A DNA stretch of 64,000 nucleotides from Stylophora pistillata (lineage: Eukaryota): assembly GCF_002571385.2 (NCBI RefSeq), contig NW_019217895.1, forward strand, positions 235,821 to 299,820, in the 5' to 3' direction. This document shows positions 1-64,000 of this stretch, one piece after another. Made by a program: the position numbers and the translations under genes. The notes beneath the pieces were generated by a model. That model was not told where the DNA came from and made no database searches. It was given only the letters and a program-made list of their open reading frames with translations. Within the stretch, counting starts at the first letter, position 1; each line of letters starts with the position of its first letter.

Positions 1-53
1 AAAAAAAATAAAGAAATTCTGCTTTACATAGATGCCGTGTGTGTTTTGTCGAT

Positions 54-430
54 TCAGACGAAGAAATTGCGACAACCATTTCGGAAGGATTGAAGTGATT
101 TTGCTTGCCGCAATTCAGGGGACAAGCTATTCCAGATAACCGCACCGTTATAGCTAAAGCTATTTTTCAGGAAATTGGTGCGGGGCAATGGAACAGCTAG
201 TTTGTTTTCAGAGTTCCTTAGATTATATGGAGGATCATATTTAGTGAAAAGAGAACCAAGATAGTCGGGCGCAAGACCATGTATAGATTTATAGACCATG
301 GTGGCCACTTGTATTTGTCGCTGAGTATCTAACCGTCTCCAGTTAAGTTGCACAAAAAGAGGATCAGCGCTTGTGTCATAACTGGAGAAGGTCAGAATAC
401 GGGCAGCCCGGTTTTGCAACTTTTGGAGCT
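54..430 (-). mobile_element. 5'-truncated LINE (CR1/L2-like) fragment, C-terminal end of the RT-containing ORF2
   Basis: The ORF reads QNRAARILT...LNWRRL...MVYKSIHGLAPDYL...LPRTNFLKNSFSYNGAVIWNSL, the typical post-RT C-terminus of CR1/L2-group ORF2. It breaks off at about 430 into a MITE fragment. Confidence 0.85.
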
Positions 431-2286
431 TATTCGAAAGACCCTTGTTCGGTCTGTGCTGGTGATCTCGGTCAAGATTCTCCCATACAGACCTCCTGCT
501 TGGTTAATAAGAACTAAATATTGTAAGGAGAAATTCTGTCTTGGTCACTAATGGGAGTCTAAGAGTTTAGAGGTCTGGGTTGAGACCTGGTTGGGATCAT
601 TGTGATGTGTTCTTGGGTAAGACAGGGAACTTTCAAATAGCCTCTCTTTATCCAGGAGAATCATTAAGAACCAGCAAACTGTCAGGGAACTCTGGGAAAA
701 AGGTTGACGGCCAGCTTTTGATGGACCAGCATCCCATCCAGAAGGGGGAACATGTAGCAATACTCCAAGTCCCTTCATACTACAAAGACCAGGATAAACC
801 CTGGCACATTTTGGCCTATTTGGTTTTAGTACAGACCTTGTCGATAATTTATATTATTTTTAGTTAATGAACAGTCAATTCAATCTAATTATTTATTTGG
901 CAAGTTATGGAATTTCTCAATGTTCATGCATGTATATCTCTCTGTTAGTACTTGCGCTATGACTGGTTAATTTAGCAGGCTGTATTTTACTGTATGTGAT
1001 TTGCGCTTGCAACTAGAAGCTTTACTGTAGCTTTGAAGGTTACAGATGTATAGTGACCCATTTATTCTTGTACTAATTGCCATAGGAAACAAGTCAAACT
1101 AAAAAACAAATAGACAGATTGTTTTAAATATAAAATAACATTTGAGAGTTCAACGAAATGTAACTTACAATTTGTAGGGCATTCCACACATCTTATACAT
1201 CTTTATGCGATCTCTGGTTGACAGTTATGTTCAGTATTCAATTCGTCTTTAAATAAAAGGGGGAGGTTGCTCCCCAGACTCCCTGGGACAATGCTCTGGT
1301 TCCAAAACTATAATAGGCTAAGTGGAAATCAGTATGCTTTGTTCAATTCAAAAGTTTGTTTAACTCTTTTTCCATCAAGAGTGACCAGCATCTAATTTCT
1401 CCTTACAATAACACCCCTGAATCATGCATTAAGGTCATGAGAGTGAAGGAAATGATCACCAGCTAAACAAACTTTTGATTGTTAAACAGATTCTCTTTGT
1501 TAGCACCTAGGGAAATGTATGGAGAACAGTGTGGGGAATACACCTGCTGATGTTAGGATTTTGAAGCCAGACATATGATAAAGCTCCTACTCAGCTCATT
1601 TTCTTGGTCCATATTGTAACTCACAGAGCCTCATTTTTTCCATTTGGATTTGCTCAGGCCATAAATCTGGATGTATATCTTATTAGACATTTTGTTGTGT
1701 AGTATCACAGAGAACTTTATGAGTTGTGCTATATTTTGACAAACCCAAAGGGTGAATCAAAATACAAATAACGAGTAAAAATACTCAGCGATACAACACA
1801 TCAAAACGTCTAATAAGTTATTTATTATCCAACACACCAAATTGTTATTTCAATGCGGCTAAATTTTCCGGATGTTTATATACACAGAGTGCGTGACAGA
1901 AGTATGTGAAGCGAAGTGGAATTGGCCTGTTTTTGTGTTACTGTTTCTATTTTCTTTCATAAATGAAATTTCATTGTCATCTAACTGCTTTTCTTTGTTC
2001 AATTTATCTCAGAAACTTGGATTAATATTTGCCAGCCATTCCAACTCTTCGTTGTCAGAAAAATGATTTAAATTGTCTGCCAATTTTTTTTGGAACTTCA
2101 ACCCAATTTGTTGCTTGCGTGATTCAAGAAAACCTGTATAACTGGTTCTCTGGAGTTACAATTACCACATGATATTTATTTGATGATGTTATTTCTACTC
2201 TATGGAGTGTGGTTGAGTAATGAATATATTTATGTTTACTTTGTAAATCATTGTTCTTGAATCTAGATATTTTGTTGTATTTGTAG

Positions 2287-5200
2287 GTTGCACACTGCTA
2301 CACAGAGGAACTGGAACATTTCCCTCAGGAACTTATTGATGTCTTGCAAAGACATCACAGTGTTATGGATCCTGAGCTTAGAATGGTGCAGTAATTTCAG
2401 TGTTTATTGGCATTGGTTAGACTATGAGCAGTCCCTTTTTTTGGCAAGGTCTGTAGCACAAGTAAAAAAAATCCTTGAAACTGAAAAAGTTTATGTTAAC
2501 GCACAGCAGGGAGTTCTTGAAGTGACGTTGATGTGCTTGTAGGAGCTCCATGAATGAGCCACTTGAAAAGTGGGGACTGCAGACTAACCTTACTTTTGGA
2601 GCATCTCATTCATGGAGCTCCATTGCACACTATTGTTACTCCAAAAGCTCCCTGTGGTGTACTAACTTCTATTTTTTATTTTCACTTTTTTTTTTTTTTA
2701 CTTTCACAATGGACATTGGCAAAAAGGAGGGACTGCTTGAAGTCCAGGCATTGGTGTATGACCCAATATTTATGTACCTGACAAATTTTTGTAAGTCAAA
2801 GCCCTGATTAGCATAGATTTATTTACTTCTGGAGACACCTCAAAGATGTTTGGTGGTTTTGAGTTGTACCACTGATAACAAAGAACAACTCATGATCTAA
2901 AACTCACCAGCATGTCTAGCCAGCCTGTGCCGTAACTTGTGTTTTTCATGCATGAAAAATTTTTTTCAGACAATTTGTAGAGCTCTTATCCTGCTTCGAA
3001 ACAAGAACTTATTGTCACCAACAAGGTAGAGGCAATTCATTTTTAAATACTTTAAAATACTTTAATTCCCAATTATAAACCCATTAAATTGTATTTCCTA
3101 TGAATTTGTACTATTGTTATTACATGCCCACATGTTCCTATACCTCATCATATTAAATAATAAGACAAATCATGTACAGCCTTCTAGGAAACTGTTTTTT
3201 TTCCCTGACTATCTGTTTAGAGCACTCTGTCAGGTAGCTAAAGCTATACAAGTGACCAGTATGGTGGTTAGAGGTGTACTTGTGTTTATTAGTGTTTTAT
3301 TAGTGTTTTATTAGTATTTTATTAGTGTTTAGAGCACTCTGTCAGGTAGCTAAAGCTATACAAGTGACCAGTATGGTGGTTAGAGGTGTACTTGTGTTTA
3401 TTAGTGTTTTATTAGTGTTTTATTAGTATTTTATTAGTGTTTAGAGCACTCTGTCAGGTAGCTAAAGCTATACAAGTGACCAGTATGGTGGTTAGAGGTG
3501 TACTTGTGTTTATTAGTGTTTTATTAGTGTTTTATTAGTATTTTATTAGTGTTTAGAGCACTCTGTCAGGTAGCTAAAGCTATACAAGTGACCAGTATGG
3601 TGGTTAGAGGTGTACTTGTGTTTATTAGTGTTTTATTAGTGTTTTATTAGTATTTTATTAGTGTTTAGAGCACTCTGTCAGGTAGCTAAAGCTATACAAG
3701 TGACCAGTATGGTGGTTAGAGGTGTACTTGTGTTTATTAGTGTTTTATTAGTGTTTTATTAGTATTTTATTAGTGTTTAGAGCACTCTGTCAGGTAGCTA
3801 AAGCTATACAAGTGACCAGTATGGTGGTTAGAGGTGTACTTGTGTTTATTAGTGTTTTATTAGTGTTTTATTAGTATTTTATTAGTGTTTAGAGCACTCT
3901 GTCAGGTAGCTAAAGCTATACAAGTGACCAGTATGGTGGTTAGAGGTGTACTTGTGTTTATTAGTGTTTTATTAGTGTTTTATTAGTATTTTATTAGTGT
4001 TTAGAGCACTCTGTCAGGTAGCTAAAGCTATACAAGTGACCAGTATGGTGGTTAGAGGTGTACTTGTGTTTATTAGTGTTTTATTAGTGTTTTATTAGTA
4101 TTTTATTAGTGTTTAGAGCACTCTGTCAGGTAGCTAAAGCTATACAAGTGACCAGTATGGTGGTTAGAGGTGTACTTGTGTTTATTAGTGTTTTATTAGT
4201 GTTTTATTAGTATTTTATTAGTGTTTAGAGCACTCTGTCAGGTAGCTAAAGCTATACAAGTGACCAGTATGGTGGTTAGAGGTGTACTTGTGTTTATTAG
4301 TGTTTTATTAGTGTTTTATTAGTATTTTATTAGTGTTTAGAGCACTCTGTCAGGTAGCTAAAGCTATACAAGTGACCAGTATGGTGGTTAGAGGTGTACT
4401 TGTGTTTATTAGTGTTTTATTAGTGTTTTATTAGTATTTNACAAAGAAATATGTCGCAGCGAGGGAGGAGAAAAACAAAGTAAGATCCTGTAAGTTAGAG
4501 GGTTATCTCCTCGCGAACTGCTTTGTTATGTTTTTCAATACAAAACTGTGAGATTGGATTTGTCTTTCACAGGTGTTATGATGGCAGCGCGATCGCTCAT
4601 TCAACTATTCCGGTCCGTGAATCCAGCACTTCTGACTGAATTACTGACTGACTGACTGAGTAGATAATTAACTGACTCACTGACTCAATGACTGAGTAGC
4701 TAATTGACTAAGGGCTGATAGTTTCTAAAGAAACTGTTTGGGGCTGCATTGGTGGGGGCAACGAAATAATTTGAATATATCAACAAAGTTGAAATGGTAA
4801 ATTGGCCACCGTTACGATTATAAAAGCTGACGTTTCGAGCGTTAGCCCTTCGACTGCTGACTTTGGACTGATTGACTAGTTGACTGACTGACTGAATGGC
4901 CAATTGACTGACTGACAGACTGTCTGACTGACTGACTGTCTTACTGTCTGACTGACTACCTGACCGACTACCTGACCGACAGGCTGATTGAGTGAGTGAC
5001 TGACTGTCTTACTGTTTGACTGACAGGCTGACTGACTCTCTTACTGACAGGCTGACTGACTGACTAATTAACTTACTGACTGACTGATGGATAACTTACT
5101 CTGATTAATTAATGGTTTCATTGGTGAATTGATTAACCAGTCGCATGTAATGGCTTTGAATTGTCATTTTACTCTAGACTCTACAAAACTTCATGTACAC

Positions 5201-8200
5201 AATGCTGCGAGACAGTAATGTTATAGCTGCGAAGAAATCGTTGGATGTAATGGTGGAACTTTACAGAAAGAACGTATGGAATGATGCAAAAACGGTTAAT
5301 GTCATAACAACAGCTTGCTTTTCAACGGTTACAAAGGTAGCTAATTTGAATTTAGTTAATAAATAATAGCTCTTAACAGTACTTAGTGTTAAAAAACATC
5401 AATTTTAAGCTAAAGTACCTGACTCTTTGAACACTGAGAGTGACTAAGATGTAGTATCTAGTTTCTCATTACAATATCACCCCTAAATCAAAACTGAGGG
5501 TCTTGAGAATACAGGAAATGATCACCAACCAAAGGAGCTCCTGATTGTTAAACAAATTCTCCTTGTCAGCACCTTAGGAAATGTATAGAGAACAGGATGG
5601 AGAATATACATGCTGATGTTAGCGTATAAAGTGGAAATGGTATTTCTCAAGCAGTGATTTGAACTGATTTTCCAACATGAAGATACTGAAAAAGAGTTTT
5701 GGAGAAGGGTATTTTACTTATGAGTGAAGAAAATGTAAACCACTGCAATCCCTGTTTTCTTGTGATGCTCAATTGAAATTTCCTCAATATATTTTGGTAC
5801 ATTTTTGTACCGATAAATTGATCAGATTTGTGATTTACCATATTTTTTGTATTTTGATGCCTTTAGATTATGGTTGCTGCTCTGACATTTTTCCTCGGCA
5901 AAGATGAAGATAATGAAGATAAGGACGAAAGTGACAGTGACCATGAGGTAATGGTACATTATTTTTCACGCGGAAGAAGGGGGGGGAGGTGTGCGCGGTG
6001 AAACTTACCTGATCTCCCCTTAAAGCTCTGTTATATTTTTATGATCCCGACCCCCCCCCCGTAATTGACAGTCGATTTTCTTTAGTCCCCCCTTTGTGCT
6101 CGTCGGTGACGACTGATCCTCCCTCNNNNNNNNNNNNNNNNNNNNNNNNNNNNNNNNNNNNNNNNNNNNNNNNNNNNNNNNNNNNNNNNTTTAACCGAGA
6201 GACATAATATATAGTCAACAAGATGATGGGAATAGAGGGCTCTTAACACAATCTAATGACTTACTAGGTGATGTATATATCTTATTAACCAAGCGCGAGG
6301 GCCGTACTGGGAGAATATCGGCCCGAGGTCTTGACAGTACGGACCGAGCGCAGCGAGGTCCGTACAAAAAAGACCGAGGGCCGATATTCTTCCAGTACGG
6401 TCCCGAGCAAGCTTGGTTAATAAGAGATTTATTATACGACTGAAGTTCAAAGGGACACAAGTGCGGTATCATTCGGGACCATTCGAGACAGTGCCCGGTC
6501 CAATACTGAGAGAATATTGGACCGGCAATAGAGCATTTTGATTGGTTGATTTTAGTTATTGGCCCTCTGACTGCCCGAGTCGTGTAATAAAAGTAGTTAT
6601 TATAGTTCTTATAAGCTGATACAGGATATGATGTTGAATACGTTTATTACTGTTCAACTGTTTAGGGTGCTTTCCGATTGAGTGTCGTAAAACCAAAACG
6701 CATCGGCCAATTAAAAGAAAGGAAAAGGAATTTGATGCGAACTCAAAGTAAAAACAACTAAACTGCCAAAAACGCGGGAAAACGCGGGCAACCAACTCGT
6801 GATTGGATTTAGTTTAGCATCTGATTAGTTGAGAGAGTGGCGCGAGTTTTCTGGACCAATCACAGAACGAAGTAAAGAAGAACCAATTCATTCCCGGATT
6901 ACTTTGAACACTCTATTGGAAATAACTCTATTAGGACCATATCACTTGTAAAAACATTTTCTTGTAATAACTATTGATGGCTAATTGACACACTGTAGAT
7001 AAAGATGTTTTGTCTCTAATTAAAAGGAACAGAACGAGGAAGAAGAGGAAGAAGAGGAAGAAGAGGAAGAGAATGAAGGAGCAGATGGAAGCGAAGACTT
7101 AAAAACAAAGGCAGCAAGAATAAGCCAGTCAAGAGTAAGAGATACTATTCCCTTTTTGGTTTTTGTCAGGTATTTCTCTTCACTTTTCTTTCTTTTCAAA
7201 GCGCAACTGTATTATGAGTTAACACCGCTTCAAGGGCTGGTTGACATCACCACAAGAACGGAATATAAATGTTGCCTGACATCTTGCCATCGGAGAGTTC
7301 CTGAACAGGTTTCAGGATAACCCCCAACAACAAACAGCAGAGTTAACCAACTACTTTGGTCATTTGGGTCAGCCGTCGCTTCCAGTCATTCCAAATCCAG
7401 GTGCACCAACCTCTGGGTGTTAGAGGAAAAACAAAGCCTGAATTGCATGCAAAGCGTAGAATAAAACTTGAAAGTTCGATAGCTGAGTTGAATACATGTC
7501 AAACACAGCAAAAGACTAAGGACAGTTCAGACAGCTCATTTTTTCTCCTTTTTCGTTTTTCGCAAAGCGTCTGTATTATTTACCTTTTTCTTATAGTTCC
7601 TCACAGATGACGACTTCAAGAAAATTAAAATGCGAGAAATCGCTCGTCAGATTGATCCCAAAGCGGGCAAGAAGCGAAAGAGGACTACAGACACTACGGG
7701 GCTCGCTGAGAGGTTTGTCATTTATCTGTGGATAAACAAAAATGTATATATACGTGAGCTGTGTAGACGGCGGGGTATTGTAAACTGGGGAACTAACGAA
7801 AAACGTACGGTTCGCTCGTTTTTGTGTTTGGTTCTGGTTCGTTTTTGTCTTGGTCCTTTATGCGCTGGTTTGTTTGCTAGCTCATTTCCTTTTATGTGAA
7901 ATTCTGGTCGCCTGGATATAACTTTTGATCAGGTTTCATCAACTGAGTTGTTTCGAGCGTTAACCATTCGTTGGAGCGAATACAGGAATTGTGGGTTGTG
8001 TGTGTTTTATATGCAGAAAATGGAGCTATGCTATTGGTGAGTCAGGTGAAAAATAAAATTAGTTGAGTGAAAAGTGGTCCTGGATATCGTGGGGATTGAG
8101 AGTGCCGATTTGAAAGATACGTTTTTGTTCTAGAGATTTGCGGCTTTCCAAACTGTCAAGATGCAAGGAAATTCCACAGACTGCCATATACTGCTTAGAA

Positions 8201-11200
8201 TGATTCGGAAGGTTAAAGTGTCTAGCTACCGTTTATATTTGCTATTCCTTTCTACGTCACGAAGATGTTTGTTTGCTTCTATGCTCTTAAGCTGTTTTTC
8301 CTTCTACACAGAAACGAACTTCTTTCCGTGGGAGACATCGAAAACATACATAAGAAGAGAAAACACGATAAGGATTCAAGACTGGAGACTGTCATTGTAA
8401 GTAGTGAGTAACGTAGATTGATATTGATATTCTCTACTCTGTGCTCTTTGCATTTCTTATAGTAGTGGCAAGGAGAATTTGTTTGACAATCAGGAACTTC
8501 TCGAATTGGTGATCATTTCCTTTCTTCTCTTGACATTCATATTTGATTTTAGGGTGATACTGCAAAGAGAAATAGGTTTCCAGACAACAAAGGGTCAAAG
8601 AATTAAACCCGATTCCAAAATGATCCGAACGTGAACCACTTCTTCTAGTTGTGTGGTGGTACTTTCGTTCATCATGAATAATGGGTGAATTGCATTGAAA
8701 ATTCATCTTCGACCTGTAGATATGGTGTGACGAATTTAGCTTTACTAGTGAATTACAGTTTAAGAAAAAAGGCCTTCGAAGGGCTATAACTCAATTATAG
8801 AAACACTTAACCATTTCCCAAGAAAGGATGTTTCGATTTTCGTTAAGACACAATTTTTTCAGGTTTCAATGTCATCTAGGGACCAATCATTATTCATAGC
8901 CGAGGGGGAAGGGAACATGTGATTCATTGTATCTCTAAAATGGACTCTGGATGAGGCAATTTTAAACCGCTATCGTTTAACTTTTTTATGGCCATCCACA
9001 CGGAGTTATACAGAATTTGTTACTGAATGCTTCTTGCTAAACGAGCTCGAGGTCCACACTGTAAGTTACGGACCGTGTTTTTTTTCTACTCGGACTGATG
9101 GCCTAAGCGCCAAGCGCTCGGGCCATAAATCTGCACGGAAAAACCAGGTTCTGAAACTTACAGTAAGCACCGAGAAAACGAGGTAAAGAGACTGAAGACA
9201 TTAATGAATATGGCGGGCCGCACAGTGAAATACGGGTCGCTTAATTGACCAATCATAGCGCGGGCCATGAATCTGAGCAGAAAAAAACTCGGTTCCGTAA
9301 TTTACAATACGGATCGAGAAGGCGAGGTTAGTAGTAACTGAAGACATTTATGAATATGGCGGGCCGCACAGTGAAATCTGGGTCGCTTAATTGACCAATC
9401 ATAGCGCACGCTCCAACTGAGAGATATAATAAAGCAGACCAAAGCATGATATGTCAGCCTTGGAATGATAAATGGTTTGAGTACCTGAATTTTTGCAATG
9501 ATCGTTCGATGCGTTTATTTGCGAAGAAATAAGGACCACCTAATCACTCAAGTTGACGTAAGAACACCAACTGATAGAGGTAAAACATGACGCTAATGGC
9601 GATCAGCAAAGGGTCGAGGGAATTTTTTGCCATCTGCTTTCAGCCGTCAATTCACTTGGACCGAAGTATCTGCATTGCCTGTCGACTTTTAGATTTTTGA
9701 ACCAGGGTTTATTTCATGATAGAGGAAGAGCTAGTAAGCTAGAGTTTATTTTTGGCGTCGGTCGTTGTCGTGAACGAAATGCTCGAACTCATTGATCGCT
9801 ATTGCAGTTTCAAATTTCACTTGTGGCCTTAGTGTGTAACTTCATATTTCCAACATTGTTGTTTGTGTAGTTGTTGTTATTTCAAACAGGGTGGTGTGCT
9901 AAATATAAACGTTTCTTTTGTAATTCTCTAAACGTGCGGGGTGAAGGCTTTTATGCTTCACAGCGGCTCAGTTTGCGCTGGAAATTGCAGACATTGCTTC
10001 ACGGTTGGACGGATACTTACTATCTCTGTCCACATCTGCATGGTACTCTTTGGCTGTCACGATTTGTTTTTGTAAAGGAAACCGCAATGGTTCGTTTTGA
10101 TCAGCGAATCTCGAGCACTGTTCTAAACTGCACGTAGAAGTTGCTTTCCTGTGTTAAGAGTTCCTTTGCATGCTCCGCCACTGATAACCCGCTTAAGGCG
10201 TGTTCTAATCCTGCCTGATAGTATGGCTTACAACTTCCTCTGTTTCTCGATACATGAGATGGAGCTCACGTGGTGGGCGCGCGATAACCCGCGTGAATTA
10301 CGCACGCCTGACACGCGTAATACGCGCGCGTGGGGTAACTACAGTGTTAGGTTATGTTGAACGCGAGTAACATGTATCTTTGCAATTTTTAATCTACTTT
10401 TGAAATGGAAATTGATTTCCGCGAAAACTCGCTTTTGATTTCTCGTTTGTCTCAGCCTTCCACATTGCAATTGGATTTGATTTAGATTATAAGGAGAGTC
10501 TTTCTTGTCCAAGTCGTGATTTTCTTGTGATTGTCTTCAGTCTTGTGCTCATCCGTGTCCGATTTTTAGTTTAGAAGCCTATCATGTAGAACTTTTTATC
10601 GCTCGATGAATTCGAATTTTCCGCGATTTGCCGTTGTAACGAGTACGACATTCACGAAGTAAACAGGAACAGGTTACGACAACTCACCAGTAGCAGAAGT
10701 AACCTCCTGCTCTGCTAAAACGGAACTCTTTGAGTTTCAGTAGACCGTGACATGTTTCAAAAGGTGAAGTGTAGCGTGACTTATTTCGCGTCATCAGTGA
10801 AGACCCGCGGGCTTCAAAGTAGCATTTTTTCCGCCACCGTCTCCTGACACCTAACCTCCCCTTGTACCGAGAGAAACACAAATGAAGCAAACAGGAACTA
10901 CAAAATGGCTAGCCTGTGTACAGCCGCCCCATCCCTCAAAAAAATCGGGAAGGGGACCCCACCCGGGTACCCCTTCCGATTTTTTGGAGGGGATGGGGCG
11001 GCTCTACACAGGCTACAAAATGGCCCTCTTTTTGGTGGATTGTACACGAAAGGAGTAACTTTCGGTCAAGAGTGGTCAATGACTGGGAAAAGGTTGGACA
11101 CCAGGGCGGAACCCCCCTCCTTTTTACACACATACATACATACCCAGGGTAACATTGTGGCATTCTGTTGCATCAGAAGGGGGGATTTTCATTGTGGTAT

Positions 11201-14200
11201 AGAGCGTACGCTTTAACTTTTTTTCATTAAAGTCGAGGAAACCACAAACTATAAGCATGAAGTGGGGGGAGTAGAGAGATATTGTAGAGATATGGTAATT
11301 GAAAAGAGGTAATGGATGGTCCTTAATGGAGAAAAACTTTTACATTGATTGCAAACTACGAACTTGGCACATTTGGGCTGATTTTCTCATAATGCACAGA
11401 TCTTGGGGTCGCGTTGAAAAAGTAAACCAACAGCATGTTTGGGTAAGATAAGTGAGTGGAAACAGCAGGCTTTTAACATTTCCTCTTTACACGTGCGGTT
11501 AGTCCAAGAACTTCCTGCACTCACAGCGGGAACTTACCTAGATTTTATTTATAGCTTCCTTGTGCTACAGAAAGATCTGCTCGTCCTAAGACTTAAGAGA
11601 TAATTTCTCATCCGTTTCAAGGATTCAAATGACTCAATTACACATCGTACTTCGATGACCCATGTAGCGGAATAAAAATTGCTGTTGTGTACAGTCAATA
11701 TCACTGAATCCAAACATGTGGCTCTTTCCTGCTGCCTGCATGTTATTCTATCGCGATCATATGTGGGACCTTGGAAGCTCATCGGTCTGATGTTTATTTT
11801 GGCTATGTTTACCACGAGCACATGATTGATAACACAGTCGGGGTTAACGGCTGCTTTGGGTTAAAATTACAACTTACGTCATAATATGTGAAGTTATTAT
11901 TACAGCATTGGCTTTAAAATAGAAAGAAACCTCATAGATGACTGTGCATGTGCTCTGGTGGGTGGTTAATGAAGTATTTAAATTGAACCATGTGGAAACA
12001 GGCGGGGATGGCTCAAGATGGTGGTTACTAACACAGAATTAAATTGAAGAGCCTTGAAGACGATGGCAAAATGTTCAAAATTTATAAAGCACGAGTGAGC
12101 ATCCTTGAGAGGTCATTTGGATTTCTTAATCGACATCACTACAGGAAGGTGGAAGATTTGGGACCTTTCGAAAACATTTCCTTTTACAAAGTCGGGACTT
12201 TGGTTTAAGATATTGGTGCAAGTGGGAATTTTGCTGACGCGCATGTCACTAATTAATAGATAAACTGCGAACTGTTTCCAACTGTTTCGCATAAACTGAG
12301 GGTCTAAAAGAAAGGCTTTTGAAAACGTATGGTCTTGTTGTTGATATGAACCTCACTGAATCGTGTTACATAGCCGCCGAACAAAGCTGTTGGGGATTAG
12401 GTTTTGTTATAGATCCGCACAGCTCTTTGTAAATGACGAAAATGTTTACGTCAGTCAATTTATTTCAAGATCTGCCAATATAATACAATACTAGCGTGAT
12501 CTCGACTCAGACAAGAACTAAATCACTATCGTCTGCCTTTTGATGGAGTCTTGCATACTTGGATTTATAGCCAAACATTGCATGCATGAACAGACAATAA
12601 TACTTTGAAAGCTTAGGCGGCGTTGGCACGTTTTTGCTGCTTTTTGCATTTTTTATTTGTCTTGATCAAGGTGTTGTACATCAAGAGCAAATAAGGGGTC
12701 CAACTATTTTCACTTATACGTCAATTAGAGAAAGAGCCGGAAAAATTAGTCAACAACCGTGAGCTTTATGTAAAGTGATGACGATATTTTGTGTTTATCA
12801 CTTCTCAGACATATACAAGTGGTTGATATTGTTTTAGAGTGAGACCGGCATTTGGCCGGTCAACCAATTGAGAGAAAGGCTAACAAAAAGAGAAAGAGAT
12901 TGAGTCACGAAATGGTCGCACGGTTTCCGCATTTTTTTTCTTCTGTTGGAAACTTCACACAAGGGAAAGAAGATATCTTTAAATCCACTTTTTTTCTCGA
13001 AAATCCTCTGACGTGCATGCACTGAACTTAAAGATTAGTGCAGCTTATCTTAGTGAGGCGGCCTCGGGGTGGTCTTTTAGAGAGGATCAAATGCTTTTTG
13101 AATGAAGGTCTCAATTTGTGCATTCCTAGTCACCAAGCTTACTTCCTGTCTCCATCAAAGGTATAGATATTGGTTGACACAAGCGTTGGCTCCTGACTTT
13201 CTAAAGCTAAAGGCTTTTAACACGAACAATGTTTTTGGAAAATTATGATCAGATTCCTTCACGGAAAAGAAGAACGCTGTTAAATGTGTCCCGCTCTCAA
13301 CATGTGGCTTCGTAGTAGTTGTTAGTAGGGTCCAAATAGTATCTGGGAGGGTGAATGANNNNNNNNNNNNNNNNNNNNNNNNNNNNNNNNNNNNNNNNNN
13401 NNNNNNNNNNNNNNNNNNNNNNNNNNNNNNNNNNNNNNNNNNNNNNNNNNNNNNNNNNNNNNNNNNNNNNNNNNNNNNNNNNNNNNNNNNNNNNNNNNNN
13501 NNNNNNNNNNNNNNNNNNNNNNNNNNNNNNNNNNNNNNNNNNNNNNNNNNNNNNNNNNNNNNNNNNNNNNNNNNNNNNNNNNNNNNNNNNNNNNNNNNNN
13601 NNNNNNNNNNNNNNNNNNNNNNNNNNNNNNNNNNNNNNNNNNNNNNNNNNNNNNNNNNNNNNNNNNNNNNNNNNNNNNNNNNNNNNNNNNNNNNNNNNNN
13701 NNNNNNNNNNNNNNNNNNNNNNNNNNNNNNNNNNNNNNNNNNNNNNNNNNNNNNNNNNNNNNNNNNNNNNNNNNNNNNNNNNNNNNNNNNNNNNNNNNNN
13801 NNNNNNNNNNNNNNNNGGGGAGGGCATGAGTTCGAATCCTGCCGAAGCCTGATTTTTTTTCAGGTTTTTTTCAGTTTTTTTTTTGCCATTACTTGAATTA
13901 CAGCTCACTGGCGAGGAGCGTCGTTTCACCTCCTTACACTGTTGTTAGGTCGCAGTGTTGGGAAGTTTGTGTAACTTATTGTCCCGATGGACGGATGATA
14001 GATCATGTCTCTGTCCCAGCAACAGCTATTATGAGAATAGCGCTCCCACTGTAACTGACCAAACTCTTTTTTTTTTTTTTTTTTAATCTCGTGCTAGGAA
14101 GATTCAACCCAGTTGAAATTCATTTAGTTTAACGTTAATTTTATTTTGTTTTAGGCTGGCAGACAAGGTAGAGAAAAATTCGGCTCAAAGAAGGCCTCAA

Positions 14201-15071
14201 AGAAGCGTCTCAATCAGTTTGCCAGCACCTCAAATAAGGTCAGCGGAGACTGTTTTTCGTCACAAACATTTTGGAGAAATTCAAAGAAAGAGTTGCTCAA
14301 AACGTACTGAGAAAAAAGTCATTTTTTTTATGAAAACCAACGTTTCTGGACTTTTGCAGGAGAAAAGGAAAAATAAGAATTTCATGATGATGCGTCACAA
14401 CAAAGATGTCAGAGGGAAAAACAAACGTTCATTTCGAGATAAGCAGGTTGGTCCTTTTAAGGAATTTTTATTTCTTTTACGGACACAGTCAGATTTTGCC
14501 AGTGCTTGTCAGTTCAATAAAACTCCATAAAATGACTCGCAAAATGTCGCTACCCCCTATCCCCTACCCCCTATCCCCTACCCCCATCCGCTACCCCTCC
14601 CCCCCTTCCCATCAAAGAAAGAAAAAAAAAAGAAGGAAGAATGTGTTCAAAAAAAGTAAGAAAAATTCCAGAGACGTTACAGTAAAGTTGTTGCTGTAGT
14701 TGTTTTTTGTTTTGTTTTTTGCTAAGAATTGTGTTTAAGAGAGGTTCCTTGAAAAACAAAATACACAAATGACGGGGCTGTATGAGACCAAGACTCTGAA
14801 AACTTGGAAATAAATGCGCTATAAAAAATTAAACTGAGAAGTTACTTCTGGTAAGCATTATAAACAATTTATTTTCAATTAAAATTTGCATGGGGTTTAA
14901 CTTTCCTACTGCTTCATTGTTTGTAGCCTCCGTCTCTATCCTCTGATCTCGGGAAGACCAAGAAAGAGAAAAAAACATTTCTGTTTAACTTGGTTGTTTC
15001 TCTCGGCCTATTCTTGTCTTTTTCAGTTTGCACTGAGACAAGCGCTTCTCAAGAACAAGAAAGCGAAATAG
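2287..15071 (+). CDS. SDAD1: SDA1 homolog (60S ribosome biogenesis factor), spliced; 5' exons lie outside the window and several middle exons are missing
   Basis: Exons are bounded by AG/GT: 2287-2385 ([33 protein letters not shown]), 2970-3025 ([18 protein letters not shown]), 5178-5336 ([14 protein letters not shown]...[21 protein letters not shown]), 5867-5947 ([15 protein letters not shown]...), 7027-7134 (poly-E...[11 protein letters not shown]), 7597-7712 ([12 protein letters not shown]...), 8312-8396 ([27 protein letters not shown]), 14155-14238, 14360-14446 ([29 protein letters not shown]), 15027-15071 ([14 protein letters not shown]). These match SDA1-family motifs I recognise. Confidence 0.95.
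3214..4439. repeat. Tandem repeat, about 11 identical 112-bp units with an internal 11-bp (TTTTATTAGTG) sub-repeat
   Basis: AGCACTCTGTCAGG recurs at 3221, 3333, 3445 and onward (period 112). The array ends at an N at 4440. Confidence 0.97.
4573..4634 (+). other. SDAD1: Out-of-order, truncated SDAD1 exon fragment
   Basis: After the acceptor tttcacag it reads (G)[20 protein letters not shown], matching the SDA1 'VMMSARTLIHLFRTLNP' segment that belongs far downstream. It runs straight into a GACT microsatellite. Confidence 0.8.
4632..5100. repeat. Degenerate (GACT)n microsatellite interrupted by a ~130-bp dispersed repeat (about 4720-4851)
   Basis: Runs of gactgactgact are directly visible on both sides of the insert. 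Confidence 0.9.
5430..5630 (+). mobile_element. ~200-bp dispersed non-autonomous repeat family; related copies near 1370-1560, 8435-8600 (reverse), 19600-19715, 26480-26690, 32910-33075 and 44040-44230
   Basis: Copies share the motifs tttctccttacaatatca...ggaaatgatcacc...ttgttaaacaaattctccttgtcagcacc...gagaacag. Confidence 0.75.
6275..6435. mobile_element. Palindromic MITE-like element; partial copy at about 437-515
   Basis: The arm tcttattaaccaagc...cgtactgggagaatatcggcc pairs with ggccgatattcttccagtacg...gcttggttaataaga. Confidence 0.8.
7950..8200 (-). mobile_element. Penelope-like element 3' remnant
   Basis: The minus strand translates to ...[23 protein letters not shown]..., the C-terminus typical of cnidarian Penelope GIY-YIG ORFs. 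A degenerate minimal-hammerhead-like terminal motif (...taacgctcgaaac) follows. Confidence 0.7.
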
Positions 15072-16680
15072 CGATGAATGGCATAATGCGTTGAGTGACA
15101 GCTCAGTTGGTGAAGCTGAACGCTTTGGTTCCCCAGCAGAGTATTCGCCAGTGAAGTGGCTAGATCTATGTAAAAAATGCCGTACTTGAGAGTACTTTCG
15201 TCAAGACTGCCAAGCGAGACAACAGTTTTAATTTGATTGACCTTAGAAGTGAAATGAAAACTGAAAGGGCACAAGAAAAAAAGAAAAAACTTTTTAATGT
15301 ATCTCAAAATAACGTTGAAGGAATAAATACGGAAGTGGTTTAACTCAAACGCGTTTTGTTGTGTATCTGGGTAAAGTTGAAACGTGCTTGGGTAGTTATT
15401 GGGTGAGCGGCAGGCAGCAATCGTACTCAGCTTAAGAGGGTACATCTGTACGCTGGACAAAAGAATCCAATGTTAATCATGTTAAGAGACGTGAAACTGT
15501 TTAGCATCATGTTACGCTTCCTCAACAAAATTGAGCTTGAGGATGGCACGTTTTAGGGAAGATATTTTTTTTTCCTTGTTTAAAATGTTTTTGTCTCTGT
15601 CTTTTTAAATTTATTTATTTATTGCTTTTAAAAGATTAACAATATTTATAGCGAGAGAAATCGGAGATAGAACCATTTCTTTGACTGATTTAATGTAGCA
15701 CGAATCAATGTCGTAAAGGTTTGATTTAAATCCCTTTTTCCGTCTGTTCGATAGAAAAAGGAAAATGCATTGAGCTGTTAAGCTTGACCAGTAGAAATTT
15801 TATCGTTTGCTTATGAATTAGATAATTAACACTCAGCTGTTCTATATTTTTCAAGGCTCCTAAATATAGCAGTTACCAACCTGAAATTAAACTGTCATAT
15901 TTCTATTTTGTGTGAAAGGGTTTTATTCTGTTATTTATAAAAGGACGATATTGGCTGATCCGTGTTCAAATATGTTATTGGACAGCTATGCTTTCTCACG
16001 CAATTTAGCGTGTATCTCGATTTCAAGTTAGTCTTGAGGGCGACTTGCTAGGCAAAGGTCAAAATCATTTCGCAAAAAATGTTCTGCGAATGGAAGAGTC
16101 GGAAATGAAATGTACACCGAGAATTTTTTTCCCTGATTCTCGTGTACAGAACGTTACAGTACACAACTAAGCGCGGGACATTTGTAAATTAATATTTCTG
16201 AGAAAGTGTTCGCATACTTTACGGCATTTCTCGGAAGATCTTCGTGACCCGATCCTTAGGCGTGCCGTCATCGGCACGCAAATCTCGTGAAACCCAATTC
16301 CAAATTTGGAACGCTGACGAAATCGCGAGGGAGGTGTCAACCAAATAAGGGAGGCCGACAACAATGGGGCTTGATGTTTCCAGGACGACGGCCTCCTGGG
16401 TCTTAAAAATACGGTGCAATGACTTCAATCCCTATTATTACATGACAATAGTCGTTGGGTCATCTCGGAACTGGGGAAACGGTACACGAAATGGATTCTT
16501 CACAAAGATCCTGACAAACGGCGGTTGTGCTTATATTCCAGCAGAGTTTCGTTCAGTCTTAGACGGTAGTTCTTGTTAAAGCATTGATCACGGCGGATTG
16601 GCGTCGCTAGCAGAAAGACCGCGGTCTGCACTACGCTGCTCTGATTTACGAATTTCAATATAAGAAATTGGTCCGAGACA

Positions 16681-19600
16681 ATGAGCGATCCTGTTGCTAT
16701 TCGGTAAGCTTTAGCACCATTCCTATTTTTGTTTTTGTGCGGTTGTTCTTAGCCTTTTACAGAAATAATCTTTTGATTCAGCTGTGGTAATTGGCTAGGT
16801 TCCATGTTTGTTCCTTTTCCTAGAGTTCTCATCGACGATGGCACGCCGCGAATGTCGTTTCCTTTCCGAATTCATCTTTCCTTGACGGTCTTTCGACTGA
16901 AACAAATGATAGAGGCGCAAGAGGGCTTTACTGTTGGAGAACAAGATGTTTTCTTTCACGGAAATCCGGTTAGTAGCTTATTTTCTGTTGTATGCTAGAA
17001 ACTGCACGCCGGAATGGAATTTTTTCATGTCCGCGCGCGATCGCGGACAATGCAGCTACTCGCGCATGAGAGTCACGCTGTAGTGGTGTGTGAGTCCGAA
17101 GTTTCAGCTGGTTGCTACACGTTTAATTCTTTGTCTCGTTTCCTGGCTTAAACTTTCTTTCCAATAGCTTTCAGTGAATCAGCTGCACAGCAATAAACGA
17201 TGCGAGCTGTGTTCGAGTTTCCTTTGAAATATATTTCGAAATGCACTCCCACATACTTAAATTCATTAAACGAAAAGGATCGAAACTGTTCATCGAGGCG
17301 AGGTTTGTGCTAATTAGAAGTCTCTCGTGCATAAGCTTGGCCAAGATCTGCTTAAGTAAGTGTATATTGAAATGATTCATGCACACATATGTTTGGCGAT
17401 ATTAACAAGGTAATCTTATATTTCAAACGTGACGCGTTGACTATCCGCGGCATAAATGAGCCTTGTTAGTATTGTGTGATGACCTCCCAGGGATATGACT
17501 CTTAGATCAATACTTTTTTTTTAACCCTTCAGCTTCAAGACAATCTCACACTAGGACAGCAAGGAATTATGGAGGATACCCAACTTGATATTCGAGTTAA
17601 TTTTCAAGGTAATGTATCAATCTTCAGTATTCGAGAACTTTCGAGTGTGCTGGTTTTGTTCTCTGTCATGACATGAATGTACTTGTGTCATGAATAATGC
17701 GTGGTTTCCCTGGATTAGTAAATCGGGTTAATGCCACGGAGATCATGGATCTTTTCTTTCCGCTGTTGTCGCTTGTGAATGTTATTTAAAAGCATTGTCT
17801 TCAAAGAGAATGTTCGGTAATTATATCTCTCAGTGTTAATGTAATTTGCGTAGGTTTTGGCTATCACGCCGGGTAAATTTATTTCATAGTTCTTTCAAAG
17901 AACTTTTTGTTCCAGTCTGAGGTAAACTTTATTCCCGGACGCCCACAAGAATGCTTGTTATTTGCGGTTTCTTTCAATTCATTTTGCTTGGGAAACAGGG
18001 TTGTAGAATAAGCAAATCGATCGAACGAACGCAAAAAACTTTTGCCATAATAAATCACCACCTATTAAAGAAACGATGATGAGAAAAGAGTTGTATTTTT
18101 TTTTTTTTTGACAAATTTAATTGTCTACTCGATAAATTTTTGATCGGCTAAGTTTATTTGTAGGGTTAAGTTTTGTCTGCTATTGTAGACAGATTATTTT
18201 TCTGTATTATCTGTAGAATTACAGTATAGGCCTTAGAAATATCTTGTCAAGATAATTGTTCTAGCAACACCGAAACCCAAACTGGAAGATTTTCAGATGT
18301 CGTTTCCCACAGGTAATAGTGTTGTGTGGGCAGCGATCTAATCTTACGTGGAAACTTTTCATTTTTAATTTTCTTTTGTTTGCTCCTAACTCAATAATTA
18401 GTGAAGTGTGATTTTTTATTTTTCCTCAAGAAAAAAATTGGAGTGAAAACCAGTACCTGTTTTCAGTTGTAATTAATTCTGATCTTTTTATGGTTAATTG
18501 CTACTGCGAGGAAAAACAATTTTTGTTACTGTTCAGGTCTGAGTAAGGTATTTCTTATTTTAATAAGAAGTACCAGAACTTTATTGTTCTTACACCAGGG
18601 AAACAAACACTATCAATTCCACAGCTTAAAACACAGGTTAACCAAGTTGAAATGTTTCCTGTGCAACTCTTGAGCAACTAAAAGTTTGAATTGAAGTCTT
18701 GCACCTTTATTTATCATTTTTTGTCAAGAAATTTAATTTTAATTTTTCAGCAGTGAGTGGGAGTGCTCCCAAAATCCCTACATGTAAATACACCCACCTT
18801 AATAAAACAAAGCATTTGTTGAAAAAGAAAAAAGTAGTTATATGTTGTGATGCTTTTGTGCCTTAAATTTTCTGAGTCAGTTGTTTCAAGTCTGCAAAGA
18901 AGTGATGTGAATTATGCTGTGTACAATGTGCAGTGACCTAGGTTAACACCAGAATGTACTATTTTTTTTGGAGGGAAGTGAGTGTGCCTTAAAGATATCA
19001 TTTTGAAAAGTTTGCAGTGGCTTCCATTATTGATCAGTGTTGCCAATGGCAATCACAGAATATTTTTGACACAATCAATCTTAAGAACTCAGTATTGTAC
19101 CTCATTCTGATATGCATTATTTCTTAAGCAAATGTGGGGGTGTACGTAAATCATTGCTTTTAAAACAATATCACCCTAAGTGAAAAACCTACGTCTTTCC
19201 TCTATTCCAATATTTTCTCAACTCTTCTGTTTCTTTAAATAAGAACTGACGCAAATTTGTGCAGTTTTCTCAGCCAATATTGCTTAATATGCAAAGAACA
19301 GTTCATAAATAGAGTCTTCCACATAACTTGGAAATGTTGCAATAAACTATTGCAACAGAAATGAATTCCTTCAAGTGGTAGATTTTATCACTAGTTTTTT
19401 GAGTTTAAGGCATGCTTAGCCAATTAGCGTAAGCATACACCTTAATTATCGATTAAATGTTATTGGCCCAGAGGAAAGTGTATGTTAGAATATTCCACCG
19501 CATCTAGAATCATAAGCACATGGAAAGGGAGTGGTACACATATTTAGGGGGCTTCTGTCCCCCTACACTTCTCCTTCTCAAAATGATACACATTTCCTTC

Positions 19601-21226
19601 GGTGTACTGACTAGGAGAATTCATCTCGCAGTTGAAGCTTCTTGGGTTGGCAGTCATTTCATTTATTCCATAATCTTAATGAATGCTTCAGCAGTATTTC
19701 TGTAAAGAGAAATTGCTACTTTAGGTGCTGGCTATTCCTAGGGTTTAAATGGTTAAAGCAATATTGTCAACTCAGTTAGTGTTCCTTTCTGATTGCACAA
19801 TGTCTTTTTCCCCAGACATTCCGTCTCCAACAAGAAAGAAGGGAAGCACATCAACATCTGAAGATTGTGTTGTACCAGATATTGATGATGAAGATAATGT
19901 GTTTAACTTTGAACAGCCAAGAGTGCCAGCTGGTGAGGAAGTAGATTAAAAACATGCTTTTTATTTTTGAATTATTCCACCACCATTACAAAACAATGAA
20001 ATGTAGTGCACTATGTTGAAAAAGCATAAATGGATCTTTTCATTGTTGCAAAATGCAGAAGAAATGTTTATTGTCACACATGTTTAGAAATCATTTAGTA
20101 TATAAGAATGATCCTTCGCAGTAAAGCACTATTTAAGCAATAGTGGAAATCAGACCTGAAAAAAATTTCAGGCCTGTACGGGATTCGAACCACTGACCTC
20201 TGCGATACTAGTGCCTGCTCCCAGTTGGCTTGTTAGCTCAATTGGTAGAGCGCTGCACTAGTATCGCAGAGGTCAGTGGTTCGAATCCCGTACAGGCCTG
20301 AAATTTTTTTCAGGTCTGATTTCCACTATTGCTTAAATAGTGCTTTACTGCGAAGGATCGTTCTTATATACGTCTCATAACCGCAGTTCACTCATATGTT
20401 TCATATGTTTGTTGTTGTTAAATCATTTAGTGTTGCATAATAATATTGCATGCAAAAGTTGTGTGATATTATTTAAAAATGGTAACATTGATAGCAATTT
20501 GTGAACTAAAACCTCGTTGTAAACTGTAGTTATTGATATATTTTTCCTGATCTCTTTATTCTTGTTGTTATCTGATTGCAAGTTATAAGTCTAAGAAAAT
20601 GAATGATTTGAATTTAGTTAAGGTTCAGTTTGCAGTATCACAGTGTAGGCCAGAGCCTCTTTATATCACATACTTATTCAGCTTGGTATCAAGGGGAGGT
20701 GTTTCAGTAGTATAAGTACAAAAAGAGGTGGCTTTGAAAACATTTTTTAGGGGGAAATGTTCAGAAGCAATTCAACCAGGGTTAACATTTTTCTATACAG
20801 GTAGTTACTGTACATGCACACTGGTTTATAAGCAAAATGTTTGGAAAAAGAGTAAGCTCAGTTCTGTCTCAAGTTGTAACATCTCTTTTCTTGACAAAAA
20901 GGCAGACTGTTTTTCTTGAGACCAGACATTAAAGAGTCTTATTATTTGATTTAGATCCAAGAATGTGGAACAAATGGGAAGTGATGGAGTGGCTGAAATG
21001 GGCAACAGAGAGATACAGCATACGGGATGTAACAGCTGACAAATTCTTGATGAATGGGAAAGGCTTGTGTATGCTTGGTGTGGATGGTTTCCTCTACAGA
21101 GTTCCCCGAGGGGGTGATGTTCTTCACAGTGATTTTAACAAACGTGTGACGGCAGCAGTGGAACAGTCGCGCCATATGCAGAGCTATCTTAATCCTGGTG
21201 CATCGAACTTCTACTACGTGTATTGA
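16681..21226 (+). CDS. Ubiquitin-like (beta-grasp) + SAM/Pointed domain protein lacking an ETS domain, about 210 aa, 5 exons
   Basis: Exons 16681-16703, 16824-16968, 17533-17608, 19816-19932 and 20955-21226 are all GT-AG and phase-consistent (633 nt). The N-terminus ...LTVFRLKQMIEAQEGFTVGEQDVFFHGNPLQDNLTLGQQGIMEDTQLDIRV follows the UBL pattern. The C-terminus VPADPRMWNKWEVMEWLKW...FLMNGKGLCML...FLYRVPRGGDVLH is the PNT signature. A stop follows shortly after the PNT domain. Confidence 0.9.
20099..20419 (+). mobile_element. tRNA-derived SINE with a 5' inverted duplication, flanked by a 12-bp TSD
   Basis: tRNA-like head at 20227-20298 (A box TAGCTCAATTGG, B box GGTTCGAATCC). Inverted arms of ~116 bp at 20099-20214 and 20255-20370. 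AAATCATTTAGT occurs at 20088-20099 and 20420-20431. Confidence 0.85.
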
Positions 21227-24200
21227 AGAGACAAGATAATTTATTTGAAAAAGTACAGACTATTGAAAAGAGTATGATATAATGCAGGCAACCACAAGTC
21301 AGGGCTGCAGCTTATAAAGAATGTACACTAATTATTTAAAAAAAATTGCTATTTGTATATATTGTGCATTTGGAATGGGTTTGCCTTAATGCGCTCAAAT
21401 TCACAGTTCATGTAGTTATAATGGTCAAGATTTGGTTACAGCTTTTGAATATCATTGTATTTTATGAAGACCAATTTCTGAAAATGGGCTGGGGTTAATT
21501 TATTTAACAAAAAGATTTTTTAAGATCTGTTTTTACTCTGGGGCCTAACTCTGCTCATTATGAATGACAATGTGAATTCACTTGTCGACAAGACAAGCTG
21601 ATGTGAAAAATATTATGTTGTTAGAAAGATGCATCTTTTCTCTTTTCGTGTAACCTTTTATACAGGTAAAACTTTGCATCATTGCTTTAATTGTAAGATC
21701 TGTGTGTTTATTCTGTTTAGTTTTCTTGTAAGGATAACTTTTGGAAGCCATAGATCATAAGAGTCAGACGTAATAGTAATGTTGAAGGAATGCTTTGAAC
21801 CTTGGGAGTGATCAACAGTATTCTCCTTGTTAAAGTGGTAACTGGGAAAATTTACAACCTTTAACCTCTCCTTAGGAATTCTTGAAAATTCAACAGGTTA
21901 ATGACTGCTCTATCCATTTGAAAACTTACTTAACCTGTCGTGCTTGAAATCTGAGAGAATGATGTATCAGAGTCAAATTTTTATGATTATTTTAGTCACT
22001 ATCAGCTAGTGTATTGGTAACAGTAGATCCTTAGTTCAATCCAGTAATGCATGAGAGTGAATATGTTTAGAGTTTAGAAAAGGTAGAGCTGTGTTCTGTG
22101 GCTAGCCACTTACTAGAGTTTTGTGTATGCAAACGTGAATCCAGTGTAAGTTACTGACAGATAACTAGACCCATTATTCTTAACCATGGCGTTCTGGAGA
22201 TCTCTTTGAGGATTAAGACCATCCAGAAATTTCTCCATCTTTACCAGAGCTTGAGAAGGGTAGATAAAAAACTGTAGTAAAGATGGAAAAGTTTACAGTT
22301 CAAGCACCAGCGTAGTTCACTTTTATTACTTCTTTCAGTATTATTATAGTTCCAAAGCTTTTAGTGGTAACATAGCCTTACTAAATTTTTGTTCTCACTC
22401 GCTTCTTGCAAAGTATGGTACAAGCTGATGTACTTGTGTAGTAAAAGTAATATTCTGCTTGGAAGAAACAATGTGTATATGAATTGAAGCTAAAAGATCT
22501 GCTGTAAATTTTAGCATTAAATTTTAAGTGAATTATAATCTCGAAAAATATGGAAAGCCCAAACAATTGAAAGAGCTAAGTAATTATAGAAGAAGAAAAT
22601 GAAAAGTCATTGCATTTCCAAAATTTATCTTCAAAGTTGCACCCTTGCACTTCACAGCAAAGAAGTATTCTTTAATCTTCAAACTGTTTTCTTTAAAAAA
22701 AGAAAGACTAGTTTATATGTGCAGTTGTTAAACAACGGACATTTTATCTACGTGACATTCAAAGCATGGTAAATTGCTGGGCCAGATTGTATTTCAATGA
22801 AACAGATAATAAATTTTTTATTGGTTCTTCTTGATAATTGACTTGTCTTAAAAAAATTTCCAATTACTTGGAAGTCACGACAAGTTCATACACCTTAATC
22901 CCTAGATGCCACCCCATCCTCCCTGCCCTAAGAACGAAGGGTAGACTTCCGGAAACAAGTTGATCATTCTTTAAAGTGTTCGACAGGCTTTTCCTTTCTT
23001 TTCCAACGTGGCGCTCAGCTTGTGAGGAACTTTCGTTAACTCTATACAACGCACTTCACGTGAAATTACAATTTGCATAATCGATCTGATTTAATGACGA
23101 ATTTTCGACTGTCGTCTTATGCTACATTCAAACGTTTCTGCTTCAATTTATAGTCGTTCTTCCTTCTAAGTAAATATCAAACAGATAAACGTCCTACAAT
23201 CGAACAATATACGCTTCACAGGGAAATAAGTTGAAAATCACCACGGGATATCTGTAGCAGCATGTGCTATCGAACAGAAAAGCTCGGCGGCTGGTTCAGC
23301 AAGCAGGTATTTGAAAATAAAATAGTACACATGTAGACTCTTAAAATATGATTCTCTAGTATCAGAAATGTTGTATTTCTTTACACGATTATTTACATGG
23401 CTTTGAAGGTGGCTGGCGAAAATTTATCATCTAAAAATCGCATTAGACGGTGAGGAACATTCTTTAGAATCTATTATTTCCTACACATACATATATATAC
23501 ATACACATACATTAAACAAAAGACTTCCCACGTAAGTTCAGTGGTTGCAAGAAACAAAATAAAGTGGATTAGATTATTGATTCGTAGAACTAAGGTGCGT
23601 TTGAGTAAACTTTGCCGAAAGCTATTTTATTGAAGCATTTATATTATATAGATCCTTTAAAAAAAATTCTGGGAAAATGGATAGCGTTTGTGAATGTCTA
23701 AAGAGCCGTAAATTTGGACACATCTATTTCGGTTTTGGTACAAATAAAGTTAAAACCAGTGCATGATTCAAGAATATCTGCTGTGAACTGTTCGTAGGAA
23801 GTGATTCTCTCCCTTGTGTGTCACTTAGCTAAATACTCTGAGCGAGATTAATATGAAGTAAAAATATATTATTGCGATGTGGTTAATTTTTCATCTCAAG
23901 TGGCGTTTAACTCATCTCACTAAAATACCCTGTTTGAATTAGTGGTGGAGTTACCACTTCTGCGTACCGCGCTGAATGCATTGTGGGTTTCGAAACTGTT
24001 AAGATTTTCTAGTGGAGATATCAATTTAGGCTTTCAATGTTTGAATGAATAAAGTATCTCAGGATAGAGAGGATTTCCAGACTTGGCTTTAGATTCGCAA
24101 ATTTGAGCATTTTCGGGCAAAATGTTGCAAGTTTGGGCATCGACGAAGATTGGGAAGCCAAAAATAAATAGTAAGTGAATAAATAAGTAATTTTCATTAC

Positions 24201-24463
24201 TTATTCTGGACTAATTTTTAATTTTTGCAATTGGTTTTTACAACGTCGCTGGGACAGTGTTTTATATAAGTAAATAAATAAAAATGGTTGGTGATTTGGC
24301 AACGGACATTCCACGAGGTGACTCTTCTTGTCCACTGTTACCAGGTCGGATTGGAATTCAGAACGTTGGTTTTTGTAGGGGAAGGAAAACTGGACTGAGC
24401 TGGGGGGAAACCCTCGGAGCAAATAGGAAAACCAACAACAAACTCAACTCATATGTGACGTCA

Positions 24464-24720
24464 CCGCCGCCCAGTTAGCCCAATGGATAGTGCGCTGGAC
24501 TGTTGTGCGGGAGGTCGAGGGTTCGAGCCCCGGCCGGACCAACACTCAAGGGCTTAAAATAATTTAGAAGAATTTGCTACCTTTCCATAACATCAAGAAA
24601 TAGTTAGATATTCTAGTCTTCTCGGATAGGGACGAATAAATGGAGGTCCCATCTCTTGCAGGGTTGGGGTAGGAGACGTGAATTTTCCCACACACGAGAT
24701 TACTGTGTGATGGATGTCCT
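24464..24720 (+). mobile_element. tRNA-derived SINE (degenerate)
   Basis: A box-like TAGCCCAATGG and B box GGTTCGAGCCC, followed by a SINE body ccggaccaacactcaagggcttaaaataa. The acceptor stem is not intact. Confidence 0.7.
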
Positions 24721-25407
24721 CCCCTGGGTGGGATGGGTGAGAAGGTGAGATCGATNNNNNNNNNNNNCTTTTGACTAATCACGATTAGCGCGTAGTTAAT
24801 TTCCTAGGAAAAGATTGTCCAAAGATAAACCGTTCTGTGAAAATGCCGTGACATAGGCTCGGATGGGAGTTGAACACTCCAACTGATAATGGGCTCCTGC
24901 CGTAGGTCAAAATTTCAATACTTAGGGGGAGATTGCGGGACTTTGACAACTGACCGCTTAATGCAGGTTCGACTGTGTTGTTGTTTCTCTCACGATGTAG
25001 TCACTTCCGTATATCGCAGCGCGTTTTGACTGAACAATGGTATGAATGCTTTAGTAAGTAAATTTTTGAATTTCATGGACATCTCGTTTAATCCCGCATC
25101 AAAATGTCAAAACTATTGGAACAAATTCGTGATAAGGACCTGCACATGCTGGTCTGAAGAACAAGAAATTCTGTAGGAAGCCTTCGTGCACGAAAAGAGA
25201 GTAAACGCGTACTTTAAAGAAACTCTGTTAACAACGCATTGAAAACGATACTGTAGATTACCTACCTGGGTAAAATTTTGCTTAGCAAGGGGCCTTTAAA
25301 CCTTTGAAGCATACATCACCCCAAACAATTTTATATATGTATATATTTTTTCACCTTCGGCATGACCAGCATATGCGAGATTTTTTTTTTCAGCAGACAA
25401 CTGGTTG

Positions 25408-25855
25408 AAGAACCTCCCACCGAGTCGTTTGGTTTCTGCACAGTTTCTATTGAAGTTTTCTTCCAGGCAGAATTTTTTTCTGCTCTGTGAAATCGGCCCC
25501 CCGGTTGCATTGCAATGTAAACCATTTACAACGATTTCTTTAGAAGGATATCAAAGTTACACGATGCACATACAAAGGATTTATAATCCATTAGTGTTAC
25601 TTCTTACTGTTACAACAGTAGCCACCAGTGGTCGAAGAATCTCCCACCAAGTCGTTTGGTTCCTGCATAATTTCTATTAAAGTTTTTTTCCGGGCAGAAT
25701 TTTTTTCAGCTCTGTGAGTCGGCCACCCGGTTGCATAGTAATGTAAACCATTTACAACGACTTCTTTTGAAGGAAATTTAAGTTACAAGATGCACCCATA
25801 AAGGATTTATAATCCATTAGTTTCACTACTTACTGTTAGAACAGTGGCCACCAGC
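25408..25855. repeat. Two-copy tandem duplication, period about 226 bp
   Basis: gaagaacctcccaccgagtcgtttgg at 25408 and gaagaatctcccaccaagtcgtttgg at 25634; the copies stay colinear afterwards. Confidence 0.9.
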
Positions 25856-26843
25856 TGCAAGGGACCCACCAGCACTGCTATTTTCACTGGTAATTTAAAA
25901 TTTTTTGTATGGCTGATTTATTTCTTAGACAACATGGGAACGTCAATCGTAGAATGGCGGGAAATCCGGCAATGTGACCGATCGTGTGAAAAGAAAATAA
26001 CACGATCGCGTAATCATTGTGTTTAGGGGCAGTATCCCCTCTACTGTAAAATAACAATTTTATAGGAATAGAACGCACTTTTTGGTCTTATAATCATTTT
26101 CTCTCCATTTTCTTCTTTCACCTCTCCGGTAGCAAGCTGAATTTGATCCCGGCAAAATCGTTTTTAAGGGACGTCGGAACAGCCTTAAGCCACATTTTTA
26201 TTCCAGCAACTTGCAATTTTTGTCCCATGATCAACCCCAAATCCTCTGCAGATAACTCAGTATCCGATTAGGGGCAACTTATTCTAATACTAATATCTAA
26301 AAAACGAAAACGTAACTTCTGCACCTTCGAGTCCTCGGGCTTTCTTTCTGCTGAAAGAGCAATGAATGGCATTTTTGTAAACGACGAAAAATATACAAGA
26401 GTTTTGCAGTAGTGTTCGCGGATCACTGAATTATACTTCCATGTCGTAGACCTTTCCTTATGTTTCGTGCTTATCTTAACCATTTGCACCCAAACATCAG
26501 TATACAGATTCTCTAGACTGTTCTCTATGCATTCTCTATGTTACTAACGAGGAGAATTTTGTTTAACAATAAAGAGCTATCGAAGTTTACGATCATTTCT
26601 TTTATTCTTGTGAACCTAATGCCTGATTCAGCCGTGGTGACATGTTGTAAAGAGAAGTTAGAGGCTGGTCGCACTCCTAAGGATTAAGGGTTTACCCGCT
26701 ATCGAATCAGATATATAGAGTGTAGGAAACTTCGTTTGAAAATATCTGGTCTTCTTGGACAGTTTGGTGTTTTTTTATAACTTAAATATGCTTTCTATTT
26801 GCTAACTTACAGTAGTCTGAACACAAAAACTTACTCGATAGCT

Positions 26844-29259
26844 TAGGCTCGATCTCCGCCGCTCTCTCGAGTCCGGTCTTTATCCTTCCTCCGCGAGAAG
26901 AGACGGCGGGACGTACGAGCGGCCATCCATGTCTGTGACGTAATTTGAAAAAATTAATCTATGCGTTCTCAGATGTCACTGGAAGTGAAATAGGACTCCA
27001 ATTCGAATGGATGGCGTACATATGATCGCTGATACGCCGGCTAAATTTAACTCGAAAACTGGATGTGTCTTCTGTGACTGTGAAGAAAAAGATTCTAGGA
27101 AGAGAACGAAGGTGTCTGATTAGCGGAAAAGGATTTGCGACGTACTGGAGATTCCTCCTTCTCGTATTGACTTTGGAAGGTTGCATTTGTAACGATCACT
27201 GCTATCGACTAGTCAAGCGCCTTGAGAGGCTCCGAGAACAAACAAATGCCTTTCCTTGCTCGTTTAAGGAAAATTTTGAAACGATTAATTCTAGAACGAA
27301 GCGTGGCGTACCATCCGACTCCACAATTTGAGCAAGTGTTGCCGCGCCGTCAATAATAAGCACCTCCAGCAGCAGACGTCGCCGGCGACACGCCGGCAAC
27401 CGGAAACGTGAAATTTCTCAGAAGTCCTCACTGCGCATGCACAACACGTTAGGACTTGCCGTCGTCCCGAAGTCGAGAACGCAAGAACGTGAGTAATTAA
27501 TCTTTTGTTTTGATGGCATTTAGCTTACTTTCGGATTAATTAAATTTGGAAGCTAAGTAAAATTACAGAATGATTGATTTTATGTTTGAAATAATGTTGT
27601 GCAAGTATTCACTATTATTAGGCTCATTTTTTTCAAAAATTATTTTTGCATGCCAAACTAGCTTCCAGTGGAGAGGTTGCTTTCATGACCAACGGAATAC
27701 TTACTTGTTTTTTCCGATTTTCTCAATGTATAACCGGTAGATTGTCAAAGCTTGAAATAACATTAAGTCATATTTGTAGTTCCTTCCTCTTGGTCTTTCA
27801 TTTAACATTGAAGCTTTTTGATCGGCTCAAATTGATTTGTATTTAGTGTGTTAATCACCATGTTAACAAGCAGACAAATACGCGCTTCTTGTACGCACGA
27901 GATATCGTGTTCTTCGCAAAATGTATTTTTTTTGCCGACACTTCCGTCAAAATAGCTGGCAAAAAATGAGTATACAATATTGATTGCAATCGATGGCTTT
28001 AACATTGCCCATATAACGTAAAACAATTTCTGTCTTTGATATGCCAAGGCAGAACGACTCTTATAATTTTTCGCAATCATAATTTCTAAAAGGATGTGTC
28101 TATTATTAGAAAAGCTTTAATAGTATAAGGCTTGAATTCGTCGGGTTATTTTTTAAATATAGATATGTTGAACTCGTAGGTGGAGTGGACAGAACAAAAA
28201 GATGCGATGTTGGTCCGAGAAATCTTATTATGTAATCCTTTAAATTCAAGGCTGGCTCCAAAGGGCGTTGTTCGGCATGGAGCGAAATAACGCAAAATCT
28301 GAACACACATCGTGGTATCTAACGACAAGGATACGCAACTCGTTTAAGCAGCGTACACAAGCCTTCCATTCCACTAAACACGTACCTCTGCGAGCAACGG
28401 AAAACAGGTGGAAAGCTAAGGGCGTCTGCCAAAACAGGAAGATCATTCATCTGAGATTAGGCAATAAACACTACACAGGCATCTTATCATGTTTTATTTT
28501 CAATTCTCGTATCTATGGCTTGAAATGTTCCGTGGTGCACAAAAGCCCTGTGCTATTGTTTCGTCATGGATTACTATACTAATCCATGAGTTATATACGA
28601 AGCGTGCTTCGAATATGGCTTCGCTTACAAATGAGAAATGCAGTGAGCTTCGTCAAATGCTATCAGACTTAACCTCTCTTGGGAGAAACATGGACCGCCA
28701 TCGCTTCGTTGACGGAAACGCCTCGGGTGAACCGGAGACGATTTGGCACTCTCCACGTTCTATGAGCTGACTGGTCTCTTCACTCGTTTGTTCGTTCCAA
28801 ATGAACTCCACTGTAATTCCCACAGATTTAAGAAATCGAACTTGATCTTGAGAAATGACAAGAACGATTGACTTCGCCTTTAATCAAGGCCTCACATCAT
28901 ATCAGCGCGCCAAAAACAATCGGCGCGGACTGAAAAATCAGCGACTTCCCGACCCCATTGGTTGAAATCACGAAGACATGGCGGCCGCTAACTAGCTTTT
29001 CTAGAGCTACTCGTTGTAAATCTTTCAAACTTTCGATTTTAATCGTCTCTAAAATTCGATCGCCTGCCACATTCATCAATTCATCATCGTCCACTGTTTT
29101 GAAAACTTTGTCTGACAAGATAATTTACGCGGCCCTACGAAAATGTGCAAGCGAAATTCTGATTAGCTATAAGCAACAAAAGAAACCTCAAGTTTCCAGC
29201 CGTCTCTTCGGGAGGAGCGCGGGCTCCGGTTCCAGGACAGCGGCTGGTATTCAAGCCTA
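26844..29259. mobile_element. Internally deleted AcademH-type DNA transposon with a RecQ helicase remnant
   Basis: Termini are TAGGCT(C/T)GA...TCAAGCCTA with imperfect TIRs. A perfect 9-bp TSD TCGATAGCT lies at 26835-26843 and 29260-29268. The minus strand carries a RecQ remnant. Confidence 0.85.
28600..29118 (-). pseudogene. RecQ-type SF2 helicase N-terminal remnant, transposon-borne and frameshifted
   Basis: LKDLQRVALEKLVSGRHVFVISTNGVGKSLIFQ (motifs 0/I), KSIVLVIS...QDQV (motif Ia, partly deleted) and DEAHCIS (motif II, about 28630-28655), spread across shifted frames. Confidence 0.85.
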
Positions 29260-29566
29260 TCGATAGCTTTAATGCCGGCTAATGTTGCCTCCCCTTGCCA
29301 TTTGCTCCTCGGTTCCTCGGTTTAGTTGTTGAACGGGAGCTTTCCATCGTTTTACCCATACCTGACTATCGAAAAAGTCTTCGCAGCAGCTATTGCAGCA
29401 GAACGTGACTAAAAAAGTCATTCTAACGTGAAACGCGATTTAGTTTGCTGTGAACAGCAGGGGTTCTACTCTATACTTTTCTGACGTAGGGAGCTACGTC
29501 TTTTTACAAAATATTCTTAAATTAGAGGGGAAATTTCACAATACGATCTCTGTAACACACTACTTC

Positions 29567-30045
29567 TTAAAATCTATAAATAGGATATCTAGACTAAATT
29601 GACGGGTTCCCGTGAAGTTTAGTTCTTAAAAGTTGTCTGAACAGATTAGAGCACAAACTTGTCAACATTTTCAAGTATTTATTTCGTGGTGGCATCAGAA
29701 CGCAACGCGTTGGCAAATTTTATTTTGTCGTGGAACCTGACAGATCTATGAAAAGAGAACCAATTGGAACACGGAAGGGCTCACGCAGTTTAAGAGAGTT
29801 GTGTTTTGTGCTGATTAAAATCTATAAATAGGATATGTAACATTTACGGGTTCCCATGAAGTTTAGTTGAAAGTTATTTGAACGGAGTAGACTACAAGAT
29901 TGTCAACATTTTTCAAATATCTTTTCCATGGTGGCCTCAGAACGCAACACGGTGTTGTGGAACCTGACAGATCTATAAAAAGAAAACTAATTGGAAAACG
30001 GAAGTGCTCACGCAGTTCAAGGGGGTTGTGTTTTGTGTAGATTAA
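29567..30045. repeat. Two-copy tandem duplication, period about 248 bp
   Basis: ttaaaatctataaataggatat occurs at 29567 and 29815, with colinear diverged bodies. Confidence 0.85.
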
Positions 30046-33000
30046 CACTGAGCAGTTACACTTTTATATCAGAGACACGTTTCATACCCGAACAATTCGA
30101 TGGAATTGCGTGGAGTCATCGTCTTATCCGAGAAATAACCAAATAAAGGTGATACATTTTATCGAATTATGCTTCTGAAAGCCTCTTTTTTTTTTTGTCA
30201 ATGTTTCCTGATTTCTTGAAAAGCAAGAGTAACTGTAATACTGTTCAGGAAATTTTTAAACATTAAAAAATATCATGTCAAGGGAAGCAGTTTATTCTTG
30301 TTTCGGAAAGGGTTTGAAATTATGCTGTCTGGCTGTTAACTGCGGTTCCATCTGATTAGACAAATCAAAGCCTTATTGTGAAAATTTGAGATACCAATGA
30401 GATTCTTATTTAATAATGACCTAGTGTTGAACAACAGTTGACTGTTGGGGACACATTGTTCAGCCAGAAAAGAGAACCCCTTAATAAACCATTTTGCACT
30501 CTTTGCATAGTTCGTTTGCACAAGCAAATCTCTTTGTGACACTGGACAGTATACAGTGCGTCTTTAATCGATTCGTGACAGTGGATAATGATAAAAATAA
30601 TATTAACAATAATAATAATAATGATAATAATAAATAAAGACTTTATTTAAAGCGGATTAACACGTAATAGCCAAAGGCTAATAATCTTTTGGCCCTTATA
30701 AGTTGCTTTCAAACAATCACAACAATGGTCATGATTTAAATGATAATAAACTATTGCATAAAATATCGGGATGCGAGTTTTTTTTCTCCTTTTGGTTATA
30801 AAACTATCACGTACATCACGTACACACGAGATATTTTCCCAAGCCCAGTTAGTGATAAGATCCACTTTTTTCCTAGCGCCACTGACTTTCTACGATTTAC
30901 TTGATTAATTTCACATAAGGGAAAAACTAACTCCATCAAAAAATGTTAAAATTATGACTTACTAGTCAATCAATTTTCTCGAAAGCGAGCAATTTTTTCG
31001 AGGATCAAGAGACACATCTCATGTTTTACTGATTGTTAATTATTGACCAACCAAAGAAATTATTTACTCAGTGTTGTGGTTAATGAATACCTAACTGGGG
31101 CAACATATGAGAATATCTGGTGACAACAGGCGTCGCACGTAGAGACAAGAAGGATTCCGACATGGCAATACTGTTAAATACCGTCTGAGGTCTGTAGAAA
31201 AGGCTTCAGGAGTGTAAAAACCAATTACACAGAGATAACTATCTGGGATCTGTCGGAGTATTGTTAATTTGAGTACTCTAGCTGATAAATCTTTTAATTT
31301 TCCTTAGGTAAAGACACGAGATTGGCATCAACTGAGATAATTGTGCTTTGATGCTCGCTTAATTATCTGGGCGGCAGCTTTGAAAAGATTGTACATGTAG
31401 TCAGAAGTGGTTTCCTTATAAAGGTGAGTTATTTAAGGCAAGTCTACATGCATCAAAAAGGCCGATATAAATTCGAAGCCTACCTTGAAGGCTCGGTTGC
31501 GATTTTATGTGTAACTTGGCGGCCAGACATTTACATAAACATATTTTTGTAATTGATCAACAAGGATGTTGTACACGTTCTATGAGCTGCTTTTCGATTA
31601 ATCGGCGAAGTTTCATCTTGTAGTATATTTGTTTTACTTTAAAAGTATTCCCACCAAACCATTATGAAAGGCGATGTTTTCGAAGGTTTGCGCCGGTATG
31701 AGTGCCCGACAAAATCTATTTTTAGGGTTCGTGCAGTCCCAGATATTTGGCCTTCTTCGTCGGTTCTAAATTCAACGAGGGCAGAATTAGAGAAAGATAA
31801 AACAAAAAGGGAACAACTACTAAAAACAATAATGCATGGAGGGAAACTTGTAAAGCAAATGAGACTGAAATGCGAGGGATTGATCAGTTTACTCTTAGGA
31901 TGAATTTTCCTCAGGTCGTTGTAACAATAATCACTCGACCATCTATGCAACAGTCCTTTAGGATTATTCATACTGAAATGGTTAGACTAAGGGATCAATT
32001 TTTACGCTCACACATGTACTGTTTGTATTTTATGTTTCACTCTAGTATTGCGTCATTTCTTTCAGTGCACTTTATATTGAAACTCTATGAAGATGATCTT
32101 TTAAGAGACCTAGGGTCACTCAATCATCATTAATGAGCCAATTTTTCTGAAAATTGCTCGCATCACCTTAAACTGAAAAGAAGCTGAAAAGAAAAGCGAG
32201 AAAGCCAAGCAGTGAACAAAAAATGTCAACGCTGACCGTCCAGTTCTGAAAGCTACTTCTCTCACAAGATAACCACACCAAGATTCGTCTGTTTCTAGTC
32301 CTGCCTTGAGAATCTAGTGGTAAACCGGGCAATATCCGCTAGTTCACGTCACGATTTCTTAATTCTTGTGACCTCTATCTTGAATTGTGCATGGATAATT
32401 GAGGAGAATTTAACCTGTGATCAATCATGAGGGCAAAAAGATGGAAATCAATCGCGTTGCATCGTTACCCTTTTAGCTCCCACTAGTGACCAATGTTTCG
32501 TTTAGTAAATAGGCGTTGCCTATGATGATGACAGGTATATTTCAGTTACACGACTCGTGATGACATTAATTCCGTACAATGATTTAAAAGTGTTAGCTTA
32601 TGATGTTTTAAACCAGTTCTTCAGAAGAATCATTAGAGAGAGAGAAGTCGGTTTTTTATAATTTGTTCGCTTACCCGGATTTGCTAACCTGGAGAGAAAA
32701 ACCTGTTTTGGCGACCCGCCACAGAAGTAAGCTTCCAATCACGTTTTCTTGAATTTTGCTACGAGATTAAGACTTAATTTGCGTTGTTCTGATTTCGAAT
32801 TACAAATGTATTCCTCTTAGATCGAATAATTATTAAAGCTTGGACAATATTATACGATTTGTGGTGGAACAGTTGGTCGACCTTACTTTCTACGCAGAAC
32901 AACCAAGACAATTTCTCCTTACAATATCAGTGCAATGGCAAGCAAACAAAGGATGAGAATAAAATGAAATGAAGAGTAGGGGATTTTTAGTTAACCCAAA

Positions 33001-34554
33001 TTTTCCGAACGAATCTGATAAGAATTGCATGGCAGATAGTAAGGAAAATCACTAAAGAGATTTTTAGAAAGTGAGGTTTAGACTGATGTCTTAATGTACT
33101 ATATATATTGACACACCAAACAAAGGTTAACAGACGAAAAGTAAGAATTTCAGTGCTCCTCATAACGTGATGTGCCGATTCTAGTGGATTCCGTGACTCT
33201 GAGAAAATGTCTTTTCGTTGTCATGGAAGATGATATTGGTGTTCGTTAGAGGCGCCAAAGGCGTGGTTCCTGAGCGTAGTTCGTAAAAGTTGTCAAAGCG
33301 ATAATTGAGGAAATTTGGATTTCTAGTGGAATTACCAGAACATACTGAAAATATAGCGTCGATCAGAGATTTACTTTGCGTAGATCACGGTTGAAAAATT
33401 AGCACAAAATCCATTCATACAAATCTCGTGACGAGGATTTTATTGACGTCATCGTGGCTCGTGCGGTTTAGATCAACTCCAATATGGATGAGCAATTTTG
33501 CTTTATGCCAACCACCTTTTGTGCGTTAAACACGGTTTTCTAGCGTGTTTCTGTAGACAAACTCGTGCCGTGACCGTGCAGTGAGAGCCACGTAGCGTGA
33601 TCAAACAGGTATGTTCTTGTTAATCATCATCTAAAAGAATTGTCTCCGTCCTCCTTTTAAGATGCAAGTGTTTAAATAATCAAATTGATAATTTGCATAC
33701 AGGGAGCTTTCATTTTAAAAGTCAGTTTGTCGTTGATTTAACGAGTTTGATTGATTCAAAAGAAAACCAGGATCGTTCCATTGTCTTGTAAGAGCTTGTT
33801 CAACTTGATCAATCATTGGTATAGAATCTTTTGAAGACTAAATGAAAGATTTTCATTTCGTAAATATTACAAATTCTTATTCAAGCCAGTGTTGTCCGTT
33901 TCAAACTCTTAAAAAGCATTTCAAGTCCATTTATGGCTGCTTAAATAAATTCAGCACAGTTTTGACTTTACTGAAGCAAATACTGTTGATGTGGTCGAGT
34001 CTCGGAAATTGGGCTGTCCAAGGTTACTGATTTCTCTTTAACGTTATACAAAGTGGATCAACAGTGCATGTTACATTGATCGACGAGAAATTATTCCATT
34101 CGTATTGATTGATGTTGCTATGACTCGAATTACACAGGAAACTTAACGATAAGTTCCCGGAATTCTTTGTTATTTTCTACAAACTAACTTAAATCGCATT
34201 TATATCTAAGACATGGTGATTTCGACAACATCAGCTGGAAGCTTGGAATCTGTGTTCGCCTTATATACTTGATTATAACTTCATTATTTTTGTCTATCTG
34301 TTTCAACTGTTTCGTGTTCAGTAAAAGCCACGATACCAGGTAATTTGAGAAGAAAATGTCTTTATCTATCAGAAAGTATTGCTTTCACCATGCTTAATCT
34401 TTCTATAGACCGAATTACCTCGTCATTTTAGAAAATGTATTTTTTTGAAGCGTAACTTCGGTGAATAAACCAAATATTTTCTTTTTGAAGGATACGAGTT
34501 GCATAATTCTAACGGAGCCTGACTTGTATGTTAAGAATGTTTTAGCATTGTTAT

Positions 34555-34960
34555 TTACAATACAATACAACACAAACTTTATTGACATCCCAATAAATGG
34601 CTTTTCAATACCAATTTACAAAAACTGAAAAATTCGCAAATATATATATATATATATATAAAGGGTCATCTTTCAATCAACTTTCAACTTCAACTTTCAG
34701 TTTTATCATTCATCATTAAATTTCTGTATCAAGATAGACTTGAGCTTCTTTTTAAAAGTAGTAATATTTACAATGGATTTTAAAGAGTGTCTAAAGAGTT
34801 CCAAATCTTAGTTGCTCTGTATAAGAATGTACATTGGCCACTTGCCGTTCGATATTTATTAATGTGAAGATCTTCTTTATTTGTTGTATTTATAATTGTG
34901 TTTGGCGTCGAAAATGTCAAAATATATCGGTGTTGAATAGAGAACACTCAATTGTCATTG
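34555..34960 (-). mobile_element. LINE (CR1/L2-like) 3' remnant
   Basis: The minus strand gives KYRTASGQCTFLYRATKIW...ITTFKKKLK, followed by an AATAAA and a (TTGTA)n tail. Confidence 0.7.
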
Positions 34961-35855
34961 AAACGTAAGTAATGAACCTTGAAAGGTATGATGAATATAT
35001 CTCGCTGCAATTTTCGTTTCGGTCTTGTGTTAATAAACACAAGAAAAGAAAGTTTGATCAACAGAAAAGACTCCAATCCCCGATGGCTTCGGATTCAGTA
35101 CCTCTAGGCGTAAATGCTGTCTTCGCACGAAAAGTGTTGCAACTTTGCGGGAAAACTAGGGCGACGTTTGAGGAAGGCTCCAACATTGGGTGCTAATTAA
35201 TCTCAGAGACAGGGTTGCTGGATATTTATTTCAAACAATGCTATGAAATACTTGCTTGCCATCACCAAGAATTACAGCGACGCTACTTCCTGTTTATTTA
35301 AAAAAAACCGAACTGCGTTGTGCGGTTTCGGGTCTTGTCATAGAAAGCCTAATGACCTAAGGATTTGCGGAGAGAGGGTGACGGCTGGGAAGGGGCCTGA
35401 AATTCTCCTCAGATTCCTTTTTTTAAAATGTTTTAGCAATTCATTCTTTTCATGCGCATTTTTTTATCTCAAGAAAGAACTCGGCGAAAGAATTTGTTTG
35501 AAAGGAAATCTGTTAGACCTAGAGAAGTAACAGTAGGGTCACTTACATGAAGATATAGCTTGAAATTTTCGGTTTCTCTGTGGAGCGGAACAAAAGGATC
35601 GAGAAGGTCGAAATCTTTGTGTTTTCCCAGATGTAAAACTTCAATTCTTTCAGTAGCCCTCGAGGAGGGTCTCACTTCGGCACCAGCGTTTCTTCGCGCG
35701 TTAATAAGTTTGAGGCCTTGAACAACGTGAGTCCGCGGTTGGCCTACCAGGGTCGGGGTCCAGCTCATCATTGGTACCAGACCCTCGACAATCCCTCCCC
35801 GACTGGTCTCAAATCTTCCAAGGGGTAGAACGTGTGCCTTGCAGCGTTAATAATT

Positions 35856-36212
35856 TTAGGGGGTTTAGAAAACCACAACGGTAGCGGCAAAAGGAACCTT
35901 TAATGAGCAGAGCACTGGCCGTGCACATGCGTTATATATCTTTGTAAATTTATTTGCGTCCTCTGCAAAACGAGAACGTGAAATGACCAAAGTTTGCGTT
36001 TTCTGGAAAACGTGAACGACGACGGCTAATTTTTTAGATTTCTATATTTAGTTTAATGCTGTGTTCCGTATTCAGTTTTGAGATAACTTTGTCGGTGAGA
36101 AACCAACTAAATGAATTTAGAGAACTGCGAGTTTCGTGGGAAAAGTATAAGTAAATTTTTCTTAACTAACGTTGTCCATGGCGTCGCCGTTTTCATTTCT
36201 TAAACTCCCTAA
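35856..36212. mobile_element. MITE with short TIRs (PIF/Harbinger-like)
   Basis: Termini ttagggggtttagaa...ttcttaaactccctaa. Confidence 0.65.
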
Positions 36213-37457
36213 TGAGGATATGCTCGCAGGCTTTTCTTTCAGAAAATTCTGTTTGTATTTGTCCCGTGCACGTACATCCGTGTGCTCGTTGCACTCGTAC
36301 GCTTTATCAGCGTAATAAAAAAAAAAAACAAAACAAAACAAAGCAAAAAAAAAAAAAAACATAACAATACATGGAGAGCTAGGAACCAGGCTTTTAAACG
36401 GCAAACGGCACAACTTGCTCTCTCTCTTTCGGCTGTTTTGCAGTTAAAAAAAATTAAGTATTCAGGCGTTTCGTAACTAGGGGAAAACGTTTTAAATTCT
36501 ATTCACTCAAGGAATGAAATTAAGAGCCGAAATCGTACGTAAATTTTTCCCTACACATTCACTCTTAACATGAATCAAAATCCATGATCCTCAAGTCGTA
36601 AGATCCTTCATTCAGCTAAGGGTATCGGGGCCCTTATTCTATCTGCGGTACTTATCCTCTGTTCGAGAATTTTTCCCATTCTCTCACTGTTTTTTCTTTT
36701 TTTTATTTCTTCATCTTGCTTGTATCTGTTAGTACCGAACTGTTTCACTATACCAATCTCTAAAATGGCGTTTGTCAATTATTAACGAGATTAAAAAAAA
36801 GGTTTGCATAACATTTGCATACACTGCATATAATAGTGTTTTAAACCCTCCCGGCGGGATTCTTTGACAGGAAGGAAGGGACAATTTTTCCTTTTGGTCT
36901 TTGGACGTGACGCTCCTCTTTCCTTTCATGTTACATCGAATTCGCTAGTGTAGCTCTTTTTTTTTTCTACTGTTAGTCCCTAAATACTCTTTAAATTACA
37001 GAAAGCATATCCACCTTGAAAATTCACCAGCGCCTACTCCAGCAAAGATATCGCCATTGTTGAACCAAGTACTATATGTTTTTTTTTTTTAAACCACACG
37101 TTTAACCTTCATTCCGGGCATTGTTCAGCGCCGCTCTTGTTTGACTTGATTATGTCACAGTCATTGTCGCTGTCACACTCCAAAGCATGCGCTTGAATTC
37201 GAACCGTGTGACGAATTGTGATGCAAATTTTCGTACGTGCTTGACGCAAAATCTGTGCTGTGCTGTGCTGATGTTGTACTCACTGTAAGGTTGTGTTGTA
37301 GAGTCTACCAGTTCATTAGTAAACAATGGAGTCGTATATTGAGTAAGTTTCAAGTTTCCTAGTGATTTTTCCTTTTAGTTAAAACGAAAGTCGGCACGAT
37401 AGTTACGATGTTACATGGACCAACTAAACGATAATACGCCAATGATTATTCTTTCAG

Positions 37458-40400
37458 AAGCAGCAGGAAAGTCCGAAGAACCGACCTCAACGCGAGCTTG
37501 ATGACGGTTTCGAGCGACGATTCATCGGCGACTGGTGCATCGCAGTGTGTTGTCTCTTATCCTGATGTCAGCTCAAGCAGGGAGGCGAAGACGATAGCGC
37601 GGCTCAAACTGGCCCTGGAACTTGTGGCCCTAGGATTCTTGACCATGACTGTGCTCTTCATTTGGCAAATCACAAAGAAGCGGCCCGATGCTGCTGTGCA
37701 AGTGAGTCTTAAGGTGTACAGAGATTGACGAATTGATTATTTAATTTAGATTCCGGTTTTAGTGAGCTCTCGAAACTGTCTATAACTTCTCGATCGATTC
37801 TTGGTTGGAACAGATTTGTTTACATGTATATCATGTAGCTTACCGGTTTTTGATTGGCTACGCTCGAGTGCGCCGTGAATCCAAACAGCTTAATGGTGCA
37901 ACATGTGCTAAAATCCTCGGTCCTAGCAAGCTCTTGGAAGTCACGGGCAAGGCTGCAAATAACTAACGGGCAGTCGCCGGTCACGTTGTCCGGTGAAACA
38001 TGCTTTTGCTCGGACACTACCCGTTTTTGGCCGGTCAGATTTTAACAGTCCGGACTCTTGCGATGGTGAACCCAGATTGCACAGTAATCCTTTTACAACT
38101 AAAAAACAACTGAATCCAAGTCGGTCTGGCAATAAAAATTACAAGGCAACAATTTTACTACTCTTTACTGCAGAAGCAGCCTCGCATTGAGTACGTGGAA
38201 CGGTTACGCAAGATACAACCGCAATTGTCCGTTTTACTTTACATCTGGCAAAATCACTTATAATTAAATATTATACTCAGAGCCCTTTTTTTAAAGTTAC
38301 AGTTGTGAATTTTTGTTGGAGTAAAAGAGTGGTCGGATTCTTCAGGTTTTGGGCCTTTTGCTCGCTTTTTGCACTTTGCAACAAATGCCACTTGGAGTAT
38401 TCTCGATGCAACAAGATTATTATTCGTGAGGGTGCCTTCCGATCATTCAATCGGTCAAACAATCGATCACTTTATTTAAGAGTAAATGATGGTATCTAGC
38501 CAAAGGTAAAACCCTCTACTAACTGGGAACACTTAAATAAAGTAAATAAAATAACGGAAGACACTATGATTTGCGGTCGCGACAGGACTTGATGACATCG
38601 CGGAAATTTGCGACTGCCGTGAATTTCTCGACAACTAATTTGTCTACTTTTATCTTGTTTTTTTTTTCTTGGAAACATGACGTTGTCCCTTGTGATTCGC
38701 AAACAGTTAAAAATTAAAATTTCTCTGAACGAGTCGGTAAAGGACCGGACAAGATGTCCGGCAAACCAAGGATTTGTCCGGTCAGTACCCAATTTTGACC
38801 GGACATTGTCCGTCGACCGGCCGTTATTTGCAGCCTGATGAGAAATCATTTTTTCAGTTTTACACTGAAGGAAGTTCTAAATCGATATTGTACGTTTTAA
38901 TTTTTTTCAGAATCCTACAGTTGATCCATCAACGGCTGAGGTGAGCAAACCGATAGAGTAAAGTAGTTAGTTTACAATGTCAGCTCGTTGCAATGCAGTG
39001 TTTCTTCATTTTTTCTAAACCTTATTTCTGATGGTATCACTTTCCATAATGCGTGTAAACGCCTCAAATTTTATTTAAGGGTGCTTTTCAATGTTTTTTT
39101 TTTTTNNNNNNNNNNNNNNNNNNNNNNNNNNNNNNNNNNNTTAAACACGAAGGCGCGCTATATAAGGAAGTCTTCCCTGGGAAGACCTAGGCTCATTTGT
39201 CACTCACCGTTGACGTGTGCGGGTCAAATTTAAATGCTGGTAGACGAACAAAAGGAGCTAATGAGATATCTATTGTTTACTTCCACCAGCATGGTGGCAT
39301 GAGGTAACGTGCGAACCACCTACTTCGATCTCAAATTTACCGCCACAAATAAAGACAGTTTCCATTGGAGAAAGGAAATACAAATCTCAAAAATTCTTGT
39401 ATTGTGATGAAGACATAAAACAATTTTGAGGAATGCGCCCGCTGTTCACTGCTTTGGAGTAGCTGTAGCTCAAGCTGACTTGACTTTAAGAGTTCTACAT
39501 CACACGACAGTTGATTGACAAATGGTCGAGTGGGACCTAAGGCTCCTTTTATAGCGCGCCATCGTGTTTAAGGATCGAGAGGACTGGGGAGAATAAAAAC
39601 TGAGGTAATAAACTACAAATCGACCAAAACATATTTGTTTATCAAATGACAAAATTACATGTTTTGCATGTGATATCTTCTTCAGGTGGGGATGACTGCT
39701 AATGTTGTTTACCAAGACAGTGTGGTATGGAGAAAAAATTATGGGCTTAAAGACAAAAACCATCTGGGGGTCTCGCCTGATCAAGATACTGTATTTCGAG
39801 TTGCCAGCATTACTAAAATATTTACAGTGAGTATTCTTCGGTCACTGTAGCGTAAAATTTAGATCGGATGATTGGTGATTTGATTAATATATTGAAGAAC
39901 ATATCTATTGACTAGTTAACCAATTCTCTTTAGACCGGTGTGCGTGGTATCTCTTTCTTCCAGTACATGAATATTAAGGATCAATTATTAGCAAATTAGG
40001 TTCGTTGTTACCTTGCGTCAGATTTACTGGAGGACAGACGCATAGGTGACGTCATCATGAAAATTTGTTTACTTCTTTATTAAATAAAACAAATAAATTC
40101 CATTGTACCGTGGGTCAGTTCAGTAACAGATCACAGATGACGTCAAAATGTGATAAAAACTGAACTGACCCACGGAACATGGAATTTATTTGTTTTATTT
40201 AATAAAGAAGTAAACAAATGTTAATGATGACGTCGTCTATGCGTCTGTCCTCCAATAGATAATAGGTAAGAACCAATCAAAACGCTTCCGTTATTCTGTT
40301 TCTTAAAATTTAATTGTCGTACCCAAACGCAGGCTATACATGAGTTCAATCGCTTGGGCTATCTTAAACATGTGCGAGCTCTAAGCGATTGAGCATAACG

Positions 40401-43400
40401 TCTCCTCTTTCTATAGTTATCTCGCTGGAGGTGATTATAATGCTCAAATACCAATTTTCCAAAAATGTCCATTTGGCAATTTTTTCATGTCTTGAAAACA
40501 AGTATGTAAAATAAACAAGTTTCTCCAGTAATCGATCGGGTAACAAAACGATTATTCTACTCACCATGTACATAGATATGATTACACTCTTTGCGTTGCT
40601 GTTGTTTATCAATTATTGTCACTTGTAATTGTTAAAGATGATGTTGCTGTTTTTGTTGTTTTCGTCTTCCCATGCTGGTATCAAAGAAGGTTTTATGCTG
40701 TCTATATTGTGTGGTGGGTAGAGGATTACCTTTCACATTTAACACGGTGAATACATCGCATGTGCAAAGTCTTAAGTGCATATCGTCTTTTTATTTTTCC
40801 AGGCCATATTTGTGTTCAAACTGCTGGAAACCGGCAGAATAGATTGTTTAGACGACCCGTTAGAGAAATATGAACCCAGATTTCAAGTTAGGAATTCTTT
40901 CAATCAGCAAAAAATAACAATTAGGTGAGTTAGTGGTGATGATGAATTCAAACAACATGAAAAATTTTAGCAATAAAAATGTTGATAATGATTCTTATGA
41001 TGACGAGGATAGAACAGTAAATGGTTTGAACCCGTTAGTAACACGTGATCAAGTAGTCTGATTGTCTGGGTGAATGAAATCCTGAGAAGGATTCTTATCG
41101 ACAATGGTGACCATCGCAACCGAAGTCATCATCAGAATCAAGTAAATAGTAGTCAGTCGAATAGACATACTGCTCGTTTCGTGTAAACTGATTGGATCGA
41201 TTTAGCCGTGATGTTATTGGCTGTTAGACTCAAGTGGCGTAAGTCGCTCATGATCAGTCAGTTTCGATCCGTCGGTAAAGTTACGTCGTTCTGTTCGGTT
41301 CGTGTGATGTTAATGTCGTGAAAAAGTCGTTTGTATGGTGTCGGTCGTAGTTGACTCCTGTTGACGGGAGTCTGTTCTAAGTTAGTAAACTAGCTTTCCC
41401 AAGTCAGTCGTTGAAAAATGTTAGTACTGTAGGTAAGGCATTGTGCAATCAGACATCAGCGAGCTTTTCTTATCGCTCGCTTGCAGGTTTGTTGTGAGAT
41501 TTCTGCCTGTCTCTCTGATGTAGGAGGCTTGATACTTGAAGCACTTGATCTAACAAACCGCTTTTTGTTTGTTCTTCGGTTCGTCCTTGTCTTTGAAGTT
41601 TGCTAATAGATGACTCAGCGTAGTGACGGGTTTGTGGGCGACGCGGATATTGGAGGGTTTAGGGGTACGCGAAATGCTTACAGGGATGTTTTCATACCGT
41701 ACATAGAGGGCATGTCTGGATATAACCAGCGCGTCATCCCGTGGTTTTCACGGTGAACTGAGGGGGACTTTGGCCGATACCAACAGAGTGTAAAGGGGGG
41801 GGGGGGAGGACTATAGAAAATTGATTAACTACCAATGAGGGGGATAATAATAATACTATAGAGTCTTATGGGGGGAATCAAGTAAATTGTACCATGACAC
41901 AACCAAAATCCTCCGAACCCCCCGGCCCCCTCCCCGGCTAGGTGATAGATAATGACCGGTCCCAATGCATACAATCTCATATATTTTGTCTATGTGCCTC
42001 TCTACAGACAAATTTTAGCCCACACGTCAGGCCTCCCTCGTGAGGTTCCATGCAGTGACGCATACTCATATGGTAAAACTCACGTGTGTCCTGTTAACAA
42101 CACGTACGTCCTTGAACAACTGAGTAAAACTGAACTGAAGAGTCCCCCTGGAAGACTGCCGCACTACAGGTAAGAAAAAGGAAAACGAAACCCGTCTACG
42201 GTAACTTGACAATCAAAAGTTTCTAAATGTGTCAGATTCGTTGAGTTAGAACTTCACTTCGTCACTTTGCCCAAAGAAATGGCTAAGAGGATTGTTGCAT
42301 TGCGGTCGGTTAATGCAATTCGTTTTCACTGCTGAGTTGATAGAAGTGTATCTTCCAAATGTATTTTAGAGGAACACGCAGGCGTAGAAGTAATAGATCA
42401 CATGAGGGAAATCTCCTCTCCTGATTTTGGCATTCCCTCCTGTCTGGCACTAAGGGCATACCATCGCTTCTTGATGATAGAAAATGGAGAATAATCTTAA
42501 TGTGGCATTCTGACTTCTCTATTCATAGTAGAATGCACATATTTGGGTTATTGAACGGTACACAATTAAATTATGCAACTCAACTCAACTCAACTCAATG
42601 GAAGACAATTACATATTATGTATCAATCGGAATCTGTGGATAATGGTGGTTATTTTAAAAAGACAATGAATTTTTACACATGTGTTCTTGTAGGAATCCA
42701 AATGGTTCCACAAAGTCTAATGAACTTATTTTGTTTTTCAGCAACTTGGGCTATTCCTTAATTGCCCGCATTTTTGCGGAGAAATTTGCAAACAGCGACT
42801 ACGAGGGCTGGGTGGAGAGAAATATTTTCCAACCATTAGGAATGGGGCAAACCGGCTTCAACCTCAGAAGGTAGTTGTGCGTTACTTAATTACTTAGGTC
42901 GTGTTTCAAAACTAAAGAAAGGAAAAACATGGTTAAACATTCTTCATTGTCAACGTTTTGTGAAAGTACTTTCATTTTTTAATCGTTGAAGCTTTATTAT
43001 GGGCTTGCAACTCGGTCAGCGTATTAATTTTTGTTATTTATTCTGCACAGAATGCCCTCTAACATGGCTGTGGGCTACGATGACGATGGTGAAGCTCCTC
43101 TAGTAGACTGGGATTGGGCCGCCCCAGCAATTCAAGCATACTCGACGGCAAATGATCTTTATAAGGTTTGTTATTACTTGACATTACTTGTTTTCACACT
43201 ATGACGCAACGCTAACATTGATGTGGAATGAGTTTACCAAGAGAAAAGCGGTGTCCTAGAGATTAATGACGGCAGCCGGGTTGAGTTGGACAGGTTTAAG
43301 GCCTAGAAGGGGTCTCCTTCCCATGGGTTTTCTGTGTATATGTTCATCGCCAACCTACTAGCACGATCAGCGCTAGTCCAGGTCGAACTAACAGGACACG

Positions 43401-46400
43401 GTTTAGATCCTGTATCCAGTTAACCTGGGTTTACACGGTAACTTGGATCTATCGACTTAGTTGATAAAGTAAATTGATCACCTTGAAGAAATTTTATATC
43501 TAATGCGTTGAGTGTTAGCCCTTCGTCATTCGCTCTGACGTCCCGCCCCAACGCAGCGCCACAGTTTCTTTGGAAACGTACCCCCTTTTTTAACCCGGGT
43601 TTAGTTTTAATCGACTGTTGAAGAATCCGCCTGAAACGCGAATAGAATATTCTTGATTATTAAGGAAAAAGACAAAACGCGGGAGTTAACATCGATGGAC
43701 TAGATTTCAGTCCTCGGGAAAATATGCCATTCAAATGCAGAGAACCTTAACAAGATTTGGCGTCACGAATTGCCTTCTTCGATTTAAGTCTGAGAAAAAA
43801 AGGAGGATTTCATTTCAACCTTCGGCTGATGGATGCTATTTCATACACAAAACCCAATCGATGACCACAGACGGAGGAAAAATGATTTCTTTCCTTTGTT
43901 GTCTTCAAAAGATTCGTAAATTTTTTTTCCCTCCCAAACCGACACGATTGGGCTCTTTATCTCAGTTTCTTGTATATTGGTTATTGGAAAACTCTGGTAT
44001 CCATGTTCTGACCAATCTCATGTTCGTTAGGAAGTAATCCCAATTCAGTCAGAATTTCTCCTTACAATATCAACGCAATATCAAGCAGACAAGTGATGAG
44101 AATAAAGACAAATATCAATCAGAGGATTATTAGGTGATCCAATACCAAATTCTCTACACTAACATCATAAGAATTGTACGGCAGACAGTAAGAAGAATTA
44201 CTAAGGAGATCTGGAGATGAAAAGGGTTAATGAATTGCTTTATTTCTCCGCACAGCTTATGACGTTTTTACTTGGCATGTCAAGCGCATCACTACTAAAC
44301 CGAGAATTGGTACAGCAGTTAATGAAACCAGGTATGTGCGTGTAATATAACTGATACTATTAAGTCTTTGAAAAAGCTTTTGTCTAACAACTGTGGCATA
44401 GTAAATATATATAATGGGTTACTTTATTTCAGAGCTAGGTTTTGGTTTTTGAAGACATTTTGGAAGAGAAACGTTCTTCCTTCATTCCGTACGTTAGACT
44501 AGCATCGTGTGACTACTTTGATCACGCATTATCAGTTTGTTGTAGCCCTTAAGGAGATATGTGCATTCTTCCTCAGCAGTGAAAAAAGGGAAAATAAGAG
44601 AAGCGATAGAAATTAGAAGAAGGAAGCCAAACTAGAGGTCTGAGAAAACTTAGGTGGTTGATTCCTTTCCTGTCTTCACTTACAGATTTTATGTACCCGG
44701 ATGGTAGCACTGTGTTTGGGACTGGCTGGGAGATTATTGACGCCGGTACATATTCAGTTGTGACAAAGTCAGGATTTGTTCCGGGATATTCTGCTGGATT
44801 TGCATTTGTTCCAGAATTTAAGCTTGGTTGGTATTTGGTATTTGCATTATCGTTTGATTAGTACTGTTGCTCTGGCGACGATAGCACTTTAATTGCTGGT
44901 TCGTAAATTACACTTTTCTTCACCGAAGGACTGTATTTTATAAATCAACACAAACTCGCAGAAAGCAACTTTCAAAAACATATCTAGTTTGGGCGCACGT
45001 GATCCATAACAATGTCCATGACTGTCATTCTAAACCAAGCAACGTATAAACTTCTCTGACTAAGTTAAACGAATTGCTGCAAAAAGTAATGCATTACTGG
45101 AAGCAGGAAGCACAAAAACTATTTGAATACTAAGTTTAACATGACAATCGTTATCCACCAGGAATTTATTTAGGAACTGAAGTTTCAAACAATAAAACGG
45201 TCGAGTCGACTGTAGTGTTCAGAACAGAACTTAATTCGAAGGATTTTCTCCGTTTTATTTTCGCTATGGTCTCTGTAATAATTTTTTTTTTGTTTTTCCT
45301 CTTTGTAGTAGATCTTTGGTTTTGGGTTCTCTATACTCAGTTTAGATGCGCTCTAACTTTGCGTTTTCCCACTGACGTTGATTTCTGAACGGTTAAACAA
45401 TCGAAACCCCTGTGTTAGTTACGCCTCACCAAATAAGGGATTGCCATACAGGTTTTGCCGCTTTTTTCAGCTAAAATTGTTGGTAAATTGTTAATATAAG
45501 ACCCAACTTTGTTCAATCTAAGTACAAAGTCGTCTTCAGAATAAATTTTAATCTATTTTCTGTGCAGTGTTTTTAGTTTAACCAGCCAGTCAGCAATCCT
45601 GTACTTTGAATGTTCGCATTTTTGATGCTATCAACCTTTAAAATACATCTGCAGGAGCAATTGCCCTTGTCAGCGGCCGTGAAGTTGCGTGGAGGCTTGT
45701 GCTTTCAATTGTCCAAACACTGGCCAAAAAGATGGATGCCGTGTTATTGCGTCAACAGCTGCAGGTACAACAAACCTTCAATCTATTGTGAATACAGTAC
45801 TGTCAAGATAATAAAGACAGGGCGTAAAATTAACTTTTTTTTCCGGTAGCTACTTGGCTCCTAAATATTTTAAAGTGGTAGCCAATTCCAAAAAGTTGGT
45901 GGCCATTATGACAAACACACCCAAAAAAAATTTTTACACTGTCACTGTACTAGATAGATTATCATATCAGTGATACAGTCATACAAACATCAAAAATGAG
46001 CCCGCTAAATTCGCACGAGCTACAAAGAGGACACTAGAATGGATCATATACAACGTTATAGGTTACCTAAATCCAATATGGCGTCTAGTGACGACAGATT
46101 TACGTTCGACATCGTGCATGTGCTGCGTTTTGGTAACGAGCTTACCGAGGAACTTTGGTGCAGATTTATCTTATCTAATCTTCAACAATCACTAGATCTC
46201 TAGCTAAGGTGTGATTAGAAATTCTAGTCGCCAAAGTGAAAAATTTAGTCGCATTGGCGCCTGTATTAGGCGCAATTTTACGCCCTGAAAGATCAGGTGT
46301 ATTGTGTTTTGAGTTGGAATCGAAGGGATTTATTGAAGATTCCTGAATAGGCTAAATTCTGCAGAAGAGATAACTAGTGCTGACCCATCAGCCAAATATG

Positions 46401-46979
46401 AGGATCTATTATTTTATAATTCCTGCTGCAAATCACATGGAAGAAACACTTTTTTAGAGCTTAAGAAGCTCACTCAGGGCGACACTCGGACCTCTGACCT
46501 TTACTAATTAGAAACAATTTCTGTTAAAGTAGTTACAAGGAAATTTTATTCTATGTCAGTGCAGCAGCATTATGACTTTTTCTTTTAATGTCCTTTAGAT
46601 CCAGCTCCTTTCCAATAATGAACAGTACCTTGGGGAATACCGTATTGTCTCTCATTGGATGCCGGAAGTGATTGTTAACATAACACAAGAGAACGGACTT
46701 TTGCTCTTCACCCAACTTCCGGGCTCCCTCGGTTTTTCTTATCTGAAGCCCATCACAGACCACGTGTTCGAGGTAATTTATAGAGCTGGATTGGACTGCA
46801 TGACCTATGGATTGGGACAGAATCGAGAGAGAGTGTCCTTCGATCCACCGTCCTCGGATAAAAAGAGTCCTGGTCTGAAGTTTGGCCCTTATATATTCAA
46901 AAGAATGAACCCTGTACGTAATAATGTTTTAAAACCAAGGACGTCTGCTTCACACCTCGCGCCATCTAGTCTGCTCTAA
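37458..46979 (+). CDS. Serine beta-lactamase/PBP-fold protein (LACTBL1-like) with an N-terminal membrane anchor; spliced, start codon uncertain
   Basis: Exons: 37458-37701 (TM segment LALELVALGFLTMTVLFIWQI), 38911-38940, 39686-39826 (DTVFRVASITKIF, SxxK), 40803-40924 (LDDPLEKY...ITIR), 42008-42169 (QILAHTSGLPRE...HYS), 42742-42870 (NLGYSLIA, completing YxN), 43051-43165, 44256-44331, 44686-44826 (TKSGFVPGY, KxG triad), 45655-45764, 46599-46979. Phases are consistent. One exon may lie in the gap at 39106-39140. Confidence 0.9.
37948..38837. mobile_element. Non-autonomous DNA transposon (hAT-like CAG termini) in an intron
   Basis: TIRs caaggctgcaaataac...gttatttgcagcctg with subterminal ccgg/gaccgg repeats. 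No clean TSD seen. Confidence 0.65.
40030..40252. mobile_element. Fold-back palindromic MITE with ~95-bp arms
   Basis: gaggacagacgcatag...ccgtgggtcagttcagt pairs with actgaactgacccacgg...ctatgcgtctgtcctc. Confidence 0.85.
41050..41720 (-). mobile_element. Penelope-like element remnant (GIY-YIG C-terminus and 3' end)
   Basis: The minus strand gives KIKC...QASYIRETGRNL and TYSTNIFQRLTWES*FTNLEQTPVNRSQLRPTPYKRL, with stops and frameshifts. Confidence 0.75.
45818..46287. mobile_element. 470-bp non-autonomous DNA transposon with 14-bp TIRs and a 5-bp TSD (hAT5-like)
   Basis: CAGGGCGTAAAATT...AATTTTACGCCCTG, with AAAGA at 45813-45817 and 46288-46292. Confidence 0.8.
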
Positions 46980-49467
46980 CAGATTTCATTGATAGTATTT
47001 TTTAAATTTGTGGAGTCAGTTTTGTGATATCTACCTTTTTTATATCCGTGAAAAAACATCGCTAACATCTCTTCTGTCTGACCACCTAGGAATACCGTTT
47101 AGTTGTCATTCAGTTTTGTTTCTTTGACGACGGGCAAAATCTCCAAAAGTAAGCTTTGGAATCTCTTTACGGTTGCCGATTTACAACTGTAAACTCAGTC
47201 GATAAAGCCAAATTACTTGTAATACCCCCACCGACGCAGCACAAGAGTTTCTTTAAAACTTTTCCCCCGATACACTAGTCGAGAAATTTTCATGAGTTGC
47301 GGTAGATAAGTAACTTAAAACATTCAGAATGACTGAGTAACGCTAGTTACTGACGGTTATCCTTTTCTTGCTGTGTGTGTTACTGTAGTGTGAGAATTTT
47401 AAAACTGCAGTGGCATAATCCACGCAAACTAGTGATGATACTGCCATTTGTCGTCTCAGACAGGAGAATAATTTCTAATAAGGATGAATCATTTTTTCCA
47501 ATTCTTTTCATGTTTATTCATACATTGCCCCCTCTCTCAAATGATCCACCCCGTACACTCTATTAATATATACCAAAAAGGTGACCAGTGCTTTTCACGC
47601 GCGCTGATTGGCTAGTTTGAAAGTGAATAGCAAGTGCAATTCGCCTTCGAGCAGCCGATGAGGCAAAATCGAGCATGAAGAGTTTAATTTCCGACCATGT
47701 TTTGGTATGCTGAAAGGAAATTTTTTTTTTTGTATCTGTGTAGTATCGACTAAAACAATTATTTACCTCAGTGTCATTGTTGATTACTGTTGGCAGTTTG
47801 CCTGTAAATACAGATTATCGTGGCTTTCATACGCTCGTACCATATTTGCTCAAGGAATTTCCTTAAAACTTACAAATGTATTTAATTATCTGTCAATTTT
47901 CGAATATCTTATTTCAAATGAATTATACTATTTAATAAATTTAAGAATAATTATTTCGGGTACCAAGTTACCCAAACCGAATTAAAACAATTAAATCCTC
48001 ATTGTGTCTATCTGGTGGTCTTTTCCTTTCGTTTTCTCAATTTTTTCGGAAATACCGTGACGATAGGTTTTTCGCCTACAACTAGACTTCAGCGGGGAAC
48101 GCAAAAACAACGGGAGAAGTAGCTTGGTAGAGATAACTTGACATCGGGAACGGACATTCGTCACGATTTCCTGGTACACGGAGATCTGCCCCGAGAGAAC
48201 TTGTACGGAGGTCAAAGACATGACAGCGTTTGGTTCCAACTGTAACTTTATTACAGCTTATGCTTGTGAGCGACATGAACAGTGGCGCACTCAAAAGAGT
48301 GGTTGCAGAATGTCATCGAATGTGATCGCATATAGTAATCGCAAAATGTAATCGCAGAATGTAATCAAAAAGCTTTACAATTTACTTCCTTAAATACTAT
48401 CGAGCGCGTCGTTCTATTCTCTAAATTTACAAGATTTGAATAGTATCCGTCAAAAGAAGCGGAAAATTTGTCTTTGTAGTTAACGATTCTAATTATTTAT
48501 TCCATCTCTTCGGAAAGCACTGGCTAAGAGAACGGGGATTAAATTAACAACTTGGCAATTAAAAATACTTATCTTAATTACAGTAAAGCAGACTAGGAAA
48601 TAAAAGCGAGAAGTAATTAAAAATTCACTTACCCACGAGAAGTTGGTGTTAAGATCAGAAAACACCGAAGTGAAAAAAATTATCCAATAAAAAAAAAAGT
48701 GAAATTACGAGCAAAAACTCAGCTTCCAACTACCACGAGAACCAATTTCCAGAAAGATCATTAACACTTATATTTTCCTGCAATTTCAATAGAATAGTAA
48801 TGGTCGACAAAAGTACCAACCTGCAGGCGTACAATGAAGACAGGTAACAAAGCAAAATGTATTAGTTGACTACTCCAAAAGCTACAATGGCTTTTCCTAT
48901 ATCCTTTTAGCATCACAATGAAAGAAACTCAAATGATTTAAAAACGACTAGAATATTGGAAAAACGAATAAATATGCTTGAAACATACACACGGAAAAAT
49001 CGCTAAATTTTCCTGTAACAATATAATTGTTACCTAAAGAACCCAGTATGTGGGTCGTACCGTCCTTCTTATAGCTTCAGTTTGAAGCAGGAAATGACTA
49101 GGCTACTAAAGTGTAAGCTGTGAATGCTTCACTCATATAACTACTACAGAAAAGTCCTACGCTTTCACTCCCAAAGTTAATCATCATTTCTCACCAGAAC
49201 AATTAAGGTTATTTGCATTAAGGTTTTATTGTCGTGAAGAGTAGTTTATTTGCTTCCCATTCGAGCCGAAGACCGTTTCTCTTTTCTTGTCGTGTCTACG
49301 GAAAAGAGCTAAGCACCCAAACTTTAGTAACGGTTTGGATTCTGTGTTGTAGAATTCATCTATTTTGCAGCTCATTGAAACAGTCTCAGAGTCTGAGAAT
49401 CTACCATATCTTTTAATTTCTTTAAAAAGGAAAAAAATTTATCTTAAATCAAGGCAGCTAGCGATAG

Positions 49468-50646
49468 ATGCTTACTAAAATATCGAAAAGGAGACCTTAC
49501 AGTCCAACTAATTTTAGGGAGAGATACACAGTTACATGTGCGATGAATTCAAGCAGGGTGGACGACAACATTTTCCCACCTGAATGGAGCGTCTACCAAG
49601 CAGTGGGAGGGAAGCTATCCGATTTTGGTGCCCAAGCTAAAAACTTTCTTATCTTTCTCGTAATCACCAACATCATCACCTCTCCTCTTACTGCGACTCT
49701 CAACATGTTGGTGATTATAGCTGTGAAAACTAAAAGCCGCTTGAAAGCCAAGAAGTCCAACATACTGCTTGCATGTTTAGCGGTGACCGATTTGGCGGTG
49801 GGTGTGATTGTTCAACCGATGTTAATTGTGGTTTCAATCATCGACTTGATCAGCGAACTAACGAGAGGGTTATGTTTCTTACAGATTTGTACACAATTTA
49901 TGACAAGTGTCCTGTGTAACTCGTCTCTTATCCACCTGACTTTGGTGAGTGGAGAACGATATTTAACCATAAAACACGTTTACGCCTATGCTAACGGACT
50001 CGTCACAGAGGTCCGCTTGCTGGTTGCCTTAAGTGTTGCGCGGCTCCTTTCCATAACACTGCACATTCCTCTTTTTGATTATAGATCAGCCTTTTATGTT
50101 ACAAACAACATTTTCATCGGAATTTCTGTCGCCATAGTAGCTTTCTGCCATGCAACAGTCTACCGCGAGGTTAGCAGACAGCAAAAGACACTTTCAACTC
50201 AAGAAGTCACAGAAGAGATAAGGCAGAAATTTCTGAAAGACAAGGAGGCTCTCAAACTGACATCTACAATTATTGTAGTACTTTTTCTCTGTTACTTGCC
50301 AATAACCGTTGTTAGAATTGTTTTAAGCCGGTCAGGTTTCATGTCTATAAAAGCAAGGTTTATAATTTTAATCTTTTCAGTGTCGTTTGCACTATTCAAC
50401 TCTTTCCTTAATCCACTAATTTACGCCATTAGGACACGACAATTTCGCGTAGCTTTTATCGAATTATCGTGTAGAACTGCAAACTTAGTTGAAGCTCAGG
50501 AAATTGAGAGGAGAATGTTTGGATCGCCAAATGCTGTGGAAGTAATAAACATAGAAGAAAAACAGGAAGAAGAACATCAAAATGAAGAACATCAAACTGA
50601 AGAACATCAAAATGATAAAATGAAGGACAGCAAATCTCAAACCTGA
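49468..50646 (+). CDS. Intronless rhodopsin-family (class A) GPCR, orphan, of the expanded cnidarian amine/adenosine-receptor-like type
   Basis: Seven hydrophobic segments with TM1 LN, TM2 LAVTD, TM3 ERY, TM6 CYLP, TM7 NSFLNPLIY and helix 8 QFRVAF. The true start may be the second Met (MNSS, 49543). Confidence 0.92.
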   Translation: MLTKISKRRPYSPTNFRERYTVTCAMNSSRVDDNIFPPEWSVYQAVGGKLSDFGAQAKNFLIFLVITNIITSPLTATLNMLVIIAVKTKSRLKAKKSNILLACLAVTDLAVGVIVQPMLIVVSIIDLISELTRGLCFLQICTQFMTSVLCNSSLIHLTLVSGERYLTIKHVYAYANGLVTEVRLLVALSVARLLSITLHIPLFDYRSAFYVTNNIFIGISVAIVAFCHATVYREVSRQQKTLSTQEVTEEIRQKFLKDKEALKLTSTIIVVLFLCYLPITVVRIVLSRSGFMSIKARFIILIFSVSFALFNSFLNPLIYAIRTRQFRVAFIELSCRTANLVEAQEIERRMFGSPNAVEVINIEEKQEEEHQNEEHQTEEHQNDKMKDSKSQT

Positions 50647-51339
50647 ACATTAATGATGTTTTTCCATTATGAGAAAGCCACATCCGAAGAGTAAACTTAA
50701 ATTTCGTCAATTCCATTGAACTGCAATGCAATAGTATGTAAAACATGCAGGAAACATTGATAGCATCTTCACTTTTTAAAGTTTAGAAAAATATATGATG
50801 TGTTTAGTTAAAGGGAACCTCTAGTTTCTTTAACTAATAACGCTCAAAATGTTCCAAAGATACTTCTAAATAGATCTGGAGTAAAAAAATTGCTCGCCAC
50901 ATTCGCGCTGTAGTTTCTCTCGTTGTTTCACAGGCGGCCCAAGCGTACTGTGTTTGATTTTGGGGTCTAAAGGTCATTAACAGGAATACCTAATATATTA
51001 AGATCGAATTTTAAGCGTAAGCGTGGGCCGTTAAAAAGGAAAATTATTAAAAAAAAATGAAGAAAAAATTAAAAAGGATAATAAAAGCGAGGAATATAAC
51101 GTGTGAAGTCTCTTTACCTTTATTCCGTAGCCACTTTGTCGTTTACGGTCTTTTTAACACTGTTTTGGCGACTTTCTTTGTAACACGTTTAGTGCTACCA
51201 GTCAACTGTATATAGAAAAACTCAAGGCTGGAAACTTCAACCGGTCCCAAACACCAACTGTCGCCACTCGAAGGCCGATAAATTCCACAAAAGTCGACCG
51301 ATCTCCCTCAAATTTCAACCGGCGAGAGCGCTTTGCTAA

Positions 51340-51789
51340 TAGAGAGATTAAGCACCACGTATTTTTTTCCCGCGAGAGGGAGAGATGGTCACGTGACCTG
51401 ACATTTCCCGCGTTTGTCGTTTGCCGGCCGCCGTTTCTACTCGAGGAAGACATTTTTCCCGTTTGTAGGGAACGCGAAACGTGAGTATTTGCAGCCCACT
51501 TTTACTGACTATTTCTACATTTTGATCGCTTGCTTTTATAGCTAGGCTTCGTTTATCATCTTACTTCTATATGAACTGCTTGTAAAGCTAATAGAGTTCA
51601 AATTCAAGCGGAAAATACATTACTTCTTTGTATCCATTATTTCTAGTCGCAGTGAATGGTGACCGATAACATTTGTTCTGCCGTGTCGTCGGGAAGCTTA
51701 AACAGACGAACATCGCGGACGGAACGGCAAACGACAAACGGCTAGCCGACGTTCAGCTTTCGCTGTTTTCGAGGTGCTTAATCTAACTA
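51340..51789. mobile_element. ~450-bp MITE, copy 1
   Basis: Imperfect TIRs TAGAGAGATTAAGCAC...GTGCTTAATCTAACTA; highly similar to the copy at 52147-52596. Confidence 0.85.
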
Positions 51790-52087
51790 ATACCTACCCG
51801 TTTGAGCGGCAAAAGTTTCCAAATTCCAGTGCATCGATCCGAGAGCCGATCCGTTTTACCACCCATTCTGGGTAAATCGCTTTGTAGGTACGCGTAATCC
51901 TTTTGCCCTTATACGGGATTTAAATATAGAAGCGCATCTGACCAACTAAAGACTCTCCGGGGGATCGATAGGATGGTTGTTGCTTTTGCCCTACTGTCAA
52001 ACAACACCGTCTGGGGGAGTCGTGCGTGTAATTCAACCAGATGCACTTCGATATCTAAGCATTCAGTGTCGATTGCAACATTCAGCT

Positions 52088-52880
52088 TAATCCACTAATT
52101 TAAGCCATTAGGACACGACAATTTCACGTAGCTTTCATCGAATTATTAGAGAGATTAAGCACCACGTATTTTTTTCCGGCGAACGTTAGGGAGGGTCACG
52201 TGACCTGACATTTCCCGCGTTTTCCGTTTGCCAGCCGCCGTTCCTATTCGAGGAGGACATTTTTCGCGTTTGTAGGGAACGCGAAAACGTGAGTATTTGC
52301 AGCCCATTTTTACCGACTATTTCTACATTTTGATTGCTTGCTTTTTTTTAAGTTTCGTTTATCATCTTACTCCTATATGAACTGCTTGTAAAGCTAATAG
52401 AGTTCAGATTCAAGCAAAAAATGCATTACTTCTTTGTATCCATTATTTCTAGTCGCAGTGAATGGCGACCGAGAACATTTGTTCTGCCCTGTCGTCGGGA
52501 AGCTTAAACAGACGAACTTCGCGGACGGAACGGCAAAACGACGAACGGCTAGCCGACGTTCAGCTTTCGCCGTTTTCGCGGTGCTTAATCTAACTATTGT
52601 GTAGAACTTCAAACTTAGCCAAAGCTCAGGAAGTCGAGAGGAAATTGTTCGGATCGCCAAATGCTGTTGGGATGATGGACAGAGGAAAAAAACAGGAAGA
52701 AGAACATCAAGATGAAGAACATCAAAATGAAGGCAGCAAATCTCAAACCTGAACATTAATGATGTTTTACCATTACGAGAAAGCCACATCCAATGAGTAA
52801 ACTTAAATTTCGTCAATTCCATCAAACTGCGTAGCCATAGTATTTAAAACGTGCAGGAAACATTAAGAGCATCTTTATTT
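52088..52880 (+). pseudogene. Partial duplicate of the GPCR 3' end (TM7, tail, 3'UTR) disrupted by a MITE
   Basis: 52088-52146 and 52597-52880 align to about 50408-50775. The NPLIY tyrosine is TAC>TAA, and there are deletions. Confidence 0.88.
52147..52596. mobile_element. ~450-bp MITE, copy 2, inserted in the GPCR pseudogene fragment
   Basis: Same TIRs and body as 51340-51789. It interrupts the sequence equivalent to atcgaattat|cgtgtagaac of the intact gene. Confidence 0.85.
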
Positions 52881-53377
52881 TTAGAATTGTTTGCTTTAGT
52901 TTTCTAAATAAATGATGTGTGACTTGTAGTGTCGAGAATAATTTTTGTAATTTGGAGTGAATTTTTAACTCTTTCGGTGATCAAGTAAGATAACTCACCA
53001 GTTATCAATGGGCAATAGAAGGGTGCCATACAAAGTAAGTTTGCAAAAATTATTTCCCCACAACCCTCTCCTCCATTCCCATTTCCACCTTTTCTGCCTT
53101 TTGGTTCACATTCGTAGTTTTCCCTTTCGTTCACTCATGTCCATGAATTAACAAATGGTCAACACCACAGCGTGCACTATTGGGTTATGGATGCACGCGA
53201 GAGGTTGCTAAGCACAAAAGAAGCGTAAGAGTCTCTAACTTCTTTGAGTGCTCAGCAAACCTCCCAAGTGCATCTATAACTCAGTAGTATACGCTGTGGT
53301 GTTTAACATTTGTTTTATAACATAACATTGATACATTGTAGCAAAAGAGTTCCCCTCGATTTTAACAAATCTTACGT

Positions 53378-53466
53378 GAAATTGAATTTCTTTGAATTGA
53401 AATTGAATTTCGTTGAATTGAAATTGAATTTCATTGAATTGAAATTGAATTTTAGTATTGAATTTT
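53378..53466. repeat. 21-bp minisatellite, about 4 copies
   Basis: gaaattgaatttc(N)ttgaatt units are directly visible. Confidence 0.85.
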
Positions 53467-54221
53467 GCTACAATTGGCTTACCATAGTCATCGCCGTTAT
53501 CAATTTTTCGTGGTTCAGAAATTTGCCAAATTAGTTCACAGAATACTGTATTTAGGTCAGTGGTGTCAATCAGTTCCTCGAAAGCGAATTTTCTTATCGT
53601 TTTCTTTATTTTTTCTGAGAAAGGAAATAGTTTGCGCTAATTAAACCTTTCAGTTTTAAGAAGTTTGAATAACTCGTTTCATTATGTTACTGCATGATGG
53701 AGCATGAATTATTTGTGACAAAAGGTCTTCATTATCTTGTTGACGTGGATTCTAATATATGACAAAAACGTCTTTTTTGCTTTCCGCCCAACGACCGGAA
53801 TTTTGATTTCCTTGGATCTTTGAATTGGCTGCTGTCCTGAACAATCCTTGAACGCTAGAAATTTCAATTCACTGGGAATATATTCATCCGATGAGTTATG
53901 TAAAAATAAAGAAACGTAGATCTTTGTGCATGTCGCAACAATTTGCTTTAATTTTGCATCGTAAATGATAAACAAGATTAACATCACCATATGATTATAT
54001 ATCAAACAAAGTTAACAGTAGAAAAAGTTTCGAAAAATTTACTTTTATCAAACGCTCGTGTCTGTAGTAAGATTGAAAAGCGACAATCATTATATTACGT
54101 TGTATCTTTAAATACTATAGTTTTATCTATATAATTATAAATTGCGGGCAAGACTTGTTCTTCAGCTCTGTGCAACCCAAACCATCAGACTAAAGCTCAA
54201 AATATCAGTTCTGCGTTGCAT

Positions 54222-54584
54222 TTACAGTACGTTCATCATTTTAGAATTGAAAAATCCTTGAGAAGCCATGCCGTCCACGACCGGTCGATCTGGAACTTGT
54301 GGCTGGACTCCAGCGACAACCAGTGGATTTTCGGAGGCAAGGGGAACCGAAGTCACCTGTGATGGTTGAGGATTTGCACTCAAGACCAATTTGCCAGTGT
54401 CGGTATCAAATTCTAACTGTTCTTGTGTGGAATGGTCGCCGTGCGAACTGCTGTGGCTGATATGATGTTGTTGTGTCGAAGCATTCCCGTCTAACTGTAT
54501 GAGCGCTGTATGCTCTGGATCTTCCCTTTGTCCAAAGTTATCAGGATCCCTACGCCTGTCAGGAAACCTTTGCTTGTCTTCCAT
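54222..54584 (-). CDS. 120-aa putative precursor/modifier peptide A ('GFF-motif' peptide), probably disordered, no recognised family
   Basis: Single ORF with a paralog at 56843-57250. Both share MED(K/R)Q(R/K)FPxRR, QExLEFDxDTGKLV and QVPDRPVVDxMAxQGFFxxxMMNV(L/F), with aligned start and stop codons. Confidence 0.8.
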   Translation of the reverse strand: MEDKQRFPDRRRDPDNFGQREDPEHTALIQLDGNASTQQHHISHSSSHGDHSTQEQLEFDTDTGKLVLSANPQPSQVTSVPLASENPLVVAGVQPQVPDRPVVDGMASQGFFNSKMMNVL

Positions 54585-54703
54585 TATGAATTTCGGTCTT
54601 CAAGAAGTGTTCTGTTTGAATACTTAGTGGTAAACACCCAAATTAAAAGCGAGCTGTTCGTTATGTTCTTATGAAAGAAACGAAACGGAATGAAAAATTA
54701 ACG

Positions 54704-54719
54704 CGCATGCGTATTTACG
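54704..54719 (-). promoter_or_regulatory. Conserved 16-bp upstream element CGCATGCGTATTTACG (NRF1-like plus Fox-like), shared with the paralog
   Basis: An identical 16-mer lies at 57363-57378. The copies sit 120 and 113 bp upstream of the two peptide ATGs, while the flanks have diverged. Confidence 0.6.
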
Positions 54720-54912
54720 GTTCAAACCATCTGACAGGTGAAGAGTGGCACGCCCAGTACGGTCGGCGTCCGAAAGAATCGTTTTCGTCGCGGTGTGTTT
54801 TGTATTCTTGCTGCAGGTTCGGTCACCAATAATGAAATCTAAATAAGTTTAGAGTGCATCGAAGAAATGAATTATCTCTCAAAGGAACAAGTCTCATACT
54901 AATTATCATTAA

Positions 54913-54972
<60 letters not shown>

Positions 54973-55079
54973 CGAGCCAATATACCATAGTCTAATATCC
55001 GTACATTGTAACATCCGGTTTCTTCTTACAAAATAAAGTCGAGAAGGTTTTTGTAATATCTTGGGGGCGTTTTCTTTTT

Positions 55080-55125
55080 TAATAAAACAATTATTCCACT
55101 CGCGCTTGTTGAATATGAGATGATT

Positions 55126-55183
<58 letters not shown>

Positions 55184-55205
55184 GCTCGTGGAATAACTGT
55201 TAAAT
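55080..55205. mobile_element. Palindromic MITE arm/hairpin
   Basis: aacaattattccactcgcgcttgttgaatatgagatgat...atcatctcatatccaacgcgcgctcgtggaataactgtt. Confidence 0.75.
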
Positions 55206-55501
55206 ATCCCATAGCTCCTTTCTAGCTTTAAATATCTCTTAACGGTGGCCAAAAAAGTCAGTTGATAAAACCAAATCATTTTGTACATGGAATACCCCCC
55301 ACCGATGTGGCATCACAGTTTTCCTTTCGTCCCATGAATATCTTCGAAGATATTGATACGATTTGTCTATCTAGTAGCCTATGTGATAAAAACTATGAAA
55401 AAACCTTTATTCTGCATGCGTGGATTTGTTAGGTGAAAAAATAACAGGTTAGGATTAGTCGTGGTGAAATCTTCAATGTTATCACGGTGAAATTTTGTAG
55501 C

Positions 55502-55533
<32 letters not shown>
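55502..55533. repeat. (TAGA)n microsatellite
   Basis: About 8 units directly visible. Confidence 0.95.
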
Positions 55534-56842
55534 CAAATGACCTTTATTTATACAGGATAATATTTTACCGCTCCAAGCAGGTGGGGCTGTGTGAAAAAAG
55601 AAAGGAAAATTACACTTTACGTAAAAATTACGTAAAAATAACCTAAAGTAAAAAAGAAATAGACAATGTATATATTATACTTATAAGTGAAAAAAAAAAT
55701 CAGTGTGTGTAAAGTGATCAATGGAAACGGAGAGTAGGTCAAATTTGAATTTTGTTTAAGTATCCTCTGGTGAGTAGGTGTTTTTTCAGAGAATTGAGCG
55801 AGCGTCCAACTTATTGTTCATTGTGGAAAACTGTGTTTCGTAACACAGTAGCCTGCTGAGCATATCCACCAAGTGATATGCCCTAACTCAAAAAAAGAAA
55901 AAAATTATCAAAGGAATTTTTCATGTCTCTAAATGCTCTATCACAACATTTCAATACAAATTGTTATTTTCAGCGATTCGATTGTTTTCTTTGTCTTCTT
56001 TTCTAAGAAAGAACGACAGTTTGTACCAAGTGATTATACATCTTCCGGTTGTTCCCAGAAATTTAGATTTTGTTGATGTAAGTAGATCTATTCTTGGCAT
56101 TTGCTCACGCAATACATGACGCACGACGAATAAAAAATAATTTTTACTTTCTTCACGTGATCAAAAAAGGATTGTGAAATGACATGAAACTAATAGCATA
56201 AGATGCCTATTTTTGCCCATTGCATCAGTTTTCGGTTTAAGGGTTGGGAGTTCGATTAGTATGTCGCATTAAAAATTTAATATTCATCTTTTCTTGGAAT
56301 TTTCCCTTGTTCTATTGTTTACATATCGATTTCTAAAAAGTTAATATTGTTGGGTTGTTAAAGAAATTGTCAATTCGAAAGGTCAGTGATAATGTTGTTA
56401 GTTTTCTATGCTTCAAAATAAAGAGAAGTATCTGTCAGAACATCGCAGAAATTGTATTTAATTGAATAAATGATGCATTTACATTGCGCATTCTCCTTAT
56501 CAATATACTCTAGTTCCCTTTACAACACTTTGCGGCGGGGACTTTGGCCAGACTGCATCGAGCAGTTTACAATTTCGCAGAAAATTAAAAAGCATCGCTT
56601 TTCCATTGCACAGTGTTACATTCTATCGAAGTACATAAAGTTTTTGTTGAATTTAGAAAGCTTGTATACAGAATGGATAAATTGAAAAGCGGGCGTAAAA
56701 TTACGATTTGCTCTTTGACAAGTTATTATGGCACCACGTTTTGTACTAAATAGTCTACATTACACAGGCCTCATTCTACGGCTAAAGACACTTCATACCT
56801 TGAAGGCAACCTTGATTTCTAGCTAGTAGTTCCAAGATGCGT

Positions 56843-57250
56843 TTAAAAAACGTTCATCATTTGGAAGTAGAAAAATCCTTGAGCAGCCATGGCGTCCACA
56901 ACCGGTCGATCTGGAACTTGTGCGCGGACTTCGAGTACAGCCACGGAACTTTCGCGAACAAAAGGTGCTTGTGGTGCCTGTGAATTCCTACAAACCACGA
57001 GTTTCCCTGTATCTTTATCAAATTCTAACCTCTCCTGCGCCGAATCGTCTGGGCGTCGATTGCTGTAGTTAACTGGCTGCTGCTGTGTCGTAACGGTCGT
57101 AGCGGAACGTTCTTGCGAGGAACCGTCTCGGCGTCGATTGGTGTAGTTGACTGGCTGATGGCTTGCACTGGCACTTCCCTCCGTACGCTGTGAACTTTCA
57201 AATCCGGAGTCTGCTAGTCTCCTAGGTGGAAACTTCTGTCTGTCTTCCAT
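56843..57250 (-). CDS. 135-aa putative precursor/modifier peptide B ('GFF-motif' peptide) with an internal 26-aa duplication
   Basis: Paralog of 54222-54584 with the same three conserved blocks. Internal repeat QPVNYTNRRRDGSSQER / QPVNYSNRRPDDSAQER. Confidence 0.8.
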   Translation of the reverse strand: MEDRQKFPPRRLADSGFESSQRTEGSASASHQPVNYTNRRRDGSSQERSATTVTTQQQPVNYSNRRPDDSAQERLEFDKDTGKLVVCRNSQAPQAPFVRESSVAVLEVRAQVPDRPVVDAMAAQGFFYFQMMNVF

Positions 57251-57386
57251 TGAGAATCTTCAGAAGCAAGAAGTGCTATATTTGAGAACGTACAGAGGCA
57301 CACTGAGTCCTAGACCACTTTGTTGTTTTAACGTAAGCAAGATGTGAAAGCGGAAATCTCTACGCATGCGTATTTACGTCGACATA

Positions 57387-57395
57387 TTCCTAGAA
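57387..57395. promoter_or_regulatory. GAS/STAT-like site TTCCTAGAA upstream of peptide B
   Basis: TTCN3GAA 137 bp upstream of the ATG, with equivalents upstream of both JAB genes. Confidence 0.45.
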
Positions 57396-58365
57396 CTGTT
57401 TATTTTCTTTTAAAGTGCAACTCATTTAAATATCCACACAGACTTTTTCAGGCTTTTTGATGCCTCACCGTGTTGCATCCAGGCTGGATTTAAAAGCCCA
57501 TTCTCTGGCGAATTGTGAGAATTTTCACGATAAGAAACGATTTGAATACGCCGGACAAATGTCTAATTTATCACCCCAAAATATCATACGAGTATATCGC
57601 AATTCTTGAGAATGTTTATGTTTTCTTTCAAGAATAAACAATTTGTGCTATTCATTGCCAGAGAAAACGTCTTTCTAATCCTTATCATTTTCTTTAATCT
57701 AAATTTCGCTTGTAAATGAAAATAGTTATTACTTTTCTCAGAGGGGGAACGACAGAAATGCTTTATGACTAGATTCCTACAACTTATTCAACTCATTTAA
57801 GTTTTCACTCGTTTTAGAGTGGAAAGCGGTCAGTCGGGTAGTACTGACTAATTACCAAGAAGCGAAATTTTACTACTAACTCCTACCAACATAAAGGCTC
57901 GGTGTATCCAGCATTGCACTTAAACTTGAAAAAAATTTTCATCGGTAGCCACGACCATTTCGTTGAAGGAGACCAGCCGAACATCTTATAAGTAGATTTC
58001 TACAATTTATAGCAGTTTTCATTCGTTTTCGAAGGCAAAACGGTCAATCGGGCAGCACTGACTAATATCCCAGGAGCAAAATTCTACTCTTAACTGTTAT
58101 GACAACCAAGAAGACATAGCGGTTGGGAATGACTAAAGACGCCAGGGAAGATCGGCATATGAAGTGCTACACATTCTTGAAACAAACCTTTTCGCAGATA
58201 GCCAACGACCAAATAAGTAACGGCCGTCTATCATTTATTTTCAACGGTATCAATGAGGCTACCTTATGCTATATATTGTCAATTGTAAAAATTCTTCTTA
58301 GCTGGTGTCTTGTTAATTTCAGAGAAATTCATTTGTACACAAAATGCTGAAATAGCCATACTGAT

Positions 58366-59571
58366 CTATTTGGGGGAAAATTGTTTGTGTTGTTCAAAGG
58401 TTGGACTGCCACGAGTAAGGGGATCATCAACATCTATCTTCTTAATATTTCTTTCTTCTTCTTCTTTACTTTCATCATTCACTTTTTGGATGAACACCTT
58501 TCTGCTAGGGAGAAATTCCATTTCAAGTTGCAAAGTTGCGGATCCTTTTTTAATAAGGTATGGATGGATAGCAACCACTTTATCCTGTATCTTAGAAACT
58601 AGGACTAAAAGACCTCCACCAGGATACTCTCGCCGCATTCCGCACAAGTCTTCCTCAGATGGTCCACCTGTCTCCCCTGTTTTGAGAATGTATTTTCCAA
58701 TATTCTCTAAAGGGTAACCTGGAGCCAAGTTATCTCTGGTTTGCATGGTAGCTGTGGGCTGTTTGTGTGAGGAAAGAGGCTGCAGTTCTTTTCCATTTTT
58801 TTTCTTGGGTTCTAGAACCAGATGCAAGACAGGCATGCCGTGACTCGTCCACAACCCAAGCAATTCACCTTCCATTTCATTCCCATCAGAGAGAGACAGC
58901 CTATTTTCAATCATCTGTTTGTCACCTTCAAACATGTAAGCACATGCTTTCCTGTCGTAAGTTTCTTTATTAGGCGATTTTTCCACTTTTCGATATTGAG
59001 GGGTTCTCATGTGTACATGGGCAGTGGTGCTTCGATCTTCGTCTTTCTTAATATATTCGTTAATGACATCTATTTTCCTGAAGGGGCTACAAGAACTGCC
59101 AAGTGGGCTAATTTCACCCCTTTCGTAAGTAGTCTGCCCTTGTCTGTAAAGGTAAGGCGAAAGTGTGACCTCCCCGCTCGACAAAATATTAGCAATGATC
59201 AGGATAAACCCACGCGCTCCTCTAGGAAAGTTCCGAATGACGGTCGAAGAATCTCCCGTGCTCGGCTCTGATAAACGCAATTTGTGGTGGGAATGCCATT
59301 CTCCGATGTGACAGAGCAGAAACTGCTCCGTCAGCAACCGTCCAACACGCTCCAAGTAGGGAATGCTCTGGTAGAACGATACTTCTGTGCGAGCGCAGCC
59401 AACTGCAGGACCAAGCACGACGTGCAAAACTGGTTCTTCATTGTTATTCCACAAACCAAACAGATTTCCACCAGTTTCCTTCGCCGGATGAAGCTTCACT
59501 AAATCCTTCATCAGTTGAATGTCTTCCTCGTACATATGCACTTGAAATTGCCTCCCGTGTGTTGTCCCCAT
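58366..59571 (-). CDS. Tandem JAB/MPN protein 1: N-terminal active JAMM domain plus C-terminal degenerate copy; intronless CDS
   Basis: Domain 1: ETGGNLFGLW...HIGEWHSHHKLRLSEPSTGD (E...HxH...SxxD). Domain 2: EMEGELLGLWTSHGMPVLHLVL...NIGKYILK...PSEED, lacking both Zn-binding His. Confidence 0.9.
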   Translation of the reverse strand: MGTTHGRQFQVHMYEEDIQLMKDLVKLHPAKETGGNLFGLWNNNEEPVLHVVLGPAVGCARTEVSFYQSIPYLERVGRLLTEQFLLCHIGEWHSHHKLRLSEPSTGDSSTVIRNFPRGARGFILIIANILSSGEVTLSPYLYRQGQTTYERGEISPLGSSCSPFRKIDVINEYIKKDEDRSTTAHVHMRTPQYRKVEKSPNKETYDRKACAYMFEGDKQMIENRLSLSDGNEMEGELLGLWTSHGMPVLHLVLEPKKKNGKELQPLSSHKQPTATMQTRDNLAPGYPLENIGKYILKTGETGGPSEEDLCGMRREYPGGGLLVLVSKIQDKVVAIHPYLIKKGSATLQLEMEFLPSRKVFIQKVNDESKEEEERNIKKIDVDDPLTRGSPTFEQHKQFSPK

Positions 59572-59688
59572 CTTTGGTCGGTTAATCTAAGGTTCAAGCC
59601 GAAGTAGAACTTTAGCCGACACCAAAGTTATAACCAACAATTAAGTTTAGTTGCGTTACAAACCGTAGACCTCACTTCATCTGAATAC

Positions 59689-59697
59689 TTCCGAGAA
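59689..59697. promoter_or_regulatory. GAS/STAT-like site TTCCGAGAA upstream of JAB gene 1
   Basis: TTCN3GAA 118 bp upstream of the ATG. Confidence 0.45.
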
Positions 59698-60374
59698 ACG
59701 TTGTTCTTAAAATAACCCAAACTGTGGATATCTAGTACATTTGCGGTTATAAGTATTTACTCCAAATGAGTTGTATAACATGTGTCAACTTACTCTCTTT
59801 GGCATATATATTTAGAGGGCGAGGATGTGCAAAATATTACCTTCAAACAATTAAAAGTGCGAGTTCTAGTGTAGTGACAGCTGGTGGGTTTTAGTTTTAT
59901 TCCGGCTTTTCTTAGAAATGTTTGTTTTATTCGTGTCACGCAGGTCACAGCGAAGATACAATATCCGCTTCTGAGAAAATCGATGAGCTGGAAAGTATTG
60001 CCAGCATTATTCTCAATTAGAAAAAACCGCTATGGCGTTACTGTTACCAGAAATGAAAGAGCAAGAGTGTAAATTGATATTCATGCTTGTTAACCATCGG
60101 CAAAACGGAAGACGATTACTTAACAGCTATAAAACTCGCAAGAAAAACGTTATTATGGTTCTCGTTTTGTGTAGCTTTATAGCGAGCATTTAGTAAAATT
60201 TTCAAAACCGGATTAATTACTGGAAAGCGAATGATTTTTTTAAATAAACTTTGTGCAAAGATTCATGATTACACTGAAGGAGTAGGCAAATGGTGCTGGT
60301 GAACAAAGTATTTTTTATTTCTTTAATTCGATTTAAGATTAAACACACCTAATCGATTTTGAATTAAATTTTTG

Positions 60375-60376
<2 letters not shown>

Positions 60377-60407
<31 letters not shown>
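60377..60407. repeat. (AT)n microsatellite
   Basis: Directly visible. Confidence 0.95.
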
Positions 60408-60411
<4 letters not shown>

Positions 60412-60808
60412 TGCATTGTTTTTCATTCTTACATCTAATAAAATGATTTTACACTAAAACTACAGTATATGGAAAGATTGCTTATGAAAATAAGAAAGAT
60501 AAATTCCCGAACGGCAGACGAAATACTTTTTTGTGACTATTATTTTCTCAATGACTATCAGTGTCGTCTTTTACATAAGACACTATCCCTCCGAAAGTGA
60601 CAAATAAAATGAACTGAGAATGATATGGTCTGAATATTATGTCTTCCGAAAGCAAAAAGAAGTTTCTTTCCCTCCATGAGTATTCAAATAGCTGCCCTTC
60701 AGTGGCTCGGAGCAAAGCACGTTTGATGTCCCTCTGCTCTATGTTACTTATGACCAGTTTTACATTTGAAAATGCTTATCGTTACATTTGAATTCCGTCG
60801 TTGCAGAT

Positions 60809-62143
60809 TCACCTCCAGGGTAGTTGGGCACTGGATGGACTTCGCACCCCTCCATTTGGTGCTTGGGGAGTAACCTTTAAGAAATTTGACCCCGAGGACC
60901 TTTTTAAAAAGGGGCTGTAAGAGGATTGCAGAGGACTAAGGCTACTTGTAGCTCTTGGATAACGTGAGTGTTCCCTGACTTCACTTCCCTTCTCCTTTTG
61001 GTATTTTATCTTCTCGATCTTGTTAAAGGGATTCTCATTGCGAAGACCCTGTACTGTTCCCGCTTTATCAAAGCTATATGTGGATCTCTCAGTGTAAAGA
61101 TACGGGGATAATCTCACAGAACCATACGACTCGATGTTGCCAATGATCAGAAGAAAGCCCTGTGTCCCTCGAGGGTAGTTTCTTATCACAGTCGTCGAAT
61201 CGCCTTGGCTTGGTTGGAAAAGTCGCAGCTGATGATGTGAGTGCCATTCTCCAATGTGGCATAACAAGTAGTCTTGAGTAAGAAGGTTGCCGTTTCTTTG
61301 CAGATAGGGAATATCTTGATAAAAGGAGGCGCCAGTCCGTTTGCAATTCTGACCTGGCCCCAGAGCGATATGTATGACTGCGTCACCATTAGTGGTCCAC
61401 AAACCAAACAGGTCTCCTCCAGTCTCTAGATGAGGATATGCAAGAATGTACTTTTCTATCCTCTCGATGTCTTCTTCAAACATAAATACCTTGAAATCAC
61501 GAGATGAGCTCCGCTGGTAGCCAGAAGAAAAGAACGTGCTTCTCTGCTGTATACCTCCTTTATCCAAATTTCTTGGAAAAGCTTCACCTGCATGAGTAAT
61601 TTCACCGTAGGGATCTTTTTGGAGATATGAAGAGCTGGGGTAAACTTCGGAGGTAGACCATTCCATTTCTTCCTCCACCTCAAAACCCTCGTTCAAACGA
61701 CTGCCTGTGTCGATTTCTCTAAATGGGCTTTCAGTTTTCAGAACTTCAACGTCGAGGGCTTTTGGAGAACCTCTCTTCAAGTTGACGATGAATAGCCGAA
61801 GCGTGACTTCTTGTCCTGAACGTTTGAGACTGACTGTCGTTTCAAGAAATTTACCTTCTGTATTATGACTGCAGTTTTTAACGTCTCTCTGACTTCTTCG
61901 TGTGCTAAGTCGCTTTAAAGAATAGCCATAATACCAATCACCGATATGCGAAAGCGAAAGATCCTTTCCAACTTCGCAGGAATGCTCTCTTGAAACGATG
62001 TGGATTACAGGTTCGCCATCGGTTGTCCACAAACCAAATAGATTTCCACTTAGTGCCTCTGGCTTAGTATTGGAAGGAACAAGCTTCTCAAAGACATCAT
62101 ATTCGCTCTGGAATATATAAACCCTCTTCTTCGAAGCAGCCAT
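60809..62143 (-). CDS. Tandem JAB/MPN protein 2: N-terminal degenerate copy plus C-terminal active JAMM domain; intronless CDS
   Basis: Domain 1: ALSGNLFGLWTTDGEPVIHIV...HIGDWYYGY (HxH replaced by YxG). Domain 2: ETGGDLFGLWTTNGDAVIHIALGPG...HIGEWHSHHQLRLFQPSQGD. An acceptor-like tctttctctaaacag lies just before the ATG. Confidence 0.9.
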   Translation of the reverse strand: MAASKKRVYIFQSEYDVFEKLVPSNTKPEALSGNLFGLWTTDGEPVIHIVSREHSCEVGKDLSLSHIGDWYYGYSLKRLSTRRSQRDVKNCSHNTEGKFLETTVSLKRSGQEVTLRLFIVNLKRGSPKALDVEVLKTESPFREIDTGSRLNEGFEVEEEMEWSTSEVYPSSSYLQKDPYGEITHAGEAFPRNLDKGGIQQRSTFFSSGYQRSSSRDFKVFMFEEDIERIEKYILAYPHLETGGDLFGLWTTNGDAVIHIALGPGQNCKRTGASFYQDIPYLQRNGNLLTQDYLLCHIGEWHSHHQLRLFQPSQGDSTTVIRNYPRGTQGFLLIIGNIESYGSVRLSPYLYTERSTYSFDKAGTVQGLRNENPFNKIEKIKYQKEKGSEVREHSRYPRATSSLSPLQSSYSPFLKRSSGSNFLKVTPQAPNGGVRSPSSAQLPWR

Positions 62144-62262
62144 ACCTGTTTAGAGAAAGAGAACGCTAAATCACGGAGTCGAGAAAGGACGCCGTTGAGC
62201 TTTGTTTACGGAATGGTGTCTGTTTAACAACCTCTTCACTCATGCGCAACGAGTCAATTGAT

Positions 62263-62276
62263 TTCTGGGAATTTCG
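62263..62276. promoter_or_regulatory. GAS/STAT-like site TTCTGGGAA overlapping a kappaB-like GGGAATTTCG, upstream of JAB gene 2
   Basis: TTCN3GAA 120 bp upstream of the ATG; its reverse complement is TTCCCAGAA. Confidence 0.45.
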
Positions 62277-63099
62277 ATGCTATTTGCATTTCAGTTAATC
62301 TGGGTCCGTGGCCGTGGTCCTAAAACCACTTTCAGTAAGAATTATTTTCAATATATGGACAGTAGTTACTAGATGAAACTTAAAGGAATAAATTGTGTTG
62401 ACGATTATGACAGTCATTCGTGACCTTTTACCCTAAATTCGTCAGTACATCTTTCACAACTCTAATTTAGTTTGTAACGTGGGAATCATTAAATATTCTG
62501 TTTTTCGAAACTATACATATTGGTTTCGAAGTCGACATGTCCTTAGTTGTTCAATTCATTGAAAGCATCAATAATTTCCTTTGTCACGTAAAACTCTCAG
62601 AGATCCATTTGGCAAGCGGTGTCGTGACATTCAACTTTTACATGTCTACCGATTTTTCGTTGAAAGGTTGAAATAGCCCGTTTGCAATATATACAATATA
62701 TACCGTTTGCAATATATATATACGAATGACAGGGGAAGGAAAGCCCTTTAATGAATTTAACCTTTTTCCTCAACAGGGTACGAGTTTTATAAATTGTTAC
62801 TCATAATTTGCAGATTTAGTAATCAAAGGTCACAGATAATGGCTTAGATTAACTATTCTGCTATTGCGACGAGGCTCACATGGCTTGAGTAATTATCTAT
62901 CTTCGTCGCAGCTGTTTTTCAGACTTGATCCTAAATTATCTTCTTTCATAGACACTATCCAGCCTCTAAGACGGTTTTAATCTAAGTATTGCGTTCGATA
63001 TGTTGGACTGGACGCGTCTGTAAATCTAAACCATGCCTACGTCACAGCGTTGGAAACAAAAAGATTCAAATTTACCAAATTATTCTTAGCGTTCATGAA

Positions 63100-63237
63100 C
63101 TAATCTTCCAGAGGTCGTGAGTTCGATTCCCACTGAGGTCGTAAGAATTTTTTCTTTACCTCGTATGGTTCCCTAAAAACCCTTTACTAGGGCTGACGCC
63201 CAGAGGGTTTTTCATTGGTTTCAATTAGCACTTTAAT
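63100..63237 (+). mobile_element. 5'-truncated tRNA-derived SINE fragment
   Basis: B box GAGTTCGATTCCC followed by a SINE-like body. Confidence 0.55.
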
Positions 63238-63499
63238 TTACGCTTCACAGTTAATTGTCTGTTCCATCATTTGTAATCTTGCAGATAGTTTTTCTTTTGG
63301 TCCCGTAGCTTCTTTTCTTTTGTCATTTTGGTTTCTTTGGAGAGAGCTTTTCAATGAGGCCTGTATGTGAGGTATGACCTTGCCGCATGTCTGAGAAAAA
63401 GGTCGGGTGACGTCAACATTATCGTTCAAAAAAAATCCAATCGGAGAGAGGTTTCTGGTCGAGTAGCCGACCGATGTCACGCCGTAGACAGCTTTTAAC

Positions 63500-63625
63500 A
63501 AGATAATTTGGATATATCAACAAAGTTGAAATGGTAAATTAGCCACCGTAATGATTACAAAAGCTGACGTTTCGAGCGTTAGCCCTTCGTCGGAGGGCTA
63601 ATGTTCCTTCGTCGGAGGGCTAAAT
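63500..63625 (-). mobile_element. Penelope-associated terminal repeat with a degenerate minimal hammerhead motif; related copies near 4720-4851, 43505-43590, 47160-47270 and 55225-55330
   Basis: The minus strand reads CCGACGA-AGGGC-TAAC-GCTC-GAAAC-GTCAG. Confidence 0.6.
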
Positions 63626-64000
63626 CATGTACACGGTTACAATAATACATATCCAGAAATTGTTATCCTCTATAACACGCGGGAATCATTTGTGAAATAT
63701 TGGTTTGTTATTTTTGAAATGGATCGCGCCTAAGGTCAATTGTAATAACGTAGGATTCCGTGATCGATGGGAATTGGGTGTTAATTCTAATGGGGTACTG
63801 GATTGCTATTTGGGGAGGAGGGCCATACAATCGCCTTCCAACTTTCTCATAATCTCCGTGTCACTATAAAATGTGTGAATTGTGCACACCTATAACTCAT
63901 AACAATTCTCTACATCTAATGACAATAATAATAATAATAATAATAATAATAACGATAAGGACTCTATTACAGTATTTTCACTAGAAGGGGCTCTTCATCT

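Follow-up and report, generated by a model that had tools for sequence, protein, structure and literature searches.

The closest described relatives of the locus reported here are bacterial systems that combine E1, E2 and JAB enzymes. In Type II CBASS, these enzymes act on a modifier without a beta-grasp fold through its disordered, conserved C-terminus (10.1101/2022.03.31.486616; PMC11153139), which Cap2 is described as activating and after which Cap3 is described as cutting (10.1101/2022.03.31.486616). The Bub (6E/DUF6527) modifiers are reported to be beta-grasp ubiquitin-like proteins ending in Gly, made as a fused precursor that is cut by BubCD and released by JAB activity; the homodimeric E1 has a ThiF-type fold and a crossover loop described as free of Cys with one invariant Tyr (Y370 of BubCD), Ser serves as the E2 nucleophile, and the system includes BubE (DUF6527) (10.1101/2024.11.21.623953). 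Bil (BilABCD) is reported to have four separate genes for modifier, E2, JAB and E1, with no E3, a beta-grasp BilA and a canonical IAD-AAD-CYS E1, BilD (10.1101/2023.09.26.559546; 10.1101/2024.11.21.623966). Iyer, Burroughs and Aravind (2006) predicted a protein-modifying role for the JAB, E1 and E2 neighbourhoods of their types 6a-6e, which come in five sets with MBL, a nucleotidyltransferase, a metal-binding protein, a small beta-grasp protein with a helical protein, or polyUbl (PMC1779556).

Here we analysed a window of 64,000 nucleotides from the stony coral Stylophora pistillata (contig NW_019217895.1, positions 235,821 to 299,820), in which two small peptide genes, P0001 and P0002, adjoin genes for such enzymes. 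Eukaryotic ubiquitin precursors encode their modifier with caps, in tandem copies or as fusions, and all three arrangements also occur in the family to which these peptides belong; with UBA5-UFM1 the locus shares a minimal homodimeric E1. Unlike both, the peptide is predicted to have neither a beta-grasp fold nor a Gly end, and the enzymes are of bacterial type. To our knowledge, every modifier that animals are known to attach with E1 and E2 has the beta-grasp fold.

The locus and its bacterial relatives also differ from each bacterial system. In contrast to Type II CBASS, E2 is a separate gene rather than part of an E2-linker-E1 fusion as in Cap2, the modifier would be a dedicated peptide of ~60 residues, mostly GFF-ended, rather than a cyclase, and the E1 loop has Tyr where Cap2 has Cys. 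A CD-NTase occurs only beside a Bradyrhizobium relative, where a diverged cassette copy precedes it on a plasmid; no CD-NTase or effector was found in the coral cluster among the ORFs listed for contig positions 235821-358820, selected ones of which were scanned against families. The locus is like Bub in its fused modifier, its E1 fold and its Cys-less loop with an invariant Tyr (here Tyr315), but it pairs a hairpin peptide with a Cys-bearing E2, and the proteins scanned gave no DUF6527 match. It shares with Bil the four separate genes and the lack of an E3, but neither the beta-grasp modifier nor the canonical E1, and none of the five sets given for types 6a-6e has the order JAB, E2, hairpin peptide, E1 (PMC1779556).

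We consider it probable, at roughly two chances in three, that P0001 and P0002 are precursors of a non-ubiquitin-fold tag that JAB, E2 and E1 would attach covalently to other molecules. Because the bacterial family sits in a ubiquitin-type four-gene set and the whole set has been kept beside the coral peptides, the peptides are likely to be trimmed after GFF and attached as a tag.

Results

Peptide and enzyme genes in the coral

P0001 and P0002 (Table 1) are real open reading frames, conserved in corals. RNA-library contigs spanning 53923-54944 cover P0001, further contigs represent P0002 in runs X13, X1 and X4, and the P0002 orthologue clusters with a Pocillopora damicornis protein. An earlier, sequence-only reading had described two peptide paralogs with three conserved islands, the tails NSKMMNVL and YFQMMNVF, and no signal peptide. 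Both frames lie on the minus strand. The sequences are as it gave them, and by inspection the N-termini are hydrophilic, with no signal-peptide-like stretch. Some of its details need correction: the distance from KLV to QVPD, given as 28 residues in both peptides, is 28 in P0001 and 25 in P0002 (from KLV to the V of V.DRP it is 26-39 residues in the 50 of 55 coral homologs that match the pattern), and the linkers it called unalignable are partly alignable at the DNA level, as P0001 and P0002 are a tandem duplication. P0002 contains an internal QPVNYxNRR repeat. A 16-bp element, identical upstream of both genes and present in only these two copies in the coral genome, is a possible promoter site.

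Table 1. Positions of peptide, enzyme and upstream features; window numbering unless a contig position is given.
Feature	Position	Strand	Description
P0001, peptide gene 1	54222..54584	-	120 aa; hairpin, GFF, 8-aa tail; no DSG motif
P0001 hairpin island QEQLEFDTDTGKLV	54384..54425	-	
P0001 GFF, predicted mature C-terminus	54249..54257	-	tail 54225-54248
16-bp element upstream of gene 1	54704..54719	-	
P0002, peptide gene 2	56843..57250	-	135 aa
P0002 DSGFESS	57191..57211	-	matches betaTrCP degron consensus DSGXXS; Lys 8 residues upstream
P0002 hairpin island QERLEFDKDTGKLV	56996..57037	-	two-strand beta-hairpin predicted
P0002 GFF, predicted mature C-terminus	56870..56878	-	tail 56846-56869
16-bp element upstream of gene 2	57363..57378	-	
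JAB/JAMM peptidase gene	58366..59571	-	401 aa; intact N-terminal JAB (E32, HxH 93/95, D107), second degenerate JAB-like repeat
JAB/JAMM peptidase gene	60809..62143	-	444 aa; first repeat degenerate, second domain intact
Cluster beyond the window	contig 301887-312902		compact peptide, E1, double JAB, E2, hairpin-only protein

Neither peptide has a meaningful family in Pfam, PADLOC or NCBIfam, and the ESM Atlas returned no usable match for P0002 residues 68-135. With a profile of 18 non-coral rows only, both are among the five highest-ranked of 5,237 open frames taken from the examined stretches of the coral genome (E 3.6e-5 and 4.6e-5), so their membership in the family is more than chance. They are divergent from the bacterial form, with a longer spacer and an extra N-terminus, and score 22 bits on the bacterial profile versus 42 bits for a compact coral paralog; their role may have changed, which counts against the tag.

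The sequence-only reading, whose interpretation of the peptides stands in part, missed the adjoining JAB, E1 and E2 genes and the bacterial operon. Within 20 kb of the window peptides lie a ThiF-type E1, an E2, a spliced double-JAB gene and further peptide paralogs, and the coral genome has three clusters, each with peptides beside enzymes. The coding regions are mostly intronless; transcripts spliced at GT-AG sites were found in run X13 for E1 and in X1, X4 and X5 for the double JAB. A hairpin-only protein is encoded at contig position 312342, and hairpin-only genes also follow E1 in several bacterial loci.

One coral paralog lineage, that of P0002, has, judging by its sequence, gained a betaTrCP-like DSGFxxS motif. 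The degron consensus is described as DSGXXS. The pattern DSG.{2,3}[ST] is found in 18 of 21 related coral sequences (shuffle frequency 0.6-0.9%) versus 0 of 116 short family representatives, with the invariant Ser at +6 and Ser at +5 in 9 of the 18.

A conserved bacterial cassette

For bacterial loci we used the best 80 of 324, several of them near-duplicates, and set 7 aside as animal. Of the non-animal loci with room among these best 80, 60 of 63 carry the peptide (LxFDPxTG … GF[F/A]) directly upstream of E1, and in 13 it is fused to E1 in frame. Where there is room, a stand-alone E2 precedes E1 in 42 of 43 loci, and the genes follow the order JAB, E2, peptide, E1 in 40 of 43. Three bacterial loci (L080, L081, L115) gave no peptide match despite having room, which counts against the tag. 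The peptide also forms the N-terminus of nine E1 homologs in alignment A2. Several neighbouring genes look like membrane proteins, and none of the neighbours examined is a recurring transporter or tailoring gene. No E1 relative was found among the viral contigs searched. As far as gene order and sequence can tell, peptide, JAB, E2 and E1 are one conserved unit in bacteria and coral, and the sequence after GF[F/A] is free to vary. We found no description of the cassette or its animal copy in the literature searched, mostly open-access papers and the main text of preprints.

The GF[F/A] end and the tail

All 135 full motif copies in the best 150 profile matches close with a GF[F/A]-type end (GFF in 76, GFA in 50, other in 9), in agreement with the earlier prediction that GFF is the processing site. 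What comes after it varies from 0 to >400 residues, another copy or E1 itself; nothing follows in 19 of the 135, tandem peptide copies occur among the best 150 matches, and the peptide of locus L092 has GFA and then a stop. The Gly, present in 92 of 92 sequences, has two conserved residues after it, and no natural end is shorter than GFF or GFA. The FDPxTG hairpin alone is unspecific: long unrelated repeat proteins make up about 20 of the 150 best profile matches. A resemblance of MAAQGFFY to a BIR domain was considered and rejected, there being no Pfam match and none of the Zn ligands.

Between P0001 and P0002 the hairpin island has 10.5 synonymous versus 6.5 non-synonymous differences over 17 codons, and DRPVVD, M and QGFF are invariant in all 21 aligned coral sequences. 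Purifying selection is seen on the peptide core, and the tail diverges. Far from being fixed at eight residues, as had been proposed, the coral tail has 8 residues in 8 of the 21, 2 in 12 and 0 in 1, which stops exactly at GFF. Among pocilloporid orthologues, however, 32 of the 50 sequences matched have a similar 8-residue tail, which may therefore be somewhat constrained in that group; this counts against the tag. Two roles had been offered for the tail. That of a removable cap is supported by fusions, tandem copies and natural GF[F/A] ends, which follow the logic of ubiquitin precursors; that of a released active octapeptide is not, since neither tail length nor sequence is conserved. The proposal that the hairpin is an enzyme-recognition element is plausible.

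Features of the enzymes

The E1 matches PF00899 (E 1e-34), with GLGSGG, DxDR and two CxxC motifs conserved, and has a single adenylation domain, lacking tandem adenylation domains and a Cys domain. Its structural model resembles MoeB (Z 23, rmsd 3.3, 222 residues aligned), UBA5 and BubCD, as well as MccB and PaaA, and matches Cap2 from residue 6 onwards, with 311 residues aligned, linker included. In Bub the N-terminal domain of E1 is a JAB; for the idea that here it might be a dead JAB, profile comparison A7 versus A5 gave no match. In the crossover loop, Tyr315 is present in 81 of 81 homologs and any Cys in 4 of 81. The usual thioester step therefore appears to be missing, which counts against the tag; C188, present in 76 of 81 homologs, is a candidate alternative to the loop Cys. 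The E2 has His92 and Cys104 in 12 of 12 sequences and matches a PADLOC E2 model (E 8.5e-5), with weak UQ_con/RWD matches, and the Glu, HxH and Asp of JAB are invariant in 9 of 9. The best PADLOC matches for the coral enzymes are to E1-E2, E2 and JAB models.

The peptide has a conserved core of ~45-60 residues with a variable spacer. A low-confidence model of a 67-residue core (pLDDT 60) has two strands and one short helix and is not a beta-grasp fold, and no Pfam Ubl match was found for the window peptides. A complex prediction with an E1 dimer, the P0002 core and ATP, run without alignments, scored 0.10 and 0.03 (mark 0.34) and speaks neither for nor against binding.

Origin in animals

In a quick tree, the named E1s from sponges, octocorals, anemones and stony corals form one clade inside bacterial diversity, with branching that follows the host groups. 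The coral E1 is 42-56% identical to bacterial E1s (E about 1e-95 to 1e-104) versus 21-25% to human UBA5. A search of genome contigs with it returned one 1.5-kb contig in a bacterial MAG, resembling coral DNA. The unit most likely entered an early animal ancestor from bacteria in a single transfer and expanded afterwards. A "thif family protein" tabulated as a bacteria-to-Anthozoa transfer, in an entry that gives no function, peptide, E2 or JAB (PMC4878875), may be the same E1, being anthozoan and of bacterial origin.

Proposed mechanism and alternatives

In the mechanism we propose, the Zn-dependent JAB would cut after GFF and so remove whatever follows, be it the tail, the next copy or a fused E1. 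Cleavage after the Gly instead is the less likely alternative, albeit one to be taken seriously. E1 would bind the peptide, probably via the hairpin and the VVDxMA segment, and adenylate the new C-terminus with ATP; as its loop has no conserved Cys, it might then pass the peptide on through Tyr315, by analogy with BubCD, or straight to E2. Cys104 of E2 would carry the peptide as a thioester to an amine on the target, and JAB would reverse the link. A modifier ending in Phe would be unusual, since known modifiers are reported to end in Gly or Ala (PMC11153139), and this too counts against the tag. One might speculate that the pathway serves immune or stress defence and that DSGFxxS in the P0002 lineage could hand tagged targets to SCF-betaTrCP.

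The bacterial system might conjugate its peptide while P0001 and P0002 now serve as non-covalent regulators, either decoys or adaptors docking on E1, E2 or JAB via the hairpin or signalling proteins bearing a degron. Hairpin-only proteins, the lower scores of both peptides on the bacterial profile and the lineage-specific DSG motif point that way, but the invariance of DRPVVD, M and QGFF in corals, with one homolog ending at GFF, makes it unlikely. Slightly less likely still is a RiPP-like route in which E1, acting like MccB or PaaA, and JAB would turn the C-terminal residues into a small modified product with no transfer to protein. The model matches to these two enzymes, the Cys-less loop and a leader-like hairpin followed by a short conserved C-terminal core agree with such a route. 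MccB- and PaaA-type pathways are not known to need an E2, however, and the cassette has a stand-alone one with invariant His and Cys (42 of 43 loci with room, best 80 of 324) and no recurrent transporter or tailoring gene among the neighbours examined.

Conjugation to a lipid or small-molecule amine, as with ATG8, would fit the membrane-protein-like bacterial neighbours and the alignment of the E1 N-terminal region with the Cap2 linker, a linker compared in the Cap2 paper with the N-terminal domain of ATG7 (10.1101/2022.03.31.486616). The E2 matches, weak as they are, are of UBC/RWD type, and bacterial relatives tested so far modify proteins; such a target is improbable. That the octapeptide is the active product is highly improbable: xxKMxNxx-type tails recur in pocilloporid orthologues, but 12 of the 21 aligned coral sequences have a tail of two residues and 1 has none, lengths run from 0 to >400 residues family-wide, and there is no signal peptide. 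Hardly credible at all is the idea that the cluster is bacterial contamination or the E1 a diverged eukaryotic UBA5, in spite of the mostly intronless coding regions and the NCBI label "ubiquitin-like modifier-activating enzyme 5" on the Pocillopora and Oscarella E1s. The cluster is flanked by rhodopsin-type GPCR and transposon frames with even GC, an orthologue lies on a 22-Mb Pocillopora verrucosa contig, the identities and host-following branches given above oppose a UBA5 origin, and contamination of the assembly is refuted by the GT-AG splice joints in transcripts.

Significance

As the four bacterial genes total <3.5 kb, the chemistry of the proposed tag (cut site, Tyr/Cys relay, target) and a role in phage defence are directly testable in laboratory strains. 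A fuller picture is doubtful as a whole: before sponges and anthozoans diverged, their ancestor would have taken over an entire bacterial pathway, which both would still run as a second covalent route of protein tagging. In it, a hairpin peptide rather than a ubiquitin fold would be activated at a C-terminal Phe via an E1 with Tyr and an E2 with Cys, and a betaTrCP degron added to the tag would connect the pathway of stony corals to the host proteasome. If the tag reading is true, a peptide tag with its own E1, E2 and JAB, retained intact and spliced in corals, would add a post-translational modification new to early-branching animals and show that an animal can domesticate a complete bacterial pathway of several genes. 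It would also correct the UBA5 label on these E1s and give reef corals a candidate immune or stress pathway.

Peptide genes and their cluster

Both open reading frames named in the sequence-only reading (P0001, 120 aa, and P0002, 135 aa) are present, and their three conserved islands (MEDxQxFPxRR, the hairpin QExLEFDxDTGKLV, and QVPDRPVVDxMAxQGFF) and tails after GFF (NSKMMNVL and YFQMMNVF) read exactly as quoted there. Two of its details do not hold: the KLV–QVPD spacing, given as 28 residues in both, is 28 in P0001 and 25 in P0002, and the tail, supposed to be fixed at 8 residues, has that length in 8 rows of a 21-row coral alignment, is 2 aa long in 12 and is missing from 1; DRPVV, D, M, A and QGFF are invariant in the same alignment. 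A search with P0002 yielded 19 homologs out of 46 candidates; the named relatives of the two peptides are pocilloporid stony corals. In a low-confidence model, the peptide core forms a hairpin of two strands, followed by a disordered spacer and, ahead of GFF, a short helix; no beta-grasp fold is predicted.

The two genes are a tandem duplication, with DNA alignable over much of both and a common 16-bp upstream element that has no third copy in the assembly. Their QVPDRP...GFF codons show 3 synonymous differences on 13 sites, and the hairpin codons 10.5 on 11; the near-identity of the former suggests gene conversion or nucleotide-level constraint. The Pocillopora damicornis gene model RMX54586.1 (P0291, 260 aa) fuses orthologues of both peptides, which also exist as separate 135- and 121-aa proteins, and is probably a prediction artefact. 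In the P0002 lineage, DSGFxxS, with a Lys 7–10 residues upstream, occurs in 18 of the 21 coral sequences, which are related, and is absent from all 116 short family representatives checked. Judged by its letters, the motif fits the betaTrCP consensus given in abstracts (DSGXXS), but it could alternatively be the leftover of a tandem copy's end.

Features of the peptide cluster (window positions, or positions on its contig, C112, of which the window is 235821-299820)
Feature	Position	Strand	Remark
Intronless rhodopsin-type GPCR	window 49468-50646		
Partial copy of GPCR 3' end	window about 52400-52820		
High-copy interspersed repeats	window about 53200-53500, 54900-55200, 63500-63600		very high contig depth
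P0001	window 54222-54584	minus	QVPDRP...GFF at 54249-54299
P0002	window 56843-57250	minus	QVPDRP...GFF at 56870-56920
JAB-peptidase gene	window 58366-59571	minus	directly upstream of peptides
JAB-peptidase gene	window 60809-62143	minus	directly upstream of peptides
Degenerate peptide-like frame, no ATG	C112:301887-302057	minus	past window end
Compact 80-aa paralog, ends SGGFF + 21 residues	C112:302519-302761	plus	past window end
ThiF-type E1, 429 aa	C112:303773-305062	minus	past window end
Double-JAB gene, two exons	C112:306725-309552	minus	past window end
Stand-alone E2, 148 aa	C112:310575-311021	plus	past window end
186-aa protein, two hairpins, no GFF	C112:312342-312902	minus	past window end

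Another contig, C332, carries a further cluster of E2, peptide and E1, and additional E2s lie on C626 and C53. A further cluster (C293:142704-167822) holds JAB genes with long low-complexity tails, three peptide-like frames, a protein kinase, and proteins made up of W-x-I-x-FP repeats similar to the bacterial JAB C-terminal domain; no E1 was found in it. All these cluster and gene counts are lower bounds. One interspersed repeat sits between the two peptide genes.

The cluster genes are animal genes. The cluster is flanked by the GPCR and transposon-like frames, and its GC content is even. Contigs from a polyA library (X13) and two probable RNA runs span the two peptide genes and the greater part of each JAB gene; such coverage alone is no proof of transcription, whereas splice joints are, for the neighbouring E1 and double-JAB genes. 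In X13 a GT-AG intron upstream of the E1 start is spliced out. Three runs (X1, X4 and X5) splice a second GT-AG intron, within the double-JAB gene, and the joined exons read as 493 open codons that include two intact HIGEWHSHH motifs. In Pocillopora verrucosa an orthologue of the E1 is on a 22-Mb contig; in P. damicornis the locus tags of the peptide and the E1 follow one another. The compact paralog and the orthologous gene at coral locus L101 give pN 0.036 and pS 0.71 over a 59-codon core; the tail is unalignable.

A bacterial cassette

The closest non-animal relatives of the coral E1 are bacterial, many of them cyanobacterial (42–56% identity), and nine E1 homologs in our alignment have the peptide as their N-terminal part (LxFDPxTGELVV ... 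D(Q/N)IAxxGFF). From a metagenome scan, the best 80 of 324 E1 loci were retained and 7 animal-looking loci set aside. Among the non-animal loci of these best 80, the peptide lies within 450 nt upstream of E1 in 60 of 63 with room and is fused in frame to it in 13, and where there is more room the order JAB>E2>peptide>E1 holds in 40 of 43. Because several of the loci nearly duplicate one another, the counts do not represent independent events.

A profile built from 18 non-coral rows places family members in the top 8 of 5,237 open frames from the stretches of the S. pistillata assembly that were analysed; the two window peptides score E 3.6e-5 and 4.6e-5. A 21-row profile has 453 matches among 1.84 billion representatives (E <= 0.001). 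The best 150 of these include about 20 repeat proteins with no relation to the family; of the 135 full motif copies among them, 76 end in GFF, 50 in GFA and 9 in close variants. Most copies are followed by a short tail and 19 by no residue. Some of these zero-tail ends may come from gene calls cut short, but at locus L092 a genuine stop codon follows GFA. Several of these best 150 carry tandem copies, and others have fused domains behind the motif.

On Acaryochloris marina plasmid pREB3 (NC_009928.1) the parts are dispersed, with no operon: the peptide matches twice, best at about 84.5 kb, and E2 and E1 lie at 106.7 kb and 193.5 kb. In nine loci (L081, L086, L088, L092, L094, L103, L105, L107 and L109) the gene after E1 encodes an unrelated protein that starts with or contains a FNPETGEL-like hairpin and has no GFF, as does the coral 186-aa gene; the hairpin alone is possibly a docking tag marking targets or partners.

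Proposed mechanism and function

The catalytic residues of JAB (Glu, HxH, Asp) are invariant in 9/9 sequences and those of E2 (His92, Cys104) in 12/12. E1 retains its ATP-binding motifs and both CxxC pairs; its crossover loop (289–326) contains Cys in just 4 of 81 sequences and has invariant Glu301, Pro313 and Tyr315. MoeB, UBA5 and BubCD are structural matches of the E1 model (pLDDT 80); Cap2 can be aligned to it from residue 6 onwards (311 residues, Z 14.2, rmsd 5.3). The sequences establish that peptide and enzymes are linked, that the catalytic residues are conserved and that the GF[F/A] boundary is fixed while what follows it varies freely.

We consider conjugation by E1, E2 and JAB with a peptide modifier probable, at about two in three. 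JAB would trim the peptide after GFF, E1 would adenylate the trimmed peptide, and the E2 Cys would be charged with the tag, which would pass to an amine and later be taken off by JAB. A non-beta-grasp precedent is reported for Cap2/Cap3, which activate and cleave at a disordered cyclase C-terminus (10.1101/2022.03.31.486616). The Phe end is the weak point of this mechanism, because the ends of such known modifiers, as described in PMC11153139, are typically Ala or Gly; a cut after Gly is a possible alternative.

Conjugation of this kind would resemble Type II CBASS Cap2/Cap3, Bil and Bub in its working, yet the cassette belongs to none of them: no cyclase, as in CBASS, turned up among the frames listed over C112:235821-358820, the proposed modifier is not modelled as beta-grasp like those of Bil and Bub, and unlike all three the cassette pairs a Cys-bearing E2 with a Tyr-loop E1. 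BubCD, like the coral E1, is described as having a crossover loop with an invariant Tyr and no Cys, and a Ubl-Tyr oxyester is reported for it (10.1101/2024.11.21.623953). None of operon types 6a–6e, in the portions of PMC1779556 that describe them, matches JAB>E2>peptide>E1, and our literature search for the cassette or an animal copy found no description.

Septu PtuA-type genes directly follow E1, in the same orientation, in four loci (L048, L063, L065 and L076), with PtuB too in three; among 30 neighbours hand-picked from 107 listed, most others had no defence-family match. On Bradyrhizobium barranii plasmid NZ_CP088281.1 (L035:3963-10333), a diverged cassette of JAB, E2 and an E1 that bears a diverged peptide-like N-terminal extension precedes a CBASS core (SMODS cyclase, Cap4-SAVED, TIR). 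These arrangements hint, speculatively, at a defence role.

Origin in animals

In a quick, midpoint-rooted maximum-likelihood tree of 68 E1s, all seven known animal rows (Oscarella, Dendronephthya, two Actinostola, Desmophyllum and two S. pistillata) fall inside one 32-row clade (SH-aLRT 100), which branches as sponge, octocoral, anemone and stony coral. Bacterial rows surround this clade, whose cyanobacteria-rich sister is weakly supported (81). Given the clade's 25 unnamed rows and the midpoint root, a single early bacteria-to-animal transfer is the simplest reading of these sequences and is not proven. Among the bacteria-to-Anthozoa transfers tabulated in PMC4878875 is a 'thif family protein' that may be this E1. 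We conclude that the feature is real: a new variant of E1–E2–JAB tagging with a peptide modifier, for which we infer conjugation, domesticated in early-branching animals.

What the first reader, a model, noticed from the sequence alone, without database searches (positions are those of the whole stretch)
58366..62143. Reciprocal active/dead JAB tandems: single-chain MPN+/MPN- pairs in opposite domain order
Seen: the 401-aa protein is [active][dead] and the 444-aa protein is [dead][active]. The two active domains are very similar (LLCHIGEWHSHHxLRLxxPSxGDSxTVIRNxPRG). The dead domains keep the GxLxGLWT..G.PV.H.V scaffold but lost the Zn ligands in different ways (NIGKYILK versus HIGDWYYGY). Established: eukaryotic JAMM enzymes work as MPN+/MPN- heterodimers (Rpn11/Rpn8, CSN5/CSN6, BRCC36/Abraxas). 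Inference: internal duplication followed by independent loss of opposite active sites recreated this architecture within one chain. The pseudo-domain may be an allosteric partner, a leader-peptide-binding module or a decoy.
Basis: partly seen in the sequence, partly recalled or inferred. Interest (0 to 1): 0.75.

Follow-up and report, generated by a model that had tools for sequence, protein, structure and literature searches.

The report
Coral proteases fused to dead twins
Two neighbouring coral genes each encode a working-looking bacterial-type JAB protease joined to a disabled copy of itself, in opposite order, and stony corals have kept both forms for a very long time beside genes for a bacterial-style protein-tagging system.

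Summary
Observation confirmed. ORF A (58366-59571, minus, 401 aa) is [active JAB][dead JAB]. ORF B (60809-62143, minus, 444 aa) is [dead][active].

- **Genome:** Stylophora pistillata.
- **Expression:** both genes appear as separate, unspliced contigs in RNA libraries.
- **Distribution:** both orders occur in Complexa and Robusta stony corals, usually as an adjacent dA-then-Ad pair.
- **Homology:** the dead halves match the active halves at profile level (hhalign probability 99.5-99.9). Both zinc histidines are never kept together.
- **Selection:** the dead halves are under purifying selection, dN/dS 0.35 and 0.43 against 0.18-0.19 for active halves.

Two parts stay open:
- "Independent reciprocal loss" is unresolved: AU tests reject none of three histories.

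New context: just beyond the window, the same contig carries a ThiF-type E1, an E2-like gene and two single-domain JAB genes. This layout recurs in other corals.

Best reading: Cap3-like isopeptidases of a bacterial-type conjugation system, with a cis MPN- partner. The scan had already noted this E1/E2/JAB system on other DNA of this genome (s1-788341).

The parts
58366..59571 (-). Gene A, 401 aa, [active JAB][dead JAB] ('Ad' type), intronless ORF
   Evidence: ORF. Full-length orthologues at 44-70% identity. RNA-library contigs cover 58287-59883 (X1) and 57945-59702 (X2) without joints.
59092..59559 (-). A, active JAB/MPN+ domain (residues 5-160): ETGG...HSH...S..D
   Evidence: PADLOC JAB PDLC00890, E 6.2e-12, profile positions 8-150 of 157. 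Catalytic columns invariant. dN/dS 0.19.
58513..58959 (-). A, dead JAB-like domain (residues 205-353): NIGKYILK in place of HIGEWHSH
   Evidence: 26% identity to A's own active half, E 3.7e-15. hhalign Ad_d against Ad_A: probability 99.8 over 142 columns. dN/dS 0.35. No direct hit to JAB models.
60809..62143 (-). Gene B, 444 aa, [dead JAB][active JAB] ('dA' type), intronless ORF
   Evidence: ORF. 636 relatives. RNA-library contigs cover 60419-62304 (X1), 60421-62204 (X2) and 60457-62276 (X14, polyA RNA) without joints inside the ORF.
61694..62140 (-). B, dead JAB-like domain (residues 2-150): HIGDWYYGY, with a lineage-specific internal deletion
   Evidence: 28% identity to B's active half, E 8.8e-14. 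hhalign dA_d against dA_A: probability 99.9 over 128 columns. dN/dS 0.43. Deletion shown.
61034..61507 (-). B, active JAB/MPN+ domain (residues 213-370)
   Evidence: PADLOC JAB PDLC00890, E 3.7e-12, profile positions 5-153 of 157. PDB 9ild_A 'Peptidase', E 9.5e-4. dN/dS 0.18.
56843..57250 (-). Small ORF, 135 aa, ending ...DRPVVDAMAAQGFF+8: candidate substrate or modifier (inference)
   Evidence: A homologue lies about 1.2 kb downstream of the Ad gene on the same strand in L018, L019, L025, L036, L050, L051 and L052. RNA-library contig at 56700-57620.
54222..54584 (-). Small ORF, 120 aa, paralogue of the 135-aa ORF
   Evidence: 52% identity over residues 51-134. A second downstream copy also occurs in L018 and L052.

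Best explanation
A and B are real, transcribed, intronless genes of the stony coral Stylophora pistillata. Each encodes a zinc JAMM/JAB isopeptidase domain of the bacterial Cap3/VC0181 kind, fused in one chain to an ancient, catalytically dead copy of the same domain.

The two genes form a conserved head-to-tail pair (dA then Ad). They sit in a conserved cluster with a ThiF-type E1, an E2-like gene, single-domain JAB genes and small proteins with a conserved ...G[F/W]F C-terminal region. Together these make up the parts list of a bacterial-type ubiquitin-like conjugation system.

Most likely mechanism (inferred, not shown):
- The active half cleaves at the C-terminus of a conjugated or precursor protein, as Cap3 does with cGAS.
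- The dead half, kept under purifying selection, acts as a built-in non-catalytic MPN- partner. It positions, activates or lends substrate affinity to the active half, as CSN6 does for CSN5.

Shown: the architecture, its conservation, the selection, the transcription and the gene neighbourhood. Inferred: the fold of the dead halves, the pairing of the two halves, the catalytic activity and the substrate.
For: - **Architecture and motifs:**
- **Closest known families for the active halves:** PADLOC JAB, E about 5e-12 over nearly the whole model. NCBIfam 6A-MBL cap2_3 and ICE_VC0181. PDB 9ild_A.
- **Dead halves are homologous to active halves:** hhalign probability 99.5-99.9 over 122-150 columns for all but the second dead domain of ddA proteins, which aligns over 77-78 columns to the Ad and dA active halves.
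- **Independent hints for dead halves:** the dead half of an Orbicella orthologue has VC0181/Prok-JAB look-alikes (score 0.91, a lead only). The first dead domain of the paralogous ddA protein hits PADLOC JAB, E 8.6e-5, profile positions 5-138 of 157.
- **Selection:** Ad type: active 0.19, dead 0.35, linker 0.55, tail 0.77 (48 pairs). dA type: dead 0.43, linker 0.60, active 0.18, tail 0.46 (66 pairs). The dead half was below 1 in 7 of 7 and 10 of 10 disjoint pairs.
- **Age:** Ad in Montipora and Pocillopora, dA in Acropora, Orbicella and Oculina.
- **Pairing of the genes:** 6 of 7 dA genes with at least 2.5 kb downstream are followed by Ad. 7 of 8 Ad genes with at least 2.5 kb upstream are preceded by dA.
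- **Transcription:** separate contigs over A and B in 4 of 4 runs, one of them a polyA RNA library. There are holes in the intergenic stretch (zero depth in 59852-60245 in X2, parts of it in X14 and X6) and no joints.
- **Cluster:** E1 (Pfam ThiF 1e-34, PADLOC E1-E2 1.4e-31), E2-like (PADLOC E2 8.5e-5) and two single JAB genes on the same contig. The layout recurs in L036, L040, L086, L087, L089 and L091.
- **Recurrent tandem copies in the wider family:** 7 of 135 representatives have two active halves 74-97% identical. One has a freshly dead second half, 82% identical to the first. This fits a domain that works as a pair.
- **Precedents read:** Cap3 cleaves at the cGAS C-terminus (passages of PMC10097602). 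CSN6 activates CSN5 (abstract of PMC4140821).
Against: - No structure could be predicted, so neither the fold of the dead halves nor any contact between the halves is shown.
- The window's two dead halves hit no Pfam or PADLOC model on their own.
- B's dead half has lost about 24 columns, including the segment that is a conserved helix-like stretch in active halves.
- Constraint on the dead halves (0.35-0.43) is only modestly tighter than on the linkers (0.55-0.60).
- Within the species, 6 of the 8 differences in dead halves between haplotypes change the amino acid, 4 of 4 in A's dead half.
- Scores against curated family cut-offs fail: Prok-JAB 15.5 and 13.2 bits against 25; TIGR02256 about 25 bits against 127.6.
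- The E1 match is generic ThiF. The best PDB hits are UBA5 and ThiF, with Cap2 only at 2e-5. The PADLOC model also matches in 11 of 14 control genomes.
- The E2 assignment is weak (20.6 bits; no PDB hit).
- No CD-NTase or effector was looked for.
- Gene adjacency among corals may simply reflect slow genome rearrangement.
Confidence: 0.5

Rival explanations
1. The dead halves are independent binding modules (readers or decoys) for the modifier or for conjugates. They bind the small G[F/W]F proteins or tagged targets without touching the active half, and so recruit, sequester or compete rather than activate.
For: - The dead halves keep the N-terminal 'YxF..D...GxLxGLWT...PVxH' block, while the metal site is replaced by other conserved residues: IGKYIL in 29 Ad types, IG.W.Y in 58 dA types.
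- Long, fast-evolving linkers of 45-90 residues separate the halves.
- ddA proteins carry two dead copies before one active copy: 27 of 200 sequences.
- Stand-alone dead JAB ORFs exist in the same genome (L009/L014).
Against: No binding data or structure. A long linker equally allows pairing within the chain. Known MPN- domains mostly act as partners of MPN+ domains (abstract of PMC4140821).
Confidence: 0.2
2. A and B work together. The mirrored pair (dead-active, then active-dead) forms a hetero-oligomer of four MPN domains through its dead or active halves, comparable to the BRCC36-Abraxas type 2:2 assemblies. That would explain why the two genes stay adjacent.
For: - Conserved same-strand adjacency: 6 of 7 and 7 of 8. 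Consecutive locus tags in Oculina, G018986 and G018987.
- Both genes are covered in the same 4 of 4 runs.
- Both orders are retained in both major coral clades.
Against: Adjacency alone is weak evidence in slowly rearranging coral genomes. Some loci show dA followed by another dA (L039). The comparison with BRCC36-Abraxas is recalled, not tested. No co-expression levels can be read from contigs.
Confidence: 0.15
3. The dead halves are decaying leftovers of internal duplications with no function of their own, carried along because they sit in frame with an essential active half.
For: - The dead halves evolve about twice as fast as the active halves. End branches are 0.53 against 0.14 for A and 0.26 against 0.073 for B.
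- Indels occur, such as B's deletion and a 9-base in-frame insertion allele at A residue 349.
- All 14 haplotype differences lie outside the active halves.
Against: - dN/dS was below 1 in 46 of 46 and 66 of 66 pairs, and in 17 of 17 disjoint pairs.
- Invariant Gly, Trp and other positions persist across 29 and 58 representatives.
- Homology is still detectable although synonymous sites between the window and other corals are saturated (dS 1.4 to above 3).
- The frame is intact in all 196 tandem sequences examined.
Confidence: 0.05

Closest known systems
CBASS Cap3 / VC0181-family prokaryotic JAB isopeptidases (with Cap2 E1-E2)
   Same: The active halves give their best matches to PADLOC 'JAB' models, to NCBIfam 6A-MBL cap2_3 and to ICE_VC0181. 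E...HxH...S..D ligands are present. E1- and E2-type genes lie nearby. Cap3 cleaves at the C-terminus of its substrate (PMC10097602, passages).
   Different: - An animal genome, with one gene per transcript.
- E1 and E2 are separate genes, not a Cap2 fusion.
- Curated cut-offs are not reached.
- The spacer between HxH and Ser is one residue longer.
- There is an extra invariant 'LCH' and a third His.
- No CD-NTase was identified.
- The fusion to a dead copy of the same domain is not described for Cap3 in the papers I read.
Eukaryotic MPN+/MPN- heterodimers (CSN5/CSN6; Rpn11/Rpn8 and BRCC36/Abraxas, the last two recalled)
   Same: One zinc-competent and one ligand-less domain of the same fold family occur together. 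In CSN, the MPN- partner activates the enzyme and raises substrate affinity (abstract and section titles of PMC4140821).
   Different: - Here the two domains are in one polypeptide, in either order. They derive from a prokaryote-type JAB lineage rather than from the lid/CSN/BRISC families.
- Pairing is not shown.
- Versions with two dead domains (ddA) exist.
Bacterial operons with separate E1, E2, JAB and a small modifier (Bil-type and related; recalled, not read here)
   Same: The parts list matches: separate E1, separate E2, JAB peptidase(s) and small proteins, all in one neighbourhood.
   Different: The small coral proteins hit no known family and were not shown to be ubiquitin-like. There are multiple JAB paralogues, including tandem active/dead forms. 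The host is eukaryotic.

Membership tests
JAMM/MPN+ metalloproteases (active halves) | Catalytic Glu plus the H-x-H-x(7)-S-x-x-D zinc motif | tested here: met
   ETGG Glu, HSH, Ser and Asp are invariant in 99 of 99 active domains. The spacer is 8 residues rather than 7 (read from the sequence; one-residue gap against 9ild_A).
JAMM/MPN+ metalloproteases (active halves) | Significant match to a curated JAB/MPN profile | tested here: inconclusive
   PADLOC JAB PDLC00890 gives E 6.2e-12 and 3.7e-12 over almost the full model. Pfam Prok-JAB gives only 15.5 and 13.2 bits against a cut-off of 25. Relatives P0200 and P0202 pass with 42.9 and 44.4 bits.
JAMM/MPN+ metalloproteases (active halves) | MPN fold and zinc-dependent isopeptidase activity | not testable with these tools
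CBASS Cap3 / ICE_VC0181 family | Score above the curated family cut-off (TIGR02256) | tested here: not met
   23.8 and 26.3 bits against a cut-off of 127.6. Related, but not a member at equivalog level.
CBASS Cap3 / ICE_VC0181 family | Encoded beside E1/E2 (Cap2) conjugation enzymes | tested here: met
   A ThiF-type E1 ORF lies 5.8 kb from B, and an E2-like ORF about 12.6 kb from B, on the same contig. E1 lies upstream of dA in L040 and L036. E1 and E2 are separate genes, and the E2 call is weak.
CBASS Cap3 / ICE_VC0181 family | Encoded with a CD-NTase and an effector | not tested
   No search for CD-NTase or effector genes was made on this contig.
MPN+/MPN- pairs | One partner intact, the other lacking the zinc ligands | tested here: met
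   The first His is kept in 0 of 29 Ad-type, 3 of 58 dA-type and 0 of 24 ddA dead domains. The Asp column is mostly replaced or deleted.
MPN+/MPN- pairs | The MPN- partner has the MPN fold | tested here: inconclusive
   Profile-profile homology to active halves has probability 99.5-99.9. There are Atlas look-alikes (0.91) and a PADLOC JAB hit for a paralogous dead domain (8.6e-5). The window's own dead halves hit nothing directly, B's carries a deletion, and there is no structure.
MPN+/MPN- pairs | Physical pairing, and activation of MPN+ by MPN- | not testable with these tools
   This needs a structure or biochemistry.
Functional pseudoenzyme domain | Purifying selection and retention in orthologues | tested here: met
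   Median dN/dS is 0.35 (46 pairs) and 0.43 (66 pairs), and below 1 in 17 of 17 disjoint pairs. The domain is present in all 61 Ad, 108 dA and 27 ddA sequences, from Acropora and Montipora to Pocillopora and Orbicella.

The most novel reading that the evidence does not exclude
Stony corals run a complete bacterial-type conjugation pathway of their own, built from a ThiF-like E1, a small E2 and Cap3-like JABs. The small proteins with the conserved ...G[F/W]F end would be the modifiers or primary substrates.

In this pathway the family has hard-wired an MPN+/MPN- dimer into single chains at least twice, in mirror-image order. That would give two specialised enzymes, for example one that matures the precursor tail and one that removes conjugates. 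The dead half would supply substrate recognition.

This would be the first single-chain MPN+/MPN- enzyme, and an animal system that can be directly compared with CBASS Cap2/Cap3.
Probability: 0.3. Interest if true: 0.8.

Novelty: new variant of a known kind. Interest (0 to 1): 0.62.

Why it matters
MPN+/MPN- pairing is a recurring way of controlling JAMM deubiquitinases in the proteasome lid, the COP9 signalosome and BRISC. In those cases it has been studied between separate subunits.

A natural single-chain version, present in both domain orders and kept across stony corals, would be a simple model for what the dead partner contributes. One can cut it off, swap the order, or restore or remove it.

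The context adds weight. The genes lie in a conserved cluster with E1- and E2-type genes most similar to bacterial anti-phage conjugation modules. The tandem proteins may therefore be the deconjugating arm of a so far undescribed animal pathway with bacterial roots. The named database entries are all 'uncharacterized' or 'hypothetical'.

Tried and rejected
- **Structure route.** I used profile-profile comparison in its place.
- **Profiles against PDB.** Full-length profiles A1 and A2 gave nothing useful. Only the active domain reaches 9ild_A, at E about 1e-3. A search for the code 9ILD found one unrelated clinical paper, so I do not know what that entry is beyond 'Peptidase'.
- **Direct scans of the window's dead halves.** Pfam and PADLOC returned 0 families.
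- **Domain tree.** It was meant to decide between one loss and two. The free tree unites all dead domains. I rejected the tree as a decisive test. These were 'quick' trees on 96 rows, a hand-picked subsample of 39 of 99 tandem proteins plus 10 outgroup rows.
- **First 'dead' pattern.** It required Glu before Trp and mislabelled sequences with GQW, GSW or GAW as dead. This was corrected.
- **TE origin.** Rejected: only 15 matches in the 398-Mb genome.
- **A and B as one spliced gene.** Rejected: no joints, and separate contigs.
- **Hidden upstream exon for A.** Unlikely: the open frame is 406 aa against an ORF of 401 aa, and there are no joints.
- **Inverted repeat between the genes.** None of at least 20 bases.
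- **Literature.** No paper in the library holds 'tandem MPN', 'tandem JAB', 'two MPN domains', 'two JAB domains', 'tandem JAMM' or 'pseudo-MPN'. Searches for Cap2/Cap3 with coral, and for JAB/CBASS with cnidaria or metazoan terms, gave nothing on this family. These are exact-phrase searches of an open-access library. Supplements were not opened.
- **Limits of the dN/dS figures.** They are pairwise NG86 values on metagenome-derived ORFs. Many pairs share branches. Pairs with dS outside 0.03-1.2 were dropped (72 of 120 Ad pairs, 285 of 351 dA pairs). Partitions with fewer than 30 codons or dS of 0.02 or less were dropped too.

Full report
**What is there.** Two ORFs lie on the minus strand: 58366-59571 (A, 401 aa) and 60809-62143 (B, 444 aa).
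- BLASTP aligns A residues 7-192 with B residues 215-397 at 52% identity, E 6e-63.
- Cut into halves, A's C-terminal half and B's N-terminal half each match the active halves at 26-30% identity over 140-194 residues, E 1e-11 to 4e-15. They match each other at 34% over 58 residues, E 3.5e-7.
- The active halves carry ETGG(D/N)LFGLW ... LCHIGEWHSHH-x7-PS-x-GD.
- The dead halves keep G-x-L-x-GLWT...PV-x-H but read NIGKYILK (A) and HIGDWYYGY (B).

**Organism and reality of the genes.**
- The window is contig C112:235821-299820 of a 398-Mb assembly.
- An ORF elsewhere in that assembly is 652/652 identical to a protein that NCBI names from Stylophora pistillata. The genome is that stony coral or something indistinguishable from it.
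- Twenty public runs hold the stretch; one is on record as polyA RNA.
- I laid four runs from four studies on 56700-62600. A is covered by contigs at 58287-59883 (X1), 57945-59702 (X2) and 56700-59870 (X6), and by X14's three contigs at 56700-59098, 59118-59473 and 59457-59676. B is covered at 60419-62304, 60421-62204 and 60457-62276.
- No joints were reported. The intergenic stretch is thin or empty: X2 has zero depth in 59852-60245, and X14 and X6 have zero in parts of it.
- These are assembled contigs, so strand, transcript ends and levels cannot be read. Only X14 is certainly RNA. The pattern of two gene-sized pieces with a hole between them fits two separate unspliced mRNAs.

**Family and architectures.**
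- B finds 636 proteins and A finds 281 at E up to 1e-3 (120 listed each).
- Every named hit is a scleractinian 'uncharacterized' or 'hypothetical' protein: Orbicella, Oculina, Stylophora, Desmophyllum, Pocillopora, and through cluster look-ups Acropora and Montipora.
- I scanned the 198 retrieved sequences plus A and B with a model of the active domain. The architectures were dA 108, Ad 61, ddA 27, and single-domain or fragment 4. Two dA sequences were first misread as 'dd'.
- Ad occurs in Montipora and Pocillopora. dA occurs in Acropora, Orbicella and Oculina. Both orders therefore occur in both major coral clades. The clade assignment is from my own knowledge.
- In Oculina the two genes have consecutive locus tags.
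- In metagenome contigs, 6 of 7 dA genes with at least 2.5 kb downstream are followed on the same strand by an Ad gene. 7 of 8 Ad genes with at least 2.5 kb upstream are preceded by dA. Several of these loci are near-duplicates, leaving about five distinct versions.
- The window has the same order: B is upstream of A.

**Are the dead halves MPN-like?**
- Profile-profile comparison of domain alignments gives probability 99.5-99.9. For Ad-type, dA-type and first ddA dead domains it spans 122-150 aligned columns. The second dead domain of ddA proteins aligns over only 77-78 columns with the Ad and dA active halves.
- Across 99 non-redundant tandem proteins, all five catalytic positions are invariant in the active halves. 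The first His is kept in 0 of 29 (Ad), 3 of 58 (dA) and 0 of 24 (ddA) dead domains. Several Gly and Trp positions stay invariant in every dead domain.
- The dead half of an Orbicella orthologue has VC0181/Prok-JAB look-alikes in the protein atlas (0.91, which the tool rates as a lead only).
- The first dead domain of the genome's ddA paralogue hits PADLOC JAB at E 8.6e-5.
- Against this, the window's own dead halves hit no Pfam or PADLOC model.
- B's dead half lacks about 24 alignment columns between the third strand-like block and 'SHIGDW'. I count homology as shown and the fold as likely. B's half is the least certain.

**Selection.** I took codon alignments of 16 Ad and 27 dA genes: the window's genes plus metagenome loci, with identical sequences removed.

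| Type | Pairs | Active | Dead | Linker | Tail |
|---|---|---|---|---|---|
| Ad | 48 | 0.19 | 0.35 | 0.55 | 0.77 |
| dA | 66 | 0.18 | 0.43 | 0.60 | 0.46 |

- These are median pairwise dN/dS values for pairs with dS between 0.03 and 1.2.
- The dead half was below 1 in 46 of 46 and 66 of 66 usable pairs, and in 7 of 7 and 10 of 10 disjoint pairs.
- The dead halves are therefore constrained, about half as strongly as the active halves, and only somewhat more than the linkers.
- A second Stylophora haplotype (X14, X6) differs at 14 positions inside the two ORFs, none of them in an active half. Nine of the 14 change the amino acid, including 4 of 4 in A's dead half and 2 of 4 in B's. There is also a 9-base in-frame insertion at A residue 349. 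That is a sign of relaxed, not absent, constraint.

**History.**
- A quick maximum-likelihood tree of 86 domains plus 10 single-domain outgroups puts all dead domains on one branch (SH-aLRT 97) and the Ad and dA active halves on two others. That would instead suggest one ancient dead domain that was later shuffled.
It also does not reject a separate duplication in the Ad lineage (difference 3.7, p 0.43).
- The tree has no power here, and long-branch attraction between the dead domains is a live concern.
- What the sequences do show is that the two dead lineages decayed differently. Ad keeps a P-[ST]-x-E-[ED] remnant of the Ser/Asp helix and has G-K-Y. dA keeps G-x-W and often the preceding His, but has lost the Ser/Asp segment.
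- The proposed route is real in the wider family. Among 135 representatives found with the active domain alone, 7 carry two active halves that are 74-97% identical. One (P0204) has an 82%-identical second half whose His ligands are already replaced.

**Context outside the window.**
- A PADLOC E1-E2 model matched the same contig 4.4 kb beyond the window's end.
- That region holds, on the same strand as A and B, a 429-aa ORF with a ThiF domain (Pfam 1e-34, PADLOC E1-E2 1.4e-31) and two single-domain active JAB ORFs of 224 and 284 aa.
- On the other strand lies a 148-aa ORF with weak E2 matches (PADLOC E2 8.5e-5) and a Cys in an E2-like 'EICHF' context.
- The E1 match is generic. The best solved relatives are UBA5, ThiF and MccB, with Cap2 at 2e-5. 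The PADLOC model also matches in 11 of 14 control genomes.
- The layout recurs. An E1 orthologue (84% identity) lies 3 kb upstream of a dA gene in L040, and an E1 3' end lies upstream of small-ORF, dA, Ad, small-ORF in L036. E2 orthologues sit beside single-domain JAB genes in L086, L087, L089 and L091.
- The two small ORFs downstream of A (56843-57250 and 54222-54584) have homologues about 1.2 kb downstream of Ad in seven loci, and upstream of dA in others.
- Their conserved part ends in DR[PQ]V[VI][DE]-x-M-x-x-x-G-[FW]-F. The tail after it varies from 2 to 9 residues in the homologues whose ends were printed, and is longer in L043 and L040. The 'fixed 8-residue tail' of another first-stage note does not hold outside this genome.
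- After I had found the E1 and E2 genes, a look-up showed that the scan had already described an E1/E2/JAB/small-peptide system on another piece of this genome (s1-788341). My result agrees with it and places A and B inside that system.

**Mechanism.**
- Cap3 of CBASS is a JAB isopeptidase. It cleaves at the C-terminus of cGAS and reverses Cap2-mediated conjugation (passages of PMC10097602).
- CSN5 is inactive alone and is activated by pairing with the MPN- protein CSN6, which also raises Nedd8 affinity (abstract and section titles of PMC4140821).
- On this basis I read A and B as isopeptidases or processing peptidases of the coral's conjugation cluster. In them an originally dimeric JAB has been fused and one site retired. 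The retained dead half would act as a cis partner for positioning, activation or substrate recognition.
- The recurrent tandem duplications in the family fit a domain that works in pairs.
- The rivals cannot be separated without structure or biochemistry: dead halves as independent binders or decoys, or an A-B hetero-oligomer.
- Neutral decay is disfavoured by the selection data.

**Known or new.**
- No Pfam family of its own covers these proteins. Prok-JAB is below threshold for A and B.
- All source names are 'uncharacterized'.
- Exact-phrase searches for tandem or pseudo-MPN/JAB found 0 papers. Searches for Cap2/Cap3 or JAB/CBASS with coral, cnidarian or metazoan terms found nothing on this family.
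- These searches cover open-access text only, and supplements were closed.
- I class the finding as a new variant of a known kind: MPN+/MPN- logic realised in one chain, in a prokaryote-type JAB lineage of animals.

**Limits.**
- No structure.
- Trees were 'quick' and built on a subsample.
- dN/dS is pairwise and partly non-independent.
- RNA evidence rests on contigs.
- E2 and the small-protein roles are weakly supported.
- No CD-NTase or effector was sought.
- The bacterial origin of the family was not tested here.

Noticed in passing
L094:3953-5242 (-), contig C112:303773-305062, 4 kb beyond the window's end: Intronless 429-aa ThiF-type E1 ORF on the same strand as A and B (Pfam ThiF 1e-34, PADLOC E1-E2 1.4e-31). 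An orthologue lies upstream of dA genes in L040 and L036.
   Followed up: partly
L095:755-1201 (+) and L094:6905-7579 (-), L094:8869-9723 (-): A 148-aa E2-like ORF (PADLOC E2 8.5e-5) lies divergent from two single-domain active JAB ORFs. The same arrangement occurs in L086, L087, L089 and L091.
   Followed up: partly
L096:1413-1877 (+) and L096:3805-5103 (+), contig C332: A second E2-like plus E1 gene pair (55% and 63% identical to the C112 pair). The own-genome JAB search found no match on that contig.
   Followed up: no
window 54222-54584 and 56843-57250 (-); L095:2522-3118 (-): Small proteins share an 'FD-x-x-TGKL-x-V' motif. The two in the window also share a conserved ...DRPVVD-x-MA-x-QGFF end. 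The tail after G[F/W]F varies from 2 to 9 residues in the homologues whose ends were printed (longer in L043 and L040). The 198-aa ORF beyond the E2 gene carries the FD..TGKL motif twice. No family hit.
   Followed up: partly
contig C293 (L004-L006, L009, L010, L012, L014): A second cluster of JAB genes. It has N-terminal active JAB domains with roughly 450-residue low-complexity Lys/Glu/Ser-rich tails (587-616 aa). It also has a stand-alone dead JAB ORF (GEWRSVSQYS) beside a divergent one.
   Followed up: no
L002:1279-3237 (-), contig C2626: A 652-aa [dead][dead][active] paralogue, identical to a Stylophora pistillata protein in NCBI. In some ddA proteins the two dead domains are near-copies of each other (P0047).
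   Followed up: partly
window 58527-58534: A second haplotype in runs X14 and X6 has a 9-base in-frame insertion in A (residue 349). It also has 14 substitutions in the two ORFs, none of them in an active half.
   Followed up: partly
window 61694-62140: B's dead half lacks about 24 alignment columns that are present in most dA orthologues. Its nearest relative P0003 shares the deletion, and P0017-type sequences share part of it.
   Followed up: partly
P0204 (529 aa, unnamed source): A relative from the single-domain subfamily whose two halves are 82% identical. The second half reads GKWRFHR in place of GEWHSHH: a recent active/dead tandem.
   Followed up: partly
window 49468-50646 (+): An intronless 392-aa rhodopsin-family GPCR ORF (Pfam 7tm_1, E 3e-21), about 3.6 kb from the nearer small ORF.
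   Followed up: partly
window 54-419 (-) and L094:1347-1976 (+): ORFs that look like tails of retroelement proteins. Neither has a Pfam hit. The second lies next to an N stretch between B and the E1 gene.
   Followed up: no
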